Source of the DNA: an uncultured Candidatus Actinomarina sp.
GTDB taxonomy: Bacteria; Actinomycetota; Acidimicrobiia; Actinomarinales; Actinomarinaceae
Direction of reading: 5' to 3'
Assembly (NCBI GenBank): GCA_902578135.1
Contig: CACHBU010000005.1
Location: 827-64,826, forward strand
DNA: 64,000 bases
The translations under genes were made by a program, and so were the position numbers. Shown here one piece after another: positions 1 to 64,000 of this stretch. How positions within the stretch are numbered: position 1 is the stretch's first letter; each line of letters opens with the position of its first letter. The notes under the pieces are model-generated. The model saw only the letters and a list, made by a program, of their open reading frames with translations. It was not told the origin of the DNA and did no database searches.

Positions 1-21
1 AAGATTCGGCCTACTTTTCAT
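1..21 (-). CDS. 5' end of a probable LivM-like ABC permease (runs off window)
   Basis: ATG overlaps the upstream TGA (ATGA coupling) and reads MKSRPNL; expected position after livH. Confidence 0.5.
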
Positions 22-938
22 ACTCTCTCAACTTCCTTAGTGCCGAATAAACCATCAGGTTTAAAGACTAAAATTAAAAACATAATTATATATGGTGCAA
101 CTAAAGAGAAGCCATTGCCGAGGGTTATTCCTGTTAAAATTTCAAATTCATATTGATAATAAGCAACGTAACCTTGTGTTAACCCAATAATTATTGAACC
201 AACAACTGCCCCAGGAATTGAATCTAATCCACCAATTACTACTGCTGGCAAAGCTCTCAAAGCAACAACAAAACTTGTTTGTGATAAAGTATTGAATCCT
301 CCAGTGATAAAAAATCCCGCAAAAGCTGCAAGAATTCCTGCAATAAACCAAACAAGCCCAAAAATTCTGCCGACGTTAATGCCCTGTGCCAGTGCTGCCT
401 CTTGATCAAAAGACGTGGCTCTCATAGCTACACCATATTTTGATACTCTGAAGAAAATATTTAACGAAAGGATAATCAAAATAGCAGTGCTTAACCCGGC
501 AATTTCCAAAAACTTTATTGTGACCCCTCCAATTTCTGTTGAACCAAAATTGCCAAATGTTGGAAATGGATCTCCCATATATCTTGGATTTAGACCTATC
601 CAATTATCTAAAGTAGTTCTCAATAAAATATCGATACCAATTGTCAATATAGCAACAGAAAATACTGGTTCTCCAACCATCGGTCTCAAAAAAGTTCTTT
701 CAACAATAAGTCCTATGACGCCTGTCAATGTAATTCCTATAATTAAAGATATCCAGAAAGGTATACCCCTATCTACAGCTAAAGAACTTATTAGTCCGGC
801 TCCTACCACTGCTAAAGCTGGTTGAGCAAAACTTAATACATCCATTGATTTATAAATTAAAACGAAACCTAAAGCAACTAATGAATATATAGCTGCCAGA
901 GACAATCCCTCAACTGTGGCTTGCAAAAATAATGTCAA
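18..938 (-). CDS. livH: Branched-chain amino acid-type ABC permease (LivH-like)
   Basis: GL..AAIYSLVALGFVLIY start, S.YGVAMRA..DQEAA, IGGLDSIPGA motifs. Confidence 0.9.
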   Translation of the reverse strand: MTLFLQATVEGLSLAAIYSLVALGFVLIYKSMDVLSFAQPALAVVGAGLISSLAVDRGIPFWISLIIGITLTGVIGLIVERTFLRPMVGEPVFSVAILTIGIDILLRTTLDNWIGLNPRYMGDPFPTFGNFGSTEIGGVTIKFLEIAGLSTAILIILSLNIFFRVSKYGVAMRATSFDQEAALAQGINVGRIFGLVWFIAGILAAFAGFFITGGFNTLSQTSFVVALRALPAVVIGGLDSIPGAVVGSIIIGLTQGYVAYYQYEFEILTGITLGNGFSLVAPYIIMFLILVFKPDGLFGTKEVERV

Positions 939-2785
939 GAATACATCTCCTCTATTAAGTCACTGAATTGATCAATCAAGACATTTCTTTTTACTTTTTG
1001 CGTAGCTGTAAGTTCCCCCTCTTCGTGATCAAGTTCTTTTGGAATCATTCGGAACTCTCTTACCTCTAATGATGATGTAAGCTCGTTAGCTTTTGAAATT
1101 TCTTTCCATACTAAATCTTTTACCTCTTGTTTTTCCGACAAGTCTCTATAAGTAGTATGTGGAATATTTTTTCTTAGAGCCCAATTTGATACAGTATCAA
1201 ACTCAATACCAATGAGAACAGATAGAAACTTTCGTCTATCACCGATTACAATTGCTTCTTTAATAAATGGAGAAACTTTAATTTTATTTTCAATTTCTGA
1301 AGGTGAGACATTTTTTCCACCACTGGTAATAATAATATCCCTTTTTCTATCAATTATTTTCACAAAATCACCTTCATAAATTCCTACATCCCCTGTGTGA
1401 AGCCATCCATCTTTATCAATTGTTTCACTTGTAGCTTGATCATCCTTGAAATAGCCTTTAAACACACCACCACTTCTTATTAATATTTCTCCATCATCAG
1501 CTAGCTTTAATTCAACACCGTGGGCTGGAATTCCAACAGTACCTATTTTTATATTTTCAGGACTGTTGCTAGTTGCATAAGCACAATTTTCTGTCATTCC
1601 ATAAGCTTCAAAAAGAGGAACGCCAATACTCATAAAAAATTTCAGCACTTCTGGAGCAATTGGGGCTGCTCCTGACGCAGCAAATTCCGCTCTTTGCAAA
1701 CCTAGTTTTTTTCTTAAGGTTCTAAAAGACAAAATATAGCCAATTGATAAAAGTATCTTTGCAAAAAAATCATCAAAGTTTTTATTTAGTTTTCTTTCTA
1801 CAGCAATATCACCTAAGTACATTGAGAATTTAAATAATATTCTTTTTAAAAACGAAGCATCTTTCATCCTAACAATTGCGCTAGTGTGCATCTTTTCCAA
1901 TATTCTTGGTACAGCTGGAAAAATTGTCGGCTGTATTTCTGCTAGATCTGCTTGAACTGTATCAATAGATTCGGCAAAATTTATGGTTGCCATTAAATGA
2001 ATACCGATTAATAAATCAATTAAGCGTCCAAAAACATGACAAAGTGGTAAGTAAGATAAAAATTGTGAGTCACCTTCACTTAAATTATTCGATATTGGGA
2101 AATACGGAAGCTGAGTAGCTACCCAACGTAAATTTCCATGTGTAATCATTGAACCTTTTGGAGGACCAGTAGTTCCAGAAGTATAAACCATTATGGCAAC
2201 GTCATCATCGTCAAGTTTTTTAATTTCATTTTCAACAAATTCTGGAAAAGCCTCAAATTCACTTTTACCAATATCTAAAAATTCAGCAAAATTCATCAAT
2301 TTAGGATGGTCGTAACTATACATTCCCTTGTTTTCAAAATAAACTATTTTTTCTAACTGTGGAAGTGAATCAATTACGTCTAATGCTTTATCAACCTGTT
2401 CTTGGTCTTCTGCAAATATTATTTTGCTATCAGAGTGTGAAAGAAGATACTCTACCTCTGCAGCAGGGTTAGTTGGATACAGGCCAACACTGACAGCTCC
2501 AATAGATTGAGCACCAATGTCTGCAAAAAACCACTCTGGTCGATTTTCAGATTGTATTGCTACTGATTCACCGCTTTCTACACCAAAAAAGCGTAACGCC
2601 ATTGATACATAATTTGACTTCAACCAAAAATCTTTATAAGTAGTTTCTTGCCAAATCCCGTACTCTTTATATCTCAAAGCTACTTTATCTGGGTGATCTT
2701 TAGATACTTCCATAACTTTTTCAGATGGTGTTCTTCCACCTTCATTTTTCAAAATTTCATAAATGTCATTCATCGTTAGTGCCAT
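935..2785 (-). CDS. Long-chain fatty acid-CoA ligase (AMP-binding)
   Basis: YTSGTTGPPKG, YGMTE, GWLHTGD; start moved to the ATG 9 nt after AGGAGG. Confidence 0.9.
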   Translation of the reverse strand: MALTMNDIYEILKNEGGRTPSEKVMEVSKDHPDKVALRYKEYGIWQETTYKDFWLKSNYVSMALRFFGVESGESVAIQSENRPEWFFADIGAQSIGAVSVGLYPTNPAAEVEYLLSHSDSKIIFAEDQEQVDKALDVIDSLPQLEKIVYFENKGMYSYDHPKLMNFAEFLDIGKSEFEAFPEFVENEIKKLDDDDVAIMVYTSGTTGPPKGSMITHGNLRWVATQLPYFPISNNLSEGDSQFLSYLPLCHVFGRLIDLLIGIHLMATINFAESIDTVQADLAEIQPTIFPAVPRILEKMHTSAIVRMKDASFLKRILFKFSMYLGDIAVERKLNKNFDDFFAKILLSIGYILSFRTLRKKLGLQRAEFAASGAAPIAPEVLKFFMSIGVPLFEAYGMTENCAYATSNSPENIKIGTVGIPAHGVELKLADDGEILIRSGGVFKGYFKDDQATSETIDKDGWLHTGDVGIYEGDFVKIIDRKRDIIITSGGKNVSPSEIENKIKVSPFIKEAIVIGDRRKFLSVLIGIEFDTVSNWALRKNIPHTTYRDLSEKQEVKDLVWKEISKANELTSSLEVREFRMIPKELDHEEGELTATQKVKRNVLIDQFSDLIEEMYS

Positions 2786-2787
2786 AA

Positions 2788-3552
2788 TCACTTACCTCCT
2801 AAATATGCCTCAATTACATTTTCATTAGAAACAATTTCTTTTGGTGTTCCCTCAGCCAATTTTTCTCCAAAATTTAAAACCATAACCTTTTGTGCAATAT
2901 CCATAACCATATTCATATCATGATCTACAAGTATAATTGTCTTGTTTCTTTCTTCATGTAAGTCAATTATGAATCGAGCAATATCTTCGGTTTCTTCACT
3001 ATTCATACCTGCAGCTGGTTCATCGAGCAATACTAGATCTGGATTCATTGCTAAAGCTCTACCTAGCTCAACTCTCTTTTGAACACCATACGGAAGAGAT
3101 AGGATATAAGAATATCTATATTGTTCAATTTCAAGGAAATCGATTATATCCTCCGCAATTTCTCTAGCTTCTTTTTCATAATTTCTTACTTTTTTTGTAT
3201 AAAAAAGGCTTGAGATTGCACCATAATCTAATTGCCTATGAGCACCAAACAAAATGTTATCAATTACGGTCATGTTTTCAAAAAGTTCAATATTTTGAAA
3301 AGTTCTTGCTATACCAAGGTTGGCAACTTGATCTGGTCTTAGCTCTTGAATTGAAGTCGAACCATAACTCACACCGCCTTCTGTCGGTCTATAAATTCCA
3401 CTAATACAATTAAATATCGAAGTTTTCCCTGCACCATTTGGACCAATGATTGCATAAAGCTCACCAGGTTTAACTTCAAAGCTTACTGAGTTAAGAGCTG
3501 TTATACCACCAAATTTTAAAGTTACATTTTTAAAGCTTAAAGTTTGACTCAT
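2788..3552 (-). CDS. livG: ABC ATP-binding protein (LivG-like)
   Basis: GPNGAGKT, GIARTFQN, LLDEPAAG; ATGA overlap with upstream stop. Confidence 0.9.
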   Translation of the reverse strand: MSQTLSFKNVTLKFGGITALNSVSFEVKPGELYAIIGPNGAGKTSIFNCISGIYRPTEGGVSYGSTSIQELRPDQVANLGIARTFQNIELFENMTVIDNILFGAHRQLDYGAISSLFYTKKVRNYEKEAREIAEDIIDFLEIEQYRYSYILSLPYGVQKRVELGRALAMNPDLVLLDEPAAGMNSEETEDIARFIIDLHEERNKTIILVDHDMNMVMDIAQKVMVLNFGEKLAEGTPKEIVSNENVIEAYLGGK

Positions 3553-4337
3553 GATAGCCACCGTTTTTTTCTCTTATAATGTTTAACTTCTTTAAATGAT
3601 TTTCTTTTTGTGCCTTCTGCATTCAGACCTAGGTAGAACTCTCTGACATCTTCATCATTTAGAAGTTTTTCGCTATCATTATCCATTACAATGTTTCCTG
3701 TTTCCATAATGTAGCCATGATCTGAAATATTTAATGCCATATTTGCATTTTGCTCAACAAGGAGTACAGTCACTCCTTGATTATTTATCTCTTGTATTAA
3801 CTCTGCAATTTGATCAACTAATTTAGGAGCTAGCCCCAAACTTGGTTCATCAAGTAATAGATATTCGGGTTCAGACATCAGCGCTCTACCTATAGCTAAC
3901 ATTTGTTGTTCTCCCCCGGAAAGATATCCTGCTTCACCTTTTTGTCTATCTTTCAAGGCTGGAAACATTTCGAGGACTCTATCAATATTGTTTTGAATAT
4001 TAGCACTATTAGTGTGGCCACCTAAACGAAGATTCTCAGTAACAGTTAACTCGGAAAATATTCTTCTGCCCTCCATAACTTGGGCAATTCCTTTTTCTAC
4101 TATTTTTGACGGATTTAAATTAGTTATATCTTCACCGTCAAGATTGACGCTTCCCTTTGTTATATCCCCATTTTGGATATCTAATAGTCCAGTTATAGAC
4201 CTTATTACCGTTGTTTTTCCAGAACCATTGCTTCCAAGCAAAGCTACTATTTTACCTTTTGGTATTTCAAAGGAAATACCCCTGAGAACTAAAATTACAT
4301 CTTGATATACAACTTCTAAGTTTTTAACAGATAACAT
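3549..4337 (-). CDS. livF: ABC ATP-binding protein (LivF-like)
   Basis: GSNGSGKT, LSGGEQQMLA, LLDEPSLGLAP, VEQN. Confidence 0.9.
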   Translation of the reverse strand: MLSVKNLEVVYQDVILVLRGISFEIPKGKIVALLGSNGSGKTTVIRSITGLLDIQNGDITKGSVNLDGEDITNLNPSKIVEKGIAQVMEGRRIFSELTVTENLRLGGHTNSANIQNNIDRVLEMFPALKDRQKGEAGYLSGGEQQMLAIGRALMSEPEYLLLDEPSLGLAPKLVDQIAELIQEINNQGVTVLLVEQNANMALNISDHGYIMETGNIVMDNDSEKLLNDEDVREFYLGLNAEGTKRKSFKEVKHYKRKKRWLS

Positions 4338-4469
4338 TTACCTTTTAACTTTAAGGAAACGTAAAACATTTTTCAACTTATAGATGATTTAAAGCAACAA
4401 AGCTTGAAACCTTTTAAAAAATTTGTTTTGTAATATTAGTTAGAATCTTTCCATATTTAATATGTATGT

Positions 4470-5678
4470 ATGGAAGAAGACAATTATTCTCAACAAGAAT
4501 TATTTGAACAAAGAAAATATATTTCGGATCTAATTGAAGAAAAAACTGAAAAGAAAAAAAGTTCTTTAAATGTTGTAATTGGCTCAGCTCTGCTTTCAAG
4601 TGGTATTGTTATAGGATTTTTATTTTTATTTGGTCTTTTTGAAGAAGAAGAAATCGTCTTACCAGAACCAATAACAATTACTGAGACTATCAAAGAAAAA
4701 GAATTAGTAATGCCAAGAGTAGATTCAACTGAGGTTGTTTCAATAGCTGAACTGGCTACAAAGACAATAGTCCAAGTTCAAGTTGGTACATTGACTGAAG
4801 ATGGAGAGTTTCTATCAGCCGGTGGAGGTTCAGGAGTTGTAATAACTAATGATGGTCTTATAATGACGAATCACCATGTTATCGATAATTCCACTGAAGT
4901 CCGAGTTATTTTTGAAGATGGGCGAATGTACGAAGCAAACATAATTGGTTCTGACAGATTGACTGATATCGGGCTTGTAAAGATTGCAGCTTCAAATTTG
5001 ATATCTATAGCAATTGGTAATAGCGATAAAATGTTAGTCGGTGATCTAGCAGTTGCCATTGGACATCCTCTTACACTAGGTGCTGCACCTACAGTAACTA
5101 CTGGTGTTGTTTCTGCGCTTGAAAGAAGATTGGATGTTGGTGGTGATGTTATGGGAACTTCAGTGACTTTGTTTGGACTTATACAAACTGATGCCCCTAT
5201 AACTAGAGGGTCTAGTGGAGGCGCTCTTATAAACAAAAATGGAGAATTAATTGGTATTACTACTGCAATCGCAACAGCAGATGTTGGTGCTGAAGGGTTG
5301 GGCTTTGCTGTACCTGTAAATCTTGCATTAAACATTGCAGAAGGTTTGTTAAAAGATGGAAAAATTCTTCATGCTTTTCTTGGAATTTTAGGAGCTCAGC
5401 ATTTTGATATTGCAGAAGATGGTGCAAGAGTATTCTCAGGAGTCTTTATACAAGAACTCTATGGTCCTGGAGGCGAAATATTCGCTATAGGAAAAGCTGG
5501 AGCACTACCGGGTGATGTTATAAAAAAAATAAATGGTGAAACAGTAAAAACACTCGATGGTCTGATCACAATTTTAAGAACAAAAAGAGCTGGTGAACAA
5601 GTGGAGATTGAAATACTGAGAGAATCACAGGCAATTACACTTGTTTTTGAATTGGATTTACGTCCATCTGACGTCTAA
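4470..5678 (+). CDS. HtrA/DegP-family serine protease, N-terminal TM, C-terminal PDZ
   Basis: GSGV, TNHHV, TDIGLVK, IQTDAPITRGSSGG. Confidence 0.9.
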   Translation: MEEDNYSQQELFEQRKYISDLIEEKTEKKKSSLNVVIGSALLSSGIVIGFLFLFGLFEEEEIVLPEPITITETIKEKELVMPRVDSTEVVSIAELATKTIVQVQVGTLTEDGEFLSAGGGSGVVITNDGLIMTNHHVIDNSTEVRVIFEDGRMYEANIIGSDRLTDIGLVKIAASNLISIAIGNSDKMLVGDLAVAIGHPLTLGAAPTVTTGVVSALERRLDVGGDVMGTSVTLFGLIQTDAPITRGSSGGALINKNGELIGITTAIATADVGAEGLGFAVPVNLALNIAEGLLKDGKILHAFLGILGAQHFDIAEDGARVFSGVFIQELYGPGGEIFAIGKAGALPGDVIKKINGETVKTLDGLITILRTKRAGEQVEIEILRESQAITLVFELDLRPSDV

Positions 5679-6718
5679 TGTCTGACGATCTTTTTTCCCA
5701 ACTATTTAATCTATTCAATAATGATGATGGAGATGTAAATTGGCAATTGGCTGAACAAATTAATAACCATATTAATAAAGATATTCAAGAGGATAGATTG
5801 CTCTCTAATTCAGACTTAAATTATCAAGAAATATTCAGAGTAATTGAACTGAGCCAAGAATCTTCTATAAAAAATGAGTTCGCACCATTGGAAATTTCGA
5901 TTATGGATTCAAAAAAGTATGGAACTTGGTTTCTTAATTCCATTAAGCACTTTGATTTTTCTGAACTTCAAATGTTTGAAGGTTTACCTGCAGGAATCGG
6001 AGGTGCTCAATCATCATTAATAGGTATGCAATTAGGTAACATTGCTGGATTTTTAAGTAAGAACACTTGGGGTCTTAGCCATTTTGGTATTATTCTTCCA
6101 AGAAATAGTTCTCTTGCAATAAATAAAAATAATTTTGATTTAAGAATAAGTCAATTTTCAATCGATGAAAAGGAAGCAACAATTGCGTTAATGCTTCTAG
6201 AATATATAACCCTAACTCTTGGTGAGCACACAGCTCCATTCAATTACTTGCTGAAACAAATGAAAAAAAGTAATGAAAACCTTTTAGCAAACATAAAAGA
6301 TATTGAACCAAATTTTGACCCAAGTAATTTTTCTAATCCTGAAGACCTCATGAATAACATGCCTGAATTGAATAACTTTGACATTGACTCAATGCTTGAT
6401 GTTATTTTTGCACCACTCAGTTTTTATAGATCAGTAATCAAGCACTCTGCAAAAAATTTAATTGATTTTATTGACCCAAGTGTAATTGATCTAATTATGG
6501 ACTTAAGCCTAGTCGCCAACCAAGGACCCGGTAGTGATTTCGAATCAAAAATCTCTAAATATGATGAAAAGTCTGATTCCTTTATCACATTCCTAGACGA
6601 ATCAAAAAATGAATTAGGATTAAATGAAATAATTTCAAACATAGATCTTATTCCTTCAGTTGATGAATTAGATGATCCAATTTCTTGGGCAGCTAGGACT
6701 TCATTGCCACCTATTTAA
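5678..6718 (+). CDS. Divergent actinobacterial zincin-like (DUF2342-type) protein
   Basis: VNWQLA start, GMQLG..AGFLS..TWG..HFGI, LIPSVDELDDPISWAAR end; metal motif not evident. Confidence 0.6.
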   Translation: MSDDLFSQLFNLFNNDDGDVNWQLAEQINNHINKDIQEDRLLSNSDLNYQEIFRVIELSQESSIKNEFAPLEISIMDSKKYGTWFLNSIKHFDFSELQMFEGLPAGIGGAQSSLIGMQLGNIAGFLSKNTWGLSHFGIILPRNSSLAINKNNFDLRISQFSIDEKEATIALMLLEYITLTLGEHTAPFNYLLKQMKKSNENLLANIKDIEPNFDPSNFSNPEDLMNNMPELNNFDIDSMLDVIFAPLSFYRSVIKHSAKNLIDFIDPSVIDLIMDLSLVANQGPGSDFESKISKYDEKSDSFITFLDESKNELGLNEIISNIDLIPSVDELDDPISWAARTSLPPI

Positions 6719-6761
6719 TTCAAACTTAGCTATGATAACTTTAGTAAGAAAGGATTAAAAA

Positions 6762-7217
6762 ATGTCATTAAATATCGGAGATAAAATTCCAGAATTTGAA
6801 TTATTCAATTATGACAAAACAAAACACAGCGACAAAGATTTCTTGGGTCAAAAAACAATGTTTGTTTTTATGCCATTCCCATATAGTAGTGTTTGTGATA
6901 AAGAAATATGCGAATTACGTGATTATCAAGAATCTTTTTTGAAAGACGATACAAATACAATACTTATAACGGTAGGTGCAAGTCCCACTAATGGATCATG
7001 GGCCGCACACCATAATATTGAATTCCCAATTTTGTCAGACTTTTGGCCTCATGGTGAAGTTGCCAAGAAATTTGGTTGCTTTCACGAGGGAGCTGGTATT
7101 TCTTTGAGGTATACATATATAACAGATGAAGAAAACACTATTACTGAAATAATAAAAAGCGATGAAATTGGCGTTGAAAGAGACTTCAGCGAATATTCTG
7201 AAAGTTTTAGTCTCTAA
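6762..7217 (+). CDS. Peroxiredoxin, AhpE-like
   Basis: PxxxSxxC (PFPYSSVC), ILSDFWPHGEVA. Confidence 0.85.
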   Translation: MSLNIGDKIPEFELFNYDKTKHSDKDFLGQKTMFVFMPFPYSSVCDKEICELRDYQESFLKDDTNTILITVGASPTNGSWAAHHNIEFPILSDFWPHGEVAKKFGCFHEGAGISLRYTYITDEENTITEIIKSDEIGVERDFSEYSESFSL

Positions 7218-7495
7218 CCTACGTCTCTAATATCAAATTCTGCTTCACGCTGCCTTTTAATTCGCCTGCGTTCGCGCTCTGATAGGCCGCCCCAAATTCC
7301 GAATTTTTCAGAGTTCTCTACTGCATACTCTAAGCATTGGTCTTGGACGGTGCATGCTCTACAAACTGCTTTAGCTTTTCTAGTAGAAGCTCCTCTTTCT
7401 GGAAAAAATAAATCTGCATCTGACCCTTTACAATTTGCCTCTTCTGTCCACGATGGCATCCCGCCGATTAAGTCTTCTACTATTGATTGCTCCAC
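7214..7495 (-). CDS. whiB: WhiB-family Fe-S regulator (WhiB/WhiB2 type)
   Basis: Four Cys, FFPERG, GIWGGLSERERR; AAGGAG before GTG. Confidence 0.93.
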   Translation of the reverse strand: MEQSIVEDLIGGMPSWTEEANCKGSDADLFFPERGASTRKAKAVCRACTVQDQCLEYAVENSEKFGIWGGLSERERRRIKRQREAEFDIRDVG

Positions 7496-7510
7496 CCGTA
7501 CTCCTTAAAG

Positions 7511-7555
7511 TAAATTACATATGTGTAATTTATTACAGGAACATAAAAATGTCAA
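7511..7555 (-). promoter_or_regulatory. whiB promoter TTGACA-N17-TAAATT overlapped by a 9-bp-arm palindrome
   Basis: TTGACA 7555-7550, TAAATT 7532-7527; TAAATTACA-tatg-TGTAATTTA at 7511-7532. Confidence 0.65.
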
Positions 7556-7610
7556 GAGGTGAATTGTCTAATTAATTTATAGTTATTTTTCCAATGTAGG
7601 ATAATTAATT

Positions 7611-8069
7611 ATGGCTTATCAGGAAATCGTTTCTACTGGTTCTGTTTATAAAGGCAGGACTAGCATGTGGTTATATCTTTTTCATCGAATCACTGGTGTT
7701 GCGTTATTTGGTTATTTACTTTTACATATTATTTCTACCGCATTAATACTTGCGGGCCCCGAAATATATGAAGGTGCAGAAGCAATATACAAAAACTTTT
7801 ATTTTAGACTTGGCGAGGTTGGTTTAATGGCTGCAGTATTAGCTCATGCAATAAATGGATTAAGAATCATCACTGTCGATCTTTGGAAAAAAGGATCAGA
7901 TTATCAAAAATCTCTTAACGCTGTTGCGTTGCTAATTTTTATTGGAATTTTTGTTCCAACGACTTATAGAATGATAACTTCATATTTTGATATTTGTATT
8001 GAAAAAAGTTCACCTGGAACAACAGTAGTTGACTGTATGGTACGACCATTGCCAGATTGGAAATCATAA
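7611..8069 (+). CDS. sdhC: Succinate dehydrogenase cytochrome b subunit
   Basis: HRITG, HAINGLRI; operon context. Confidence 0.92.
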   Translation: MAYQEIVSTGSVYKGRTSMWLYLFHRITGVALFGYLLLHIISTALILAGPEIYEGAEAIYKNFYFRLGEVGLMAAVLAHAINGLRIITVDLWKKGSDYQKSLNAVALLIFIGIFVPTTYRMITSYFDICIEKSSPGTTVVDCMVRPLPDWKS

Positions 8070-8467
8070 TGCAGAATACAACTAGAACTGACTGGGGAAG
8101 AAGACAACCGCCTATTGGTGGAAGTAATTTTGAATTATATGCATGGTTTTTCATGAGAGTAAGTGGTTTATTTCTGGTTTTATTAGCTGCTGGACATATG
8201 TTTATTATGCATGTATTTAATGATACGCTTAATCTTGATTATGAATTTGTTGCTGCCAGATGGGATACCCCTTATTGGAGAACTTTTGATTGGCTTTTAC
8301 TCGCTTTAAGTATTCTTCATGGAACAAATGGATTAAGAATAGTTATGCACGACAACATAGCAAACAAACTCAATAGAAGCCTTGCTTTATATAGTTTGTA
8401 TTTTGTATCAACAGCGTTTTTTATATTAGGTACATATGTTTTAGTAGCATTTGTGAGGCAGGTATGA
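8069..8467 (+). CDS. sdhD: Succinate dehydrogenase membrane anchor
   Basis: W.FMRVSG, HGTNGLR; TAATG coupling to sdhC. Confidence 0.9.
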   Translation: MQNTTRTDWGRRQPPIGGSNFELYAWFFMRVSGLFLVLLAAGHMFIMHVFNDTLNLDYEFVAARWDTPYWRTFDWLLLALSILHGTNGLRIVMHDNIANKLNRSLALYSLYFVSTAFFILGTYVLVAFVRQV

Positions 8468-10206
8468 AAATAATCAAGCATTCTTTTGATGGAGTGATCG
8501 TTGGTGCTGGTGGAGCAGGTCTTAGAGCTGCGATTGAAGCAGCACCCCATATGAAGTTAGCTGTGATAACAAAACTATATCCAACAAGATCACACACTGG
8601 TGCAGCCCAAGGTGGTATGAGTGCCGCATTAGCAAATGTAGAAGAAGATAATTGGAACTGGCATGCATTTGATACAGTGAAAGGATCAGACTACTTAGCA
8701 GATCAACCAGCTGTAGATATTTTGTGTAAAGAAGCGATTGATTCTGTAGTTGAGTTAGAACATTGGGGACTTCCATTTAGTAGATTAGAAAATGGCAAGA
8801 TTGCTCAAAGAAGGTTTGGAGGACATACCGTTAAAGAAGGTGAGGCACCAGCTTTTAGAGCCTGTTATGCAGCAGACAGAACTGGTCATATGATTCTGCA
8901 AACTTTATATCAGAAATGCGTTTCCATGGGAGTAACCTTTTTTGACGAATTTCAAGTTTTAGATATAAAAATTGATGACGGAGTTTGTAAAGGTGTCGTA
9001 GCTTATGAAATTGCAACCGGTGATATACACATATTTGAAGCCAGAGCAGTTACATTCGCTACTGGTGGTTTTGGAAAAATATACAAGGTTAGTTCCAATG
9101 CCCACTCATTAACAGGTGACGGTCCGGGAATTTTATATCAGAAAGGCATACCGTTAGAAGACATGGAATTCTACCAGTTCCACCCAACAGGAATATATCG
9201 ACTTGGAATACTATTGTCAGAAGCTGCAAGAGGTGAGGGTGGAATCTTAAGAAATAAAGACGGTGAAAGGTTTATGGAAAGATATGCACCATCAATTAAA
9301 GATCTCGCACCAAGAGATATGGTATCAAGAGCTATCGCAACTGAGATAAGTGAAGGTAACGGAGCAGGACCAAACAATGATTTCGTATATTTAGATTTAA
9401 CACATTTGGGAGCAGAAACAATAAAACAGAAATTGCCTGATATAACAGATTTCGTTAGGACATATGTGAAAATTGAACCAATAGATGAGCCAATTCCAGT
9501 TCAACCAACAGCTCATTACGCTATGGGAGGTATTCCTACTGATGTAGATGCGAGAGTTTTAAGCGATGCTCAAGGAACAATCCTTCCAGGTGTATATTCA
9601 GCGGGAGAATCTGCCTGTGTAAGCGTTCATGGTGCAAATAGATTAGGCACAAATTCCCTACTAGATATAGTGGTTTTTGGTAAAAGAGCAGGTCAAAGCA
9701 TGGTTGACTATGTTTCTTCTACAAAACCATTTTCTTTATCTGAAAATGCTGGCGAAGACCTAAAAAATAAGATAAGTAACTTCATTGATAAAGAACATGA
9801 TCCTAATTTTTCAGTAGCAAAAATAAGAGAAGAGCTTCAAGATTCAATGGAAGAAAATGCCAAAATTTTCAGATCTGAAGAAAGTTTAACAAAACAGACT
9901 GAAATTTTGTCAGACTTAAGAGATAGATACCAAAATGTTACTATTTCTGACAAAGGAAAAGTTTTTAATACAGAGTTGTTAGAAGCAATTGAGCTAGAGT
10001 ACTTATTAGATATGTCAGACACAACCGTTGCTAGCGCTTTGGAAAGAAAAGAAAGTCGTGGAGCACATTCAAGAGTAGATCATGTTGAAAGAGACGATTC
10101 AAATTGGTTAAAACATTCATTCGCATTTAAGAATGGTGACTCAGTTAAACTTGATTATAAAGATGTTGAACTTGGTAACTATGAACCAAAAGAAAGAAAA
10201 TATTAA
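8464..10206 (+). CDS. sdhA: Succinate dehydrogenase flavoprotein
   Basis: GAGGAG, RSHTGAAQGG, HGANRLG, ESRGAH. Confidence 0.97.
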   Translation: MKIIKHSFDGVIVGAGGAGLRAAIEAAPHMKLAVITKLYPTRSHTGAAQGGMSAALANVEEDNWNWHAFDTVKGSDYLADQPAVDILCKEAIDSVVELEHWGLPFSRLENGKIAQRRFGGHTVKEGEAPAFRACYAADRTGHMILQTLYQKCVSMGVTFFDEFQVLDIKIDDGVCKGVVAYEIATGDIHIFEARAVTFATGGFGKIYKVSSNAHSLTGDGPGILYQKGIPLEDMEFYQFHPTGIYRLGILLSEAARGEGGILRNKDGERFMERYAPSIKDLAPRDMVSRAIATEISEGNGAGPNNDFVYLDLTHLGAETIKQKLPDITDFVRTYVKIEPIDEPIPVQPTAHYAMGGIPTDVDARVLSDAQGTILPGVYSAGESACVSVHGANRLGTNSLLDIVVFGKRAGQSMVDYVSSTKPFSLSENAGEDLKNKISNFIDKEHDPNFSVAKIREELQDSMEENAKIFRSEESLTKQTEILSDLRDRYQNVTISDKGKVFNTELLEAIELEYLLDMSDTTVASALERKESRGAHSRVDHVERDDSNWLKHSFAFKNGDSVKLDYKDVELGNYEPKERKY

Positions 10207-10901
10207 TGGATATAAAACTTAGAATTCTTAGATTCAATCCAGAAACCGATAGAAAAGGTCATTGGGAAGAATACAACATTGAAGCAGATCCTGATGAAAG
10301 AATCTTAGATCTTCTTCACAAAGTTAAATGGTTTGATGATGGTAGTCTCGCTTTTAGAAGATCATGTGCTCATGGAGTATGTGGTTCTGATGCGATGGTT
10401 GTTAATGGAGAAAATATGCTTGCTTGCCAAGTCTTAGTTAAGGAAGTTAGCAATCCAATAAAAATTGAGCCAATTAGAGGCCTACCTGTAATAAAAGATT
10501 TAGTTGTTGATATGGAAACATTCTTTGAATCTTACAAAAAAGTTATGCCTTATCTTGTAAATGATGAAGAGCCCGGAGAAAGAGAAAGACTACAATCTCC
10601 AGAAGATAGAGATAAATTTGAAGATACTACAAAATGTATTCTCTGTGCAGCCTGCACAACTAGTTGTCCGGTTTTTTGGACTGCGGATACTTATGTTGGC
10701 CCAGCAGCAATTGTTAATGCACATAGATTTGTATTTGATTCAAGAGACAATGCCTCAAAACAAAGATTAGAAATACTTAAAGATGTGAATGGCGCTTTCA
10801 GATGCAGAACAGCATTTAACTGTACTACAGCATGTCCTAGAGGCATACAAGTTACCAAAGCTATAGAAGACGTTAAAAGAGAAACATTAACAATTAATTG
10901 A
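10206..10901 (+). CDS. sdhB: Succinate dehydrogenase Fe-S subunit
   Basis: SCAHGVCGSD, CILCAAC..SCP, CRTAFNC...CP. Confidence 0.97.
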   Translation: MDIKLRILRFNPETDRKGHWEEYNIEADPDERILDLLHKVKWFDDGSLAFRRSCAHGVCGSDAMVVNGENMLACQVLVKEVSNPIKIEPIRGLPVIKDLVVDMETFFESYKKVMPYLVNDEEPGERERLQSPEDRDKFEDTTKCILCAACTTSCPVFWTADTYVGPAAIVNAHRFVFDSRDNASKQRLEILKDVNGAFRCRTAFNCTTACPRGIQVTKAIEDVKRETLTIN

Positions 10902-11167
10902 TAGAAGATACGCTAAAAAATTTTAAAGAAAAAATTGCTAACTATGAATACAAAACCGAGTTTATTTATTTTGAATTTACAGATTTAGAAAAAATATATT
11001 CACTAAACAACTGTTCTGAAATTGAAAATATTAACGATGAATATTTTCTAAAATTTAAAATGTCTTCTGTCGATCTTTACAAAATTGTAAATGCTGAAAT
11101 ACATCCAGAAGACCTTATGTTTGATAAAAAAATTAAAATATCTGGTGATATAAGTATTATTTCCTAA
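10898..11167 (+). CDS. Small protein, possible SCP2 (sterol-carrier)-like fold
   Basis: TTGA overlap with sdhB stop; C-terminal EIHPEDLMFDKKIKISGD resembles SCP2 C-termini. Confidence 0.5.
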   Translation: MIEDTLKNFKEKIANYEYKTEFIYFEFTDLEKIYSLNNCSEIENINDEYFLKFKMSSVDLYKIVNAEIHPEDLMFDKKIKISGDISIIS

Positions 11168-11170
11168 AAA

Positions 11171-11196
11171 GAAAAGACGGCTTTTGCCGTCTTTTC
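11171..11196. terminator. Intrinsic terminator hairpin between convergent genes
   Basis: GAAAAGACGGC-tttt-GCCGTCTTTTC. Confidence 0.85.
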
Positions 11197-11215
11197 AAAT
11201 TTAACTAAAAGAACT

Positions 11216-11488
11216 TTAATTTAAAGCGTCTTTTAATCCTTTTGCAGCTTTAAAAGCTGGGGCATTTTTCGCAGCAATTTGGATTGTTTCACCTGTTGCT
11301 GGATTTCTACCTTGTCTTGCAGCCCTGTATCTGGATTCAAATGTACCAAAACCGGCAACGCTTACTTTAACGCCGTCTTTCATACCACCTGTGACTCCAT
11401 CAAACACGGCTTCTACTGCTTTTTTAGCGTCTGCTTGTGACAACCCTACTGCAGCTGCAACAGCACTTGCTAAATCATCTTTATTCAT
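11216..11488 (-). CDS. hup: Histone-like DNA-binding protein HU
   Basis: GFGTF, R.GRNPATGE, PAFKA. Confidence 0.96.
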   Translation of the reverse strand: MNKDDLASAVAAAVGLSQADAKKAVEAVFDGVTGGMKDGVKVSVAGFGTFESRYRAARQGRNPATGETIQIAAKNAPAFKAAKGLKDALN

Positions 11489-11659
11489 TAGAATCCGCTT
11501 TCTTTATTGAGTTTTTTTTAAAACTCCCTATAAACATTATAGTTTTTTTAATTAATTTGTCTTAAAACCCTAAATTTATTGACTTTTTTTTATAAAATGC
11601 TGATTTTATTGAGTTTTTATGCTAAATATATATATTTTTGCTTAAAAAGCCCAATTTTA

Positions 11660-12595
11660 TTAGGTTTTTAGATTATTTAGCTCTAAAACTTTTTGTTTTA
11701 CTGAATCAGCAGCTGATTTTAGGTTTTCTAGCTCCTCAGTATTTAAATCAAGTTCTACAATTTCGGTTACGCCATCTTTACCTAATTTAGTTGGTACACC
11801 TAAGTAAACATCACTAATTCCATACTCTCCAGAGATCCAAGAACAAGAAGGTAAAACATTATTTGAATCTGAAATAATTGACTTAACCATCGTTGCAGCT
11901 GCCGAAGAAGGCGCAAAGTAAGCACTGCCTGTTTTTAATAATGCAACGATTTCCGCTCCTCCATCAGAAGTTCTTTTTACTAACTCATCTATCTCATCAT
12001 TTGTTAATAACTCAGTTAAAGGCTTACCATTAACTTTGCACTGGGATGGTGCAGGCACCATAGTTTCACCATGACTACCCAGAGTCCAGGCTTCGACTTC
12101 CTTCATATTTACATTTAATTTCTCTGATATAAAATAAGCAAATCGAGATGAATCAAGAACTCCAGCCTGACCGATGACTCTACTTTTAGGTAAGCCAGAC
12201 ACATCAGAAACTAAAGTTGTCATTTGATCTAAAGGATTCGTAACAACAATGATTATTGGATTCTTTGAATATTTCATAATGTTACTTGTTACCTCAGTTA
12301 CAATATTTGCATTAACCTCTAATAAATCCATGCGTGACATTCCAGGCTTTCTTGGTAAGCCTGCAGTTATGACAACTACATCACTATCAGAAGTATCTTC
12401 ATAATTATTAGTTCCAATAATTTTTGATGAAAATTTTTCGACAAATCTTGATTGATTCATGTCTAAAGCAAGCCCTTGAGGAAGGCCTTCAACTATATCT
12501 GTCATGACGACCGTATCAGCTATATCATATTCGGCAACTCTAAGAGCTGTCATTGATCCATACTTGCCTGATCCAACTACTGTTACTTTTGTCAT
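11660..12595 (-). CDS. mdh: Malate dehydrogenase (LDH-like)
   Basis: TAGLPRKPGMSR.DLL, VTNPLD, LDSSRF, GSHG. Confidence 0.93.
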   Translation of the reverse strand: MTKVTVVGSGKYGSMTALRVAEYDIADTVVMTDIVEGLPQGLALDMNQSRFVEKFSSKIIGTNNYEDTSDSDVVVITAGLPRKPGMSRMDLLEVNANIVTEVTSNIMKYSKNPIIIVVTNPLDQMTTLVSDVSGLPKSRVIGQAGVLDSSRFAYFISEKLNVNMKEVEAWTLGSHGETMVPAPSQCKVNGKPLTELLTNDEIDELVKRTSDGGAEIVALLKTGSAYFAPSSAAATMVKSIISDSNNVLPSCSWISGEYGISDVYLGVPTKLGKDGVTEIVELDLNTEELENLKSAADSVKQKVLELNNLKT

Positions 12596-12598
12596 TAC

Positions 12599-13834
12599 TT
12601 AAAAGCTTTCTATATTTTCAATTAGGGATTTAGCAAACTCTGATGAAGGTAGAGTTGTTGCATCAGATCTACCTCTCGCTAAGTCGTATGTAACATTACC
12701 TTCAATAATTGATTTTTCCATAGCTTTTATTACTAAATCTGCAGCTTCATTCCAACCCATATACCTAAACATCATCTCACCAGAAAGTATAAGTGATCCA
12801 GGGTTAGCTTTGTCCTGTCCAGCGTATTTTGGAGCTGTTCCATGAGTCGCTTCAAAAACTGATTTACCATTTTCATAATTTATATTTCCACCAGGACTTA
12901 TTCCAATTCCTCCAATTTGAGCTGCTAGTGCATCGGATGCGTAATCTCCGTTAAGATTTGTAGTAGCAATCACTTCAAATTCATGAGGCTTAATTAATAC
13001 TTGTTGTAAAAAAGCATCAGCTATTACGTCCTGGACTAGAATCTTGTCTCCTGATTCACCTTTACAATCTTCCCAAGATACTGCAACATCTGAAAATTCA
13101 TTTTTAACTAATTCATAACCCCAGCCTCGAAATGCTCCCTCAGTAAATTTCATGATGTTTCCTTTATGTACTATTGCTATGTTTTTCTTTCCATTCTCCA
13201 CTGCATAATTCAATGCTGCTCTAATTAATCTCTCTGATGCAGTCTGGGAAATTGGTTTAATTCCAATACCGCTATCTTCTCTAATTTCCCATCCAAATTC
13301 AGAATTGAGAAAGTTATGTAATGTTTTGACTTCTTCAGAACCCATCTCCAATTCTTTGCCTGAATAAACATCTTCGGTATTTTCCCTAAATAAAGCAATG
13401 TCTACATCTCCTGGGTTCTTAGTTGGTGTTTCAACTCCTTTAAACCACCTCAAAGGCCTGACACAGGCATAAAGGTCTAATTTTTGCCTTATTGTGACGT
13501 TTATAGACCTGATTCCACCTCCAACAGGAGTAGTTAAAGGTCCTTTAATTCCTATACCGTGTTTATCAAACATATCAATTGTTTTTTCAGGCAACCATTC
13601 ATTTTCATTATCATATGCTTTTTGACCAGCTAAAACTTCCATCCATTCAATTTTTCTTTGATTGTTATAAGCTTTTTTAACAGCTGAATCAAATACTTTT
13701 TGAGACGCAGGCCATATGTCTATGCCTATTCCGTCACCTTCGATAAACGGGACTATAGGGTTATCAGTATCGAAAGATTTTCTAGTATCAGAAATTGCCG
13801 TAGATAATTCTTCTCTATTTAAATTTTCTTTCAA
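12599..13834 (-). CDS. icd: Isocitrate dehydrogenase, NADP type
   Basis: [38 protein letters not shown]. Confidence 0.96.
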
Positions 13835-14700
13835 ATCAATTCCTTTATTGCTTGTCCAATTTTGGTAGGGTTGTTAACAACATTGACACCTGCGTTAGTA
13901 AGTGCTTCAATTTTAGCAGAGGCTGTGCCCATATTTCCAGAAACAATCGCTCCAGCATGTCCCATTTTTTTTCCTGGTGGTGCGGTTACACCAGCAATGT
14001 AAGAAACTACTGGTTTACTAACTAGCTTACTTATATACTCGGCTGCTTCTTCTTCAGCGCTCCCACCTATCTCACCAATCATTACGATTGCTTCTGTCTG
14101 TTCATCTTTTTCAAATGCCTCTAAAACGTCAATAAAGGACATTCCTGGAACAGGGTCTCCGCCTATACCAATGCATGTAGACTGTCCGATGTCTAATCTA
14201 GTTAACTCATGAACTGCTTGATAAGTTAAAGTTCCAGACCTTGAAACAACGCCTACATTTCCTTCTTTAGTTATTTCGTGTGGCATAATACCTACATTTG
14301 ATTTTCCTGGAGAGATTAGTCCGGGACAATTAGGCCCCAATAATTGTGAAGAGGTATTTCTTTTTAGCAAGTCATACATTCGTGCTTCATCTTTAGCAGG
14401 AATTCCTTCAGTAATGCAAACTATTAAATCACAACCAGCTTCACCTGCTTCGAGAACTGCATCCATTGCAAATGCTGGAGGTACAAAAGTCATTGCTGTA
14501 TTTGCACCAGTTTCTTTTACCGCATCAACAACAGTATTAAAAATGGGGATACCCTCAACTTCCTCTCCACCTTTACCTGGCCTTGTTCCTGCAACCACTT
14601 TTGTTCCATAGTCCTTATTTCGCAAAGCATGAAACTTTCCTTCTCTACCTGTTAAGCCTTGAACAACGACTTTTGTTTCTTCATTTATAAATACAGCCAT
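13831..14700 (-). CDS. sucD: Succinyl-CoA synthetase alpha
   Basis: GPNCPG, SRSGTL, MGHAGA. Confidence 0.97.
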
Positions 14701-15833
14701 TATTTACCACCTTCGACAGCAGCTTTTGCTGCATCGTCCATAGACTCTGATATTATTATTTTTTCATTTGAATTTTTAGACAAAATTTCTAAACCTTCTT
14801 TTGAGTTTGTACCGTCTAATCTGACTATCAAAGGCCATTTGAGTACTTTGCCTTCTGTTGCCTCTACAATTCCTTCAGCTACTAAATCACATCTTGTAAT
14901 GCCTCCGAATATATTAATTAAAACACTTGTTACATCTTCTTCTGATTCTAAAACTTCTAAAGCTGCCGTAACAGTTTCAGCTTTTGCTCCACCTCCAATA
15001 TCACAAAAATTTGCCGCTTTTCCACCATGCTCTGCTACTACATCTAGAGTTGACATAACTAATCCTGCACCATTACCAATAATTCCAACACTTCCATCCA
15101 ACTTGATAAAATTTAAACCTTTACTTTTGGCAAACTTTTCGGTTTCTGGAATAGGAATTTCATCTTCATATTTTTTAAAATCATCTTGTCGATAGATTGC
15201 ATTCATATCTAGTGAGACTTTAGAATCTAGAGCAGAAACACCTTGATTTGTTATTGCCAAGGGGTTTACTTCAACAAGATCACAGTCACCTTCAGTAAAA
15301 AGCTTGTAAAATTTAGAAATTATTTCATGTAATTCATCAATGTAATCAAGATTGAGGTTTGCATCTTTTATTGCTTGTGTAATTACGTTACTTTCGAGTC
15401 CCAATGATGGAGATATATGTATTTTAATTAAGTCATCTGGACTATTAGCTGCGACTTCTTCAATATCCATTCCACCTTTGGAGCTCAACATCATCAAATA
15501 TTTTTTTTCAGACCTGTCCAAAGTAAATGAAATATAATATTCACTTATAATTTCAGAAGCTTCCTCAATCAATAAGCTTTCAACTTTATGACCTTTAATG
15601 TCCATACCTAAAATTGCATCTATATGTTCTTCTAGTTCTTGGTGGTTTTTTGCAACTTTTATTCCTCCAGCCTTTCCTCTTCCTCCGACCTGGACTTGGG
15701 CTTTTACAACCAATGGATAACTCAAACCATGATTTTCTGTTAAATCAGAAATAGATTTTATAAAAATTGATTTAGGTGTTGTTATAGAATATTTTTTATA
15801 TAAATCTTTGCCTTGATATTCAAATAGGTTCAT
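14700..15833 (-). CDS. sucC: Succinyl-CoA synthetase beta
   Basis: [24 protein letters not shown]. Confidence 0.97.
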
Positions 15834-15886
15834 AATCTTGTAACAAGAATATAGATTACAAATAAAATGAAATTATGCTTCATATT

Positions 15887-18028
15887 TTATTGAAATTTTA
15901 TGGGCGCCCATTCAACATCAAGATACTTTACTCCAATATCATCGTTAAATTGAACGGTTATTTCATTTCCCTGAACTTCTAAAACAAGTCCTTCTCCATA
16001 TTTTTCATGAATTATTTTTTGACCTGTACCAACTTCAATCTCAGTTGAATCTTTTTGGTGAGTATCAAGTGAAAAATCTACAGTATCAAAATGACTAGAG
16101 CCTTCTTCTAGAAACCGGCTTGGTAAATTATAAACTGTGCCCCCCCAAAGTGTCCTTGACCACGCATGAGTTAAATAAAGCTTTTTTTCAGCTCTTGTTA
16201 TTCCTACATAGCAAAGTCTTCTCTCTTCCTCAATTTCAGAGTTATCGCCCTGTGAACTTCTTTCATGCGGAAATAAATTTTCTTCCATTCCAGTCATAAA
16301 TACATAAGGAAACTCTAGGCCTTTTGCGTTATGTAGAGTCATCAACAAAACTCTATCAGCATCTTCCAATTTATCAGTTTCAGAAAAAAGGGCAATGGAT
16401 TCTAGGTAATCTCTGAGCATTCCATAAGGTTCATCAATATCTTCCTCATACAAATTCTCAAAACTAAATGCAGAATTTAGAAGTTCCTCAATATTTTCAA
16501 TACGCATTTGTGACTCTAATGTACCTTCTTTAATCAAACTCATTTTATATCCTGTGAGCTCCAAAACTTTTTGGATTGTTTTCGAGGGACCTTGAAGAGA
16601 ATAAGACTTTAGATCAGTAATTAAATTTTTAAATTCTGAGAGACTTCCTTTAATTCTTGGAGAAATATTTTTAATTTCCTCTATTGATTCTAAAGCTTCA
16701 AATATAGACTTTCCTGTTTCGTTAAGATATACCCTTATTTTTTTTACAGTAGACTCTCCTATTCCTCGCCTGGGAACATTCACAATTCTTTCGAATGCAA
16801 CTGTGTCACTATCATTTACTAAAAATTGTAGGTATGAGATTACATCTTTTATCTCTTTTCTGTCATAAAATCTCACACTGCCGATGACTTTATAATTAAT
16901 ATTTAACATTCTTAGTTCTTCCTCAAATAAACGCGATTGGCTATTAGTTCTATAAAAAATTGCAATCTCATTATCTTTAGATGAATCTATCAGGCTTTTA
17001 ACTTCTTCTGCAACCCATCTTGCTTCATCTTTTTCAGATCTAAATCTAAATGATGAAATATCTAAACCATCATCGTTATCAGTCCAAAGATTTTTTTCAA
17101 TTTTTCGTGGATTATTGGAGATGACTGAGTTAGCTAAATTAAGAATCTTTTTAGAAGATCTGTAGTTTTTATCTAATTGAATAACTGTTGCATTGCTAAA
17201 ATCTTTTTCAAATTCAATAATGTTTCTAATATCTGCACCCCTAAATGCATAGATGCTTTGATCAGAGTCTCCAACTACACAGACATTTTTATTATTTGAA
17301 CCAAGAAGCTCAACCAATTTGTATTGTACAAAATTTGTATCTTGATATTCATCAACCATGATGAATTGAAATTTATTAGACCAAAACTTCAAAATGCTTT
17401 CATTTGTTTGTAAAAGTTCTACGGTTTTAATTAAAAGATCATCAAAGTCCATTGAATTAGCAATCATTAATTTTTTTTCATAACTTGAATAAATTTCGGC
17501 AACTTTTACCTCAAAAAAAGATTCTGCATTCTCTAGTGCCTCTCCAGGGCTTATCATGCTGTTCTTAAGATTAGATATATGTGCCTGGAAACGTTTTGGT
17601 GAATATTGTTTAAGATCAACATTGTTTTCAGACATACAATTCCTAATAACTTTATTTGAATCAGATTGATCATAAATAGTAAAGTTGCTTTTGTAGCCTA
17701 TATTATCTCCATGGATTCTTAAAATTTTTACACACAAACTATGAAAAGTTGATATCCATTTTGGTGAAATTTTTAAATTTAGAAGCTTACTTATTCTTGA
17801 TTTCATTTCTTCAGCTGCTTTATTTGTGAATGTAATAGCCAATATTTGCTCTACGTCTACATTATGGTGTTTTACTAAATGAGCATACCTATGAGTCAAC
17901 ACTCTAGTTTTACCTGAACCTGCTCCTGCCATTATTAATACAGGTCCATTAATTGTTTCTATGGCTTGAATCTGACTTGGGTTTAGTAATTTTTTCCAGT
18001 CTTCCGGTAAATTAGAATCCAATGACAT
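15887..18028 (-). CDS. pcrA: ATP-dependent DNA helicase PcrA/UvrD
   Basis: AGAGSGKT, VDEYQD, GDSDQSIY.FRGA, KGLEF, EERRL.YVG.TRA. Confidence 0.95.
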   Translation of the reverse strand: MSLDSNLPEDWKKLLNPSQIQAIETINGPVLIMAGAGSGKTRVLTHRYAHLVKHHNVDVEQILAITFTNKAAEEMKSRISKLLNLKISPKWISTFHSLCVKILRIHGDNIGYKSNFTIYDQSDSNKVIRNCMSENNVDLKQYSPKRFQAHISNLKNSMISPGEALENAESFFEVKVAEIYSSYEKKLMIANSMDFDDLLIKTVELLQTNESILKFWSNKFQFIMVDEYQDTNFVQYKLVELLGSNNKNVCVVGDSDQSIYAFRGADIRNIIEFEKDFSNATVIQLDKNYRSSKKILNLANSVISNNPRKIEKNLWTDNDDGLDISSFRFRSEKDEARWVAEEVKSLIDSSKDNEIAIFYRTNSQSRLFEEELRMLNINYKVIGSVRFYDRKEIKDVISYLQFLVNDSDTVAFERIVNVPRRGIGESTVKKIRVYLNETGKSIFEALESIEEIKNISPRIKGSLSEFKNLITDLKSYSLQGPSKTIQKVLELTGYKMSLIKEGTLESQMRIENIEELLNSAFSFENLYEEDIDEPYGMLRDYLESIALFSETDKLEDADRVLLMTLHNAKGLEFPYVFMTGMEENLFPHERSSQGDNSEIEEERRLCYVGITRAEKKLYLTHAWSRTLWGGTVYNLPSRFLEEGSSHFDTVDFSLDTHQKDSTEIEVGTGQKIIHEKYGEGLVLEVQGNEITVQFNDDIGVKYLDVEWAPIKFQ

Positions 18029-18063
18029 TAAGATTTAGGCTTTTCTTTCTTCATACTCATTGA

Positions 18064-19038
18064 TTAACTTATACCTAAAGCTTCTTCTACTTCTGATATT
18101 GTAAGTACAGCAGACTGTTTTGCTAATTCTAAATTTTTTCTAATTATCTCATCTACTTCTTTGTCACCTAGATTATTAAATTTTTCATTGATTGGTTCCA
18201 AGTATGAAATTACTGACTCTGCTACAGCAATTTTGAATTCTCCATATTGATAATCATCAAACTTTTTTTCAGTTTCTTTTATTTCTAGATTATTGATAGA
18301 TGAGTATATCTCTATCAAATTACTTATCCCCGCCTTTGATTTAATATCGTATTCTATTGAATTACTTGAGTCTGTAACAGAAGATTTGAATTTTTTGATA
18401 ATTGAATCTTTTGAATCATTGAAATAAATTGTTCCATTAATATCATCAGAGCTTTTTGACATTTTGTTTTCTGGATGTCTCAAAGACATTAATCGAGCAC
18501 CATATTTTCCACTTGTTTTTTCAGGTATTGGAAATATCTCACCGTAATTATTATTAAACCTTTCAGCTATATTTCTTGTTAATTCTAAATGTTGAGTTTG
18601 ATCTTCACCTACTGGGACCTCATTTGCTTTATGAATTAAAATATCTGCCGCCATTAGGATGGGATAAGTCAAAAGACCAGAGTGTGTTCCAAACGAAGAA
18701 GCTTTTTCCTTAAATTGCGTCATACGTTGTAACTCACCAACTTGGCAAAAATTTGATAGTATCCAAGATAAATAGGCGTGGTCTTTAAGATCGCTTTGTA
18801 CATAAATTACAGAATTATCCAAATTAATTCCAGATGCTAATAGAACTTTCAATGTGTTTTTGATGCTGTCTTGTAAGTCAGATTTATTAGGCATTGCTGT
18901 TAAGGAATGTAGGTCAACAATACAAAAATAATTTTTTGAGTCTTCATTTGATAATTTTGCCCAATTGTTTATTGCTCCCAGGAGATTACCCAAATGTACT
19001 AACCCACTAGGTTGAATTCCGGAAAAAACTGTTTTCAT
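18064..19038 (-). CDS. trpS: Tryptophanyl-tRNA synthetase
   Basis: SGIQPSG..HLGN, VPVG.DQ.QH, KMSKS. Confidence 0.96.
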   Translation of the reverse strand: MKTVFSGIQPSGLVHLGNLLGAINNWAKLSNEDSKNYFCIVDLHSLTAMPNKSDLQDSIKNTLKVLLASGINLDNSVIYVQSDLKDHAYLSWILSNFCQVGELQRMTQFKEKASSFGTHSGLLTYPILMAADILIHKANEVPVGEDQTQHLELTRNIAERFNNNYGEIFPIPEKTSGKYGARLMSLRHPENKMSKSSDDINGTIYFNDSKDSIIKKFKSSVTDSSNSIEYDIKSKAGISNLIEIYSSINNLEIKETEKKFDDYQYGEFKIAVAESVISYLEPINEKFNNLGDKEVDEIIRKNLELAKQSAVLTISEVEEALGIS

Positions 19039-19097
19039 ATCTGCTATTCTAATAAACTAATTTAAATTGGAGTGTTTTTATCAAACCTGAATATTCA

Positions 19098-19985
19098 ATG
19101 TCTGCATATGCTGGCTTAAGAAACATAATTTTAATTGGTACCCTTTTTGGTTTTCATGGATTACTAAATCGAAGTCTTCTCATTGATGGAGTAAATGAAA
19201 TTTTTATTGTTACATCAAGAATATCTGTGGTTACTTTACTCATTGGAATTTATTGCTTTAGAGAATTTATTTCATCAATTTCTGTAGAGTATTTTCTTAA
19301 AGGCTCCCTATCTGGAATACTTGCAATCTTTATTCCTGGATGGGCTTTTATTTATGCACTTAAATACATCTCTTCTGGACTTCAAAGTATTTTCATTTCT
19401 ACAATTCCTTTATTCACAGTTTTTTGGGTGCTTTTGTTATATAAAGATGAAAAAATTACAAATTTAAAAATTGTTTCAGTATTGACTGGTCTTATTGGAC
19501 TGATTATTCTCTTTCTCTCTGGAGCAACTGGGTTATCTAATGAAGGAAATTTGCTTATTGGTGGATTGCTTGCGGTACTTGGAGTTCAAGGCCTAGCACT
19601 TAGCAATATAACAAATAAAAAACACTTGCAGTATATACCGTCTAAAACATATCTCTTAACTCAATGGTTGGTTGGGTCAGTTATATCAATTATTTTATTT
19701 TTTATATTAGATGGAAAATTCGAAATATTGACAGCTGGTGAATTTTCAAAATTGTTTGGACTTGCGTTTATAGATATTTTTAATTACTCCTTATTTCTAT
19801 ACACAATTAAGAGACTGTCTGCAACTTTTACTACTTTAGTTGATTACGTTGTTCCAATTGTTGGAATTTTGGTTGGATATATATTTCTCAACGAAATTGT
19901 TGATAATATCTTTTTTGTAACTTTAATTTTAATTTTTATCTCACTGTATCTAGCTGTAAAAGACGAATCTGAAAACTTAAACTAA
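19098..19985 (+). CDS. DMT/EamA-family transporter
   Basis: About ten hydrophobic segments in two repeats; P.VG...G..FLNE. Confidence 0.8.
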   Translation: MSAYAGLRNIILIGTLFGFHGLLNRSLLIDGVNEIFIVTSRISVVTLLIGIYCFREFISSISVEYFLKGSLSGILAIFIPGWAFIYALKYISSGLQSIFISTIPLFTVFWVLLLYKDEKITNLKIVSVLTGLIGLIILFLSGATGLSNEGNLLIGGLLAVLGVQGLALSNITNKKHLQYIPSKTYLLTQWLVGSVISIILFFILDGKFEILTAGEFSKLFGLAFIDIFNYSLFLYTIKRLSATFTTLVDYVVPIVGILVGYIFLNEIVDNIFFVTLILIFISLYLAVKDESENLN

Positions 19986-20498
19986 TTTCAATTTAAGCAA
20001 TAATCTAATCATTTTTGCTGTTGCACCCCAAAGAATTTCATCTCCTAACATATATATCCAGTCATCAGAATATGCACCTCTGAATGACCAATTATCCTTG
20101 TTCATCAAATTTCTTATAGGTTCATAAATTACTTTTTGAACTTCACTGGTGTTAAATTGTTTAGGTTTCATAGATAAACTACACAGTATCGGAAAAACTA
20201 AAAATTTATATTCAACCGTATCTATTGGTTCTAAAATACCGACAGGTTTAATTAGGTTTTCTGAAATCAATAATTCTTCTGATGCCTCTCTGATAGCAGT
20301 GGAAACAACACTAGAGTCAGATAATTCTTTTTTACCTCCAGGAAATGCAATATGGCCCTTATGAGTAGGCATATTATCAGACCTTTTAATAAAAAGTATT
20401 TCATTATTTTTGTAAACTAATATAGAAACTGCAGCATAGTCTAGATCTATATGATCATATGGTTTATTTAAAGCTTGAAATGCAAAATTTTCTATCAA
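19977..20498 (-). CDS. NUDIX hydrolase, CoA pyrophosphatase type
   Basis: HKG.IAFPGG...AIREASEEL, ILWGATA. Confidence 0.88.
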   Translation of the reverse strand: MIENFAFQALNKPYDHIDLDYAAVSILVYKNNEILFIKRSDNMPTHKGHIAFPGGKKELSDSSVVSTAIREASEELLISENLIKPVGILEPIDTVEYKFLVFPILCSLSMKPKQFNTSEVQKVIYEPIRNLMNKDNWSFRGAYSDDWIYMLGDEILWGATAKMIRLLLKLKLV

Positions 20499-21215
20499 TT
20501 AACTTCTTTTTGCTACTAACTCTACCTTTATACCAATAGGATTTAAAACCTCCCATGCATTGAATTTTGTTGGTGCATCAAATCCAAACCAAGTTGTATC
20601 AATCTCGGTAAATCCAGAAATAAATATTTTGTCATCTTCAAGATAAGCGGTTATTGAAAAGGGTGTATCAAGTTCTATTTCCCTAATTGATAATTTTCCA
20701 ACGATAGTATCTTCTACTTTTGAATCAAAATTTTTATTCGGTAACACTAATTCATCAATTCTAAATATAGCCTCTGGGAAAAGTGCCGACTGAAGCCATT
20801 GATTATTTAAAGCTTGATCTCTGATTACATTATTACTTTTTAAAGTTGATATATCTGCTCTAATTGACAGATTCTTTATATACAAACATGAGTCAGCTTG
20901 GTCACAATCAGATAATGTTAAAGTAAACTCACCAATGATTTCACGAGTAGTGCCTTCAACAATATCTAAACCAGAATTTAAAAACTGTTTTGGTGCTAGG
21001 TAACTAACTCTGCTATCTTTTTTTTCAATTACAAATTTTATATTTTCAAAAGTTTCTAATTGTACAATCTCGACTGAAGTTGTAGTTGTTGTATCTTCGT
21101 CGAGAGCTTGACTTTGTTCTATCATAGAGGTTGTAGTTAAATCAACCTCCTCTATTGAGCTTTCCTGACTACAGAAAATTAATAAAAATAGTAAAACAAT
21201 GTATTTTTTTTTCAT
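20499..21215 (-). CDS. Exported YceI-family protein
   Basis: Signal MKKKYIVLLFLLIFC, Thr-rich linker, LKSNN..RD..L...WL....FPEA.F; start reassigned. Confidence 0.75.
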   Translation of the reverse strand: MKKKYIVLLFLLIFCSQESSIEEVDLTTTSMIEQSQALDEDTTTTTSVEIVQLETFENIKFVIEKKDSRVSYLAPKQFLNSGLDIVEGTTREIIGEFTLTLSDCDQADSCLYIKNLSIRADISTLKSNNVIRDQALNNQWLQSALFPEAIFRIDELVLPNKNFDSKVEDTIVGKLSIREIELDTPFSITAYLEDDKIFISGFTEIDTTWFGFDAPTKFNAWEVLNPIGIKVELVAKRS

Positions 21216-21266
21216 AGACAATATTCTACTTAGTTTATTATTTTTTTTAACTTGTATCCTATATGA

Positions 21267-21854
21267 ATGTCGACAAAAATTAGACAATTTATTCAAGTCT
21301 TCTCAGGAACATCGCTAATTGGTATAGGAATTTCTTTAAATTACTTGGCAAATTTAGGATTAGGACCTTGGGGAGTTTTTCATGACGGACTCTCTAAAAC
21401 GCTTGGTATTAGTTATGGCAGAACAATAATTATTACTGGAGTTGCTGTAATGCTTCTTTGGATTCCTTTAAAGCAAAAACCAGGATTAGGCACAATTGTT
21501 GATATCTTTTTAGTTGGTATTGTTGCAGATTTAATTATTTTAAATTTTGAATTATCAGACAGTATCTTTTTAAGTCTTACTCTTATTGCTTTTGGAATAA
21601 TTTTAATTGGTGCCGGTACTGCGATATATGTTGGTGCAGATTTGGGAGCTGGACCACGAGATGGAGTTATGGTTGGTTTAGAAACAATTGGGTTAAAAAT
21701 TGGAACAGCTAGAAATTTAATTGAATTATTTGCTTTTTTAACTGGTTGGCTTTTAGGCGGATTAGTTGGTTATGTTACTATTTTGTTTGTAATTGGTATA
21801 GGGCCAGTAGTTCAAATAGTTTTACCATATGTCGATATGCGGAAAAATGATTAA
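21267..21854 (+). CDS. YczE/YitT-family membrane protein
   Basis: LGLGPW.VFH.G, PGLGT, LGAGPRDG.M. Confidence 0.85.
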   Translation: MSTKIRQFIQVFSGTSLIGIGISLNYLANLGLGPWGVFHDGLSKTLGISYGRTIIITGVAVMLLWIPLKQKPGLGTIVDIFLVGIVADLIILNFELSDSIFLSLTLIAFGIILIGAGTAIYVGADLGAGPRDGVMVGLETIGLKIGTARNLIELFAFLTGWLLGGLVGYVTILFVIGIGPVVQIVLPYVDMRKND

Positions 21855-22977
21855 ATTTATCATTAAAGAAATTTTTTCTTCTTTAATCTCTTTATTTATA
21901 TTCTTACTAATTATGTTTTATGGAATCAACTTACTTATTCCAGGTGATTTTTTAACCCCATTGAGACTTATGATGAGCCAAGCAGAGTTAGATGCTCTAA
22001 GAGAATCACTTGGAGTAAGTGATCCTTTGTACCGGAGATATTTTAGATGGATTTTAGGAGTTTTTAATGGAGAGATAACTACTGGTGGTTTTAGACAAAG
22101 ATCGGGAAAAGATATTACTTCAACTTTCTTTCCAACTATTCAAATTCTTATCCCGTCATTTTTACTTGCATTTTATATTTCAAGAATTCCATCAATCAAT
22201 ACGCCAATAAAAAAATTGCATAAAAACAAAATCGTTTCAGATACTTTAGCAACTTTTTTCATAAGTTTATTTCCTCCAATAATACTTTTTCTTATTGGAT
22301 CAAAATTTGATAACTTATATTTATATCTAGTTACTTTTTTTAATATAGAAAAAACACCCATTAGTTTATTAGAAATAAGTGAATTAAGAATAAATATATT
22401 TTTATTCTTACTCTTGTTTGGAGTAACAATTTTTATCTCATCCTTAATTGATATATTTACCAATTTAAAAATATTTATTTTGAAAATTTTAATTATTGTA
22501 TCTATTTTTATCATTTTTATTTTCAATTCGGACACAATTCTATTTAATGAGGTAGCTCTCCTCTCAAAAAATGCATTCAAAACAATATCTATTCTTACTC
22601 TATTTTTTATTGGAGAATATGTACTCCTAACTAATGTTATTACTCAAAACATAGCTAGAGAGCCTCACATACTTACTGCGAGAGCTTTAGGTTATTCAAA
22701 TAGTAAAATTTTTTCAAAACATATAATTAGGAATTCTTTTGGTCCATTTGCCACCCGAATAGGGCTCGGATTGCCATTTACAATAGCATCACTAGTCATA
22801 GTTGAATCAACGACAAATTGGAATGGAATGGGAAGTTTACTATACCAAACAATATTGAATCAAGATTCAAATGCAGCGATGGGTTTGTTTTTATTATTGG
22901 CATTATTGACAATTATTTTAAGAATTACAATTTCCTTAATTCAGATGATTATTGACCCTAGAGTAACTACAAAATGA
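21847..22977 (+). CDS. OppB/DppB-like ABC permease (divergent)
   Basis: PGD, LG..DP...RY..W, TARALG....I..KH..RN, IDPR end. Confidence 0.8.
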   Translation: MIKFIIKEIFSSLISLFIFLLIMFYGINLLIPGDFLTPLRLMMSQAELDALRESLGVSDPLYRRYFRWILGVFNGEITTGGFRQRSGKDITSTFFPTIQILIPSFLLAFYISRIPSINTPIKKLHKNKIVSDTLATFFISLFPPIILFLIGSKFDNLYLYLVTFFNIEKTPISLLEISELRINIFLFLLLFGVTIFISSLIDIFTNLKIFILKILIIVSIFIIFIFNSDTILFNEVALLSKNAFKTISILTLFFIGEYVLLTNVITQNIAREPHILTARALGYSNSKIFSKHIIRNSFGPFATRIGLGLPFTIASLVIVESTTNWNGMGSLLYQTILNQDSNAAMGLFLLLALLTIILRITISLIQMIIDPRVTTK

Positions 22978-23849
22978 TCAAATATATTATTAAAAGTACT
23001 TATAAAACTTACCACGGAAAAATTGGATATTTTTTCTTACTTTTACTCATATTTGGAAATCTAATTCATTCTTGGCTTCTAGGAAATATCTGGCCTGAAA
23101 GCATTTATGATCCAATTGTTGGATTTGATTTACAAGTTTTTCCACACCCAACAACACCTTCAAAAGCACACCTACTTGGTACCGATCCACTTGGTAGAGA
23201 TGTCTTAAGTATGTTTTTGGCTGGATCTGGCCCTTTAATTAGGCTATCAATATTTTCTTTTTTTATTGGAATATCAATAAGCCTTTTTTTGGGTACAACA
23301 ATTCCTTTTATTTTTAAAAGAACAGATTTAATCTTTAAAGAAATTTCATCCGGATTAATTTTAATTTCTCCTCCAATAATTTTACTTATTTTAGGAACTG
23401 GAGATTTTACAGATATTTTGACACCTTCATCAGTTGGAATAATTTATGGAATTTTATCAGGTCTAGGTGTCTGCTATTTAGTTGTAAGGTCAGCAGTTAT
23501 TGAGATATCAAATCGAGAATTTATTAATGCATCTAAATTGTTAGGTGGAAAAAACTTATACATAGCAACAAGACACATAATGCCAGTGGTTGTTCCATAC
23601 GCAGTAAGTTATATGTTAGCAAGTACTACCTATGGAATATTAGCATATGGTTTTGCATCATTTTATGGACAAGTTGGATGGACGCCTAATTGGGGAATGA
23701 TGATTTATGATGCAATCACATATGGTTCTTATCTAGGTGGAACCAATTATTGGAATTTAATTCCACCAACATTAGGTTTCACATTATGTGCAAGTTCATT
23801 TTATTTCTTAAGCTTGAGTGTAAAAAAACAATTTGGAATAAGTATTTGA
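22974..23849 (+). CDS. OppC/DppC-like ABC permease
   Basis: HLLGTDPLGRDV, EFI.AS..LG...RHI.P, WG.MI. Confidence 0.85.
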   Translation: MIKYIIKSTYKTYHGKIGYFFLLLLIFGNLIHSWLLGNIWPESIYDPIVGFDLQVFPHPTTPSKAHLLGTDPLGRDVLSMFLAGSGPLIRLSIFSFFIGISISLFLGTTIPFIFKRTDLIFKEISSGLILISPPIILLILGTGDFTDILTPSSVGIIYGILSGLGVCYLVVRSAVIEISNREFINASKLLGGKNLYIATRHIMPVVVPYAVSYMLASTTYGILAYGFASFYGQVGWTPNWGMMIYDAITYGSYLGGTNYWNLIPPTLGFTLCASSFYFLSLSVKKQFGISI

Positions 23850-23881
23850 TAACTCATATATATATTTCTTAAAATAGCACT

Positions 23882-24604
23882 ATGGATACAAGAGTAAATA
23901 CCAAAATCTTTTTAAAAACTGTTTTCTTGTTTCCACTATTCATGGTTTTCATAATGTTTCCATTGTGTGTATTAATCGTAATAACTGCATTTTTACCGAA
24001 AGGACGGGTTCTTGCAACAAAACTATATGAATTCTTTGGCTGGATAGGAATTGTGCTTGTAGGTGTTGAATTAAATATTATTGGAGCGGAAAAAATAGAT
24101 CCAAAAAAAAGCTACGTAGTTATTGGAAATCATCCATCAACTCTTGATATCTTTACACATATCACTGCCCTGCCTGTATCAATTAGATTTCTCACAAAAA
24201 CAGAATTATTTAGAATACCGATTTTTGGAAGAGTTTTAAAAACTCTAGGATTACCTAGAATTGACAGGAAAAACGCAAAAGCAAATTTTGAAAAAATTAA
24301 TGACTCTATTAATCAAGTCATCAAGCTGGGTAATTCAATTATGATATTTCCGGAAGGAAAAAGAAGTAATCAAAAAGAGTTATTGCCATTTAAAAAAGGG
24401 GCATCTCATATTGCAAAAAATTTTAATCTCCCAATAATTCCAGTTGTTTCCCATAATGCTCATAACTTGATGGTTAAAGGAAAAGTATGGCTTAAAAGTG
24501 GCGAAATTAAAATTGAGATATTAGATCCAATTTATAATGTGAATGATTACACTGTTGACGAACTAACCTCAAAAATGGAGTCTTTGATAAAAAGTAGACT
24601 ATAA
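23882..24604 (+). CDS. plsC: 1-acyl-sn-glycerol-3-phosphate acyltransferase
   Basis: NHPSTLD, IFPEG.R, PFKKG. Confidence 0.88.
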   Translation: MDTRVNTKIFLKTVFLFPLFMVFIMFPLCVLIVITAFLPKGRVLATKLYEFFGWIGIVLVGVELNIIGAEKIDPKKSYVVIGNHPSTLDIFTHITALPVSIRFLTKTELFRIPIFGRVLKTLGLPRIDRKNAKANFEKINDSINQVIKLGNSIMIFPEGKRSNQKELLPFKKGASHIAKNFNLPIIPVVSHNAHNLMVKGKVWLKSGEIKIEILDPIYNVNDYTVDELTSKMESLIKSRL

Positions 24605-25144
24605 ATCTAAAAACTCTTCCGCATAACTATTCAATGATTCAATAACATCCTGATTGTTTAGAATACTTTTTTCATTTTGATGTTCTGATTTAGTTATTAA
24701 ATGAAATTTTTCAAAAACTTGCAAATCATAGTTTGATAATTGCATACTTAGAATTTCAAATGCTTTCTTAGCATTACTCCCAGCCCCCTTAACGGTTGTA
24801 ACAACAGCAACTTTTTTTTCTTTAAATAACGCACTATAACGGTTTTCATCATATGCAAGTGATAGCCAATCTAGAGCATTTTTTAAATGTGCTAAAAATC
24901 CACCGTTATAAACGGGGCTAAAAATAATTATTTTTTCAGATGCCTCCAATGATTTTCTCATTTCAAGAATTTTTTCTGGAACATCATCGTAAGTATCCAG
25001 TAAAAATGGAATATCGGAATATAAATTATCAAAAAGAACATTCTCTAAACCTTTTTTTTCAAAATAATTACTTAGGTGCTTCGCCAATTGATTGTTATGT
25101 GAATCAGGACTTGTTCCTGCACTTAGAATGAAAATTTTTGACAT
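24599..25144 (-). CDS. NAD(P)H-dependent FMN reductase
   Basis: GT...S.N start, SPVYNG....LKNALDW. Confidence 0.85.
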   Translation of the reverse strand: MSKIFILSAGTSPDSHNNQLAKHLSNYFEKKGLENVLFDNLYSDIPFLLDTYDDVPEKILEMRKSLEASEKIIIFSPVYNGGFLAHLKNALDWLSLAYDENRYSALFKEKKVAVVTTVKGAGSNAKKAFEILSMQLSNYDLQVFEKFHLITKSEHQNEKSILNNQDVIESLNSYAEEFLDL

Positions 25145-25172
25145 GTTATCAGTATGTAATTATGTTTGTTAT

Positions 25173-25508
25173 ATGAATAGTGAAAATGTAGGTTTATTTT
25201 CTAAATTAGATATAAGAGTTGGAAAAATTGTTAAAGCTGAAGTATTTGAAGAAGCAATTAAACCTGCATACATTCTAACTATTGATTTTGGAGAAGAAAT
25301 TGGCCTCAAAAAAACAAGTGCTCAAATTACAAATTATGATTTAAATAGTCTTTCAGATAAAAAATGTATAGCTGTTATTAATTTAGGAGAAAAGCAAATC
25401 GGTCCAATAATGAGCCAGTGTTTAGTATTAGGTTCAATATCAAATAATGGAGATGTGCTTTTATTGTCACCTGAAGAGGGTTCAGAGTTAGGCGACAGAG
25501 TATCTTAA
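25173..25508 (+). CDS. csaA: CsaA-type tRNA-binding protein/chaperone
   Basis: LDIRVGKI, KPAY.L.IDFG.EIG.K.SAQIT, S.CLVLG; start reassigned. Confidence 0.9.
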   Translation: MNSENVGLFSKLDIRVGKIVKAEVFEEAIKPAYILTIDFGEEIGLKKTSAQITNYDLNSLSDKKCIAVINLGEKQIGPIMSQCLVLGSISNNGDVLLLSPEEGSELGDRVS

Positions 25509-25978
25509 GCTAAATATTTTTTAAAATAGCCGGGATTAAATGTGCCAACTCTTCTGGCTAATTTTTCACCTTTGTGATTTATCAAAACATATGTTGGAGT
25601 ATTGAATAATTTGTACTCATCAATAAATGGATGGTCTTTTTGTTTACTAGCATTAATTGATACAAAAAATACTTCTGGATTTTCTTTTTTAAATTCATCA
25701 ACTATGAATTTTGAAGCAGTACAGCCAAGTCAATAATCAGAATAAAATTCAATAATTGAATTTTCATAATCTGCATATGAATAAGATGAGTCAACCATTT
25801 TGCGATTTGAAGTATATGAAATCAAAAAATAAAATATTCCAAGAACAAAAAAACTCAGGAAATATATGACAGCGGAAGGCTCAAATGCAAAAAAGAATAT
25901 TGCTAATCCAATAATCCAGCCTAAAGGTAAATAAATTAAACTATACCGGTTAAGTATCTTTAAAAATTTTCTTTTCAT
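25505..25978 (-). CDS. Membrane-anchored thioredoxin-fold protein with in-frame TGA (UxxC), candidate selenoprotein, 157 aa
   Basis: IIEFYSDY-TGA-LGC, then 74 open codons including NTPTYVLIN.KG; TAA overlaps csaA stop. Confidence 0.75.
25691..25711 (-). promoter_or_regulatory. Candidate bacterial SECIS hairpin
   Basis: AAAUUCAU-AGUUG-AUGAAUUU; loop starts 26 nt after UGA with GU at loop positions 2-3; AU-rich, weak stem. Confidence 0.5.
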
Positions 25979-26012
25979 GAGTCCCTTATCAAACCTTATA
26001 ATATACTTGAAT

Positions 26013-26423
26013 ATGGACTTCGTTAAAGAATTAAAAAAAAGAGGATATAGGATTACAAATCCAAGAGAAGTTATTTGCAATATTTTAGAAACCTCAGGCC
26101 ACGAACACTTTACTGTTGATAAGCTTCACAACTTGGCAATCAAAGAAGATAAAAATATAGATTTAGCAACTGTATATAGAACTCTAGAATTACTGGAAGA
26201 CATAGATATTGTAGAACACATGCATCAAGCCCATGGCTCAGGAATTTATTACTTAAAAGGTGAAAATGATAACAATCATATAATATGTGATTTTTGTAAA
26301 TCAATTTACGACCTTACAAAAGAAACAAAAGATAGGATTAATAAACTACTTGTAAAAGACAGTAATTTTAATTTAATTAATCACAATTTTATATATTCTG
26401 GAGTATGTAAAAATTGCAATTAA
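26013..26423 (+). CDS. nur: Fur-family regulator, Nur (nickel) subtype
   Basis: DLATVYRTL, HxHxxHG (HMHQAHG), HIICDFC, CKNC. Confidence 0.75.
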   Translation: MDFVKELKKRGYRITNPREVICNILETSGHEHFTVDKLHNLAIKEDKNIDLATVYRTLELLEDIDIVEHMHQAHGSGIYYLKGENDNNHIICDFCKSIYDLTKETKDRINKLLVKDSNFNLINHNFIYSGVCKNCN

Positions 26424-26425
26424 AA

Positions 26426-26454
26426 ATGTTATTGCAAATTACTTGCAGTAACAT
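26426..26454. promoter_or_regulatory. Nur box-like operator
   Basis: ATGTTATTGCAA-attac-TTGCAGTAACAT; core matches TTGCAA-N5-TTGCAA with one mismatch. Confidence 0.7.
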
Positions 26455-26462
26455 ATTTCTAT

Positions 26463-27227
26463 ATGGAAACAACTCACTCGCATCACCTAGAAATTCACAG
26501 TAATTCTCTACTAAGTCAGCTAAAGCCTGAAGTAAAAATTGTTTCAACGTTTATGATTGTTTTGTCTATTGCGTTCTTAAGTCTAGAAAACACTGTTTCA
26601 ATTATGGTTCAAACACTAATTGTTTTAATAATGATAAATTTATCCAAAATAAAAGTATCTACATACTTCAAAAGACTATCAATTGATATACCGTTTGTAC
26701 TCTTTGCTTTATTTCTTCCTTTTTTAAGCAAAGGTGATAATACTGTTATGTTCGAATTATTTTCATTACGTATTTATGAAACTGGGTTTTATGAAATGAT
26801 TTCAATATTAATTAAAATTACCCTTTGTGTTTCGTTAGCAATTGTTTTAACTGCTACTACCTCAAATATTGAGATTATTTATGGTTTACAAAAATTAAAA
26901 ATTTCGCCGTTGTTAATTTCAATATTATCTTTTGCTATTAGATACATTGATGTTTTTATTGATGAATTTAAAAGAGTTAAAGTTGCTATGAAATCAAGAG
27001 GTTACGATCAAAAGGGTTTAAAAGGATTAAAACCAATTGCATACGCTTCTGGTGCATTGTTAATTAGAGGATATGAAAGAGGAGAAAGAGTTTATAACTC
27101 AATGATATCGAGAGGTTTTAATGGTTCAATTGAGCTTAAGAAAAGAGAATTTAAAAAGTCATACCTTCTTTATTATTTATCATTTATTTCACTTGCTACA
27201 ACTATTGTTGAAAGATTTCTCATATGA
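26463..27227 (+). CDS. cbiQ: Ni/Co ECF transporter T component (CbiQ/NikQ)
   Basis: His-rich start, RYI.V..DE..R...AMKSRG, ERGERVY.SMISRG. Confidence 0.9.
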   Translation: METTHSHHLEIHSNSLLSQLKPEVKIVSTFMIVLSIAFLSLENTVSIMVQTLIVLIMINLSKIKVSTYFKRLSIDIPFVLFALFLPFLSKGDNTVMFELFSLRIYETGFYEMISILIKITLCVSLAIVLTATTSNIEIIYGLQKLKISPLLISILSFAIRYIDVFIDEFKRVKVAMKSRGYDQKGLKGLKPIAYASGALLIRGYERGERVYNSMISRGFNGSIELKKREFKKSYLLYYLSFISLATTIVERFLI

Positions 27228-27970
27228 AAAATAGCTACCTAAGTATAAATAATTTAAATTTTGAGTATCCAGATGGATTTAAAGCTTTACATAATGTTAA
27301 TTTTCAAATCATGAAAAATGAAAGAATTGCAATTCTTGGTCCAAATGGTGCAGGAAAAACAACACTTATTCTTCATTTAAATGGAATTCTTGGAAATCTT
27401 GATGAAAAAATTAAAATTGATGATTTATTATATAATGAACAAAACATTGGCAGAATTCGTAAAACTGTAGGATTAGTTTTCCAGGACCCTGATGACCAAT
27501 TATTCATGCCTACAGTTTTAGAAGATGTTATGTTTGGACCTAAGAACTTTGGCTTTTCAAATGATGAAGCAGAAAATAATGCTATTAATGCATTAAAAAA
27601 AGTTAAGATGGATAATTTCATAGATAAGCCTCCACACCATTTAAGCTTTGGGCAAAAAAGAAAAGTCGCTATTGCTAGTGTTTTAGCATCAGAACCCGAG
27701 CTTCTAGTTCTAGATGAACCAAGTTCTAATCTTGATCCTGCGTCACGTAGAGAATTAATTGAAATTCTAAAAAGTTTGGAAATTTCACTAATATTGGTAA
27801 CTCACGATTTACCAATGGCTCTAGAGATTTGTGACAGGAGTATTATTTTAAATAATGGAGAAATTACGACTGATATGAAAACTTATGAGATTTTTAAAGA
27901 TAAAAAAATTATGGAAGAAAATCGACTTGAATTGCCTTATGGGTTTGCCTTACATCATTTAGAAGAGTGA
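27224..27970 (+). CDS. cbiO: ECF transporter ATPase (CbiO/NikO)
   Basis: GPNGAGKT, VFQDPDDQLF, LSFGQKRK, LDEP. Confidence 0.92.
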   Translation: MKNSYLSINNLNFEYPDGFKALHNVNFQIMKNERIAILGPNGAGKTTLILHLNGILGNLDEKIKIDDLLYNEQNIGRIRKTVGLVFQDPDDQLFMPTVLEDVMFGPKNFGFSNDEAENNAINALKKVKMDNFIDKPPHHLSFGQKRKVAIASVLASEPELLVLDEPSSNLDPASRRELIEILKSLEISLILVTHDLPMALEICDRSIILNNGEITTDMKTYEIFKDKKIMEENRLELPYGFALHHLEE

Positions 27971-28968
27971 AACTCTAAAGATTTAATATACTCTACAATC
28001 TTATCAAGTGCTTCATATGCTTCTTTAATTGGAAAGAATTGCCAAGCATGCCAAAGTCCATCCCAGGTTTGCAGTTGAACATTTATATTCTTATCTTCCA
28101 ACTTTTTAACAAATTCTATTGCATCATTGTAAAGAAGCTCGTCAGTGCATACCTGAATTAGTACATCTGGAAAATCATCGACATCAGCATATACCGGAGA
28201 TAATATTGGATTTTTTGTACCATATTCGCCTGAATAATATTCTCCTACTTCAAACATCCCTTCAATAATTATCGTCACATCACTGTTTTTGAAAAACTTC
28301 TTATCCTCAAAATTATCAGACAAATCAAGCCATGGAGATAAAAGTATTAGATTATCTGGTTTTTCGAGATACTCTTTATCTACTACCAACCCAGTAGCAA
28401 GACCTCCACCGGCAGATTCACCTATCCAAATACTTTGATCATCCGGATGAAGAGTTTTTATAAAATCTACCGCAAGTTTTGCGTCTTCATGAGCAGATGG
28501 AAAATTGTATTCTGGACTTAGCCTATATTCAAAAAAATAAACAATTAGATTTGAATCATTAGATATTTGAGAAATTAAATTTTTATGTGATGTAATACTT
28601 CCGGCAAAATATCCTCCCCCGTGAAAATAGATTCCGTATTTATCTTTACTGGAATTTGGTGGAATAAATTTAAAAATTTTTACTGGCCCATCCTCTATTT
28701 CTTCAAGTACGACATTGGAATTAAAATTGTGTAGCTTTTCACCTGAATTATTTAAATTTGCTCGAGAGTCTAGAGCATAATCCAAACGATCTTCAAAAGT
28801 AGGATTTTTTTTAGTAACATCAAGCCTCAATCTGTCTTTTACTTTTCTGATTTTTAATATATTTAGATATAAAGGTGTCCTCATAAACATTGGAAGAGAC
28901 GGGATAATCTCAATAGTAAATTTTTCTAGTATTTTAGCTAAAATTGATATCACTCTTTGATTATACAC
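27955..28968 (-). CDS. HSL-family alpha/beta hydrolase (esterase)
   Basis: HGGG, YRLSPE..FP, GESAGG; exact start uncertain. Confidence 0.9.
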   Translation of the reverse strand: MYNQRVISILAKILEKFTIEIIPSLPMFMRTPLYLNILKIRKVKDRLRLDVTKKNPTFEDRLDYALDSRANLNNSGEKLHNFNSNVVLEEIEDGPVKIFKFIPPNSSKDKYGIYFHGGGYFAGSITSHKNLISQISNDSNLIVYFFEYRLSPEYNFPSAHEDAKLAVDFIKTLHPDDQSIWIGESAGGGLATGLVVDKEYLEKPDNLILLSPWLDLSDNFEDKKFFKNSDVTIIIEGMFEVGEYYSGEYGTKNPILSPVYADVDDFPDVLIQVCTDELLYNDAIEFVKKLEDKNINVQLQTWDGLWHAWQFFPIKEAYEALDKIVEYIKSLEFHSSK

Positions 28969-29004
28969 CTTTGGTTCAAAAGAAAAAAAATATATAATAG
29001 GTTG

Positions 29005-30078
29005 ATGTCAAATCAACTTGGAACAATTGCAATATTAGGGTCTGGTGAAACAAGTCCTAATTTAGTTGCAGTACATAGAAAACTATTACAGGAAATTCCT
29101 AAACCTGTAAAAGCATACATGCTAGATTCACCATTTGGTTTTCAGGAAAATGCAGAACAACTTGTTGAAAAAATTCAAGATTTTTATGATTTAAGTTTAA
29201 ATATAAAAATTAAATTAGCATCTTACAGAAACATAGAAGAATTAAATACAAAATCATTCTTTAAAACGATATCTTTATTAGGAGAAGCAGATTTTATATT
29301 TGCAGGCCCTGGTAGTCCCAGCTATGCAAGCAAACTGTGGGTGAATAATGAAATTGAAGAAACATTGTTTAATCATATTAAAAAAGGTGCAAACGCTCTA
29401 TTTGCAAGTGCTGCAGCAACAACTCTGGGAGAAAACACTTTACCTGTTTATGAAATATATAAGGTTGGGATAGAACCATATTGGGAAGAAGGTCTTGATT
29501 TGCTTGGCTTGTACGGTTTGTCTTGTACTGTAGTGCCTCACTTTAATAATAGAGAGGGAGGAAATCATGATACAAGTTTTAGTTATGTAGGTAAAAATAG
29601 GATGAATAAATTAATGGAAATTGATTATTCTAATCTACTTGGTATTGATGAACACACTGCGTTAATAATTTCTGGTAAAGAAAATACGTTTGAAGTTTAT
29701 GGACTTGGACAAGTTACCGTCATTAATGAGGACAAAACTCTAGAATTCAAATCTGGAGAAACTTACGATTTAACCACTTTGCAAAATCATTTAAGTAAAA
29801 GCCACAAAGATAAATCATCTGAAATAAATCAGGAGGCTAAACAAAATAAATCAGATGAAACTTTAAGAAAAATTGCGAATCTCGAAATACAAATTGAAGA
29901 AAACGAATCTAACAACAAAATATTTAAAGAATTGGTAACCCAATTAATTGATTTACGGTTAAAGCTAAGAAGTGAAAAAAATTATGAAATGTCTGACATG
30001 ATAAGAGATATTCTTGAATCTTCAAATATTCAAATTGAAGATTCAACAGATAAGATAGAGTGGAAAATTAAGGATTAG
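29005..30078 (+). CDS. Peptidase S51/cyanophycinase-like protein fused to a CysRS-type C-terminal domain
   Basis: LGSGE, FAGPGSP.Y, ASAAA, VVPHF, GIDEHTA; C-terminal R..LR..KNY..SD.IRD.L....IEDS....W. Confidence 0.75.
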   Translation: MSNQLGTIAILGSGETSPNLVAVHRKLLQEIPKPVKAYMLDSPFGFQENAEQLVEKIQDFYDLSLNIKIKLASYRNIEELNTKSFFKTISLLGEADFIFAGPGSPSYASKLWVNNEIEETLFNHIKKGANALFASAAATTLGENTLPVYEIYKVGIEPYWEEGLDLLGLYGLSCTVVPHFNNREGGNHDTSFSYVGKNRMNKLMEIDYSNLLGIDEHTALIISGKENTFEVYGLGQVTVINEDKTLEFKSGETYDLTTLQNHLSKSHKDKSSEINQEAKQNKSDETLRKIANLEIQIEENESNNKIFKELVTQLIDLRLKLRSEKNYEMSDMIRDILESSNIQIEDSTDKIEWKIKD

Positions 30079-30889
30079 CTTTTGGGTAATGTCCTAAAAT
30101 AATAAATTCTTTTGAAACTTTTTTTATTCCATCTATAAGCTCCATTTGTGTTTTTACATTTTGAAGTTCATAATCGATATAAAACTTGTATTCCCAAGGC
30201 CTTCCTAATATTGGCCTTGATTCAAGTTTTGTTAAGTTTATATTAAGATCGCTAAATATATTGAGTGCTTTAAGTAATGAACCTGGTTTATCATCTGAAA
30301 TAAGTACAGATGAATATTTATTATTTTCTTTATTGGATTCCAATTTTTCATTCCCAATTAAGAGAAATCTAGTGAAATTTTCTTGATGGTTTGAAATATT
30401 TTCTTTAAGAATCTTAAATCGTTCATCGTTTTTAAAGTGCTCCCCTGCTATTGCTGCTGTATTAATGTCTTTTGTTTCCAATATTTCAAAAACGCTTCCT
30501 GCAGTGTCAAAAACTGGTGTAATTCTTAACTTTGAATCTTGTAGAAATTTATTACATTGTTGTAATGCCTGTGGATGTGAAATCACATGAGTAATTTCTT
30601 CAAACTTAGAATTTGAAAGACCTATTAAAGTATGATCAATTTTTTTAATAAATTCTCCAAATATTTCTAACCCACTATTGATTAATTCTTCGTAGGCCTC
30701 ATTAACAGTACCTGCAATTGAATTTTCTACTGGTAAGAGGCCTAAGCAACTTTCACTACTAACTTTATTTAGTAACTCTGTAAAACTTTCACAGGCAATA
30801 AAAGAATAATTTGAAAATTCTTTTTTTAGAAGCTCTTCCGAATAAGAACCCTCTGAGCCTTGATACGCAATCTTAAAATTATTTGTCAT
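30068..30889 (-). CDS. pheA: Prephenate dehydratase
   Basis: YQG..GSYSE, PVENS..G, SHPQAL.QC, NFTRF, NLTKLESRP. Confidence 0.95.
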   Translation of the reverse strand: MTNNFKIAYQGSEGSYSEELLKKEFSNYSFIACESFTELLNKVSSESCLGLLPVENSIAGTVNEAYEELINSGLEIFGEFIKKIDHTLIGLSNSKFEEITHVISHPQALQQCNKFLQDSKLRITPVFDTAGSVFEILETKDINTAAIAGEHFKNDERFKILKENISNHQENFTRFLLIGNEKLESNKENNKYSSVLISDDKPGSLLKALNIFSDLNINLTKLESRPILGRPWEYKFYIDYELQNVKTQMELIDGIKKVSKEFIILGHYPKANP

Positions 30890-31316
30890 TTATATAATCC
30901 AATGCTTGAAAATATCCTTCTATACCCTCACCTATAATCGAAATTTCACAAAATTCTTTGATTAGATTAAATTTTCTGTAATTTTCTCGTTCTTCAATGT
31001 TTGATATATGAACTTCAATAATTTTATTTTGAGCACTTAGTGTATTTAAAGCGTCCCTCAAAGCGATACTTGTATGGGTAAAAGCACCTGGATTGATCAC
31101 TACCCAAGAATCAAATGAATGATGAATCGATTGAATAAAGTTAACTAATTCCCCCTCAATATTTGATTGAAAATGTTCAATCTCCATATCTAATGCTTTT
31201 GCTTTGTTACCAAGTAACTTTAAAAGAGTTGTGTAATCAGTTTCACCATATTTCTCCAACTCTCTAATTCCTAGGAAATTTAAATTTGGACCATTAATAA
31301 TATATATTTTTTTAAT
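30879..31316 (-). CDS. aroQ: Type II 3-dehydroquinate dehydratase (ATT start)
   Basis: INGPNLNFLG.RE lies upstream of the tracked start; QSN.EG, NPGAFTHTS, EVHISN. Confidence 0.93.
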   Translation of the reverse strand: MKKIYIINGPNLNFLGIRELEKYGETDYTTLLKLLGNKAKALDMEIEHFQSNIEGELVNFIQSIHHSFDSWVVINPGAFTHTSIALRDALNTLSAQNKIIEVHISNIEERENYRKFNLIKEFCEISIIGEGIEGYFQALDYINDK

Positions 31317-32304
31317 GCTGAATCACCTCAATTACTTCATTAAATGTTAGATTAATCACTTTTGGATTACCTATTTCATAGAGCAGAACTATATCGACTC
31401 CTTTTGCATTACTCTTTTTGTCATGCTTTAACATCTCAATTAATTTTTCACTATTAGATAGAAAGTTGTATTCGTAATCATATTCAATTTTATTTAAGTA
31501 GTTTAAATAAGAATCAATAATTTCCTTAGGTAGACCCAATTGCTCTTTTGAAATTAAGAGTTCATAATAAATACCTATGGCTACTGCTTGACCATGAGTA
31601 ATTTCATAATTAGAGTCTTTCTCAACTAGATGTCCCAACGTATGTCCAAAATTTAATAATTTCCTTTTATCACCCTCCAAAAAATCTTCACTGACAATTT
31701 TGAGCTTTACATCAATACCTTCTCTTATTATTTCAAATTCAACATTGAAACTCGTTTTTGTAATCATAGAATTGAATATTTTTTCATTAGCTATCATTCC
31801 ATGTTTGATTAGTTCTATAAGACCATCTTTATAATGAGCTTCAGGCAAAGTATCCAGTAATTGATAACAAACAATGACACTTTCCGGGAGAGTAAAAGTA
31901 CCAATTTGATTTTTACCATATGTATTATTAAATCCATTCTTTCCACCATGAGATGCATCAACCATTGATAAAAGCGTTGAAGGAACAAACGTAAACGATA
32001 CTCCTCTTTTAAATGTACTTGATGCAAACGCACACACATCTGATAGAACACCACCACCAATAATTACTATTTCACTTGATCGATTTAAATTGTGTTGAAA
32101 AAGTAAATCCCAAATTTTTTCTACTGACGTCAAGTTTTTTGTTTCTTCATTAATGTCAAAATAAGAAACCTGAGCATTAACTTGCTCATCAATTTTGAGG
32201 TTATTCAAATTTGAATCAATGATAAAAAGAGACTCATTTGAGAATCGTGAATTTAAATATTCTATAAGTTCTAAATTAGTTTTCAAATATATATTATTTG
32301 TCAT
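31312..32304 (-). CDS. aroB: 3-dehydroquinate synthase
   Basis: [29 protein letters not shown]. Confidence 0.95.
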
Positions 32305-32792
32305 TTTTTTCCAGCCAATATATCGAGTATTGAATTAATGACATCATTTAAGTTAGAATTTTTAATTTTTATATGCAGATTTTCATATCTTGCTTTTCTA
32401 TTATTAAATAAATCTTCAACATAATCTTGTCCTAATTTTGCTAACGGTCTGTCAGAATTTTGGATTCTTGACCACAATATCTGAAATTCTTCTTCTATAT
32501 ATATACCTGTTTTGTTATCTAATATATATTTGTAAATATTGTTGTTTGTTAATGCACCTGCGCCTAATGCAACAAGGTTGGATTCAGGTTTAATAAGAAA
32601 AAACTCTTTCTCTTCCAGCTTACGAAAGTAATCTTCGCCATTTATTTCAAAAATTTCATTGATAGGACCGTGTTTTTCTGCGATTGATGCATCTAGATCT
32701 ATACATGAGAGTTGAGTACTCTCCTTTATTTTTTTGAGAATAGTAGATTTACCTACACCCATGAAGCCAGACAAATAGTAACATTTATTCAT
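32301..32792 (-). CDS. aroK: Shikimate kinase
   Basis: [18 protein letters not shown]. Confidence 0.93.
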
Positions 32793-33966
32793 TTTCATAT
32801 TTCATGTTCCAATTTTTATTTGAAAGTGAAATATCATCAATAGTAAATTCTTGAAGTTTTACAACTCGTGAATGGATTTCTTCCTTTGAGTCTCCACCAG
32901 TCTTTTCTAACAGTGAATTTAATAAATCAATTGAGAATACACTTTCAAATATTGGTACTGCTCTTGGAACTGCACAAGTATCAGATCTTTCATAATTTGT
33001 TTCTGTTTCTACTTGTTCTACAAGGTTTACACTTTTTATTGGTGTCAAAGTTGTGCTAATCGGTTTTAAATAGCTTGTAACAACAATGGGTTCGCCTGTT
33101 GTCATTCCACCTTCGAAACCGCCTAAATTATTTGTAATTCTCTCAACTTTTTTTTCATTTAAGACAATTTGATCCTGTACTTCTGTTCCAAATTTTTTGG
33201 AAGAATCAAATCCATCTCCTATTTCAACCGCCTTAACACTTTGTACTGACATCATTGACGAAGAAATAATTGCATCAAGTTTACGGTCAAAATGTACATA
33301 GCTACCACAAGCTGGTGGAAAATTTGTAGCTACGCAAGTTATTGAACCTCCTAAAGTATCTTTTTTCTTTCTTGCAGACTTTATTTCATCAATCATTAAT
33401 TTACTTGTTTCTTCATCTGGACATGAAACTTCTGAATTGTAAATGGAATCTTTCAATTCTGTATCGGTTATAAATTTTGATACATCAAGTTCTTGCTTTC
33501 CTATGGATGAAACAAAACCAATTATCGAAATATTTAACTGCTCAAGGATTTGGTGGGCTATAGCGCCAACAGCACATCTTATTGCTGTTTCACGAGCACT
33601 TGCTCTTTCCAGCGCGATCCGTATATCTTCGTGGTTATATTTTAATGTGCCAACTAGGTCAGCATGTCCTGGACGTGGTACTACAAAAGGTTCTACTTCT
33701 TTATCTTTCCAGTTATTCCAATCTCTATTGATAATTTTTAAAGCAATTGGGCCACCAGTGGTTTTGTTGTTGACTACTCCAGAAGAAATTAATACCTCAT
33801 CTTTTTCAATGTTCATCCTTCCTCCAGAACCAAGGCTCTTTTGTCTTCTGGATAAAAAACTATCAATGTATTCTTTTGTGATTATGAAATTAGATGGAAT
33901 ACCTTCTAAAATTGCAGTGAGTTCTGGTCCATGACTTTCGCCAGCAGTAAGATATCTAATTTTCAT
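32785..33966 (-). CDS. aroC: Chorismate synthase
   Basis: [28 protein letters not shown]. Confidence 0.97.
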
Positions 33967-34750
33967 TTTTTAGCCTTTCTGTAATGTTATGGTACACATC
34001 TTCTAATTTGATTTCTGAGTCTGCCCAAATGTTAAAAGAAGCAACTGCTTGAGTAATTAGCATTTTTATGCCATCGATTTTAATGACATCCTCTGAGAAT
34101 TTAGATGTAAAGATTTCTTTAACGTTATAACCCAGATTGAAAAATACTTCTAAATTGTTAAATTGATCGAATGGAATATTTAGGCTCTCCTCTTCAAAAG
34201 GTGGCATGCCTATAGGTGTTGTGTTAATTAATATATCTATTTTTGGAGCTATATCATTTATTTCATTGTATGAAATGGAATCCAAATAAGGTTCCCTAGA
34301 AGCTATTTGTACTGTATTGTGTTCCTTAAATAAATACTCAATTGTTTTTGAACTTCCACCACTACCTAAAATTAAGATATTCTTATTATTAATTTTTGTA
34401 TAAATTGACTCTAAGGTTTTATTTATTCCCTCTATGTCAGTGTTGAATGCATAGATATTATTATCGACTAACTTAATTGTATTACAAATGCCTAATTCTT
34501 TTACGTGGTGATCAGGCAAATAACCCTCTGTATTTTCAATTAATTCAATTATTTTGTTTTTATGTGGAACTGTAATATTGTAACCATCAAATTTTGAATT
34601 AATATCTTGAATTTTTTGTCTATCCAGATTTTCTATGGGAACTTTTTGATACTCAATATTTATTCCTAAAAACTCACCTAGAAGTTTATGAATTAATGGT
34701 GAATATGTTTTAGTAAGTGGCCAACCTACAATTCCAAGCTTAAGATTCAT
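33956..34750 (-). CDS. aroE: Shikimate dehydrogenase
   Basis: G.P....SP.IH, NITVPHK, NTD, GSGG, INTTP.GM. Confidence 0.92.
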   Translation of the reverse strand: MNLKLGIVGWPLTKTYSPLIHKLLGEFLGINIEYQKVPIENLDRQKIQDINSKFDGYNITVPHKNKIIELIENTEGYLPDHHVKELGICNTIKLVDNNIYAFNTDIEGINKTLESIYTKINNKNILILGSGGSSKTIEYLFKEHNTVQIASREPYLDSISYNEINDIAPKIDILINTTPIGMPPFEEESLNIPFDQFNNLEVFFNLGYNVKEIFTSKFSEDVIKIDGIKMLITQAVASFNIWADSEIKLEDVYHNITERLKNEN

Positions 34751-36011
34751 AATTCGCTCCAATTTTTTCTAAGTCGTAAAAAAAATCTGGATATGAATCA
34801 CTTATACAATCAATATTGTCTGCTTTTATCTGTGAATCTATACATATATTAGCTACGACTGCAGTCATTGCTATTCTGTGGTCTTCAAGAGTCTCAACTA
34901 CTCCACTCTGTAAATTTTGCTTACCATTTATTTCAAAACCATCTTCGAAAGTAGTAATTTCACCATCTAGTTCATTTATAAAATTTTCCATAGCTGCCAA
35001 ACGATCAGACTCCTTAACTCTTAATTCTTGAGCACCTATTACCTTTGTAACACCTTCTGCTTGAGACGCTAACAGTGTAAATATTGGAATTTCATCTACC
35101 ATATCAACCACGTCAGAGCCATCGATAGTAACACCTTGAAGTTTAGATTTTTTAACTACAATATCTCCAACTGGTTCGTTTTGAAAATTTTCTATATTTT
35201 CCAATAAAATATCAGCATTCATTCTTTTTAGAACTTTTAAAAACCCAATTCTTCTCTCATTTAATAAAACATTTTTGATTACTACTTTTTTGCTCTTCAA
35301 CAATCCTATAGCAATCAAAAATGCTGCAGATGAAGGATCTCCTGGAACTAAATAATCTATACTTGTTATTTCATTTATTGGGGCAACAGTAGAAGTATTT
35401 CCAAGTCTTACAATGTTGACACCCATTAGACTTAGCATTCTTTCTGTGTGATCTCTGGTTGGTACTATTTCAGAGATAGTAGTTGGAGCTTTATGATATA
35501 AACTAGCAAGTAGAAAACTACTTTTTACCTGTGCGCTTGGCTTAGTTGAATGAATGTTTTCAAAGGAGTAATCTGAAGGTTTAATTTTTATGGGAAGGCT
35601 ACCTCCATTACCTGAAATTCTGGCACCTTCATTGACTAAAGGATCAATTACCCTACTCATTGGTCTTTTGTTTAGTTGAGCACTACCTATTAAATCACTT
35701 TCAAATTTTTGTTTTGAAAGAAGACCTATAAGAAGTCTTGCAGTTGTGCCAGAATTAAGAGCATTAAGCGGTTCCTTTGATTCATTCAATCCATTTAAAC
35801 CAACACCATGAATTTCTAATTGATTGTTTGAAATTTCATTAATCTCAACACCTAGATTTTTAAATATATTTATTGTTGCTTTTGTATCACCAGAGATTAA
35901 TACATTAGACAATATAGATTTACCAAAAGCTAGTGAAGATAAAATTATAGCTCTATGCGAAATAGATTTGTCACCTACTATATTAACTTCGCCAAAAATT
36001 CTGCTTCTCAT
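34740..36011 (-). CDS. aroA: EPSP synthase (class II)
   Basis: GDKSISHR, NSGTT.R, SAQVKS, RDHTER, RVKESDR, DHR. Confidence 0.96.
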   Translation of the reverse strand: MRSRIFGEVNIVGDKSISHRAIILSSLAFGKSILSNVLISGDTKATINIFKNLGVEINEISNNQLEIHGVGLNGLNESKEPLNALNSGTTARLLIGLLSKQKFESDLIGSAQLNKRPMSRVIDPLVNEGARISGNGGSLPIKIKPSDYSFENIHSTKPSAQVKSSFLLASLYHKAPTTISEIVPTRDHTERMLSLMGVNIVRLGNTSTVAPINEITSIDYLVPGDPSSAAFLIAIGLLKSKKVVIKNVLLNERRIGFLKVLKRMNADILLENIENFQNEPVGDIVVKKSKLQGVTIDGSDVVDMVDEIPIFTLLASQAEGVTKVIGAQELRVKESDRLAAMENFINELDGEITTFEDGFEINGKQNLQSGVVETLEDHRIAMTAVVANICIDSQIKADNIDCISDSYPDFFYDLEKIGANYES

Positions 36012-36847
36012 TTTAATTTTCTTTCTCCAAATTTATCAGCCAATGCTCGACGCCAGTCAACTGTTTTAGATAGATAATTAAGCATTAATTCTTGATCTTC
36101 TATTAAGATAATCTTTTCTAATTCTTCGATTAACTCCTTAACTAAAGTTTTAACATTCAAGTCGTTTGTTAAATACATGTCAGATATCATATTCGGAGAA
36201 GTTCTTGATAGCCTTGTTGCTCCGTCAAAACCTCCCGAAGCTAAATCTAGCAATTCATCCATCTCGTGTTTTTGCATAGCTGTAGAAACAAGAGCAGAGC
36301 TTAATATATGTGGCAAGTGACTTGTTAAGGAAATTAATTCATCGTGTTTTTTAGGATCTATCCAAATTGGTTTCGAATTTATTAGTTCTACAAAATTAGT
36401 CACTATATTCTTTGTTTCATTTGTTGAACTTTCTGTTTCACATAATAAAAAAGGAGCTTGATTGTACATTTCTGGAGTTGGGTCCCAAGTTTGGTTATCA
36501 GCAATTCCACATAGTGGATGACCACCAAAGGAAGGAATTTTACTCTCGTCCATATATCTACAAATAATTTTTTTCGTTCCACCAAGATCAATTAAAACTT
36601 TCGAATTAATTTCAATCTTAGAATCTCTCAAACTTGAGATAATTTCATTTATAGGCATTGCAAGTACTGTTAAATCGTACTCTGTATCAAGATTATGATT
36701 CAAATTTATTGCATCATACTTTTTAGCTCTGTCTAGATTGCTTTTCGAAGTATCATCCCCACTAACCTGTAATCCTTTTTCAACAAGCTTAATACCAAGG
36801 TTGGTACCCATTAAACCCATGCCAATTATATGAACTTTATTAATCAT
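36008..36847 (-). CDS. tyrA: Prephenate dehydrogenase
   Basis: G.GLMG, D.G.TK, GGHP..G, HD......SHLPH. Confidence 0.93.
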   Translation of the reverse strand: MINKVHIIGMGLMGTNLGIKLVEKGLQVSGDDTSKSNLDRAKKYDAINLNHNLDTEYDLTVLAMPINEIISSLRDSKIEINSKVLIDLGGTKKIICRYMDESKIPSFGGHPLCGIADNQTWDPTPEMYNQAPFLLCETESSTNETKNIVTNFVELINSKPIWIDPKKHDELISLTSHLPHILSSALVSTAMQKHEMDELLDLASGGFDGATRLSRTSPNMISDMYLTNDLNVKTLVKELIEELEKIILIEDQELMLNYLSKTVDWRRALADKFGERKLK

Positions 36848-37861
36848 TTAGACTGACCTTCCTACCGCCTTTGCGACAATTGATGTTTTATCTATTAAGG
36901 TTTTTAATTCATTTGGTAATAATGCTTGTGGACCATCACATAGAGCTTCATCAGGCCTTGGATGAATCTCTATCAATAAACCATCTGCTCCAGCAGCTAT
37001 AGCTGCTAAAGCTACTGGTTCAACAAGCTTATTATCGCCGGTTGCATGACTTGGATCTGCAATAATAGGAAGATGGCTGTTTTGCTTTAGATAAGGTATT
37101 GCATTTATATCAAATGTATTTCTAGTAGCTGTCTCATAGGTTCTTATACCTCGCTCGCAAAGCATGACATTTTCGTTTCCCCTAGAAAGAATATATTCAC
37201 TAGCCAACAGAAGCTCATCCAGAGTTGCAGATAGTCCTCTTTTTAAAAGAACTGGTAAGTGTGATTCACCTACTGCTTCAAGTAATTTAAAATTTTGCAT
37301 ATTTCTTGCTCCCACTTGAAGAACGTCTACATATTTTTCCATCATAGATAAATGTTGAGCATCCATTATTTCGCTAAACAAAGGTAATGAAGTTATTTCG
37401 GAGGCTTCCTTTAGCATCTTAAGTCCGTCTTCTCCCAGTCCTTGAAAACTGTAAGGTGACGTTCTGGGCTTAAAGGCACCACCCCTTAAACCATTTGAAC
37501 CTGCCTCTTTTGCAGCTAATGCAGTTTCTATTGTTTGTTCTTGTGTCTCAGCACTATCTGGACCTGCAATTATTGCTAATTGTTGACCACCAATTGATAA
37601 ATTTTTGATAACAATAACTGAATCATCTTTTTGATAATTTCTACTTGCAAGTTTATATGGTTTTCCAACAGGTATTACACGACTAACATTTGGCAGTAAC
37701 TTCATAACTGCTCTATGATCATCGTTTACCTTTCCACTTACAGCTACGACACTTCTCTCAACACCGTAGATAACTAAAGGCTCATGACCTTGCTGTATTG
37801 CTTTTTCTTTTACCTTTTCTATATCTTCTTCTGTTGAAGATTGGTTCATTACTACTATCAA
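36848..37861 (-). CDS. aroF: DAHP synthase type I-beta with N-terminal regulatory domain
   Basis: GGAFKPRTSPYSFQG, GARNMQN, LCERG, DPSH; AGGAGG before TTG. Confidence 0.95.
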   Translation of the reverse strand: MIVVMNQSSTEEDIEKVKEKAIQQGHEPLVIYGVERSVVAVSGKVNDDHRAVMKLLPNVSRVIPVGKPYKLASRNYQKDDSVIVIKNLSIGGQQLAIIAGPDSAETQEQTIETALAAKEAGSNGLRGGAFKPRTSPYSFQGLGEDGLKMLKEASEITSLPLFSEIMDAQHLSMMEKYVDVLQVGARNMQNFKLLEAVGESHLPVLLKRGLSATLDELLLASEYILSRGNENVMLCERGIRTYETATRNTFDINAIPYLKQNSHLPIIADPSHATGDNKLVEPVALAAIAAGADGLLIEIHPRPDEALCDGPQALLPNELKTLIDKTSIVAKAVGRSV

Positions 37862-37873
37862 TTTTCCTCCTAT

Positions 37874-37901
37874 AAAAAAAAATCGGGCCTTTGCCCGATT
37901 T
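37874..37901 (-). terminator. Attenuator terminator upstream of aroF
   Basis: AAAUCGGGC-aaag-GCCCGAUUU followed by a U-run. Confidence 0.9.
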
Positions 37902-37924
37902 CACACAACATACTTTAGGGCAAC

Positions 37925-37969
37925 CTATATGTGCTCTCTAAAGTAAAAGTATGTGTTGTTTAACTTCAT
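37925..37969 (-). CDS. Leader peptide MKLNNTYFYFREHI (Tyr/Phe attenuation)
   Basis: TAC TTT TAC TTT codons, alternative hairpins and terminator downstream, TGn-TATGAT 7 nt upstream. Confidence 0.85.
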   Translation of the reverse strand: MKLNNTYFYFREHI

Positions 37970-38011
37970 TAGAAATATCATAGCAGAGTATTTTGTTTTA
38001 CAAATAATTTT

Positions 38012-38356
38012 TTATCTATCTGGTCGTAGTTTCTTTGCATCCTGTAAATAAACATGTTGTATATCTTTAATATCATTGTTTACAGTAACTAATATCCTTA
38101 TACAGCCATCTAAATCGTTCTGAATTTCTGGTGCTTTTGCATCCAACGCTGGAATTGACATCATTCCTAACTCTCGAAAAGCTTTTGCAGGAAATGCAGC
38201 AGTTAAATCTTTCGTTACTGTAAACAAAGCAAAGACAATATCTTCTTCTTTTAAGCTATTTACATTCATTATTGAATTTATTAAAGATTTTGAGGCATTA
38301 ACAATGCCTTCATCCGTATTTTCTACAACTGCGATTGCTCCACGTATGCTTTTCAT
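38012..38356 (-). CDS. aroH: Chorismate mutase, AroH (Bacillus) class
   Basis: IRGA, FTVT.DL.A.FPA...R, CIR, HVYL..A..LRPD. Confidence 0.93.
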   Translation of the reverse strand: MKSIRGAIAVVENTDEGIVNASKSLINSIMNVNSLKEEDIVFALFTVTKDLTAAFPAKAFRELGMMSIPALDAKAPEIQNDLDGCIRILVTVNNDIKDIQHVYLQDAKKLRPDR

Positions 38357-38374
38357 AATATTTGTTTACTATAT

Positions 38375-38404
38375 AAAAAGAGTGGAACAATGTCCACTCT
38401 TTTT
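38375..38404. terminator. groEL intrinsic terminator
   Basis: AAAAAGAGTGGA-acaatg-TCCACTCTTTTT. Confidence 0.85.
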
Positions 38405-38426
38405 TAAAGTCTAGAATGTAACTTGA

Positions 38427-40067
<1,641 letters not shown>

Positions 40068-40361
40068 TTACTTACTTACTTTTGCAAGAATATCTCTACT
40101 TGAAAGAATAAGATATTCTGTACCTTCAATTTTAATTTCTGTGCCGCCATATTTTGAATAGACTACTTTGTCGCCTTTATCAACATCTGGTTTTACCATT
40201 TTGCCTGATTCATTCGGCTCCCCCGGGCCAACTGCTACAACTTCACCTTCTTGAGGTTTTTCCTTAGCAGTGTCAGGAATATAAATCCCTGATGGGGTTT
40301 TACTATCTTCTTCTGACAAAGGTTTTACTATAACCCTGTCTCCTAGTGGTTGAAGATTCAT
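40068..40361 (-). CDS. groES: Co-chaperonin GroES
   Basis: [28 protein letters not shown]. Confidence 0.98.
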
Positions 40362-40440
40362 ATATATTTACCTCCTAAATAAATATCTACATTGTGAATT
40401 TAATATAGTCTTGTTTATATATGTAAATAAATTCTTTAAA

Positions 40441-41442
40441 TTATTTAATTATTGAACTTAATCTAACATCGTTTTCTTTTAAATCATTGGTAATTAAGTC
40501 ATTTTGAGCAGCAACACATATCATCGCTGCATTATCAGTAGAAAGCCTTGGTGAAGGTAAAAATATTTCTAGATTATTATCCTTTGCTAATATATTCATT
40601 TTTTCTCTTAGTCTTGAATTTGCCATAACTCCGCCTCCACCTGATATATTTTTTACACCAGTTTCTTTTACAGCTTTTGTGAAATTTATCATAAGAGAGT
40701 CGACAATTGCCTCTTGATAAGAAGCTGCGAAATCTGCTCTAGTAATTTTGTCATCTGGGTCTATGTTTTTTAGAAAATTTGTAGCAGCAGTTTTTAAACC
40801 TGAAAATGAATAGTTATATTCATGCTTAGTTTTTGGTCTAGGTAAATTAATTTTTGACGGATTTCCACTTTCTGCAATTCGTTGAATTGCTGGACCGCCT
40901 GGAAAGCCAAAACCACAGAACCTAGAAAGCTTGTCAAAAGCTTCACCAGCAGCATCATCAATAGTTGTTCCCATTAATTTGTAATCTCCCCACTTTTCAA
41001 CAAGAACAATTTGTGTATGGCCACCAGATACTAATAAAGTTAAAAATGGAGGTTCCATATTTGGGTTTTCAATTAATGGAGCTGCTAAATGTCCTACCAT
41101 GTGATCAACCGTGTATAGAGGTTTATCAATAGACCAAGCTATTGATTTTGCAAAATTATATCCGACAACCAAACTTCCAACCAAACCAGGTCCATCAGTT
41201 GTAGCAACTGAATCAATATCAGAAATTTGTAAATTTGCACTATTTAAGGATGAATGAAAAATATTTCTAATCATTTCAGCATGCGCTCTTGATGCTACCT
41301 CGGGTACCACTCCACCAAATTTTTCGTGTATATCAACCTGCGAAGAAATTGTATTTACCAATAACTCTTCGCCTCTCATTATTGCAATTGCTGTTTCATC
41401 ACAAGACGTTTCAAAACCTAAAATAACTTTATCTTTAGACAT
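40441..41442 (-). CDS. tsaD: t6A synthesis protein TsaD
   Basis: ETSCDET, GGVVPE.ASR.H, VSGGHT, DDAAGEAFDK, TDNAAM; start reassigned. Confidence 0.96.
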   Translation of the reverse strand: MSKDKVILGFETSCDETAIAIMRGEELLVNTISSQVDIHEKFGGVVPEVASRAHAEMIRNIFHSSLNSANLQISDIDSVATTDGPGLVGSLVVGYNFAKSIAWSIDKPLYTVDHMVGHLAAPLIENPNMEPPFLTLLVSGGHTQIVLVEKWGDYKLMGTTIDDAAGEAFDKLSRFCGFGFPGGPAIQRIAESGNPSKINLPRPKTKHEYNYSFSGLKTAATNFLKNIDPDDKITRADFAASYQEAIVDSLMINFTKAVKETGVKNISGGGGVMANSRLREKMNILAKDNNLEIFLPSPRLSTDNAAMICVAAQNDLITNDLKENDVRLSSIIK

Positions 41443-41878
41443 AGGTTTTCTCCAATCGAAATAAATTAGCATCCTCATTTTTATAATATTTTTCTCTAAC
41501 TCCATAATGTTTGAATCCAAAAGATTCATACATATTTATAGCAACAGAGTTCGAAACTCTTACTTCAAGTAATATTTGTTCATATTTAGATTCTTCAAAA
41601 TAATCGATCAATTCGATTGTTAATTTCTTAGCAATGGACTGATTTCTAAATATTTCTTTTACGCCTATACCCAAAATATGTAATTCTTTAAAATTTTTTT
41701 GGATAGCCAAATAACCAACTATTTCGCTATTAATTTCATAAACCCAATAGAGGAACTCATCATTGTTTATTTTTTGCTTTATTAGCTCTTTATCCCATGC
41801 AGTACCAAATATTTCTTTTTCTAGGTCTGCCAACTGTTGAGCCATATTCGTATTGCAATAGCTTATTTTCTTAATCAT
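41435..41878 (-). CDS. rimI: RimI-type GNAT acetyltransferase
   Basis: LEVRVSN..A..MY..FGF....R..YY..EDA; between tsaB and tsaD. Confidence 0.88.
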   Translation of the reverse strand: MIKKISYCNTNMAQQLADLEKEIFGTAWDKELIKQKINNDEFLYWVYEINSEIVGYLAIQKNFKELHILGIGVKEIFRNQSIAKKLTIELIDYFEESKYEQILLEVRVSNSVAINMYESFGFKHYGVREKYYKNEDANLFRLEKTYV

Positions 41879-42575
41879 GAAAATTAATCTCACTTTCTAA
41901 GCTCTTATTTGAGAAAGAAATATCAGGTTCTCTCATGTATGAAATTCTTACTTCATTAAAATTTGGAAAATCACTATTTTTATATATTTCTTTACCGACG
42001 TTATAAATGTGTTCTGCCGAGACGTATTCTGGAGAACCAAACTTTAGATAGCTTGAGTCTCCAATAATTTTTTCATTAAGTTCATTCCAATCGCCAACTA
42101 TTAACTTCTTTTCATTATCCTCGTTCAGTTTTTGTTTTAATGTATTTTCGTTTAAGACTTCCGGTTCACTTTCTCTGACTACTCCACCCGGTACAGGTTT
42201 GTATGTACAAAATGCAAATTCATCTCTTTTAATGTCAATAATTGAACAAATTCTTCTATGACCTGTATGAGCAGCAAAAGCCAAAGCATCTAGACCATTC
42301 ACTGATATAAGTGGTATCCCTAGAGTTGCACATATTCCTTGCGAAACAGCTAGTCCAATTCTTAAACTTGTATAAAAACCTGGACCTGTATCAAGATAAA
42401 TTACATTAATATCTGACTTCTTTATATTTGATTTTAAGGTTAATTCATCAATTGAATTCATTAGTAAATTCGTATTTCCATTCTCAGCTAAAACAGAACT
42501 GCTTGAGATTAATTTATCACTAAATAAAGCTACAGAAATATATTTTCCGGAGGTAGATATTGATAGGCTATACAT
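41871..42575 (-). CDS. tsaB: t6A synthesis protein TsaB
   Basis: GPG.YTSLRIG; synteny. Confidence 0.9.
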   Translation of the reverse strand: MYSLSISTSGKYISVALFSDKLISSSSVLAENGNTNLLMNSIDELTLKSNIKKSDINVIYLDTGPGFYTSLRIGLAVSQGICATLGIPLISVNGLDALAFAAHTGHRRICSIIDIKRDEFAFCTYKPVPGGVVRESEPEVLNENTLKQKLNEDNEKKLIVGDWNELNEKIIGDSSYLKFGSPEYVSAEHIYNVGKEIYKNSDFPNFNEVRISYMREPDISFSNKSLESEINFHD

Positions 42576-42975
42576 TAATTGTTATCTTTCTTGTTTGTTC
42601 GTCTATAATCTCAATTTCAAATATATCCATATTTAGATTATTTTTCTCTGGAATCAAATTAATCCACTCAATAATAACTAAACAGTTCTCACTGTTTAAA
42701 GGAAGATCTAAATCAATGAACTCAGCCCAACTTGAAAGTCTGTATAAATCAACATGATAAATGTCAATTTCTTTGACTTTATAATTTTTAACAATATTAA
42801 ATGTCGGCGATGTTACAACTTCCTCACATCCAAAATATTCTATTACTTTTTTTGCAATCGTTGTCTTTCCAGCACCTAAAGGCCCTGATAAACCAATTGT
42901 TTTGGGTAAGTGTAAAGTTTTAAAATAGTCATCCAAAAAAAGATCCAAGTCTTCTTCTTTTACTAAATTACTCAA
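42568..42975 (-). CDS. tsaE: t6A synthesis ATPase TsaE
   Basis: GPLGAGKT, VTSPTF, HVDLYRL, IEW. Confidence 0.93.
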   Translation of the reverse strand: MSNLVKEEDLDLFLDDYFKTLHLPKTIGLSGPLGAGKTTIAKKVIEYFGCEEVVTSPTFNIVKNYKVKEIDIYHVDLYRLSSWAEFIDLDLPLNSENCLVIIEWINLIPEKNNLNMDIFEIEIIDEQTRKITINV

Positions 42976-44056
42976 TTTCTATTCTCTCAAGCCTTCTTGA
43001 CATATTAGTTAATATTTCCCATTCAATAGTTTTATTCCATTGTGCAATGTCAGTAACTGTTATTTCATGCTGTCCATTTTCAGATTTACCTAGGACAGTT
43101 ACTTCATCATCAACTTTGACCTCTATATCAGTTACATCAATTAAAATTTGGTCCATGGTTACCCTGCCTATCAATTTACAAATTTTGTTATTTACTAAAA
43201 CATGACCATCAGGAAAGGAGTTCCAAGGGTATCCATCACCATAACCAATTGGAGCTGTTGCAATTGTCGAATCTCTTTCTAGCTCAAAAGATTTTCCATA
43301 GGAAACAGCATCACCTTTATTTCTTTTTTGTAAGTTGGAGATTCTTGTTTTAATTTCCATTGTTGGCATCAAATTGTGATCATAATTTTTTATTGAAATT
43401 TGTGTACCATATGCTGCTAAACCAATTCTTGTCATGTTGAATGAATCATCAGAATTGTAAAAACTAGAGGCTGAATTGTCTACATGTAATAATAAGCCAT
43501 CAGTATCGTGCCCACTAATTAATGCTTTAAACAAATTTAAAGCACTTTGTGTGTATTGTTCATCAGTATCAGCAGTTGGAAAATGTGTGCAAATTCCAAC
43601 TAAATTTAATGATGATGTTTGGATTTTTTCCATTAATTTATCAAAATTTTCTGGTTCACAACCTATGCGATGCATGCCAGTGTCAACTTTTAAGTGCACA
43701 TTGAGGTTTCCTTCGACATTAATTAATTCATCAATAAATTCTTCATTGTAAACGGTCAAATCTATTTCGTTTTTAAAAACATTTTTTATTTGAGATTTTG
43801 AAGGTTCTGCTAATAAAAGTATCCTGGCACCTTTTGAAATATTCCTAACTTGAATTGCTTCATTTACAGATGCTACAGCAAACCAACTAATTCCAGCCTC
43901 CTCAGCTGTTTTTACAGTCCATTGAATACCATGTCCATAGGCATTTGCTTTCACAACCAGACACAACTCTTTTTTTGTAAGGTCACTTAAGTAATTCAAA
44001 TTGCTGACTAAGTGAGATTTATTTACGAAAATGTATCCTCTGTCCATCTGTTTCAT
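42968..44056 (-). CDS. alr: Alanine racemase
   Basis: VKANAYGHG, HLKVDTGM.R.G, GYGDG, GRVTMDQ. Confidence 0.96.
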   Translation of the reverse strand: MKQMDRGYIFVNKSHLVSNLNYLSDLTKKELCLVVKANAYGHGIQWTVKTAEEAGISWFAVASVNEAIQVRNISKGARILLLAEPSKSQIKNVFKNEIDLTVYNEEFIDELINVEGNLNVHLKVDTGMHRIGCEPENFDKLMEKIQTSSLNLVGICTHFPTADTDEQYTQSALNLFKALISGHDTDGLLLHVDNSASSFYNSDDSFNMTRIGLAAYGTQISIKNYDHNLMPTMEIKTRISNLQKRNKGDAVSYGKSFELERDSTIATAPIGYGDGYPWNSFPDGHVLVNNKICKLIGRVTMDQILIDVTDIEVKVDDEVTVLGKSENGQHEITVTDIAQWNKTIEWEILTNMSRRLERIEIE

Positions 44057-44097
44057 TCTAATGTCTAATAGAATTGCAAATTATAAAAGTTAATTTT

Positions 44098-44271
44098 TTA
44101 AGATCTAAATCCTTTTGGTATTTTGTATGTAAGCACTGCACTAATTGCAAAACCTGCTGCTATCCAAGGAGATAAATTTACAAAAAGCCATCCAAAAACT
44201 GCAACTCCCATTGCTATGGAAATACCAATCAAATTTCCAGCATTATTAGAATTCTTTGATTCATTATTCAT
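44098..44271 (-). CDS. Small 2-TM membrane protein (57 aa), paralog of upstream neighbour
   Basis: MNNESKNSNNAGNLIGISIAMGVAVFGWLFVNLSPWIAAGFAISAVLTYKIPKGFRS; ATG overlaps end of upstream ORF. Confidence 0.7.
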   Translation of the reverse strand: MNNESKNSNNAGNLIGISIAMGVAVFGWLFVNLSPWIAAGFAISAVLTYKIPKGFRS

Positions 44272-44422
44272 TTTTATTTTGTGGTTTTCTCCAACTGAGT
44301 GCTGCTCCTAAAGCAACGCCTACAGCTAACCAGGTAGGTTCGTTTGTAACAGCAAAAACTGCTGCTCCTATAGCTGTACCAACACCAATCATGCTTCCGG
44401 TATTTTTAATTTTTTTATCCAT
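44264..44422 (-). CDS. Small 2-TM Gly/Ala-zipper membrane protein (52 aa)
   Basis: MDKKIKNTGSMIGVGTAIGAAVFAVTNEPTWLAVGVALGAALSWRKPQNKNE; AAGGAG upstream. Confidence 0.75.
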   Translation of the reverse strand: MDKKIKNTGSMIGVGTAIGAAVFAVTNEPTWLAVGVALGAALSWRKPQNKNE

Positions 44423-44441
44423 GACAAGCAAGCTCCTTTAT

Positions 44442-46238
44442 TTATTCAACAGTTACAGATTTAGCTAAATTTCTTGGCTGGTCAATTGACTCCCCATTTA
44501 AATTAGCTACATGATAAGCAATAAACTGTAGAGGGATAATCGATATAATAGTCGACAGCATTTCACTTGTTTCAGGAAGTGCAATGTAATTATTTGATAT
44601 GTCTTTTAATTTCTTAGATGAAACATCTCCAACTGCTATAACATACGCTCCTCTAGCAATTACCTCTTGTACATTGCTAGTTGTTTTATCTAATAAATGT
44701 CTTTGACTAGCGGTGACTATCACTGGAGTGCCTTCTTCAATAAGTGCAAGTGTTCCATGCTTAAGTTCTCCTGCTGCAAGAGCTTCAGCATGAAGATAAG
44801 ATATCTCTTTCAATTTTAATGCCCCTTCAGCAGCCAAAGCATAATCTAAGCCTCTACCTATAAAATAAATATCTTTCTTCTTATAAATTAGTTTTGATAT
44901 CTCTTTTACTTGATCTTCACACTTTAATGCTTCTTCGATTAAAGAAGGAAGCGCCTTAATCTCTTCAAGTGAAGTATCTAATTTATTATTTGAATCCCAA
45001 TGTTTTGCTAGCAAAAGTTGTCCAACTAACATTCCCAAGTATGCTTTTGTCGATGCCACACCAATTTCTGGACCAACGTGAAGATAAAATACACTATCTG
45101 CCATTCTTGCAAGTGAGCTCCCAACAACATTTACTAAAGCTAATACGTGAGATCCATTATCTTTTAGTAATTCTGTTGCTGCGATTGTATCCATAGTTTC
45201 ACCAGACTGAGATATAACAATAGCAAGATCATTTTTGCCTATGATTGGCTCTCGATATCTAAACTCAGAAGCAAGTTCAACACTTACAGGAACTCCAAGA
45301 ACTTTTTCAAATAAATCTTTACCAAATAAACCAGCATGATAAGCAGTACCGCAAGCAACAATCCATATCTTTTCAAACTTTTTTGCTTTATCTAAAAGTA
45401 TTGGTATTTCTGTTGAGTTTTTTTCAATTCTTCCTGCAATTGTTCTCTCAATTACTTCTGCTTGTTCAAGTATTTCTTTATACATGAAATGGTCATGACC
45501 AGCTTTTTCTGCTTCAGAGACCTCCCAGTCTATAACTTGAATATCTCTTGTTATTACATTTTTTTCTATATCGTACAAAGTAAAATTTCCATCATTAATT
45601 TCTACAAAGTCACCATTCTCTAGGAATATCATTTTGTTTGTATATTCTAAAATTGCTGCAGAGTCAGATGCTAAAAAGACCTCCCCCTCACTAACACCTA
45701 GAACTAATGGACTCATCATTCTTCCAGCTACAATTGTGCCTGGCTGTTTTGTTGAAGTTACAACAAGAGCATAGGTACCATCAAGTGATTTAGCTACATC
45801 TAAAACAGTATCTAACAACTCACCATTCCATTTTCTACTCAACTCAACAGCAACAACCTCTGTGTCGGTTTCCGAAATAAAGCTATAATCGTCTTGAATT
45901 AAATCATCTTTTAACTCAGCGTAGTTCTCAATAATTCCATTGTGAATGATGGCGAATTCATTAGCATTATCCGCATGAGGATGAGCATTAACATCGCTCG
46001 GAACTCCATGTGTTGCCCATCTTGTATGACCAATTCCAATGTTTCCTTTTATTGAAGTTCCTTCTAAATGCTCCTTAAGCACACTGAGTTTTCCTTCTTT
46101 TTTTTCTATTGATAGGTTATCTCCATCAATTAAAGCCACTCCCGCAGAATCATATCCGCGGTACTCTAATCTTGATAATCCACTAATTAGAATTGGTAAG
46201 GGTTCTTTTGGGCCTGAATACCCGATTATTCCACACAT
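44442..46238 (-). CDS. glmS: Glutamine-fructose-6-phosphate aminotransferase
   Basis: MCGI, LEYRGYDSAG, GHTRWATHG, PRNLAKSVTVE. Confidence 0.98.
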   Translation of the reverse strand: MCGIIGYSGPKEPLPILISGLSRLEYRGYDSAGVALIDGDNLSIEKKEGKLSVLKEHLEGTSIKGNIGIGHTRWATHGVPSDVNAHPHADNANEFAIIHNGIIENYAELKDDLIQDDYSFISETDTEVVAVELSRKWNGELLDTVLDVAKSLDGTYALVVTSTKQPGTIVAGRMMSPLVLGVSEGEVFLASDSAAILEYTNKMIFLENGDFVEINDGNFTLYDIEKNVITRDIQVIDWEVSEAEKAGHDHFMYKEILEQAEVIERTIAGRIEKNSTEIPILLDKAKKFEKIWIVACGTAYHAGLFGKDLFEKVLGVPVSVELASEFRYREPIIGKNDLAIVISQSGETMDTIAATELLKDNGSHVLALVNVVGSSLARMADSVFYLHVGPEIGVASTKAYLGMLVGQLLLAKHWDSNNKLDTSLEEIKALPSLIEEALKCEDQVKEISKLIYKKKDIYFIGRGLDYALAAEGALKLKEISYLHAEALAAGELKHGTLALIEEGTPVIVTASQRHLLDKTTSNVQEVIARGAYVIAVGDVSSKKLKDISNNYIALPETSEMLSTIISIIPLQFIAYHVANLNGESIDQPRNLAKSVTVE

Positions 46239-46271
46239 ACTTTCTCCATTCCAACGAGCAAGTTGAAATTA

Positions 46272-46410
46272 AGACTACGTTAAATTGACTCTGTTCAACA
46301 ATTTCTTGCTGTTTTTAAACAATTTATTACGACCGTAGAGCCGAGTATGCATCCGCCGAATTTTTCGATAACATACTACCTCGTCACCTTTTTCAAGGCC
46401 TGGCGCTAAT
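46272..46410 (-). ncRNA. glmS ribozyme (GlcN6P-activated self-cleaving riboswitch)
   Basis: AGCGCCAGG, GACGAGG, UUAUCGAA..UUCGGCGGAUGC core in the glmS 5' UTR; predicted cleavage 46407/46406. Confidence 0.93.
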
Positions 46411-46425
46411 TTGCTCGTTGTTTAT

Positions 46426-46431
46426 ATTATA
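46426..46431 (-). promoter_or_regulatory. -10 box of the glmS transcript
   Basis: TATAAT about 19 nt upstream of the ribozyme cleavage site. Confidence 0.6.
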
Positions 46432-46441
46432 AGTAAAAAAA

Positions 46442-47749
46442 TTAAGTAAAAAGATAGTTTTTAATATTGTTTATTAATTCATCACTAAATTCATTTACAG
46501 AATTACTATCTTTAGCTTCAATTAGCACTCTAAGTAATGGCTCAGTTCCTGAATTTCTAATCAAGTACCTTCCATCTAAATCGTATTTATCAGACAATTT
46601 TTTTGCTATGTTATTCAATTCTTTAATTTGGTTTTCCTCAGGCATAGTACTCAATTCAAGATTGACTAATTTTTGCGGATATTCCTCAATATTTTCAGAT
46701 TTAAATTTTGATAATGTAGTGTCAAAAAATGCAAGTGCTTTTAAGCAGTATATGAAAGTTACAAGGCCATCACCTACTGGTAATGCTTCAGAAATAATTA
46801 TATGACCAGATTGCTCCCCACCTATTGAGGCATTGTTTTCATCCATCGCTTCTGCAACATATTTGTCGCCTACTTTAGTTTCAATATTCTTAAAATTGTT
46901 TTTATCCATTGAATTTTTAAAGCCGTAATTTGCCATAACTGTTGAGACGACCACTTTATTGTTTAACTGATTAATTGCCTCAAGATACTTTGCAATTAAT
47001 AATATAATCACATCACCATTACAAATATTTCCTTCCTCATCTAGCAAAATGAGTCGATCTGCATCACCATCAAACGCTGCACCAATTTCGTTTTTTCCAC
47101 TATTTTGTTTTAAGTTATCAAGGTGAGTTGCTCCACAATTTAAATTTATATTTTCTCCATCTGGATTATTTGAAATTATTCTAAATTTGGCTTTTTTTGA
47201 CTTAAACAAATCTTCGATTATTTTATATGAAGACCCATTAGCTGTATCAAACAATACATTAAATTTAGCTAGATCAAAATTAATTAAATTATTTAAAAAC
47301 TCAAGGTAGGCTTGATATCCATTTTGAGATTCTTTGGAAGTTGTAAACTCTTTAGGTAAATTAATATCAGACAGAGCTTTTTCTATATCTATCTCAAGAT
47401 TGTCAGATAGTTTTGAACCATTATGATCAATTAATTTAATACCGTTATATTCACTTGGGTTATGAGATGCTGAAATAATTACACCAAGATCATGATTGAA
47501 TTCTTTTAAAAGAACAGGCATTGAACCAGAAGGAAGCACTCCATAATTAATAACCTCGACATTTTCACTTAAGCCAGCACATATCCAATCTAGAAGTTCT
47601 AACGATGAACTTCTTGTATCTAAAATTACTGCCACGGATTTTGGTGATAAAAGTAACTCTACAGAAGAAAATATTTTTGAAACTAAATCTTTATTTAGAG
47701 TTTCGTTTGGAATACCTCGGATTCCATCAGTACCGAAATATTGCTTCAA
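46442..47749 (-). CDS. glmM: Phosphoglucosamine mutase
   Basis: FGTDGIRG, ISASHNP, DGDADR, GGEQSGH, SGTEP. Confidence 0.95.
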   Translation of the reverse strand: MKQYFGTDGIRGIPNETLNKDLVSKIFSSVELLLSPKSVAVILDTRSSSLELLDWICAGLSENVEVINYGVLPSGSMPVLLKEFNHDLGVIISASHNPSEYNGIKLIDHNGSKLSDNLEIDIEKALSDINLPKEFTTSKESQNGYQAYLEFLNNLINFDLAKFNVLFDTANGSSYKIIEDLFKSKKAKFRIISNNPDGENINLNCGATHLDNLKQNSGKNEIGAAFDGDADRLILLDEEGNICNGDVIILLIAKYLEAINQLNNKVVVSTVMANYGFKNSMDKNNFKNIETKVGDKYVAEAMDENNASIGGEQSGHIIISEALPVGDGLVTFIYCLKALAFFDTTLSKFKSENIEEYPQKLVNLELSTMPEENQIKELNNIAKKLSDKYDLDGRYLIRNSGTEPLLRVLIEAKDSNSVNEFSDELINNIKNYLFT

Positions 47750-47757
47750 TTTTTTGA

Positions 47758-48147
47758 CTATCTCTTAGTAAATTGCTCGGCTCTTCTTGCTTTCTTGAGA
47801 CCATATTTTTTACGCTCAACTTTTCTCGCGTCTCGAGTAAGCAACCCGGCTTTTTTTAATTTAGGTCTTAAGTCAGGATCAACTTCTAATAATGCACGTG
47901 ATATTCCAAGTGAAACTGCGTCTGCCTGAGCTGATAATCCACTACCACTTACATTGGCGACAACATCATATTTAGAATCCATGTTTACAACTTTAAAAGG
48001 TTTCTCAATTGTCATTTTCATAGATGGACTTGGAAAATATTGTTCTACATCTTTTCCGTTGAATGTAAATTTTCCTGTACCTTCAGTTAAAGTAACTCTT
48101 GCTACAGAGGTTTTTCTTCTTCCAGTTCCATAAAATGAGTTAGCCAT
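47758..48147 (-). CDS. rpsI: 30S protein S9
   Basis: GRRK, LTRD.R.VERKK.G. Confidence 0.98.
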   Translation of the reverse strand: MANSFYGTGRRKTSVARVTLTEGTGKFTFNGKDVEQYFPSPSMKMTIEKPFKVVNMDSKYDVVANVSGSGLSAQADAVSLGISRALLEVDPDLRPKLKKAGLLTRDARKVERKKYGLKKARRAEQFTKR

Positions 48148-48601
48148 TTTCTTCTACTTTCTTTATGTTAAAACTTAGCTCTTTTGGATCTTGACTTTGA
48201 TGAGGGTGGTTTGAATCTGCGTATATGTGAAGTTTTTTTAATATAGATCTTCCTAATCTATTTTTTGGCAACATACCCCATACAGCGCGTTCAATTATTT
48301 TTTCTGGCTTTCTCTGCCTTAGAGAATTAAAACTTTCCGATTTTATACCTCCAGGAAACCCGGAATGTGAATGGTACATTTTTTGTTCAGACTTTTTTGA
48401 AGTAATAGATATTTTTGAAGCGTTTATTACAACCACGTGATCTCCTACATCTAAATGAGGTGCGTATTGAGGTTTATGTTTTCCTCTCAAAATCTGTGCA
48501 ATTTCACTGGCTAGTCTTCCAATAGGTAGACCACTTGCATCAACTAAGTGCCAGTTGCGTTCTGAGGATTCTATTCCTTCAAATGTTGTTTTTGTATTCA
48601 T
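48140..48601 (-). CDS. rplM: 50S protein L13
   Basis: GRLAS, GKHKP, GMLP. Confidence 0.98.
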   Translation of the reverse strand: MNTKTTFEGIESSERNWHLVDASGLPIGRLASEIAQILRGKHKPQYAPHLDVGDHVVVINASKISITSKKSEQKMYHSHSGFPGGIKSESFNSLRQRKPEKIIERAVWGMLPKNRLGRSILKKLHIYADSNHPHQSQDPKELSFNIKKVEENG

Positions 48602-48661
48602 TTATCAATCTTTAGAATTGTAACGAATTACTAGTATAAAGTGCATATATATTTATGAAAA

Positions 48662-49387
48662 CTAGTATTTAACTTTCCAAAGAGTTAAACCGTTAGCAGG
48701 AGCTATATAATTTAAACGATTTCCATCAGGTTTATCTAATTGTGATTTTATTTCTTTTAATGTTAATTTATTATCATTAAAAGCCAGTTGTACGCCGACT
48801 AAATTTCTCACCATATTTCTAAGGAATGAATTTCCAGTAATTGTATATGTAAAAATATTAGAGTTTTTTTTCCATACACTTTTAAAAATTTCTCTTTCAG
48901 GATTTTTATTTTTTTCAAGTTTAGCAAATGATGAAAAGTCATTCTTTCCCAAAAATAATTGAGATATTACATTCAACTTTTCCAAATCGAGTGATGAATT
49001 ATGTTGGTGAGTACTATTAAGTAAATATGGTAATTTTTTTTGATTATCCATTGTAGAGTAAACATAAGTTCGTTCTTTTGCACTGTACCTAGCATGAAAA
49101 TCATTACTAATTTCATTAAATGAATTTACTGAAATAGAGTTTCCAAGTAATTTATCAATTGAAGAGATTAATTTTTCAGTAATTTTAATATCCGTAAGAA
49201 TATTTAATACTTGTTCTTTTGCATGTACTCCAGCATCAGTTCTACCAGAATAATTTAATTCGTAATCTTTAATCAGTAAATCAAGAACTTCTTCAATTTT
49301 GCCTTGTACAGTTGGTCTACTTCTTTGTTTTTGAAATCCGTAAAAACTTGATCCATCATATGCAATACTTACTTTGTAATTTTGCAT
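48662..49387 (-). CDS. truA: tRNA pseudouridine 38-40 synthase
   Basis: YDGS.F.GFQ, GRTDAGVHA, FHAR, FL..MVR. Confidence 0.95.
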   Translation of the reverse strand: MQNYKVSIAYDGSSFYGFQKQRSRPTVQGKIEEVLDLLIKDYELNYSGRTDAGVHAKEQVLNILTDIKITEKLISSIDKLLGNSISVNSFNEISNDFHARYSAKERTYVYSTMDNQKKLPYLLNSTHQHNSSLDLEKLNVISQLFLGKNDFSSFAKLEKNKNPEREIFKSVWKKNSNIFTYTITGNSFLRNMVRNLVGVQLAFNDNKLTLKEIKSQLDKPDGNRLNYIAPANGLTLWKVKY

Positions 49388-49933
49388 TTAAACAAAAATA
49401 CGGATAGGGTCTGAAAATAGCGTTAAGACAAGTAAAAAAGTTACTGTTGTTATACTTGCCACCCTATCCTCAAATAAAAAAGCTGAACGTAGAGATTTTG
49501 ATAATACAAAATACATCCAAGCAAATATTGATATAGTTGTAATTTGCAAAAAAATGGCTGGAATAGTGATCAAAGAATTTATTAAAACAACTACACCAAT
49601 GAATCCTACAAGACCATGCGTGTAGCCTGTAAAAACTAAAAGAGAAGGGATTTCGATTTGTTGATTAAATGCTCTTGACAATAAAAACCAAATTGCAAGA
49701 TTTGCAAAAAGCCATGCAAAAATTCCATCAACAACTCCATAAAAAATTATATCTGCAATATTGACTACTGAAGCATTAATGACCAAAGGTATGTAAATAG
49801 ACAGCAAGCTCAGCAATACTACTATTAGGGCATTGCCAGATTCATACCTGTCATTACTGATTTCAATGAAAGTTGACTGATCGAATCTTATAAATTTTTT
49901 AAATTGTGACCAAATATTTTTAAGTGAGTTCAC
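49388..49933 (-). CDS. Hypothetical multi-pass membrane protein (possibly Yip1-like)
   Basis: About five hydrophobic segments; fills the rplQ-truA gap exactly. Confidence 0.65.
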   Translation of the reverse strand: MNSLKNIWSQFKKFIRFDQSTFIEISNDRYESGNALIVVLLSLLSIYIPLVINASVVNIADIIFYGVVDGIFAWLFANLAIWFLLSRAFNQQIEIPSLLVFTGYTHGLVGFIGVVVLINSLITIPAIFLQITTISIFAWMYFVLSKSLRSAFLFEDRVASITTVTFLLVLTLFSDPIRIFV

Positions 49934-49936
49934 TCT

Positions 49937-50287
49937 TTAAACTAGCTCTAAAATAGCTAATTCTGTTCCATCACCCTGTCTATGTCTTGTTCTTGTAATT
50001 CTTGTATAACCACCATCACGGTCTTCATACTTGGGACCAATTTCTTCAAATAGTTTTGCTACTACAGATTTGTCTTGAATCATTTTCAAAACTTGTCTCC
50101 TGTCATGTAAAGATCCTTTTTTGGCTTTGGTAATTACTTTTTCAGCGTAAGGCTTCACTGTCTTTGCTTTAGTAACTGTTGTCTCAATTTTTTCATGTTG
50201 AATCAAAGCACTTATCAAATTACTTATAATTTGATCTTCATGGGAAGATGAGCCCCCAAGTCTTTTACCTTTAGTTGGTTTAGGCAT
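49937..50287 (-). CDS. rplQ: 50S protein L17
   Basis: I.TT..KAK, R.GGYTRI. Confidence 0.97.
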
Positions 50288-51239
50288 CAGCCATATCTCC
50301 AGAGTCTAGGTCGGAACTTGTTGGTAAACTTAAACCTAATTCATCTAGCTTTGCTACAAGCTCATCTAAGCTTTTTTGACCAAAGTTAGTTAAGTTCAAC
50401 AAATCATCTTCTGTATATTCAAGAATTTGTCCTACAGTAGTGATATTTTCTCTTCCAAGGCAATTTCTTGGTCTTTCAGATAAATCTAAAGCATCAACAG
50501 ATAATGAGAGATCTGGGGAACTGCCTTCAGAAATTGTAAGCTCACCAAGCTCGAGTCCAACACCTTCATCTATATCAGCAAAAAGCTTCCATAATTCACC
50601 CAAAGTTTTGCCAACTGAAGATATTGCTTCACTAGGCTCAATTGAACCATCAGTTTCAACATCTAAAGTTAATTTATCATAGTCAGTAACTTGTCCAACT
50701 TGAGTAGGGGAAACTCCGTAACTTACGCTTACAATTGGAGAAAAAATCGAGTCGATAGGAATAAAGCTAGAGTCACTAGTCTTATTTTTATCTGCAAGTC
50801 GATATCCGACTCCATGAGCGATTGATACTTCCATGTCTAATGTGGCTCCATCTGAAAGCGTACAAACTTTTAAGTCAGTATTGACAACTTCAACTCCTGC
50901 TGGACATTGAATTTGTGCAGCTAGGACATCACCAGGACCCTTAGCTTTGACTGTTAATGTGTGATTTTCTTGATCTTCGACTTTCAAGACTAATCGTTTT
51001 AAATTTAAAAGAAGATCTAAAACATCTTCTACTACACCGGGTATAGATGTAAATTCATGATTCACACCGTCAATTTTTATTCCAGTTACAGCAACTCCAG
51101 GAACTCTTGATAAAAGTGCTCTCCTCATTGTGTTACCAAGTGTTAATCCAAAACCTGGCTCAAGCGGTTCGATAACAAATTTTGTTCTGTTATTACCAAG
51201 GTCTTCTTGAGTAATTTCAGGTCTTTGTAGCATCAACAT
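50280..51239 (-). CDS. rpoA: RNA polymerase alpha
   Basis: [32 protein letters not shown]; start after GAGGAG. Confidence 0.98.
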
Positions 51240-51260
51240 ATTATTTTCTCCTCTCAAATT

Positions 51261-51875
51261 TTATTTTGAATAAAGCTCTACTATTAATTGTTCTTCAATT
51301 TGTGAACTTGCATCATTCCTTGTGGGAGATGCAGCAATCTTTACAATTTTCTTTTTACTATCAACATCCAACCAAGAAGGTATAACGTAGTCTTGACCAG
51401 TATCAATGGTGTGTTGAATAACAATTAAATCTTGGCTTGAGTCTTTTATCTCAATTACATCTCCAGCTTTAACTTGATGCGATGGAACGTCTACGAATTT
51501 TCCATTTAATTTGAAATGTCTGTGCGATACAAGCTGTCTTGCTTGAGGTCTAGTTGATGCAAAACCAGCTCTATAAATTACATTATCAAGTCTTGATTCA
51601 AGTAAAATTAAAAGGTTCTCACCAGTTATGCCATTCATTCTTGAAGCTTCTTTATAGTAATTTCTAAATTGCTTTTCTAGGACACCATACATATATCTAA
51701 CTTTTTGCTTTTCTTTTAATTGGGTTCCGTAATCAGTTTCTCTTGCACGCTTTCTTCCATTTTCTCCAGGAGGATATGGTCTATCTTGAAGTGCTTTGTC
51801 GCCCTTCCTATTTTCAAATACATTAAAGCCTATTCTTCTTGATACTCTAACTCGAGGTCCTGTATATCTAGCCAT
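51261..51875 (-). CDS. rpsD: 30S protein S4
   Basis: MARYTGP, LESRLDN, ARQLVSH. Confidence 0.98.
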   Translation of the reverse strand: MARYTGPRVRVSRRIGFNVFENRKGDKALQDRPYPPGENGRKRARETDYGTQLKEKQKVRYMYGVLEKQFRNYYKEASRMNGITGENLLILLESRLDNVIYRAGFASTRPQARQLVSHRHFKLNGKFVDVPSHQVKAGDVIEIKDSSQDLIVIQHTIDTGQDYVIPSWLDVDSKKKIVKIAASPTRNDASSQIEEQLIVELYSK

Positions 51876-52258
51876 TATCCCCTTCTTCTTTTCTTGGGTC
51901 TGCACCCATTGTGAGGTGTTGGTGTAATATCTTTAATAGTCCCTACATCCATTCCCATATTTTGTAGAGTTCTAACAGCTGTTTCTCTACCAGCACCAGT
52001 TCCGCTAATGATAATGTCTAGCTTATGCACACCGTGCTCTGTAGCTCTTCGAACTGCCTCTTCTGCAGCGACTTGAGCAGCATAGGGTGTAGATTTTCTT
52101 GAACCTTTAAATCCTACTGAACCACCGGACGTCCAAGCTATTGTTTGTCCGGCTGGGTCAGAAATATTAATTATTGTGTTGTTGAAACTAGCTTTAATAT
52201 GAGCTACTCCTGAAGGAACGTTTTTCTTGTTCTTCTTTTTAGTTTTTTGATCTGCCAT
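51875..52258 (-). CDS. rpsK: 30S protein S11
   Basis: [23 protein letters not shown]. Confidence 0.98.
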
Positions 52259-52260
52259 AA

Positions 52261-52638
52261 TTATTTAGTCGCTTTCTTTTTTCCGGCAATTGCAAATCTT
52301 GGGCCTTTTCGTGTTCTAGCATTAGTGTGAGTTCTCTGTCCTCTGACTGGTAATCCCATTCTGTGCCTTAATCCTTGATATGTTCCAATTTCTGTTTTTC
52401 TACGAATATTTTGGGACACATCTCGTCTAAGATCTCCTTCAACTCTAAAATTAGCTTCGATGTATTTTCTAATTTGAGCAACTTCATCGTTTGTTAAATT
52501 ACTTACTCTTGTGCTGGGGTCAATTTTTAAATCGACACAAATATCTTCAGCTCTTTTGGCTCCGATTCCATGGATGTATCTCAAAGACGCTATAACTCTC
52601 TTATCCCTTGGGATATCAATACCTGAAATACGTGCCAT
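52261..52638 (-). CDS. rpsM: 30S protein S13
   Basis: [22 protein letters not shown]. Confidence 0.98.
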
Positions 52639-52644
52639 TATAAA

Positions 52645-52761
52645 TTAACCTTGCCTTTGTTTGTGTCTAGGATTTCTTTTATTAATTACGTAAAGCTTTC
52701 CTTTTCTTCTTACAATTTGGTCATTTGGACCACGCTTTTTAATACTTGCTTTAACTTTCAT
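52645..52761 (-). CDS. rpmJ: 50S protein L36, Cys-free form (not in ORF track)
   Basis: [38 protein letters not shown]; ATGA overlap with infA. Confidence 0.96.
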
Positions 52762-52982
52762 TTATGTCTCCAAATAATCCTACCTCTTGTTGGATCATAT
52801 GGTGAAACTTCCATTTCAACAACATCACCCGGAAGGATTCTAATGTACCTCATTCTCATTTTTCCAGACACATGAGCTAATATTTCAGCTCCACTTTCAA
52901 GCTGAACCTTAAAAGAGGCATTTGGCAGTGTTTCCATAACTGTCCCTTGGACTTTTATTATGTTTTTTTCTTTTTCTACCAA
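52758..52982 (-). CDS. infA: Translation initiation factor IF-1
   Basis: [27 protein letters not shown]. Confidence 0.97.
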
Positions 52983-53048
52983 AATTAGCCTTGATTATGT
53001 GACCGATTTACTAGATTAGTGCGATTTGAAACTATTACAAACACAAAA

Positions 53049-53801
53049 TTAAAATAAGTTTTCAGTAAAAACACGTGTTCCTTCCTCGGTAATTCCTATA
53101 GTATGTTCCCAATGTGCAGACTTTTTTCCATCTAATGTTCTAATTGTCCAGCCATCTACATCAATAAAATTCTCTTCTGTACCAAGATTAAACATTGGCT
53201 CAATACATATTGCCATGCCTGTTTTTAATTCAAAACCTTGATTCTTCTTACCATAATGGGGTACTTGGGGTTCTTCGTGCATTTCTTGACCTATTCCATG
53301 ACCAACATAGTTCCTAACATTGCCAAAATTGTTTTTCTTAGCTATTTTGTCAATCTTATGACCAATAGTTCCGAGTTTTTGACCATCCTTTACAAGTTTT
53401 ATACCTTCATGAAGTGCATGTTTAGTTTTTGATAATAGATTTTTTTCTTCTTCTGTAATTTCACCAACACCAAAACTAAAAGCTGCATCAGCATGATATC
53501 CTTCAAAAATAACGCCAACATCAATAGAAATTATATCTCCTTCATTTACAATATAATCATTGGGTATTCCATGAACAATTACATCATTTGGTGAAGCACA
53601 TATATGAGCTGGATAATCGTGATATCCTAAAAAACTAGCTTTTACATTTGACTTCTCAATTATATTTTTGGCAATATCATCTAAATCAATAAGCGTCATT
53701 CCTGCTTTTGTTTTATCATAAATTTCATAGTGTATATTTGATACAACTTTTCCTGCAGCTTCCATCTTTTTAAAATCTTCGGGTGTTTTATATGTAATCA
53801 T
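53049..53801 (-). CDS. map: Methionine aminopeptidase
   Basis: C.SPN..VHGIP, GHGIG..MHEEP, IEPM, HWEHT. Confidence 0.96.
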   Translation of the reverse strand: MITYKTPEDFKKMEAAGKVVSNIHYEIYDKTKAGMTLIDLDDIAKNIIEKSNVKASFLGYHDYPAHICASPNDVIVHGIPNDYIVNEGDIISIDVGVIFEGYHADAAFSFGVGEITEEEKNLLSKTKHALHEGIKLVKDGQKLGTIGHKIDKIAKKNNFGNVRNYVGHGIGQEMHEEPQVPHYGKKNQGFELKTGMAICIEPMFNLGTEENFIDVDGWTIRTLDGKKSAHWEHTIGITEEGTRVFTENLF

Positions 53802-54361
53802 TATTTAAAGTGTCTAGAAATTGAGTTGTAAATATCCTCTACTTCCCCAATAGCATCTATAACATTTACCAAGTTTTTTTCATTATAAAAATCAACTAAA
53901 GGCTGCGTATCTTTTTTGTAAACTTCAAACCTGACCTTAATTGAATCTTCAGTATCATCGGATCTGCCAGTCATTTCCCCTCTTAGTAAAATTCTTTTTA
54001 TTAATTCATCTTCGTTTACTTCAAATACAAAAACTTTCGCAACAGGAAATTCTTTATCTAAACTCTCTAAGCTTTTAGCTTGGGGTAAGGTTCTGGGGAA
54101 GCCATCAAGGATTGCACCATTCTTACAGTCTTCATTATTCAGTCTCTCTAGAAGCATTTCTATAACTAATTTGTCAGGGACTAAATTTCCTTCATCAAGA
54201 AGACTTTTAGCTATTTTACCTAGTTCAGTTCCACTGCTTACATGTTCTCTCAACATATCACCCGTTGAGATATGGGCTAGGTCAAATTCAGACGCAATTT
54301 TCAGAGCTTGAGTTCCTTTTCCTGCACCTGGCGGTCCAAGAAATATATTTAATTCACTCAA
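53801..54361 (-). CDS. adk: Adenylate kinase (short LID)
   Basis: GPPGAGKGTQ, HISTGD, LDGFPR, R.DD. Confidence 0.97.
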   Translation of the reverse strand: MSELNIFLGPPGAGKGTQALKIASEFDLAHISTGDMLREHVSSGTELGKIAKSLLDEGNLVPDKLVIEMLLERLNNEDCKNGAILDGFPRTLPQAKSLESLDKEFPVAKVFVFEVNEDELIKRILLRGEMTGRSDDTEDSIKVRFEVYKKDTQPLVDFYNEKNLVNVIDAIGEVEDIYNSISRHFK

Positions 54362-55671
54362 TCAATGAATCCTTCATAATTTCTCATGCTTAACTGACTT
54401 TCAATTTGCTTCATAGTTTCAAGAGCAACACCGACAGTTATTAAGATTGAAATTCCGCTAAAACCTAAAGGTATATCCCAAATCGCAGAAGCTATCGATG
54501 GCAATACTGCGACGGATGCTAAAAATATAGAGCCTGGTAAGGTAATTCTGTTTATTATATGTGACAAATAATTTGTTGTTGATATACCCGGCCTTACTCC
54601 TGGAACGAAGCCACCTTGCCTTCGGATCATGTCTGATTGACGTACTGGATCAAATTGTATAGTTGTATAAAAATAAGTAAAAAATATTATCAATATCCCT
54701 AAAAAGAAAATATAAAACCATGTTGTACCCTGGGAATTTGCCAAGTTAACGTCTATCCAATTTCTAATTGCTGCAGTAACAGAATTATCTTGTGGTAATG
54801 AAGTAGCTACTAATGCAGGAAAAAACAAAATACTTGTCGCAAAAATAACTGGGATAACTCCAGCACTGTTGACCTTAAGAGGGATATATGTGCTTTGACC
54901 ACCCATAACTTTTCTGCCTCTTACTCTTTTTGCAAATTGTATAGGGATTCTTCTTTGACCTTGCTCAACATAAATTATTCCAACAATCATTAAAAAGAAC
55001 ATGAGCATTAAAAATGTAAATTGTCCAATTCTTCCTTGTCCAGCAGTTACCTGATATGCACCTCCAAATTGTGCAGGAAGCTGGCTTACAATGCTAGCAA
55101 AAATAATTAATGACATTCCATTTCCAACACCTCTTTGTGAAATCAACTCACCAATCCACATAATAAAGGCAGTACCTGCAGTCATTGTTAAAACTATCAA
55201 TCCAACTCTAGATGGTGTGTAATTTGGAATAAGTGAAATACCACCTGTGAGACTACCTCTAGAAAATAAATAAGTTAAGGCAGTTGATTGCAATAGAGCT
55301 AAAACTACTGTTATGTACCTTGTCCATTGAGTGATTACTTTTCTACCAGACTCTCCTTCTTCTTGTAGTTTTTGTAATCTTGGTATCACAACTGTTAATA
55401 GCTGAAGAATGATACTAGCTGTAATGTATGGCATAATTCCTAAAGCAAAAACAGAAAAAGTCTCTAAAGCACCTCCGGAAAATAAATTTAATAAACCATA
55501 AATTCCAGCTTGTGATCCTGAGTCAGTTAGACGTTGAACAGCCTCTAAATCTACTCCTGGTACTGGCACTGCTGCACCGAGCCTGTAAACAGCAAACATA
55601 AAAAGAGTAAAAAATATTCTTTTTCTAAGGTCTGGAATTTTAAATATATATCTAAATATTGAGAGTTGCAT
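54358..55671 (-). CDS. secY: Preprotein translocase SecY
   Basis: FALGIMPYITASI, GNG.S, GVIPVIFA, PG.RPG. Confidence 0.98.
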   Translation of the reverse strand: MQLSIFRYIFKIPDLRKRIFFTLFMFAVYRLGAAVPVPGVDLEAVQRLTDSGSQAGIYGLLNLFSGGALETFSVFALGIMPYITASIILQLLTVVIPRLQKLQEEGESGRKVITQWTRYITVVLALLQSTALTYLFSRGSLTGGISLIPNYTPSRVGLIVLTMTAGTAFIMWIGELISQRGVGNGMSLIIFASIVSQLPAQFGGAYQVTAGQGRIGQFTFLMLMFFLMIVGIIYVEQGQRRIPIQFAKRVRGRKVMGGQSTYIPLKVNSAGVIPVIFATSILFFPALVATSLPQDNSVTAAIRNWIDVNLANSQGTTWFYIFFLGILIIFFTYFYTTIQFDPVRQSDMIRRQGGFVPGVRPGISTTNYLSHIINRITLPGSIFLASVAVLPSIASAIWDIPLGFSGISILITVGVALETMKQIESQLSMRNYEGFID

Positions 55672-55673
55672 AA

Positions 55674-56123
55674 TTACTCATTAATTATCTCGACAGACCC
55701 GCCAGCACTTTCAATTTTACTTTTAGCTACTTCACTAATCGCGTGAATCTTAAGGTCAATTTTTTTTGTAACTTCACCATCACCTAAAACTTTAACAAGA
55801 CCTTTTTTTCTAGTTAAGCCAAGTTCCCTAAGAACATCAGGATTAACTTCACCTTCAGCAGCTTTTTCTTCGAGATCACTTACATTTACAACAACATAAG
55901 ACATTTTAGGTGGATTGTTTAAACCTCTTAATTTAGGAATCCTCCTATATAAAGGAATTTGACCTCCTTCAAAATATGCAGGAACGGTTTTCCTAGCACC
56001 TGTACCTTTAGTTCCTCTACCTGCGGTCTTTCCTCGCTTTCCAGCTTCACCTCGACCTTTTCTTAATTTCTGTTTTGTAGATCCAGGTGTTGGTTTTAAA
56101 TGATGAAAACGTAACTTTTTCAT
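55674..56123 (-). CDS. rplO: 50S protein L15
   Basis: GKTAGRG.KG, FEGGQ.P. Confidence 0.97.
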   Translation of the reverse strand: MKKLRFHHLKPTPGSTKQKLRKGRGEAGKRGKTAGRGTKGTGARKTVPAYFEGGQIPLYRRIPKLRGLNNPPKMSYVVVNVSDLEEKAAEGEVNPDVLRELGLTRKKGLVKVLGDGEVTKKIDLKIHAISEVAKSKIESAGGSVEIINE

Positions 56124-56299
56124 TAAATTTCCTCAATTTCAACAAGGTGTTCAATTTTGTTAAGCATACCTTGAATCATAGGGTTCACTTCTCTTTCAGT
56201 AAAAGAATTTATCTTTTTTAATCCTAAACTTCTGACAGTTTCTCTTGCTTTGGGTTTCTCGCCTATCAAGCTTCTCTTTAAGGTTATTTTAACTTTCAT
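56123..56299 (-). CDS. rpmD: 50S protein L30 (not in ORF track)
   Basis: [13 protein letters not shown]...[11 protein letters not shown]...[10 protein letters not shown], 58 aa between rpsE and rplO. Confidence 0.95.
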
Positions 56300-56840
56300 C
56301 AGGAACCTTTACTTTTTTTTCAGCTTTTGTTTTCTCATAGGCCTCAACTAAACCTGGAGGAGCTACCTCAGAAGACTTCTTGCCCCGTAAACTAGCAACA
56401 CTGTCAGGCGTTCTTTGATTGAGGAGGCCATTGATTGTTGCTTTGGCCACATTTAAATGAGTTGGAGATCCGAGCGATTTTGCTAATATGTCTTTTACTC
56501 CAGCAACTTCAAGAACTTGACGAGCAGCACCTCCGGCAATAACTCCTGTACCTGGTGCAGCAGGTTTTAAAAGAACCCTTGAAGAGCCGTGTTTTCCAAC
56601 GATTGAGTGTACTATTGTTGAACCTGCCATAGGTATTTCTGAGATATTCTTTTTTGCATCTTCGATGGCTTTTTGAATAGCTAATGGGACTTCAGAGCCT
56701 TTACCATATCCAATCCCAGCATTTCCATTTCCATCACCTACAGCAACTAGAGCTGTAAATGCGAAATTTCTACCACCTTTAACAACCTTGGCAACTCTGT
56801 TAATATGTATAACACTTTCTTGCAGTTCTAATTCAGACAT
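56289..56840 (-). CDS. rpsE: 30S protein S5
   Basis: [20 protein letters not shown]. Confidence 0.98.
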
Positions 56841-57187
56841 TAAAATTTGATTCCTTTTTCTCTAATTCCATCAGCTAAAGATTTAATTCTTCCGTGGTAA
56901 ACATAGCCGCCTCTGTCAAAAACAGCGGATTTAATTTTTAATCCTGCTAACTTTTCACCCATCACTTCACCAACTTCTTTTGCTGACTCTACGGATAGTG
57001 TTTTAGTTTTTACCTCTTTAGACAATGTGCTAGCGGAAGCAATAGTTACTTGATTAAGATCATCTATTGCTTGAACATATATATTGTTGTTGCTTTTAAA
57101 AACAGCAAGCCTAGGTACTTTGGATGTGCCAGATATTTTTTTTCTTATTCTAATTTTTCTGTGTATTCTTTTATCTTTAACTTTCAT
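56840..57187 (-). CDS. rplR: 50S protein L18
   Basis: PRL.VF.S, FDRGG..YHGR. Confidence 0.97.
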
Positions 57188-57192
57188 AGTTA

Positions 57193-57744
57193 TTAAGCTC
57201 CAGCTGTTACAGCAGCCTTACCTGCTTTTCTTCTAACATATTCATCTTTGTATCTTATACCTTTGCCTTTATATGGTTCAGGTGGTTTAATTGCTCGTAT
57301 ATTTGCAGCAACTTGACCTACTAACGCTTTGTCAATTCCGGAAACTATTATTGTGTTTTGATCAGGCACTTCATATTTTATTCCCTCAACTTGATTAAAC
57401 AGTACAGGATGAGAGAAGCCGCATAAAATTTCAATATCATTGCCCTTTAGAGTGGCTCTGTGTCCAACACCTTGAAGTAAAAGTGTTTTACTATATCCTT
57501 CTAATACTCCTTCAATATTGTTAGCAACTAAAGATCTGTACAAGCCATGTAAGCTTCTAACCTCTGGAGCTTCGGAAGTTCTTGAGAATAATAATTCATT
57601 TTCTTTAATTTCAAATTTAATTCTCTCATCAACAATTTCAGTAGTTAATTCTCCTTTGGGACCTTTAACAATAATTGAATTGCCATTTAAATTCATTTCT
57701 ATTTTTTCAGGGATTAAAACTGGCTTATTTCCTATTCTGCTCAT
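57193..57744 (-). CDS. rplF: 50S protein L6
   Basis: MSRIG, KGPKG, PEPYKGKG. Confidence 0.98.
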   Translation of the reverse strand: MSRIGNKPVLIPEKIEMNLNGNSIIVKGPKGELTTEIVDERIKFEIKENELLFSRTSEAPEVRSLHGLYRSLVANNIEGVLEGYSKTLLLQGVGHRATLKGNDIEILCGFSHPVLFNQVEGIKYEVPDQNTIIVSGIDKALVGQVAANIRAIKPPEPYKGKGIRYKDEYVRRKAGKAAVTAGA

Positions 57745-58139
57745 GACCAAACCTCACAAATAAGCTCTCCACCGAGTTTTCGTTTTCTGGCTTCAGAATC
57801 AGGAAGCAATCCTCGAGATGTTGAGATAATTACTGTACCTAAACCACCGTTATTTCTTGGAAGTGATTCAGATCCAACATATAGTCTTCTACCAGGCTTA
57901 CTTAATCTGTTCAAACCAGCAAGCACAGGTGCACCTTCTTCTGAGTATTTTAAATCAATTTGAATTTCTTTTTTTGAGGACTCTTCTATTACTTTTACAT
58001 CACTTATATAGCCCTCATTTTTTAAAAGTTTAGACAGTTCCAACTTGAATTTTGAATGAGGAACGATAACTGATGGTTTGTTGACCATTGAAGCATTTCT
58101 GATTCGAGTTAAAAAATCTGAAATTGGATCTGAATTCAT
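57741..58139 (-). CDS. rpsH: 30S protein S8
   Basis: DPISD.LTRIRN, SKPG.R.Y, GGE. Confidence 0.98.
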   Translation of the reverse strand: MNSDPISDFLTRIRNASMVNKPSVIVPHSKFKLELSKLLKNEGYISDVKVIEESSKKEIQIDLKYSEEGAPVLAGLNRLSKPGRRLYVGSESLPRNNGGLGTVIISTSRGLLPDSEARKRKLGGELICEVWS

Positions 58140-58140
58140 T

Positions 58141-58446
58141 TTACCAAGACGCTTTCTTTATTCCGGGTAGTTCTCCTTTAAGGGCTAAATCTCTAAACGT
58201 ATTTCTGGACATACCAAACTTTCTCAGATTACCTCGAGGCCTTCCTGTAACTTCACACCTATTTCTATGTCTTGTTGGAGAAGCATCTCTTGGCATCTTA
58301 GCAATCTTTTTTTGGGCTTCTCTTTTTTCATCATAAGATGTATTGGGGTCCTTAATAATTTTAAGAAGTTCTTGACGTCTATCGGAGTAAACACCTATCG
58401 TTCTTTTTCTTTGATTGTTTTTAACAATCTTGCTTGTTTTTGCCAT
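58141..58446 (-). CDS. rpsN: 30S protein S14, long zinc-independent form
   Basis: 101 aa, PRDASP.R.RNRC..TGRPRG, PG..KASW; one Cys. Confidence 0.97.
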
Positions 58447-58448
58447 AA

Positions 58449-58994
58449 TTAATTCTCCCTAAATGGAAATCCTAGCGATTGTAATAATACATAACCTTGG
58501 TTGTTATCGTTAGCAGAAGTACAAATAGTAATATTCATACCTCTTATATCACGAACTTTATCGTATTCAACTTCTGGAAAAACTAATTGCTCATTAAGTC
58601 CGAGTGTATAATTCCCGTTTCCATCAAATGATTTTTTATTAAAACCTCTAAAGTCTCTGATTCTTGGAACAACTACTTGAACAAATCTGTCATAAAATTC
58701 CCACATACGATCACCACGAAGGGTTACTGCTACACCAATTGGCATGCCTTCTCGTATTTTAAATCCCGCAATTGATTTTTTTGCACGCCTAATTACTGGT
58801 TTTTGTCCTGATATAGCTGTTAACTCATCAATCATAGACTCAAGTGCTCTTCCATCTGTAGCAGCTTTACCATCACCAATGTTGATAATAATTTTATCAA
58901 GTGTTGGTATCTCATTTACATTATTAAGGCTAAGTTGCTCCATAACTGAAGTTTTCAATTCAGTATTAAACTGCTCTTTTAATCTTGGTATCAT
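58449..58994 (-). CDS. rplE: 50S protein L5
   Basis: [18 protein letters not shown]. Confidence 0.98.
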
Positions 58995-59293
58995 ACTTCA
59001 TCACCTGTTTGTGCTAGCACTCGATACTTCTTACCATTTTTATCAAATTTATAACTCACTCTGCCTGACTTTTTCTTGACAACTAAAGCAACGTTGGAGA
59101 CATCTATTGGCATACTCTTGTCGATTACACCGCCCTGCATTGTTTGGCCTTGTGGTTTTTGATGTTTCTTTGTAATATTCACACCCTCAACAAGAACAGT
59201 CCCTTTTTTTGGAAATGCTTGCAAGACTTTTCCTTGTTTTCCTGAATCTTTACCAGATATGACTTTAACTAAGTCTCCTTTTTGAATTTTCAT
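58991..59293 (-). CDS. rplX: 50S protein L24
   Basis: GD.V.VISGKD.GK.G, VEGVN. Confidence 0.97.
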   Translation of the reverse strand: MKIQKGDLVKVISGKDSGKQGKVLQAFPKKGTVLVEGVNITKKHQKPQGQTMQGGVIDKSMPIDVSNVALVVKKKSGRVSYKFDKNGKKYRVLAQTGDEV

Positions 59294-59661
59294 TACAAAA
59301 CCTCCGGCGCTAATGAAACTATTCTCATAAATCTTTTTTCTCTAAGTTCACGACCAACTGGACCAAAAATTCTTGTACCCCTAGGTTGATCTTGCTCGTT
59401 AATAATGACACAGGCGTTTTCGTCAAATCTAATATATGTACCATCTTTTCTTCTAGTTTCTTTTTTTGTTCGGACAACTACCGCGTTGACAATATCTCCT
59501 TTTTTAATTTGACCTCCAGGAATAGCGTCTTTTACAGTGGCTACAAAAACATCACCTAAGCCTGCATATCTAATTCTGGAACTACCTTTAACCTTTATAC
59601 AAAGTACTTCTTTTGCACCTGAATTATCAGCAACTTTTAGTCTTGACTCTTTCTGTATCAT
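59293..59661 (-). CDS. rplN: 50S protein L14
   Basis: [21 protein letters not shown]. Confidence 0.98.
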
Positions 59662-59921
59662 CTTGCTCTTTCTACAATTTCAGTAATTCTCCAACGCTTT
59701 GTTTTTGAATATGGCTTAGTTTCCATAATTTTTACTGTATCACCAATTTTTGCGTCGAAATTTTCATCATGTGCATGTAATTTTCTAGTCTTCTTTACAA
59801 TTTTTTTATATTTTGGATGTGGGAATTGAATTTCAATTGAAACAGTAACTGTTTTTTCTCTTGAATCAGAAGTGACAATTCCGGTTCTAGTTTTTCTAAA
59901 AGATCTTGATTCTTCTACCAT
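59658..59921 (-). CDS. rpsQ: 30S protein S17
   Basis: HPKY.K, AHDE, ET.P.SK.K.W. Confidence 0.97.
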
Positions 59922-59923
59922 TA

Positions 59924-60133
59924 CTAACCTTCCTCAACATTTTCAACACTAAGCTTTTCAGTCAAAACAGTATTTGCTTGAGCGATCTCTTTTCTAATTT
60001 TTTTAAATACAGAGGTGTCTTCTAATTGGCTTGTAGCTAAAGCAAACCTTGAATCCATAAGTTCTTTTTTGAGATCAACTATCTTATTTTTCAATTCAGT
60101 GACAGAAAGCTCTCTTAAATCATTCACGCTCAT
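59924..60133 (-). CDS. rpmC: 50S protein L29
   Basis: LR, EL...RF, RK.IA...T; position in operon. Confidence 0.93.
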
Positions 60134-60543
60134 AAGTTATCCCTTTTTACAAATTTAGTTTTCATTGGTAATTTATGACCAGCTTTTCTCATGGCTTCTC
60201 TTGCAACATCTTCTGAAACACCAGAAATCTCAAAAATTATGCGACCAGGTTTTACTACAGCTACATAATATTCGACGTTTCCTTTACCAGAGCCCATCCT
60301 TACCTCAGCAGGTTTTTGAGTTACAGGTTTATGAGGAAAAATGTTGATCCATACTTTTCCACCACGTTTCATGGTTCTAGTTATTGTAATTCTTGCAGCT
60401 TCTATCTGTCTTCCTGTGACATAGGAAGTTTCAACTGCTTGAATTCCATAGTCACCAAAATTTACAGTGTTCCCACCTTTAGAGTTTCCTTTTCTTCTTC
60501 CTCTATGAGATTTTCTGTATTTTGTCTTTTTAGGCATCAACAT
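60130..60543 (-). CDS. rplP: 50S protein L16
   Basis: PK.TK.RK, RQIEAAR, RMGSGKG. Confidence 0.98.
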
Positions 60544-60546
60544 AAT

Positions 60547-61446
60547 TTACTCTTCTTCTAAGATAGATTTTTCTTCTTCAAATTCAGCTTGAGCAGTTTC
60601 TTTTGTAATTTTTTTACCGCCTCCAGCTTCAACTATATTTGAGGTCTTATCTTCTCCAGATTTTTTACCACCGCCAGCTTCTAGAATCTTCGATTCTTTT
60701 TTCTCTCCCACTGCAGCTTCAGCTCTTGATTTAACTGATTTTACTCTTCCAGCTGCTGGGCCACCACTAGCTAAATTGGCTTCAGCGGAAATTTTTTCTT
60801 GTCTTAACTTGTTTGAGCCGACAACATCACCTTTGTAAACCCAAACTTTTACCCCAATTGCTCCTACTGTAGTATGCGCGGCTGCTCTTCCAAAATCTAT
60901 ATCGGCTCTTAGGGTGTGTAATGGTACTCTTCCTTCTCTATACCATTCTCTACGCCCCATTTCAGCACCACCAAGTCTACCTGAACACTCAACTCTGACT
61001 CCTTCAGCACCTGCTTTAAGCGCTGCAGAAACAGCTCTTTTCATTGCTCTACGAAATGCAACTCTGTTTTCTAACTGATCTGCTATACCTCTTGCTAACA
61101 ATTGTGCGTCTAGCTCAGCTTCTCTGATTTCAATAATGTTTAATTTAACAGGTTGTTTTGAAAGCTTCTCAATACCTTTTCTAAGACGATCAGCTTCAAC
61201 ACCTTTTCTACCTATTACGACACCTGGTCTTGCAGTGTGAATGTCAACTGTAAGGGTTCCTCCCTTATCTCTTCTTTCAATTTCAATTCTTGACACTGCA
61301 GCTTTTGGTAGTTCTTTTGAAAGCAACTTTCTTATTTGATAATCTTGATTTACTAAATCCTTGTAGTCTTTACTATTAAACCAACGTGACTTCCAATCGT
61401 TAACGATTCCAATTCTAAATGCATATGGATGAGTTTTTTGACCCAT
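60547..61446 (-). CDS. rpsC: 30S protein S3 with C-terminal extension
   Basis: MGQK.HP, RPG..IG, GRLGG.E, PLHTLRA. Confidence 0.98.
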
Positions 61447-61793
61447 TATTCACTCACACTTTCTAGTTCAATCAATAAATGAGATGTCCTCTTATTAATT
61501 CTTCCTGCTCTTCCTCTTGCTCTTGGTCTAAATCTTTTCAATGTAGGACCTTCATCAGCAATAGCTTTTGATATATATAAATCAGAAGCATTTAGATTAT
61601 AGTTTGCTTCAGCATTAGATATAGCGCTTTCTAATACTTGTTTAATTTCAACAGCTGCTCTTCTTTTAGTAAATGTTAAAACATTTAAAGCTTCTTGAAC
61701 ATCAAGACCCCTAATTAAATTAAGAACTAACCTCATTTTATAAGGTGATTGTCTTATATATTTTCCTTGTGCTTTAACTGTTGTGTTTTCCAT
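61446..61793 (-). CDS. rplV: 50S protein L22
   Basis: SP.K.R, SA..NA, RPRA.GRA. Confidence 0.97.
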
Positions 61794-62056
61794 TAGTTTT
61801 GTCCCGGATGTCCTTTGAAAGTTCTTGTTGGTGAAAATTCTCCAAGTTTGTGACCTACCATCGCTTCAGTTATAAATACAGGTAGATGCTGTCTCCCATT
61901 ATGAACTGCAATAGTAAGTCCAACCATTTCAGGAACTACTGTTGATCTTCTGCTCCAAGTTTTAATAACAGATTTATTGCCAGTATTTTGAGCATCTTCT
62001 ACTTTTTTAAGCAGATGTTCATCTACAAATGGTCCTTTTCTTAAACTTCTAGCCAT
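61793..62056 (-). CDS. rpsS: 30S protein S19
   Basis: MARSL.KGPF, TWSRRS, GHKLGEF; start reassigned. Confidence 0.98.
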
Positions 62057-62057
62057 G

Positions 62058-62891
62058 TTAATTTCTACCTTTTTGTGATCTTCTTCTAACAATTGATTTA
62101 TTGCTGTACTTTTTCTTTTTCCTAGTCTTCTTTTCTGGTTTACCCCATGGGCTAACAGGCACTCTACCACCAGAGGATTTTCCTTCTCCTCCACCTAAAG
62201 GATGGTCGACAGGGTTCATGGCAACACCTCTTGTCTGTGGCCTAACCCCTTTCCATCTACTTCTACCTGCTTTACCTAATTTTGTAAGTTCTGCTTCAGC
62301 ATTTCCAACAATCCCTACAGTTGCTCTACAATCCATTGGAACTGTTCTCATTTCTCCAGATGGTAAGCGAAGCAATGCTGAATCACCCTCTTTACTCATA
62401 AGCTGAACAGATGATCCTGCTGATCTTGCCATCTTTGCTCCACCACCAGGTCTTAATTCAACGGCATGTACAAAAGTACCTGCGGGTATATTTCTTAATG
62501 GTAAACAATTGCCATCTTTAATATCTGCTTTTGGTCCTGACTCTACTCTAGAGTCAACGGATATGCCATCTGGTGCAATAATATATGACTTTTCTCCATC
62601 AACATAGTGCAGAAGGGCAATTCTTGCATTTCTATTTGGATCATATTCAATTCCAGCAACTCGTGCAGGGATGCCATCTTTAATTCTTTTGAAATCTATT
62701 ACTCTATATTTTTGTTTGTGTCCTCCACCTCTGTGCCTTGAAGTAATTCTTCCTTTGTTATTTCGACCACCAGATGATTTTTTTGACTCTAAAAGTGATT
62801 TTTCAGGTTTCTTTTTTGTAATATCTTTAAAATCTGTAGCAACCTGACCACGCATTCCGGGAGTAACTGGTCTAATTTTCTTTGAACCCAT
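62058..62891 (-). CDS. rplB: 50S protein L2
   Basis: GGRNN.G, EYDPNR, MNPVDHP.GGGEG. Confidence 0.99.
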
Positions 62892-62893
62892 TT

Positions 62894-63181
62894 TTAAACT
62901 CCAAAAGCCTCAATAGTATCGCCTTCTGCGAGAGTAACTATTGCTATTTTTCTTGTACTTTGTTGGCCAATTACATATCCAAATCTTTTTTTCTTTCCTT
63001 TTCGATACATTGTGTTGACTCTTAAAACTTTTACACCAAACATTTCTTCAACTGCCTTTTTAATTTGTGGTTTGTCTGTTTTTGGGTGAACAAAAAAGGA
63101 GTAAGAATTTGAATCAGAAATTCTATCATATGATTTTTCTGATATGACTGGAGCGATTAAAACATCTTCTAAATATTTCAT
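62894..63181 (-). CDS. rplW: 50S protein L23
   Basis: P.ISEKS, K.QIK.AVE..F.VKV..VNT. Confidence 0.96.
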
Positions 63182-63801
63182 TATTCTTCTCCTAAGAATT
63201 CTGAGATTGCATCGACAGAAAAAATTGTATCATCTGTCGAAATGATGTCGATAGCAGCTAGTTTTTTTACAGATACCAGTCTTGATTTTGGAATATTATT
63301 AAAGGATTTGTATAAATTTTCATCGTTATCACTGTAAATAAATGTAAAATTTCTTTCTATATTTAACTCATTTAGAGAAGTAACTGCTTGTTTGGTAGAT
63401 GGTGTAGAAAAATCTGATCCATTAATTACAAAAACCGAACTCTCTTCAATTCTTTGTGATATTGCCATATCCAGAGCTTTCTTTTTCATTTTTTTTGGAG
63501 TTCTGTCTTGATAAACTCTTGTACCAGGTCCATGTGCAACACCACCCCCAGCGAATTGTGGGGATCTCAGAGAACCTTGTCTAGCCCTACCTGTTCCCTT
63601 TTGTGCCCAAGGTTTTGCACCTGTTCCAGATACCTGTGCACGTGTTTTAACACTTGCAGTATTATTCCTAAAATTAGTTCTGCTGCCTTTTACGACTTGA
63701 TGAAGCAATCCAAGATTTATGTCGTCTAACTTGTTAAAAGCATATTGTTTTTTTGAAACTTTATTATCAGATATATTTATAGTGTCCAGCTTTACAGTCA
63801 T
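63181..63801 (-). CDS. rplD: 50S protein L4
   Basis: KTR..VSG...KPW.QKGTGRARQGS. Confidence 0.97.
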   Translation of the reverse strand: MTVKLDTINISDNKVSKKQYAFNKLDDINLGLLHQVVKGSRTNFRNNTASVKTRAQVSGTGAKPWAQKGTGRARQGSLRSPQFAGGGVAHGPGTRVYQDRTPKKMKKKALDMAISQRIEESSVFVINGSDFSTPSTKQAVTSLNELNIERNFTFIYSDNDENLYKSFNNIPKSRLVSVKKLAAIDIISTDDTIFSVDAISEFLGEE

Positions 63802-64000
63802 TGGTTAACCTTCACTGCACTTTGTACTTGCACGATATTTCCTTTATTACCAGGGACAGAACCATTAACTAATAAATAATTTTTTTCTTCATTCAAACCT
63901 ACGATTGTCACAGATTGAATAGTGGTTTTTTGATTTCCCATACGACCTGCCATTTTTTGTCCTTTAAAAACATGTCCAGGAAAAGATGCATTTCCAATCG
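63798..64000 (-). CDS. rplC: 50S protein L3, C-terminal part (partial)
   Basis: PGHVFKGQKMAGRMG...LLVNGSVPG; ATGA overlap with rplD. Confidence 0.95.
   Translation of the reverse strand, partial: IGNASFPGHVFKGQKMAGRMGNQKTTIQSVTIVGLNEEKNYLLVNGSVPGNKGNIVQVQSAVKVNQ

Follow-up and report, generated by a model that had tools for sequence, protein, structure and literature searches.

Whether an in-frame TGA ends a short membrane peptide, or encodes selenocysteine (Sec) within a longer redox protein, is the question raised by a minus-strand reading frame in the window, the 64 000-nucleotide stretch of DNA from an uncultured Candidatus Actinomarina sp. that was analysed here. An earlier note had proposed that codon 83 of this frame is recoded as Sec in a membrane-anchored thioredoxin. 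The frame is present as described, with a single in-frame TGA (Table 1), and recoding is supported by conservation of the UGA, selection downstream of it, homologues with Cys in its place, a hairpin just past it and Sec machinery in the genome. Our reading, to which we assign a probability of about 0.85, is that this is a genuine Actinomarina selenoprotein gene, in which the UGA is decoded as Sec by means of a hairpin within the coding sequence and the product is a membrane-tethered cytoplasmic redox protein of the thioredoxin type. Taken singly, decoding of codon 83 as Sec is close to certain and the thioredoxin-type redox function is very likely.

Table 1. Features of the selenoprotein locus and its neighbours (positions in the window)
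Feature	Position	Strand	Evidence or details
Selenoprotein CDS, 157 codons plus TAA	25505..25978	-	No indels in 29/29 complete orthologous loci
UGA codon 83, nearly certain Sec, first residue of the U-L-G-C redox motif	25730..25732	-	TGA in 30/30 aligned loci; TGT in syntenic sister-genus orthologue; Cys in distant homologues
Cys86 codon, predicted resolving cysteine	25721..25723	-	Invariant column C86 in family alignment A1; 29/30 Actinomarina loci
Candidate bacterial SECIS hairpin	25691..25711	-	Arms 25711-25704 and 25698-25691; apical loop AGUUG 25703-25699; 7-bp core 25710-25692
Predicted TM helix 1 (residues 13-31)	25886..25942	-	AlphaFold secondary structure; hydropathy and charge
Predicted TM helix 2 (residues 35-57)	25808..25876	-	AlphaFold secondary structure; hydropathy and charge
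Thioredoxin-fold domain (residues 70-157)	25508..25771	-	Near-miss Pfam thioredoxin scores; AlphaFold; Foldseek
csaA (tRNA-binding / CsaA chaperone family), convergent neighbour	25173..25508	+	TIGR02222 120.7 bits, above cut-off
Fur-family regulator, divergent neighbour	26013..26423	+	Pfam FUR 95.1 bits

The gene starts at an ATG (25978-25976) preceded at 5 nt by a Shine-Dalgarno-like motif, AAGGGA, and the TGA lies in the context ...IIEFYSDY-U-LGCTASK. The other structural claims of the earlier note were also borne out. Past the TGA the frame stays open for 74 codons, FNTPTYVLINHKG among them, and ends in a TAA (25507-25505) that shares 2 nt with the csaA stop (25506-25508). This part of the gene occupies the gap 25508-25729, which is free of any other ORF of at least 60 aa, and two hydrophobic helices (H13-31 and H35-57 in the AlphaFold model) lie N-terminal to the thioredoxin domain. 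csaA adjoins the gene in 39 of 39 loci. The Fur-family gene, whose start codon is 34 bp from that of the selenoprotein gene, adjoins it in 38, the remaining locus being cut by a contig end. Annotation of the neighbours (Fur-family regulator, CsaA, CbiQ, PlsC-type acyltransferase and FMN reductase) did not point to any particular function.

The read-through product was modelled with AlphaFold (pLDDT 88.6, pTM 0.79) as a membrane hairpin of two helices plus a thioredoxin fold, the elements of the latter being strand 73-79, helix 84-99, strand 103-109, helix 117-121, strands 129-134 and 139-144, and helix 149-156. The model has the hallmarks of the fold, a redox dyad at the N-terminus of its first helix and a cis-Pro loop. 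Top Foldseek matches were thioredoxins, with target-normalised TM-scores of 0.65-0.79 and 18-24% identity to solved thioredoxins. Pfam gathering thresholds were narrowly missed, with 25.1 vs 27 for PF13098 (Thioredoxin_2; E = 2.4e-5) and 22.4 vs 23.5 for PF00085 (Thioredoxin; E = 1.3e-4), and the protein reached no family in an NCBIfam search. The cis-Pro128 (codon at 25595-25597, minus strand) is invariant in the family alignment A1; the one Actinomarina exception at Cys86 is locus L028, with TTT (Phe). Ahead of the first TM helix is a K/R-rich N-terminus with a conserved N10-x-x-S13 motif, N10 and S13 being nearly invariant in the same alignment.

The orientation of this domain was assessed from the distribution of charge. 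The 11 cleanly segmented Actinomarinaceae sequences have 4-5 K/R before TM1 and 0 in the TM1-TM2 loop; in Actinomarina and its sister genus the loop is acidic and 3-7 residues long, and 1-3 K/R directly follow TM2. Because of this charge pattern and the positive-inside rule, the catalytic domain is predicted to be cytoplasmic, a placement that we favour by a modest degree. The genome encodes TrxB (411.9 bits), a separate canonical TrxA (109.4 bits) and CcdA (PF02683, 59.5 bits). It is possible, though we think it unlikely, that Sec is decoded as proposed and the thioredoxin domain faces outward, as a TlpA/ResA-like extracytoplasmic reductant fed by CcdA as a membrane electron carrier. The presence of CcdA agrees with this, as does a TlpA-like selenoprotein of the same genome that is clearly exported, with a lipoprotein-type signal. 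Furthermore, homologous families usually keep one topology, and the 16 cleanly segmented members from outside the Actinomarinaceae (Chloroflexota-type) have the opposite pattern, with 0-1 K/R at the N-terminus and 1-4 in the loop, a distribution that predicts an outside domain. The K/R before TM1 and their absence from the loop in Actinomarina and the sister genus speak against it, however, and the ResA, TlpA and DsbE models score far under their cut-offs (13.8 vs 170 for ResA, NF002854).

Whether the domain is made at all depends on the TGA. The TGA is conserved within the genus: full-length matches containing a single TGA were obtained in 31 of 36 other Actinomarina genomes with a single-protein search and in 54 of 63 with a family profile. 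No gene copy was found by the profile search in nine of the 63; in five of these nine (genomes 60-87% complete) the neighbouring FMN reductase was also not found, and the acyltransferase was represented only by a paralogue, 29-36% identical. All 30 loci extracted from related species have TGA in column 83, all 29 complete ones have exactly 157 codons, and SDY-U-LGC is identical in 8/8 named Actinomarina loci, at protein identities among congeners that go down to 43%. Such agreement is well beyond what would arise by chance. Among the pairs with unsaturated dS (18 pairs were examined), dN/dS was 0.06-0.32 past the TGA vs 0.03-0.42 before it. The base calls are also sound, since a DNA metagenome contig from an independent run spans the TGA with 0 differences. 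RNA-library contigs (two runs from one study) flank the TGA on both sides, none bridging it with 31 nt on each side; since DNA carry-over is possible as well, we make no claim of expression.

The earlier note had named Cys at this position in other homologues as a sign in favour of recoding, and such homologues were found. In a syntenic orthologue from the sister genus (L071), which shares the gene order acyltransferase, FMN reductase, csaA, X, Fur, CbiM/Q, the UGA column is TGT and the protein reads ...SSIY-C-AGC. Cys is likewise found in 18 distant homologues of Chloroflexota type with the same two-TM plus thioredoxin architecture, and the Cys orthologues are single uninterrupted ORFs. One Cys form, P0086, matched only unnamed 157-aa clusters in the ESM Atlas. 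The same two-TM family also contains a second, distant Sec lineage, with TGA in 4/4 loci (L113-L116). These came from a metagenome scan with one protein, which gave six loci, two of which (L117, read out of frame, and L118, which covers residues 1-77 only) were left out.

These data bear directly on the possibility that the TGA is a true stop, giving an 82-residue two-TM peptide, with the downstream frame being what is left of a pseudogene, the result of a sequencing error or a domain translated on its own. Standard gene callers do end the ORF there, and 82-aa N-terminal fragments are present in database clusters (P0079, P0063). A true stop is nevertheless very improbable, given the purifying selection downstream, the constant length at such low identities, the independent contig and the single-ORF Cys orthologues. 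Separate translation would lack a start close to the TGA, there being no ATG, GTG or TTG in the 11 post-TGA codons (L-G-C-T-A-S-K-F-I-V-D), and termination would leave the active site without its nucleophile.

Bacterial SECIS elements are described, in the available parts of two papers, as a stem-loop that directly follows the UGA on its 3' side and whose apical loop contains a conserved G (PMC9312934; PMC2398784). A hairpin of this form, with a 7-8 bp stem and an AGUUR apical loop that includes the conserved G, begins 19 nt past the UGA (codons 90-96). Third-position entropy over codons 89-96 was 0.20 bits, vs 1.13, 1.09 and 1.18 elsewhere, the lowest of any 8-codon window of the gene, and the 7-bp core is paired in 33/33 distinct sequences. 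In the second Sec lineage a hairpin occupies the equivalent position and again carries an AGUUG loop, and four of its base pairs have changed in a compensatory manner. When both lineages were aligned jointly, 17 double-change cells were obtained against a shuffled mean of 2.4 (reached in 0/500 shuffles), and the covariation score was 0.236 vs at most 0.107 for slid registers. As judged from these alignments, the strong covariation is essentially one between-lineage comparison; within Actinomarina it is weak, with five of the eight pairs never varying and one compensatory change, which 50/500 shuffles also reach. The loop recurs in the gene for the unrelated TlpA-like selenoprotein of this genome, where AGUUG (17 loci) or AGUUA (13 loci) sits on a covarying stem in 30/30 loci. 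No comparable hairpin was found at +10 to +30 in the sister-genus Cys orthologue. The hairpin folds weakly (-4.7 kcal/mol, rank 23 of 447 27-nt windows in its own CDS), the fold z-score of the 76-nt stretch was not significant (0.23), and positions 25450-26050, searched against Rfam with E up to 10, gave chance snoRNA and sRNA matches only and no SECIS family.

The machinery implied by Sec decoding is present in the genome. A tRNA-Sec (75.4 bits, anticodon TCA), selA (375.8 bits) and a Sec-type selD (370.9 bits) with its own in-frame TGA were identified, together with a full-length selB-like gene adjoining selA, which scored 203.9 bits, under the cut-off of 242.25. We counted five selenoproteins in the genome, namely SelD, a SelW-like, an AhpD-like and a TlpA-like protein, and the two-TM thioredoxin-like protein; a further candidate (C27:959, TICP-U-YV) was dropped as it had no Pfam match. 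For finding TGA-interrupted frames, a gap-filling filter performed better than a genome-wide codon-bias scan, which was noisy because antisense frames score well. The selenoprotein gene described here was absent from the output of this filter, probably because its upstream ORF was rejected at the greedy ORF step for overlapping Fur. Least probable of all is that UGA is read as Trp, Gly or Cys through a reassigned code or suppression: the genome is AT-rich (GC 0.29-0.36) and all 20 inspected database homologues covering the site have W at position 83 (the W forms P0075, P0104, P0147 and P0166 being known here as protein entries only), but such entries stem from code-4 gene calling on short contigs and their clusters also hold TGA-truncated fragments, W-x-x-C would not be a redox motif whereas the homologues have C-x-x-C, RF2 is present above its cut-off (450.5 bits), TGA terminates 159 of 707 ORFs of at least 200 codons, the tRNA-Trp anticodon is CCA, tRNA-Sec is the sole tRNA that reads UGA, and a dedicated hairpin follows the codon.

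Under the selenoprotein reading, UGA 83 would be decoded by Sec-tRNA(Sec) with a SelB-like factor, recruited by the short AGUUR-loop hairpin inside the coding sequence; we infer that SelB binds this hairpin and that the protein contains selenium. The product would have a positive N-terminus, a two-helix membrane hairpin with an acidic outer loop of 3-7 residues, and a compact thioredoxin fold. Sec83 would sit at the N-terminus of helix 84-99, with Cys86 as the resolving residue and cis-Pro128 opposite. Such a protein could be a selenol/thiol-disulfide oxidoreductase tethered to the membrane, with a Sec83-Cys86 selenenylsulfide as the intermediate of its cycle, and a cytoplasmic catalytic domain could be recycled by TrxB/NADPH.

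A broader interpretation that joins these observations is tentative, and we hold it to be slightly less than evenly balanced. The protein would belong to a thioredoxin family, as yet without a name, whose members are anchored by an N-terminal two-helix hairpin and carry N-x-x-S before TM1. Within this family Sec and Cys would have been swapped on at least two occasions in marine lineages (in Actinomarina, and in a clade beside SAR202-type Chloroflexota forms). In each Sec lineage the SECIS hairpin would have arisen over the same Val-Asp codons, which are conserved and provide the AGUUG loop. The topology in the Actinomarinaceae would apparently be inverted, with the selenol in the cytoplasm, and the AGUUR hairpin would be a genus-wide SelB recognition element that is missed by the Rfam models.

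Actinomarina are among the most abundant bacteria of the surface ocean, with genomes of ∼1 Mb, and maintain a complete Sec pathway that serves about five proteins. The natural pair of Sec and Cys orthologues in conserved synteny offers a test case for why Sec is retained. A systematic annotation error is also corrected, as database copies of this protein end at residue 82 or carry a spurious Trp from code-4 calls, and the short stem with an AGUUR loop is a SECIS consensus usable to find the rest of the selenoproteome of the genus.

Among known systems, classical TrxA is the best structural match, sharing the fold, the cis-Pro loop and an active-site dyad at the N-terminal end of helix 1. The selenoprotein differs from it in being membrane-anchored, in having Sec for Cys and in having L-G for the usual middle residues, and it scores 28.8 bits against the TrxA equivalog TIGR01068, vs a cut-off of 96.8. 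TlpA, ResA and DsbE-CcmG also hold a small thioredoxin-fold domain at the membrane by N-terminal hydrophobic segments, and Sec forms exist among TlpA-like proteins, one of them in this genome. These proteins, however, face outward and are held by a single signal-anchor or a lipobox, whilst the selenoprotein has a two-helix hairpin and is predicted from its charge pattern to face inward. The TxlA-HCF164 type is a membrane-anchored extracytoplasmic thioredoxin-like reductant.

Thioredoxin-like UxxC selenoproteins have been described as common in marine surveys since 2005-2008 (Sargasso Sea and GOS: Trx, Trx-like 1, 2 and 3; PMC1088965, PMC2398784). As far as the available parts of these papers describe them, they share with the Actinomarina protein the thioredoxin fold, Sec in place of the first CxxC cysteine, homologues in Cys form, a marine surface origin and a SECIS hairpin with an apical-loop G just past the UGA. 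The Actinomarina protein has an N-terminal two-TM hairpin and an N-x-x-S motif; the GOS groups are described by domain and motif only, and the word 'transmembrane' does not occur in the available text of the GOS paper (PMC2398784). One of those groups, the marine-enriched Trx-like 3, with a weak cd02950 hit and 212 Sec vs 183 Cys sequences (PMC2398784), may be the same family, a comparison made by description only. The GOS_C Trx-fold UxxC model NF045500 (Table 1 of PMC13188914) was not among the nine NCBIfam families listed for the protein at E up to 0.1.

Use of Sec in Actinomarina is itself reported in the preprint 'Actinomarina, resolved' of April 2026, which, in the part available, describes all 84 complete genomes as carrying selC, selA, a Sec-type selD and a selB that is divergent (10.64898/2026.04.03.716425). 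Its ∼5 selenoproteins per genome, predicted with deep-Sep, agree with the five counted here. The available preprint text names a 78-aa family, selD and K07090, and its 69 'families' may or may not include the present gene; the word 'thioredoxin' does not occur in the available text. No SECIS is given there, four Rfam models having produced no significant hit.

The suggestion of an undescribed membrane redoxin family thus holds in part. No Pfam or NCBIfam model or name was found for the two-TM plus thioredoxin family; on the other hand, thioredoxin-fold UxxC proteins are the commonest known kind of selenoprotein, and Sec use in Actinomarina is in the preprint (10.64898/2026.04.03.716425). Because of the marine surveys of UxxC thioredoxins and this preprint, we regard the Actinomarina protein as an addition to a known kind, which leaves general knowledge of selenoproteins unchanged. 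What is new compared with these systems is a matter of detail: a two-TM family that has no name, a consensus for the SECIS and repeated switching between Sec and Cys.

The selenoprotein gene is a minus-strand frame with a single interruption, a TGA at codon 83 (see the table). It was accurately described in every detail, from the TGA and the TAA to the overlap with the csaA stop, in the earlier note. With the TGA read through, the product is a protein of 157 residues, ...IIEFYSDY-U-LGCTASKFIVDEF...FNTPTYVLINHKG..., and two Pfam matches span the TGA, both just below the gathering score: Thioredoxin_2 (residues 76-156, E 2.4e-5) and Thioredoxin (residues 72-146, E 1.3e-4). The TAA and the stop of the convergent csaA overlap by 2 nt, leaving no space for a terminator, and this end-to-end abutment is preserved (39 loci examined). 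The palindromic TTAA at 25505-25508 is common to both gene ends. At the other end, 34 bp separate the ATG from the start of the divergent Fur-family gene. Annotation and synteny of the conserved neighbour genes gave no specific functional lead.

Selenoprotein genes and the candidate SECIS hairpin of the source genome (G000; L-numbers are extracted loci)
Feature	Position	Strand	Description
Two-TM selenoprotein gene	ATG at 25978, TAA 25507-25505	-	single interruption, TGA 25732-25730 = codon 83
Candidate SECIS hairpin	25711-25691	-	AAAUUCAU-AGUUG-AUGAAUUU, 19 nt past the UGA
TlpA/ResA-like selenoprotein gene	G000:C12:6961-7413 (L047/L072), outside the window	+	lipoprotein-type signal, FWADY-U-SICRQE, thioredoxin fold
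AhpD-like/peroxidase-related frame	G000:C14:3239-3796 (L046), outside the window	+	TIGR01926 134.8 bits, ECEY-U-IRAH (CxxU)

TGA is an ordinary stop codon in the source genome (0.99 Mb in 27 contigs, 87% complete). It terminates 159 of the 707 stop-to-stop ORFs of at least 200 codons, RF2 is present (450.5 bits) and tRNA-Trp has the anticodon CCA. The sole UGA-reading tRNA is a tRNA-Sec with anticodon TCA (75.4 bits). Genes for selA (375.8 bits) and selD (370.9 bits, with one in-frame TGA of its own) were found, and directly after selA lies a full-length selB-like gene, which scores below its cut-off (203.9 versus 242.25 bits).

The TGA and the frame beyond it are conserved across the genus. 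A single-protein query was run against 36 other species genomes of the genus; in 31 it matched over nearly the full length (43-94% identity) with exactly one TGA, one gave a weak match only and four gave none. The same query matched none of 24 genomes representing other families in the class. A family profile raised the count to 54 of 63 other same-genus genomes. The TGA column is identical in all 30 extracted loci, and each of the 29 complete copies has 157 codons without indels. Related loci in named records belong to Candidatus Actinomarina (OCS155 cluster), and SDY-U-LGC is present in 8/8 further named loci. For those of the 18 pairs examined that had unsaturated dS, dN/dS (Nei-Gojobori) was 0.03-0.42 upstream of the TGA and 0.06-0.32 downstream; the low downstream values show that translation continues past the TGA. 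An independent 324-nt contig from metagenome run X4 crosses the TGA with no differences. The earlier note had looked to just these points, a TGA kept in relatives, dN/dS below 1 beyond it and the bases at 25730, and each bears it out.

The U-L-G-C motif is found in 29 of the 30 extracted loci; in the other (L028, genome G033), codon 86 is TTT (Phe), giving U-L-G-F, and the next residue is Ala for Thr. A near-identical database protein (P0023) keeps the second redox residue of the motif as Cys, and the Phe in L028 may stem from strain variation or from an error, or may mark a one-residue Sec enzyme. The profile found no copy in nine of the 63 congeneric assemblies (G003, G007, G008, G025, G027, G121, G150, G180 and G216), which may reflect loss or an assembly gap. 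The FMN reductase and the orthologous acyltransferase were also not found in the five of these that were checked, so the whole block is absent from those five assemblies.

Third-position entropy reaches its 8-codon minimum for the gene at codons 89-96, where the mean is 0.20 bits, compared with 1.13 for codons 1-82, 1.09 for 84-88 and 1.18 for 97-157; TCA, ATA and GTT are used in 30/30 rows of this frozen block and TTC in 29/30. The 7-bp core of the candidate hairpin is paired in all 33 distinct Actinomarina sequences. Within Actinomarina five of the eight pairs are invariant, and the one compensatory change and three G-U variants are equalled by 50 of 500 shuffles. Folding of the gene showed nothing unusual in hairpin stability.

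The decisive evidence for an RNA signal is a second lineage with Sec, represented by four full-length loci from marine metagenomes. They belong to the distant database homologue P0112, which has Trp at the column of codon 83. These loci have a TGA at the homologous codon (YFYSNY-U-IAC) and, at the same distance from the UGA, the hairpin AAGCCUGU-AGUUG-AUAGGCUU, whose loop is identical and whose stem is different. They (L113-L116) lie on contigs of GC 0.29-0.32 and belong to the same two-TM thioredoxin family. When both lineages were aligned jointly, 4/8 pairs were changed on both sides. Compensatory cells numbered 17, where shuffling gave 2.4 on average and never as many (0/500 shuffles), and the covariation score was 0.236, compared with 0.133 after shuffling and no more than 0.107 for slid registers, in what is essentially one between-lineage comparison, though over four independent pairs. 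Bacterial SECIS elements have been described as stem-loops directly 3' of the UGA whose apical loop carries a conserved G (PMC9312934; PMC2398784). An Rfam scan gave no model matching the hairpin region, and the April 2026 preprint 'Actinomarina, resolved' likewise reports no significant match for four Rfam SECIS models (10.64898/2026.04.03.716425). In the assembly graphs of DNA runs X4 and X10, unitigs of 39-47 nt lie exactly over the SECIS block (25685-25732) at depths of 78-162, compared with 12-24 in the flanks (4-10 times), which would fit a block common to many co-occurring strains.

Of 40 other congeners, 35 have the TlpA/ResA-like gene with one TGA, and 30/30 of its loci show a covarying 6-bp stem with loop AGUUG (17) or AGUUA (13). 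The hairpin starts 10 nt past the UGA and, compared with that of the two-TM gene, lies in a different reading frame and encodes different residues. The AhpD-like frame has a hairpin UCUCC-GGUC-GGAGA about 20 nt past its UGA.

A sister genus of the same family is represented by a single genome, whose full-length match contains no stop. The gene order there is the same as in Actinomarina, the 178-aa protein reads ...EFSSIY-C-AGC with a TGT codon, and no comparable hairpin is found at +10 to +30. An exhaustive HMMER search returned about two dozen distant homologues of the same build (about 160 aa): an N-x-Y-S motif at the N-terminus, two hydrophobic helices, and a Trx domain that contains TPTF. 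At the Sec column the majority carry Cys, and the named ones are from Chloroflexota or SAR202, annotated 'hypothetical protein' or 'thiol-disulfide isomerase/thioredoxin'. The 35-row family alignment shows no variation at S80, C86 or P128 and almost none at N10 and S13. A maximum-likelihood tree of these 35 short proteins, midpoint-rooted, places the Actinomarina Sec forms with database protein P0075 in one group, and P0112 in a starred clade (95/81) that holds three further W forms and adjoins SAR202-type Cys forms. With TGA presumed in four of the W forms, P0075 among them, the starred branches would force at least two changes of Sec label.

All 20 inspected database homologues covering the site have W at position 83. 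The entries (P0002-P0061 and others) are full-length 157-aa proteins with Trp83 or fragments ending at the TGA, in the same clusters. This Trp comes from translating the TGA with code 4 on short contigs of low GC; such gene calls and the TGA-cut fragments are an annotation artefact that conceals the selenoprotein.

We put the probability at about 95% that UGA-83 is decoded as Sec, which would be inserted through the SECIS hairpin within the coding sequence. The earlier note's selenoprotein gene is real, conserved and was correctly spotted, and its remaining expectations held too: selA, selD, a selB-like gene (under the cut-off) and tRNA-Sec (TCA), and Cys at the TGA column, as TGT in the sister genus and as Cys in most distant homologues.

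AlphaFold with the family alignment gave a model (pLDDT 88.6, pTM 0.79) with helix 2-11, long helices 13-31 and 35-57, and a Trx part of b73-79, a84-99, b103-109, a117-121, b129-134, b139-144 and a149-156. Residue 83 lies where the first Trx helix begins at its N-terminal end; Pro128 precedes strand 129-134. The closest solved structures are thioredoxins (target-normalised TM 0.65-0.79, identity 18-24%). Judging by fold and motif, the product is very probably a membrane-tethered selenol/thiol oxidoreductase, which would cycle through a Sec83-Cys86 selenenylsulfide.

The Actinomarinaceae and Chloroflexota-type branches show opposite charge patterns around the two TM helices. In Actinomarina, the sister genus and P0075, 4-5 K/R precede TM1, 1-3 lie just after TM2, and the acidic TM1-TM2 loop of 3-7 residues has none (11 cleanly segmented rows), which predicts N-in and a cytoplasmic Trx domain. 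The other branch has 0-1 K/R at the N-terminus and 1-4 in the loop (16 cleanly segmented rows), which predicts a Trx domain outside; seven mis-segmented rows were excluded from these counts, and a further row, P0093, resembles the Actinomarina group. These patterns suggest that homologues of the two branches may have inverted membrane topology. An electron source is available for either orientation, since the source genome encodes TrxB (411.9 bits), CcdA (59.5 bits) and a canonical TrxA (109.4 bits). Our preferred reading, held with some reserve as the orientation comes from a charge rule of thumb, is a cytoplasmic selenoprotein domain that would be recycled by TrxB.

The protein reaches no curated NCBIfam family cut-off: it scores 28.8 bits against 96.8 for thioredoxin and 13.8 against 170 for ResA, and the Trx-fold UxxC family GOS_C (NF045500) is not among its matches. 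The Sargasso Sea survey had already turned up UxxC thioredoxin-type selenoproteins (PMC1088965), and these rank with the most abundant groups of the GOS survey, which includes Trx-like 1 (321 sequences) and the marine-enriched Trx-like 3 (212 Sec versus 183 Cys) (PMC2398784). A 2026 review lists many Trx-like families, and a term search of it gave 0 occurrences each for 'Transmembrane' and 'Actinomarina' (PMC13188914). For Actinomarina the preprint describes Sec machinery and predicts about 5 selenoproteins in each genome, with no mention of thioredoxin in its text, supplementary family tables aside (10.64898/2026.04.03.716425). Of the earlier note's suggestion of an undescribed family, what stands is that the two-TM thioredoxin family is unnamed; its kind, UxxC thioredoxin-type, was already known. 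New here are this family with its syntenic Sec/Cys pair, the second Sec lineage, and an AGUUR-loop SECIS common to two Actinomarina selenoprotein genes.

Follow-up and report, generated by a model that had tools for sequence, protein, structure and literature searches.

The closest described counterpart of the element reported here is aroR of C. glutamicum, a leader peptide with a Phe-Tyr-Phe motif located ahead of aroF, which codes for DAHP synthase (Neshat et al. 2014, J Biotechnol 190:55, as summarized in PMC11802643 and PMC7356990). According to the first of these summaries, stalling of a ribosome on the Phe-Tyr-Phe codons raises transcription, and aroF transcription is changed by Phe limitation only, being unaffected by Tyr availability (PMC11802643). 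The same source describes the enterobacterial pheL-pheA and trpL-trp systems, in which a short ORF with tandem end-product codons is followed by an intrinsic terminator ahead of the first structural gene, and the RNA can form 1:2, 2:3 or 3:4 helices as alternatives. In these enterobacterial leaders, as described there, the ORF is preceded by a 5′ UTR that contains a ribosome-binding site, and a single amino acid is sensed. Leaderless leader peptides have been reported from Streptomyces lividans (trpL, leuL, ilvL and others; PMC8079986) and C. diphtheriae (ilvB; PMC5784534); among those listed in the sections of these papers cited here, none is a Phe/Tyr leader and none precedes an aro operon. 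Seliverstov et al. 2005 (PMC1262725), in the part cited, reported that Phe/Tyr genes of the Actinobacteria available at the time were not preceded by a conserved RNA element, and a literature search on Actinomarina leader peptides returned nothing relevant.

Here we describe a leader upstream of aroF in a 64,000-nucleotide stretch of DNA (the window) from an uncultured Candidatus Actinomarina sp. (GCA_902578135.1, CACHBU010000005.1:827-64826), whose genome comprises 0.99 Mb in 27 contigs with a G+C content of 32.6% and is 87% complete as judged by marker genes. With a probability of about 0.85, we consider this element to be a ribosome-mediated leader-peptide transcription attenuator of the operon aroF-tyrA-aroA-aroE-aroC-aroK-aroB-aroQ-pheA; from its architecture we infer that the ORF is translated, that it responds to Phe and/or Tyr and that helices compete kinetically. 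An earlier sequence-only reading had likewise proposed pheL/trpL-type attenuation of a nine-gene operon from a leaderless start, and the comparative evidence below supports it, with the leaderless part predicted from promoter geometry.

Like C. glutamicum aroR-aroF, the locus combines an actinobacterial F-Y-F leader with a DAHP synthase gene directly behind it. Unlike that system, the operon has nine genes that cover the whole common pathway together with the Tyr and Phe branches, and the host is of the Acidimicrobiia type, with 32.6% G+C and a genome of approximately 1 Mb. The end-product codons in a short ORF, the alternative helices and the terminator before the first gene are shared with pheL-pheA and trpL-trp (PMC11802643), whereas the ORF here lacks a Shine-Dalgarno sequence, apparently lies at the 5′ end of the RNA and mixes Tyr with Phe codons. 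Also unlike pheL/trpL, the putative antiterminator covers no more than the upper part of the terminator arm. The predicted lack of a 5′ UTR, and the hairpins with U-stretches before amino-acid genes, resemble the leaders of S. lividans and C. diphtheriae as those sources present them.

Leader anatomy and the downstream operon

It had been proposed from the sequence that an extended −10 element is followed after 7 nt by a 14-codon ORF without a Shine-Dalgarno sequence, and each of these features was located on the minus strand:

38003..37998, minus strand: −35-like hexamer TTGTAA, with a 15 nt spacer to the −10 region (TTGCAA or TTGGCA in relatives, 15-16 nt from the −10 hexamer)
37985..37977, minus strand: extended −10 element TGcTATGAT (TGc 37985..37983, TATGAT 37982..37977)
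37969..37925, minus strand: leader ORF MKLNNTYFYFREHI, 14 codons plus stop, without Shine-Dalgarno sequence
37940..37951, minus strand: control codons TAC TTT TAC TTT (Tyr-Phe-Tyr-Phe)
37871..37866, minus strand: Shine-Dalgarno sequence AGGAGG of aroF

The codons of the ORF are ATG AAG TTA AAC AAC ACA TAC TTT TAC TTT AGA GAG CAC ATA TAG. Between the −10 box and the leader ATG (37969) lie the 7 nt ATTTCTA, and GGAG, GAGG and AGGA are absent from the 20 nt upstream of this ATG. Because the −10 box ends 7 nt ahead of the ATG, transcription is predicted from promoter geometry to start at or beside its A, which would make the transcript leaderless. A second in-frame ATG is found within the −10 box of this genome (giving MIFLMKLNN...), and relatives do not keep it. 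The stop codon lies 2 nt and the last Phe codon 16 nt ahead of the motif TTGCCC, and the stop is separated from the aroF start (TTG, 37861) by 63 nt.

Genes were named using NCBIfam profiles, which confirmed the nine-gene aromatic operon that had been read from the sequence; several scores fall below equivalog cut-offs, so that these are family-level calls. The nine genes downstream of the leader abut or overlap their neighbours:

36848..37861, minus strand: aroF, DAHP synthase, TTG start (NF006421, 457 bits; TIGR01361, 370 bits)
36008..36847, minus strand: tyrA, prephenate dehydrogenase (best profile NF006307, 161 bits, below the equivalog cut-off; family-level call)
34740..36011, minus strand: aroA, EPSP synthase (TIGR01356, 366 bits)
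33956..34762, minus strand: aroE, shikimate dehydrogenase (TIGR00507, 143 bits, below the cut-off of 200; family-level call)
32785..33966, minus strand: aroC, chorismate synthase (NF003793, 390 bits)
32301..32798, minus strand: aroK, shikimate kinase (80 bits, below cut-offs; family-level call)
31312..32304, minus strand: aroB, 3-dehydroquinate synthase (TIGR01357, 290 bits; cut-off 305)
30879..31316, minus strand: aroQ, type II 3-dehydroquinate dehydratase (NCBIfam)
30068..30889, minus strand: pheA, prephenate dehydratase, last gene of the operon (NF008865, 193 bits; cut-off 219)

The aroF product carries a B. subtilis-type (B. subtilis/KDO8PS-like) DAHP synthase domain with an N-terminal extension; AroF of C. 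glutamicum is a DAHP synthase of another subtype. In aroQ the N-terminus is conserved without a common start codon, and the start is probably an ATT overlapping the aroB stop. On the other side of the leader lies one further gene:

38012..38356, minus strand: aroH-type chorismate mutase, directly upstream of the leader; a promoter-like site of its own lies downstream of the groEL terminator

The terminator of the leader is placed 110 nt past aroH and would be expected to end the aroH transcript too. Four metatranscriptome libraries contain the stretch (20 runs matched, 11 recorded as RNA), and one contig spans aroF, the leader and aroH and extends into groEL. This evidence consists of assembled contigs, which show no start, end, strand or level, and DNA can occur in such libraries.

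None of the order's 65 genomes, 12 being of high quality, was found to encode a chorismate-binding enzyme of the TrpE/PabB/MenF family (PF00425), and all control genomes were positive. As no member was detected, chorismate appears to feed, among amino acids, only Phe and Tyr here. IGPS and TrpA were not found in the host's own genome (87% complete). With a pathway apparently dedicated to Phe and Tyr, placing all nine genes under one Tyr/Phe sensor would be logical.

Conservation across the order and beyond

The order Actinomarinales was represented by 65 species genomes, which fall into one family with two genera. A match to the 150-nt leader was found in 55 of these 65; the match in G067 was rejected as an aro leader, being a Trp leader, which leaves 54. 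An intact ORF, the terminator and the aroF start were present in 54/54 genomes, comprising 38 distinct RNAs and 17 distinct peptides. Among the 11 genomes without the leader, chorismate synthase was not found either in six, aroF was not found in one, and a contig end interrupts the operon in four; no genome of the 65 has an assembled aroF 5′ end and no leader.

The search was extended to metagenomes, where 76 of at least 80 loci were examined, four being omitted because the match did not start at residue 1. The leader ORF was present in 60 of the 76, which are all of the close loci with sufficient upstream DNA (60/60), and five loci are cut by contig ends, four of them keeping the 3′ part. The 11 distant metagenome loci, whose aroF is only 51-53% identical, have no leader. 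Among the assembled genome contigs (78 of at least 80 loci examined), the leader was found in 47/47 Actinomarinales-type loci and in none of the 31 loci from other phyla. One of these 31 has an F-W-W ORF before it. No leader was seen by eye at 10 aroF-like loci in other families of the class.

The promoter and translation signals are conserved with the leader. In all 38 distinct leaders a TGn-TAnnnT element ends shortly before the ATG, at a distance of 7 nt (26 leaders), 8 nt (11) or 6 nt (1). A Shine-Dalgarno-like motif was detected within 20 nt upstream of the leader ATG in 0/38 and before aroF in 38/38.

Coding signature of the leader ORF

Across the 38 distinct leaders the four aromatic positions are Tyr in 26 and Phe in 12, Phe in 38, Tyr in 38 and Phe in 38, and only TAC, TAT and TTT are used; the first of these codons is exclusively TAC, TAT or TTT. 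The motif F-Y-F is contained in the YFYF, FFYF or YFFYF of every leader, from genomes and metagenomes alike. Since Phe and Tyr codons together make up 8.8% of the codons in long ORFs of the genome, four consecutive aromatic codons should rarely arise by chance. Tyr is mostly encoded by TAC in the leaders, whereas the genome prefers TAT (TAC 9.3 versus TAT 26.2 per 1000). The sequence-only reading had suggested looking for conserved Y/F codons and helices upstream of aroF orthologues; such conservation was found, with (Y/F)-F-Y-F in 38/38 and compensatory changes in the helices (see below).

The ATG and the reading frame are invariant in the 38 distinct leaders, and the variants among them include the synonymous pairs TAC/TAT, CAC/CAT, ATA/ATT, AAA/AAG, AAC/AAT and TAG/TAA. 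Lineages differ in leader length by exactly one codon, the observed lengths being 13, 14 and 15 sense codons. The stop codon is TAG in 14 leaders and TAA in 23, with one sequence ending a codon later, and it always lies 0-3 nt ahead of GCCC. The His-Ile pair before the stop is invariant at the residue level with synonymous changes (CAC 35, CAT 3; ATA 37, ATT 1). The nucleotide conservation of GCACATATA at the 3′ end of the ORF goes beyond what the attenuation model explains.

Alternative helices in the leader RNA

The leader contains the following predicted RNA elements:

37933..37956, minus strand: region 1, ACACATACTTTTACTTTAGAGAGC, 5′ strand of the anti-antiterminator (1:2) helix, overlapping codons 5-13
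37903..37921, minus strand: region 2, GCCCTAAAGTATGTTGTGT, 3′ strand of the 1:2 helix, containing the GCCC that forms the core of the antiterminator 5′ arm as well
37918..37923, minus strand: antiterminator 5′ arm TTGCCC, beginning 2 nt past the leader stop codon
37891..37896, minus strand: antiterminator 3′ arm GGGCAA, formed by the top of the terminator 5′ arm and two loop bases
37874..37902, minus strand: intrinsic terminator GAAATCGGGC-AAAG-GCCCGATTTT plus a T9 tract, 10 pairs of which 5 are G-C

The sequence right after TTGCCC (37923..37918) is CTAAAGTATGTTGTGT. In the minimum-energy fold, ACACATAC/TACTTTAG.G.GC (37956..37933) is paired with GCCCTAAAGTATGTTGTGT (37921..37903) and the terminator is formed, with an energy of −30 kcal/mol (z = −3.99; 0/200 shuffles as stable). 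The AGGAGG of aroF is unpaired in the predicted folds. RNAalifold recovered an inner 1:2 helix in which CTTTAG.G.GC pairs with GC.C.CTAAAG, taking in the GCCC of the antiterminator arm. Because of this inclusion, the 1:2 and 2:3 helices would be mutually exclusive. All three structural proposals of the sequence-only reading were confirmed in place: the pairing of the control-codon region with a downstream segment is present in the minimum-energy fold and has compensatory changes in the 1:2 helix, the GC hairpin with a U-run ahead of the aroF AGGAGG corresponds to the 10-bp terminator with its T9 tract, and the alternative pairing of UUGCCC with GGGCAA in the terminator 5′ arm is confirmed as complementarity, with no covariation.

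The helices were evaluated in two alignments. In a MAFFT alignment 93.3% of cells pair in the 1:2 helix plus terminator. A covariance model was built from the leader and used to align 65 matches, 57 of them distinct and including the second lineage; in this model-fitted alignment 93.5% of cells pair, and both sides have changed in 9/27 pairs (33 cells). None of 500 shuffles reached any of the five measures, and every slid control was lower. For the terminator, pairing reaches 99.7-99.8% of cells and includes one compensatory pair. The compensatory changes appear to back the 1:2 helix and the terminator, in an alignment that was fitted to the tested structure and drawn from close kin. Mean column identity of the leader sequences is 85%, so shared descent may account for their conservation and for part of the apparent covariation. 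Leaders of the second genus and lineage (L077, L145 and L147) fold into an equivalent set of outer helix, inner helix and terminator in different letters, with TTGAACA:TGTTCAA in the helices and CTTTGG:CCAAAG where others have CTTTAG:CTAAAG. This predicted fold from different letters lends independent support to the three-part design. Model matches of 28-34 bits approximately 460 nt upstream correspond to the groEL terminator region and were excluded at E <= 1e-12.

The antiterminator TTGCCC:GGGCAA is conserved, with four invariant G-C pairs and U-A pairs kept in 35/38 and 26/38 leaders; no covariation was detected in it among the 38 distinct leaders of the family. In folds that simulate a ribosome stalled at the final aromatic codon, with the RNA cut at the terminator loop, GCCC:GGGC was part of the minimum-energy fold in 38/38 leaders. 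Energies of these stalled-ribosome windows range from −5.8 to −10.7 kcal/mol, with modest z values of −0.67 to −2.75. The terminator (−14.8 kcal/mol) is stronger than the antiterminator. An equilibrium switch was rejected: when the full-length RNA was folded with its first 30-60 nt masked, the terminator won under every ribosome mask tried; a switch would therefore have to be kinetic. Kinetic competition is usual for attenuators. Assuming a ribosome footprint of usual size, the distances of the stop codon (2 nt) and the last Phe codon (16 nt) to TTGCCC would fit a region 2 that is masked by a ribosome at the stop and exposed when the ribosome sits on the control codons.

Rfam models were run against positions 37400..38500 with cmscan at E values up to 10, and the 15 weak matches included no leader-peptide family (e.g. 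Phe_leader, Trp_leader) and no T-box. Sub-threshold L20_leader matches occur elsewhere in the window.

Sister leaders in the same genome

The host genome was scanned for the pattern TAnnnT, 5-9 nt, ATG, short ORF and perfect hairpin with at least six T. Five of 20 strict terminators matched, the aro leader and four other mini-ORFs; neither the reversed genome nor windows shifted by 200, 400 or 600 nt gave any match. The sister leaders differ from the aro leader in control codons and operons:

Trp leader MKNVTSWNWWSTT (WNWW), before the gene for a TrpB-like enzyme
Ile leader MKKIIIII, before citramalate synthase
V/I/L-rich leader MKNLAVFISVLVLLLI, before ilvB-ilvN-ilvC-leuA-leuB
Val-rich leader MQKYNIVNVVKYINM, before isocitrate lyase and malate synthase

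The distance from the −10 box to the ATG is 6-7 nt in all five leaders, which are 8-16 codons long. Because the control codons of three of the four sisters are cognate to the operons that follow, the set argues strongly that the mini-ORFs of this genome serve as sensors read by ribosomes.

The sisters also share elements of RNA design. In the Trp and Val-rich leaders, GTGCCC after the stop faces GGGCAC in the terminator, as TTGCCC faces GGGCAA in the aro leader. The common arrangement is (G/A/T)TGCCC within 1-6 nt of the stop facing GGGCA inside a CGGGC..GCCCG terminator that runs into a long stretch of T; hairpins other than CGGGC..GCCCG are used by the Ile and branched-chain leaders. The TGCCC:GGGCA pairing of the sisters gives indirect support to the aro antiterminator.

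Proposed mechanism

In the proposed attenuation mechanism, the extended −10 promoter would start the RNA at or beside the A of the leader AUG, and the 14-codon ORF would be translated as a leaderless message. With ample Phe-tRNA and Tyr-tRNA, the ribosome would reach the stop codon and its footprint would mask TTGCCC, leaving GGGCAA free, so that the terminator forms and transcription stops in the T9 tract. A ribosome stalled on the Tyr/Phe codons would mask region 1 and leave GCCC free, allowing (T)TGCCC to pair with the emerging GGGCA(A). This antiterminator would withhold the nucleating top of the terminator while the polymerase sits on the U-tract, resulting in read-through into aroF. With no ribosome on the RNA, region 1 (codons 5-13) would pair with region 2 including GCCC, and the terminator would form. 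The untranslated state would also terminate transcripts coming from the aroH promoter, in which the leader AUG would be internal and without a Shine-Dalgarno sequence.

Alternative explanations

The sequence-only reading held that one YFYF sensor integrates both amino acids. One part of this is upheld, in that codons of both kinds are invariably present; the integration itself is a prediction, and aroF of C. glutamicum changed only under Phe limitation in the review's account. The same attenuator may thus be a Phe-only sensor, with Tyr codons kept for RNA pairing or by descent, so that Tyr starvation would bring no relief. This version has points in its favour: a Phe-Tyr-Phe motif in C. glutamicum aroR goes together with no effect of Tyr availability on transcription in the review's account (PMC11802643), the leaders hold 2-4 Phe codons versus 1-2 Tyr codons, and the Tyr codon TAC sits in the conserved inner helix (A26:U59 and C27:G57 of the 1:2 helix). 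However, the second Tyr position is Tyr in 38/38 genome leaders and in all metagenome leaders, including two with the synonymous TAT, and the first aromatic position alternates solely between Tyr and Phe. The operon moreover has tyrA as well as pheA, and one tRNA-Tyr(GUA) gene and one tRNA-Phe(GAA) gene were found, so that either tRNA could become limiting. On balance we regard a Phe-only sensor as somewhat unlikely, though a serious contender. A second input is also conceivable: as His-Ile-stop is invariant in 38/38 leaders from both genera and the stop lies 0-3 nt from GCCC, peptide release at the stop might be slowed in a TnaC-like manner, possibly through free Phe or Tyr, which would add amino-acid-level input to the tRNA-charging input. 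We consider this improbable; if true, the dwell time of the ribosome on the antiterminator arm would be a second regulatory input.

Two other explanations dispense with a sensing role in termination for the ORF. Should the ORF be incidental, the leader might be an RNA bound by a protein or small molecule (riboswitch-like or TRAP/PyrR-like) or a constitutive terminator of aroH; nucleotide conservation is high throughout, so that RNA-level and coding constraint are not cleanly separable, and the terminator's position 110 nt after aroH would fit. Yet a promoter lies upstream of this terminator and is kept 6-8 nt from the ATG in 38/38 leaders, and frame, ATG, stop position and aromatic codons are kept despite synonymous changes and a codon-sized indel. 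The cognate codons of the sister leaders (WNWW, IIIII and V/I/L) and the lack of any match to a relevant Rfam family, T-box included, at E values up to 10 also argue against an incidental ORF, which we judge to be very improbable. Re-initiation at actinobacterial leader genes has been proposed (PMC4833913, in the part cited), and by analogy the leader ORF might mainly raise aroF translation, through re-initiation or unfolding of the aroF ribosome-binding site, in place of controlling termination. However, the 63 nt that separate the leader stop from the aroF start hold a canonical 10-bp terminator with T9, and aroF has its own strong AGGAGG, free of pairing in the predicted folds, making a mainly translational role extremely doubtful.

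Discussion

The C. glutamicum attenuators are reportedly leaderless transcripts. The likeness of the Actinomarina leader to aroR rests on motif and position as conveyed by a review; because the hosts are distant and the leader is short, an origin independent of aroR seems at least as likely as a common one. The remark of the sequence-only reading that such a combination is not known from actinobacteria does not stand, as C. glutamicum aroR and the leaderless leaders of S. lividans and C. diphtheriae are in print. The element is new for Actinomarinales; its probable mechanism is not new and represents a further example of the aroR type. A single sensor over all nine genes of a pathway dedicated to Phe and Tyr is unusual in its reach.

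Candidatus Actinomarina belongs to the smallest free-living marine actinobacteria; because it has not been cultured, sequence is the only source from which its gene regulation can be deduced. The many natural variants of the leader could guide codon-swap work on attenuation. The presence of the aro leader together with at least three sisters in a genome of approximately 1 Mb suggests that amino-acid supply in this organism is mainly under the control of cheap, cis-acting, leaderless attenuators.

Putative initiation signals in and around the aromatic operon

The -10 box of the aro leader, TATGAT, itself contains an ATG (window 37981..37979, minus strand) in frame with the 14-codon leader ORF, which would give MIFLMKLNN...; most relatives have no such in-frame ATG, their -10 boxes being TAACAT, TATCAT and so on. 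Upstream of the leader, aroH (chorismate mutase) is separated from groEL by a terminator:

window 38357..38426, minus strand: AAAGAGTGGA-CATTGT-TCCACTCTTT followed by a T-run, between groEL and aroH

A promoter-like TGGACA-17-TATAGT for aroH sits on the 3' side of this terminator, and aroH lacks an SD-like motif. In a relative (locus L137), the gap between the TATAGT and the ATG of aroH is only 6 nt.

Within the operon, aroQ lacks an ATG, GTG or TTG for its conserved N-terminus (KIYIINGPNLNFLG; window 31311..31322, minus strand). The overlap of an in-frame ATT (31316..31314, minus strand) with the aroB stop codon (ATTAA) suggests that aroQ uses a non-canonical start and is translationally coupled to aroB.

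Distribution of the pathway and use of chorismate

The DAHP synthase gene aroF was not found in three genomes of the same genus (G008, G045 and G067), and chorismate synthase was likewise not found in G008 and G045; the G008 assembly comprises 7 contigs and is 87% complete. The pathway may be absent in some members, or the region may be unassembled in such genomes. Searches of the whole order for a chorismate-binding enzyme (TrpE/PabB/MenF family, PF00425) recovered none in any of the 65 genomes, and neither IGPS nor TrpA was found in the source genome. Tryptophan, if made at all, seems to come from salvaged indole via a TrpB-like enzyme.

Leaders before other genes

Three sister leaderless leaders, each with a terminator, were identified before amino-acid genes in the source genome (G000):

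contig C1 near 256000, minus strand (L079): leader MKNVTSWNWWSTT, before a TrpB-like PLP enzyme
contig C2 near 29600, plus strand (L080): leader MKNLAVFISVLVLLLI, before ilvB-ilvN-ilvC-leuA-leuB
contig C2 near 134600, minus strand (L081): leader MKKIIIII, before citramalate synthase

A further leaderless mini-ORF, rich in Val, lies outside the window, ahead of the isocitrate lyase and malate synthase genes:

contig C3 ~54100-54290, plus strand (L082/L243): mini-ORF encoding MQKYNIVNVVKYINM in G000 and MQKLNVVQVVVYIHM in relatives

Its stop codon is followed by (A/G)TGCCC, opposite a terminator that reads CCGGGCAC..GCCCGG and carries a T-run; this element is kept in all 14 loci examined. The glyoxylate shunt is an unexpected place for this predicted attenuator of the amino-acid type.

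Follow-up and report, generated by a model that had tools for sequence, protein, structure and literature searches.

How glmS could be repressed by its ribozyme in a bacterium that appears to lack RNase J is the question raised by the locus described here. The textbook account of the glmS ribozyme is that of a riboswitch with no conformational expression platform, the 5'-OH product of cleavage being degraded by RNase J1. In Bacillus, the cleaved glmS product bearing the 5'-OH is attacked by RNase J1, according to published work (PMC3997798, PMC10810187). Cleavage in Bacillus is described there as exposing the 5'-OH to this nuclease, and neither an expression platform nor a conformational change is invoked in the sources considered (PMC10810187, PMC2258182, PMC6765202, PMC3997798); the first-pass annotation of this DNA, which characterized the Bacillus system in the same terms, agrees with this literature. 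The literature examined gives no explanation of how the ribozyme could repress glmS in bacteria that lack RNase J, and a switch in which cleavage removes an anti-anti-Shine-Dalgarno strand would, if true, provide an answer.

The window, that is, the whole stretch of 64,000 nucleotides analyzed, belongs to a small, incomplete genome of an uncultured Candidatus Actinomarina sp. (0.99 Mb in 27 contigs, 87% complete, 32.6% G+C). The locus has the gene order rplM-rpsI-glmM-[ribozyme]-glmS-alr, and all features discussed below are on the minus strand. The ribozyme (RF00234) was identified at 46271-46418 with the Rfam covariance model (88.3 bits, E 3.7e-20, gathering score 37, model positions 1-167), and its 3' end is located 32 nt ahead of the glmS AUG (46238-46236), i.e., in the glmS 5' UTR. 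The glmS coding sequence (44442..46238) encodes a protein of 598 aa (TIGR01135, 745.8 bits). The upstream gene (46442..47749) is glmM-like (TIGR01455, 361.9 bits, short of the curated cut-off, 447.55), and its stop codon lies 10 nt upstream of a -10 promoter box, TATAAT (46431-46426), which was recognized from the sequence and the family alignment; no terminator-like site was detected between this gene and the -10 box by a consensus scan. Alignment to positions 12/13 of the Rfam model (consensus A↓GCGCC) places the expected self-cleavage site between A46407 and G46406. The Shine-Dalgarno (SD) sequence GGAG (46244..46247) is found 5 nt before the AUG; the 3' end of the 16S rRNA is CACCUCCUUUCU, and the GGAG-AUG spacing fits the 4-8 nt mode of the genome. 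SD motifs are sparse in this genome, with GGAG present at -20..-4 in 8.7% of 783 long ORFs compared to 4.0% in a control window (with crude ORF calling), and initiation may lean mainly on an unstructured start region.

The first-pass annotation proposed checking whether the genome encodes RNase J. This search (TIGR00649) produced no match in the 87% complete genome of the window and no match above the cut-off in any of the 26 genomes of the genus, each of which is at least 85% complete and which include single-contig and two-contig genomes. By comparison, 122 of the 125 other genomes in the class sample score above the cut-off. The RMMBL domain (PF07521) is not matched in any of the five family genomes searched, the single-contig one included, and no RMMBL or beta-CASP domain was found among them; RNase Y was not found in the genome of the window or in the genus either. 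The main endonuclease found is RNase E/G (479.9 bits). Given that RNase J was not found, the Bacillus route, in which RNase J1 acts on the 5'-OH product, seems to be unavailable here. Across the class, RNase J is present in every other family, and it is the streamlined, ~1-Mb genus that is absent from the matches.

A few nucleotides upstream of the cleavage site, the leader strand CAACGAGCAA (46420-46411) is perfectly complementary to the tail strand UUGCUCGUUG (46261-46252), which is located 4 nt ahead of the GGAG; this complementarity had been noticed in the first-pass annotation, and all its elements were recovered in place. Within the 64-kb window, the 10-mer is found at these two places only, and when shuffled leaders (15 nt) were compared with shuffled tails (45 nt), at least 10 contiguous Watson-Crick pairs were obtained in 8 of 20000 trials, a chance probability of ~4e-4. 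Because the cleavage site is between 46407 and 46406, the leader strand, the proposed anti-anti-SD, sits on the fragment that is cut off. The leader ACGAG also resembles the GACGAGG motif of the catalytic core (46386-46380, minus strand), so that the CUCGU of the tail could pair with the core as well.

The tail strand can alternatively be part of a local hairpin that consists of the 5' arm AUUUCAAC (46262..46269), the loop uugcuc and the 3' arm GUUGGAAU (46248..46255), both arms being supported by the sequence, the folds and pairing across the family; the whole loop, as well as the initial 4 nt of the 3' arm, comes from the tail strand. In minimum-free-energy folds, this hairpin is extended by an outer stem in which UCUU (46271..46274), its anti-SD part, pairs with GAGA (46243-46246), so that the SD is enclosed in the hairpin. 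The annotation was thus right about the existence of the hairpin, but had it merely abutting GGAG, which in the minimum-free-energy fold is paired inside. The hairpin and the tail strand have 10 nt in common and the two structures therefore exclude each other, in line with the original claim; with two mutually exclusive helices, one of which holds the SD, the locus has the layout of a candidate SD-sequestering platform. The outer, SD-pairing stem does not overlap the tail strand, and a three-way arrangement may form in which the SD is still masked alongside the long-range helix. The duplex is predicted at -16.5 kcal/mol and the extended hairpin at -10.2 kcal/mol, and in these models the two structures appear poised. 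A nested single-sequence fold favors the local hairpin (-48.1 kcal/mol vs -43.5 kcal/mol with the helix forced), a preference that is not decisive because the pseudoknotted core cannot be modeled. The local hairpin was also considered as a potential intrinsic terminator and rejected, the consensus scan having given no terminator-like site.

These alternative structures suggest a switch. In the uncleaved mRNA, the first ~10 nt would pair with the segment 4 nt before the SD, enclosing the whole ribozyme in a long-range helix; this helix would occupy the loop and the inner stem of the hairpin, the SD hairpin would be kept open, and glmS would be translated. Upon cleavage induced by GlcN6P, the tethered leader would become a free oligonucleotide of ~14 nt, and the freed tail strand would fold into UCUU-AUUUCAAC/GUUGGAAU-GAGA, masking the SD and stopping translation, with the untranslated glmS mRNA being cleared by RNase E/G. 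The order of synthesis, namely the leader, the 5' arm of the hairpin, the tail strand and then the rest of the 3' arm, would kinetically favor the long-range helix as long as the leader is attached. We consider the chances about even that self-cleavage detaches the leader strand in this manner and that the initiation region then refolds into the masked form. The interpretation is plausible and comparatively supported; from the sequences, we infer the transcript start, cleavage, leader release, refolding and the effect on translation. In B. subtilis, cleavage of the glmS transcript is co-transcriptional and occurs within seconds, according to published work (PMC10810187), and early loss of the leader, even before the synthesis of the tail, is therefore kinetically possible. 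After cleavage, the 10-bp duplex may be slow to dissociate.

The ribozyme was detected in 52 of the 65 family genomes (an order-level search covered the same 65 genomes and nothing was gained). Fifty complete loci were read, and these yielded 41 distinct sequences. The first-pass annotation had called for conservation and covariation of the complementarity to be examined in relatives. Each of the 50 complete loci retains the long-range helix. Neither the leader core CGAGC nor the tail GCUCGUU varies among the 41 distinct sequences, whereas the leader flanks do, and the spacer between the leader strand and the cleavage site is 2-5 nt. Across the alignment, 93.4% of the cells of the helix are paired, compared to 20-47% with a slid partner. 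Five of the 10 pairs never vary within the genus, and one pair is compensatory, being A-U in 35 sequences, U-A in two and broken in four; the two U-A sequences are sisters, so that this represents a single compensatory event. When RNAalifold was applied to the 41 sequences with no hint given, nine of the 10 helix pairs were predicted, closing the native ribozyme stems, within a structure of 46 pairs of which 15 show double changes; the native ribozyme helices were recovered with covariation. In the second genus of the family, a 7-bp core (ACGAGCA/UGCUCGU) is kept in a different tail context.

The competing hairpin, the conservation of which was likewise in question, is 95.3% paired across the family when taken together with its SD extension, the SD being inside, and the UCUU:GAGA outer stem alone is paired in 89% of the cells. 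The hairpin positions are for the most part invariant or show wobble changes (C-G in 23 and U-G in 16 sequences). In 17-18 family sequences, the hairpin is a continuous stem of 13-14 bp that takes in GGAGA (-12.8 kcal/mol). For approximately half of the genus, the prediction is that this hairpin (-12.8 kcal/mol) wins over the shorter, 8-bp helix (-13.0 kcal/mol before the initiation penalty).

Outside the family, complementarity between leader and tail persists, and in 31 other genera the helix is replaced by different complementary sequences. The class sample included 151 genomes, 70 of them with the ribozyme, and leaders and tails were taken from 44 loci outside the family; for the class test, one locus per genus was used, giving 31 genera. 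Rows left out of the comparisons at any level were L027 (35.5 bits, below the cut-off and without GCGCC), two partial matches of G154, L026 and G053, both truncated by contig ends, and L204, with a leader shorter than 46 nt. RNAduplex with unrestricted loops was tried and gave noisy z-scores on GC-rich sequences, and a contiguous-helix score was used instead. The best contiguous helix between the leader and tail of the same locus scores 21.65 on average, compared to 17.49 (sd 0.51) in cross-family permutations, none of which reached the observed value in 5000 trials. Against composition-preserving shuffles of the locus's own leader, the values are 21.65 and 17.25, with p<0.05 in nine and p<0.5 in 29 of the 31 genera (Fisher combined p 1.5e-9). 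In 24 of the 31 genera, 7-18 nt separate the end of the leader strand from the cleavage site, compared to 40% of the cross pairs, a range that was picked after viewing the data. The helix sequences vary between genera yet remain complementary, as illustrated by GGGGATAC/GTATCTCC and GGCGATAC/GTATCGCC; further genus-specific leader/tail helices are GATCAAGC/GCTTGATC, GCGACAGA/TCTGTCGC and GGGTCGGA/TCCGACCC.

A wider sample was collected with a pattern scan that yielded 120 stretches, of which 94 without a glmS start were left out and 26 had a glmS start downstream, 25 of these being used. The same signal is observed in this set in a weaker form (18.92 vs 16.68, with none of 5000 permutations reaching it). 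It comes from some Clostridia and others, not from most Bacilli, and many Firmicute loci of the wide sample contain no significant leader:tail helix.

The position of the tail strand relative to the translation start provides a further link to initiation. In 32 of the 44 loci from outside the family, the segment with the best complementarity to the region from the SD to AUG+12 is overlapped by the tail strand or separated from it by no more than 3 nt, compared to 43% with foreign leaders; an overlap of at least 1 nt is found in 20 of the 44 loci, compared to 29% with foreign leaders. The tail strand of families f10, f12 and f25 overlaps an anti-SD whose partner in a local hairpin is the SD, and dual pairing is exemplified by GGUCUCC, which can pair either with GGAGACC of the leader or with GGGAGAC of the SD. 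A segment of the CGCAC type, complementary to the invariant start of glmS, AUGUGCGG, is overlapped or abutted by the tail strand in f2 and, in part, in f15, f34 and f5. The tails of L068, L071, L073, L076, L080, L061 and others share a recurring CGCAC(G)/CCGCG segment that complements AUGUGCGG and overlaps or adjoins the tail strand of the long-range helix, a design that is better described as anti-start than as anti-SD. In f2, f5 and f23, the tail strand is 37-81 nt away from the AUG.

Equilibrium co-folding increases the predicted accessibility of the initiation region of the window from 0.39 to 0.72 in the presence of its leader, and across the family, a gain greater than 0.1 is obtained in only 15 of 36 sequences. 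For the loci outside the family, own leaders give a mean gain of +0.031 and foreign leaders one of -0.022, the own leader performing better in 33 of the 44 loci. As modeled, the support from equilibrium folding for a switch is mixed.

With these comparisons in hand, we tentatively extend the proposed switch, at a confidence slightly short of even, to the glmS ribozymes of the whole class (probably Acidimicrobiia) and of some Clostridia. In all of these, a leader just upstream of the scissile bond would mimic the initiation region and sequester an anti-SD (or anti-start) segment through long-range pairing, and cleavage would release the leader and leave the ribosome site masked; in the genus without RNase J matches, this would be the main or the only route of glmS repression.

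The placement of the transcript start depends on the -10 box. In the alignment of the 41 distinct family sequences, the T, A, T and final T of the box are invariant and the bases between them vary (a TAnnnT pattern), and the distance from the box to the leader core is fixed. This fixed distance places the predicted transcript start at ~46421-46419, at the foot of the long-range helix. No -35 partner was found for TATAAT at 46431-46426, and a two-hexamer consensus promoter scan missed this box.

Marine metatranscriptomes offer a view of the RNA itself. Among the runs listed, 10 recorded as RNA carry the stretch; four of these, from three studies, were examined as assembled contigs, a form of data in which RNA ends are not mappable. 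On the glmS side, the contigs end at 46357, 46358, 46361 and 46366, and on the upstream side at 46421, 46399, 46366 and 46612, with no contig bridging the ribozyme in the four runs. Such breaks may have arisen in assembly, at branch points between species that occur together. The contigs of runs X2 and X3 extend from glmM into the leader, and read-through transcripts from glmM may exist. The stops of the glmS-side contigs (46357-46366, minus strand) in the four runs and three studies all fall within the P2 loop, GAAAAAUU. The X2 contig ends at 46361 and continues directly into Illumina adapter sequence, which implies that many fragments end at this position. RNase E prefers to cut at RN↓WUU. 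A 5' end at A↓AUU in the P2 loop would match this preference; equally possible is an assembly branch point caused by species that differ in the A-run.

The conserved helix could serve a purpose other than control of the SD. It could be a structural clamp and/or a protector of the 5' end that insulates the ribozyme fold, buries the triphosphate 5' end and stabilizes the uncleaved mRNA against 5'-end-dependent decay by RNase E/G, such that cleavage would repress glmS through lost protection and not through SD masking. 5'-terminal stem-loops, for example that of ompA, are known to stabilize bacterial mRNAs, and in the present case 0-2 nt separate the helix from the predicted transcript start, the principal endonuclease detected is RNase E/G, and the long-range helix closes all native helices into one domain; the large distance of the tail strand from the SD in f2, f5 and f23 and the weak equilibrium modeling of SD exposure point in the same direction. 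We nevertheless regard this explanation as unlikely, if a credible one, because it leaves unexplained both the proximity of the tail to the initiation-complementary segment (32 of 44 loci, compared to 43% with foreign leaders) and the conserved SD-pairing hairpin that has 10 nt in common with the tail strand. The read-through contigs from glmM also speak against it, as do several f12 loci in which TAnnnT-like boxes, identified by eye, are located 11-20 nt upstream of the leader strand, which then would not be 5'-terminal. Furthermore, a 5'-OH end is a poor substrate for RNase E, so that the loss of protection alone would make for weak repression.

The helix might also tune the ribozyme, as a folding guide, as a holder of the 5' product, or as a delay or gate that postpones cleavage until the domain is transcribed, with no direct role at the ribosome-binding site (RBS). 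The short distance between the leader strand and the scissile bond (3-5 nt in the family and 7-18 nt in 24 of the 31 other genera) is compatible with such a function, and so is the similarity of the leader ACGAG to the core GACGAGG, given that mispairing of the tail CUCGU with the core would otherwise be possible. This reading seems improbable to us considering that, in vitro, a single nucleotide ahead of the cleavage site is enough for minimal glmS ribozymes to show full activity and that many Firmicute loci in the wide sample have no significant leader:tail helix; it also does not account for the alternative hairpin that contains the SD. Far less probable still is that no RNA helix exists and the complementarity reflects coincidence or conservation at the DNA level, such as promoter- or RBS-proximal signals or half-sites for protein binding. 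Covariation like that of a helix would also be expected of inverted DNA half-sites, and the invariance of five of the 10 pairs within the genus could be taken in this sense, but complementarity is kept by different sequences at equivalent positions in 31 genera, the chance probability is ~4e-4, and, to our knowledge, there is no precedent for half-sites 150 bp apart flanking a ribozyme.

The preferred reading, in which release of the leader masks the RBS, combines features of several known systems. The locus shares with the canonical glmS ribozyme-riboswitch of Bacillus subtilis (RF00234) the catalytic RNA, the position in the glmS 5' UTR and the A↓GCGCC site, and negative feedback by GlcN6P is presumed; unlike in B. 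subtilis, RNase J was not found here, and a conserved helix ties the cut-off leader to the region adjacent to the SD. As in translational riboswitches with anti-SD/anti-anti-SD platforms, two exclusive helices set the pairing of the SD or start codon, with the tail as the switching sequence, whereas the switch itself would be an irreversible strand scission that converts a cis partner into a trans one, not a ligand-induced refolding of an aptamer. The predicted 5' end, paired from approximately the first nucleotide, is reminiscent of the mRNA-stabilizing stem-loops of the ompA type, in contrast to which the partner here is ~160 nt away, across the ribozyme, and overlaps an SD-masking hairpin.

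In engineered ribozyme-RBS switches, cleavage mostly frees a masked RBS. Bacterial hammerhead and twister aptazyme switches are similar to the proposed mechanism in that self-cleavage alters the pairing of the RBS (PMC5052635); these are artificial, whereas here a natural ribozyme would mask the RBS upon cleavage. If true, the proposed switch would be a natural counterpart to the engineered devices, and the sequence upstream of the cleavage site would be functional, though it is usually discarded in constructs and models. The first-pass annotation knew of no description of this architecture, and our full-text search of the literature likewise turned up no natural glmS ribozyme described as having a leader:anti-SD helix; an earlier mention is possible.

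Several loci outside the family show variations on the arrangement of leader and tail. In L163 (a Roseburia MAG) and L005, it is the SD region itself that the leader complements, a wiring opposite to that of the window; in L163, this complementarity amounts to 11 bp (CATTTCTCTTC/GAAGAGGAATG), a score that no foreign leader or tail attains. In Bacillus and its relatives (L177, L136, L132 and L197), the tail downstream of the ribozyme contains a hairpin in which a purine run resembling an SD faces a pyrimidine run that acts as its anti-SD, as in AGGAGGGGACGA ... UCGUCUCCUU ahead of the real AGGAGG, with both arms 3' of the cleavage site. Finally, in family f5 (L005, L024, L085, L093 and L094), the leader strand of the long-range helix is followed on its 3' side by a hairpin capped by a GNRA loop (GCAA, GAGA or GUGA), and 3-5 nt then separate this hairpin from the cleavage site.
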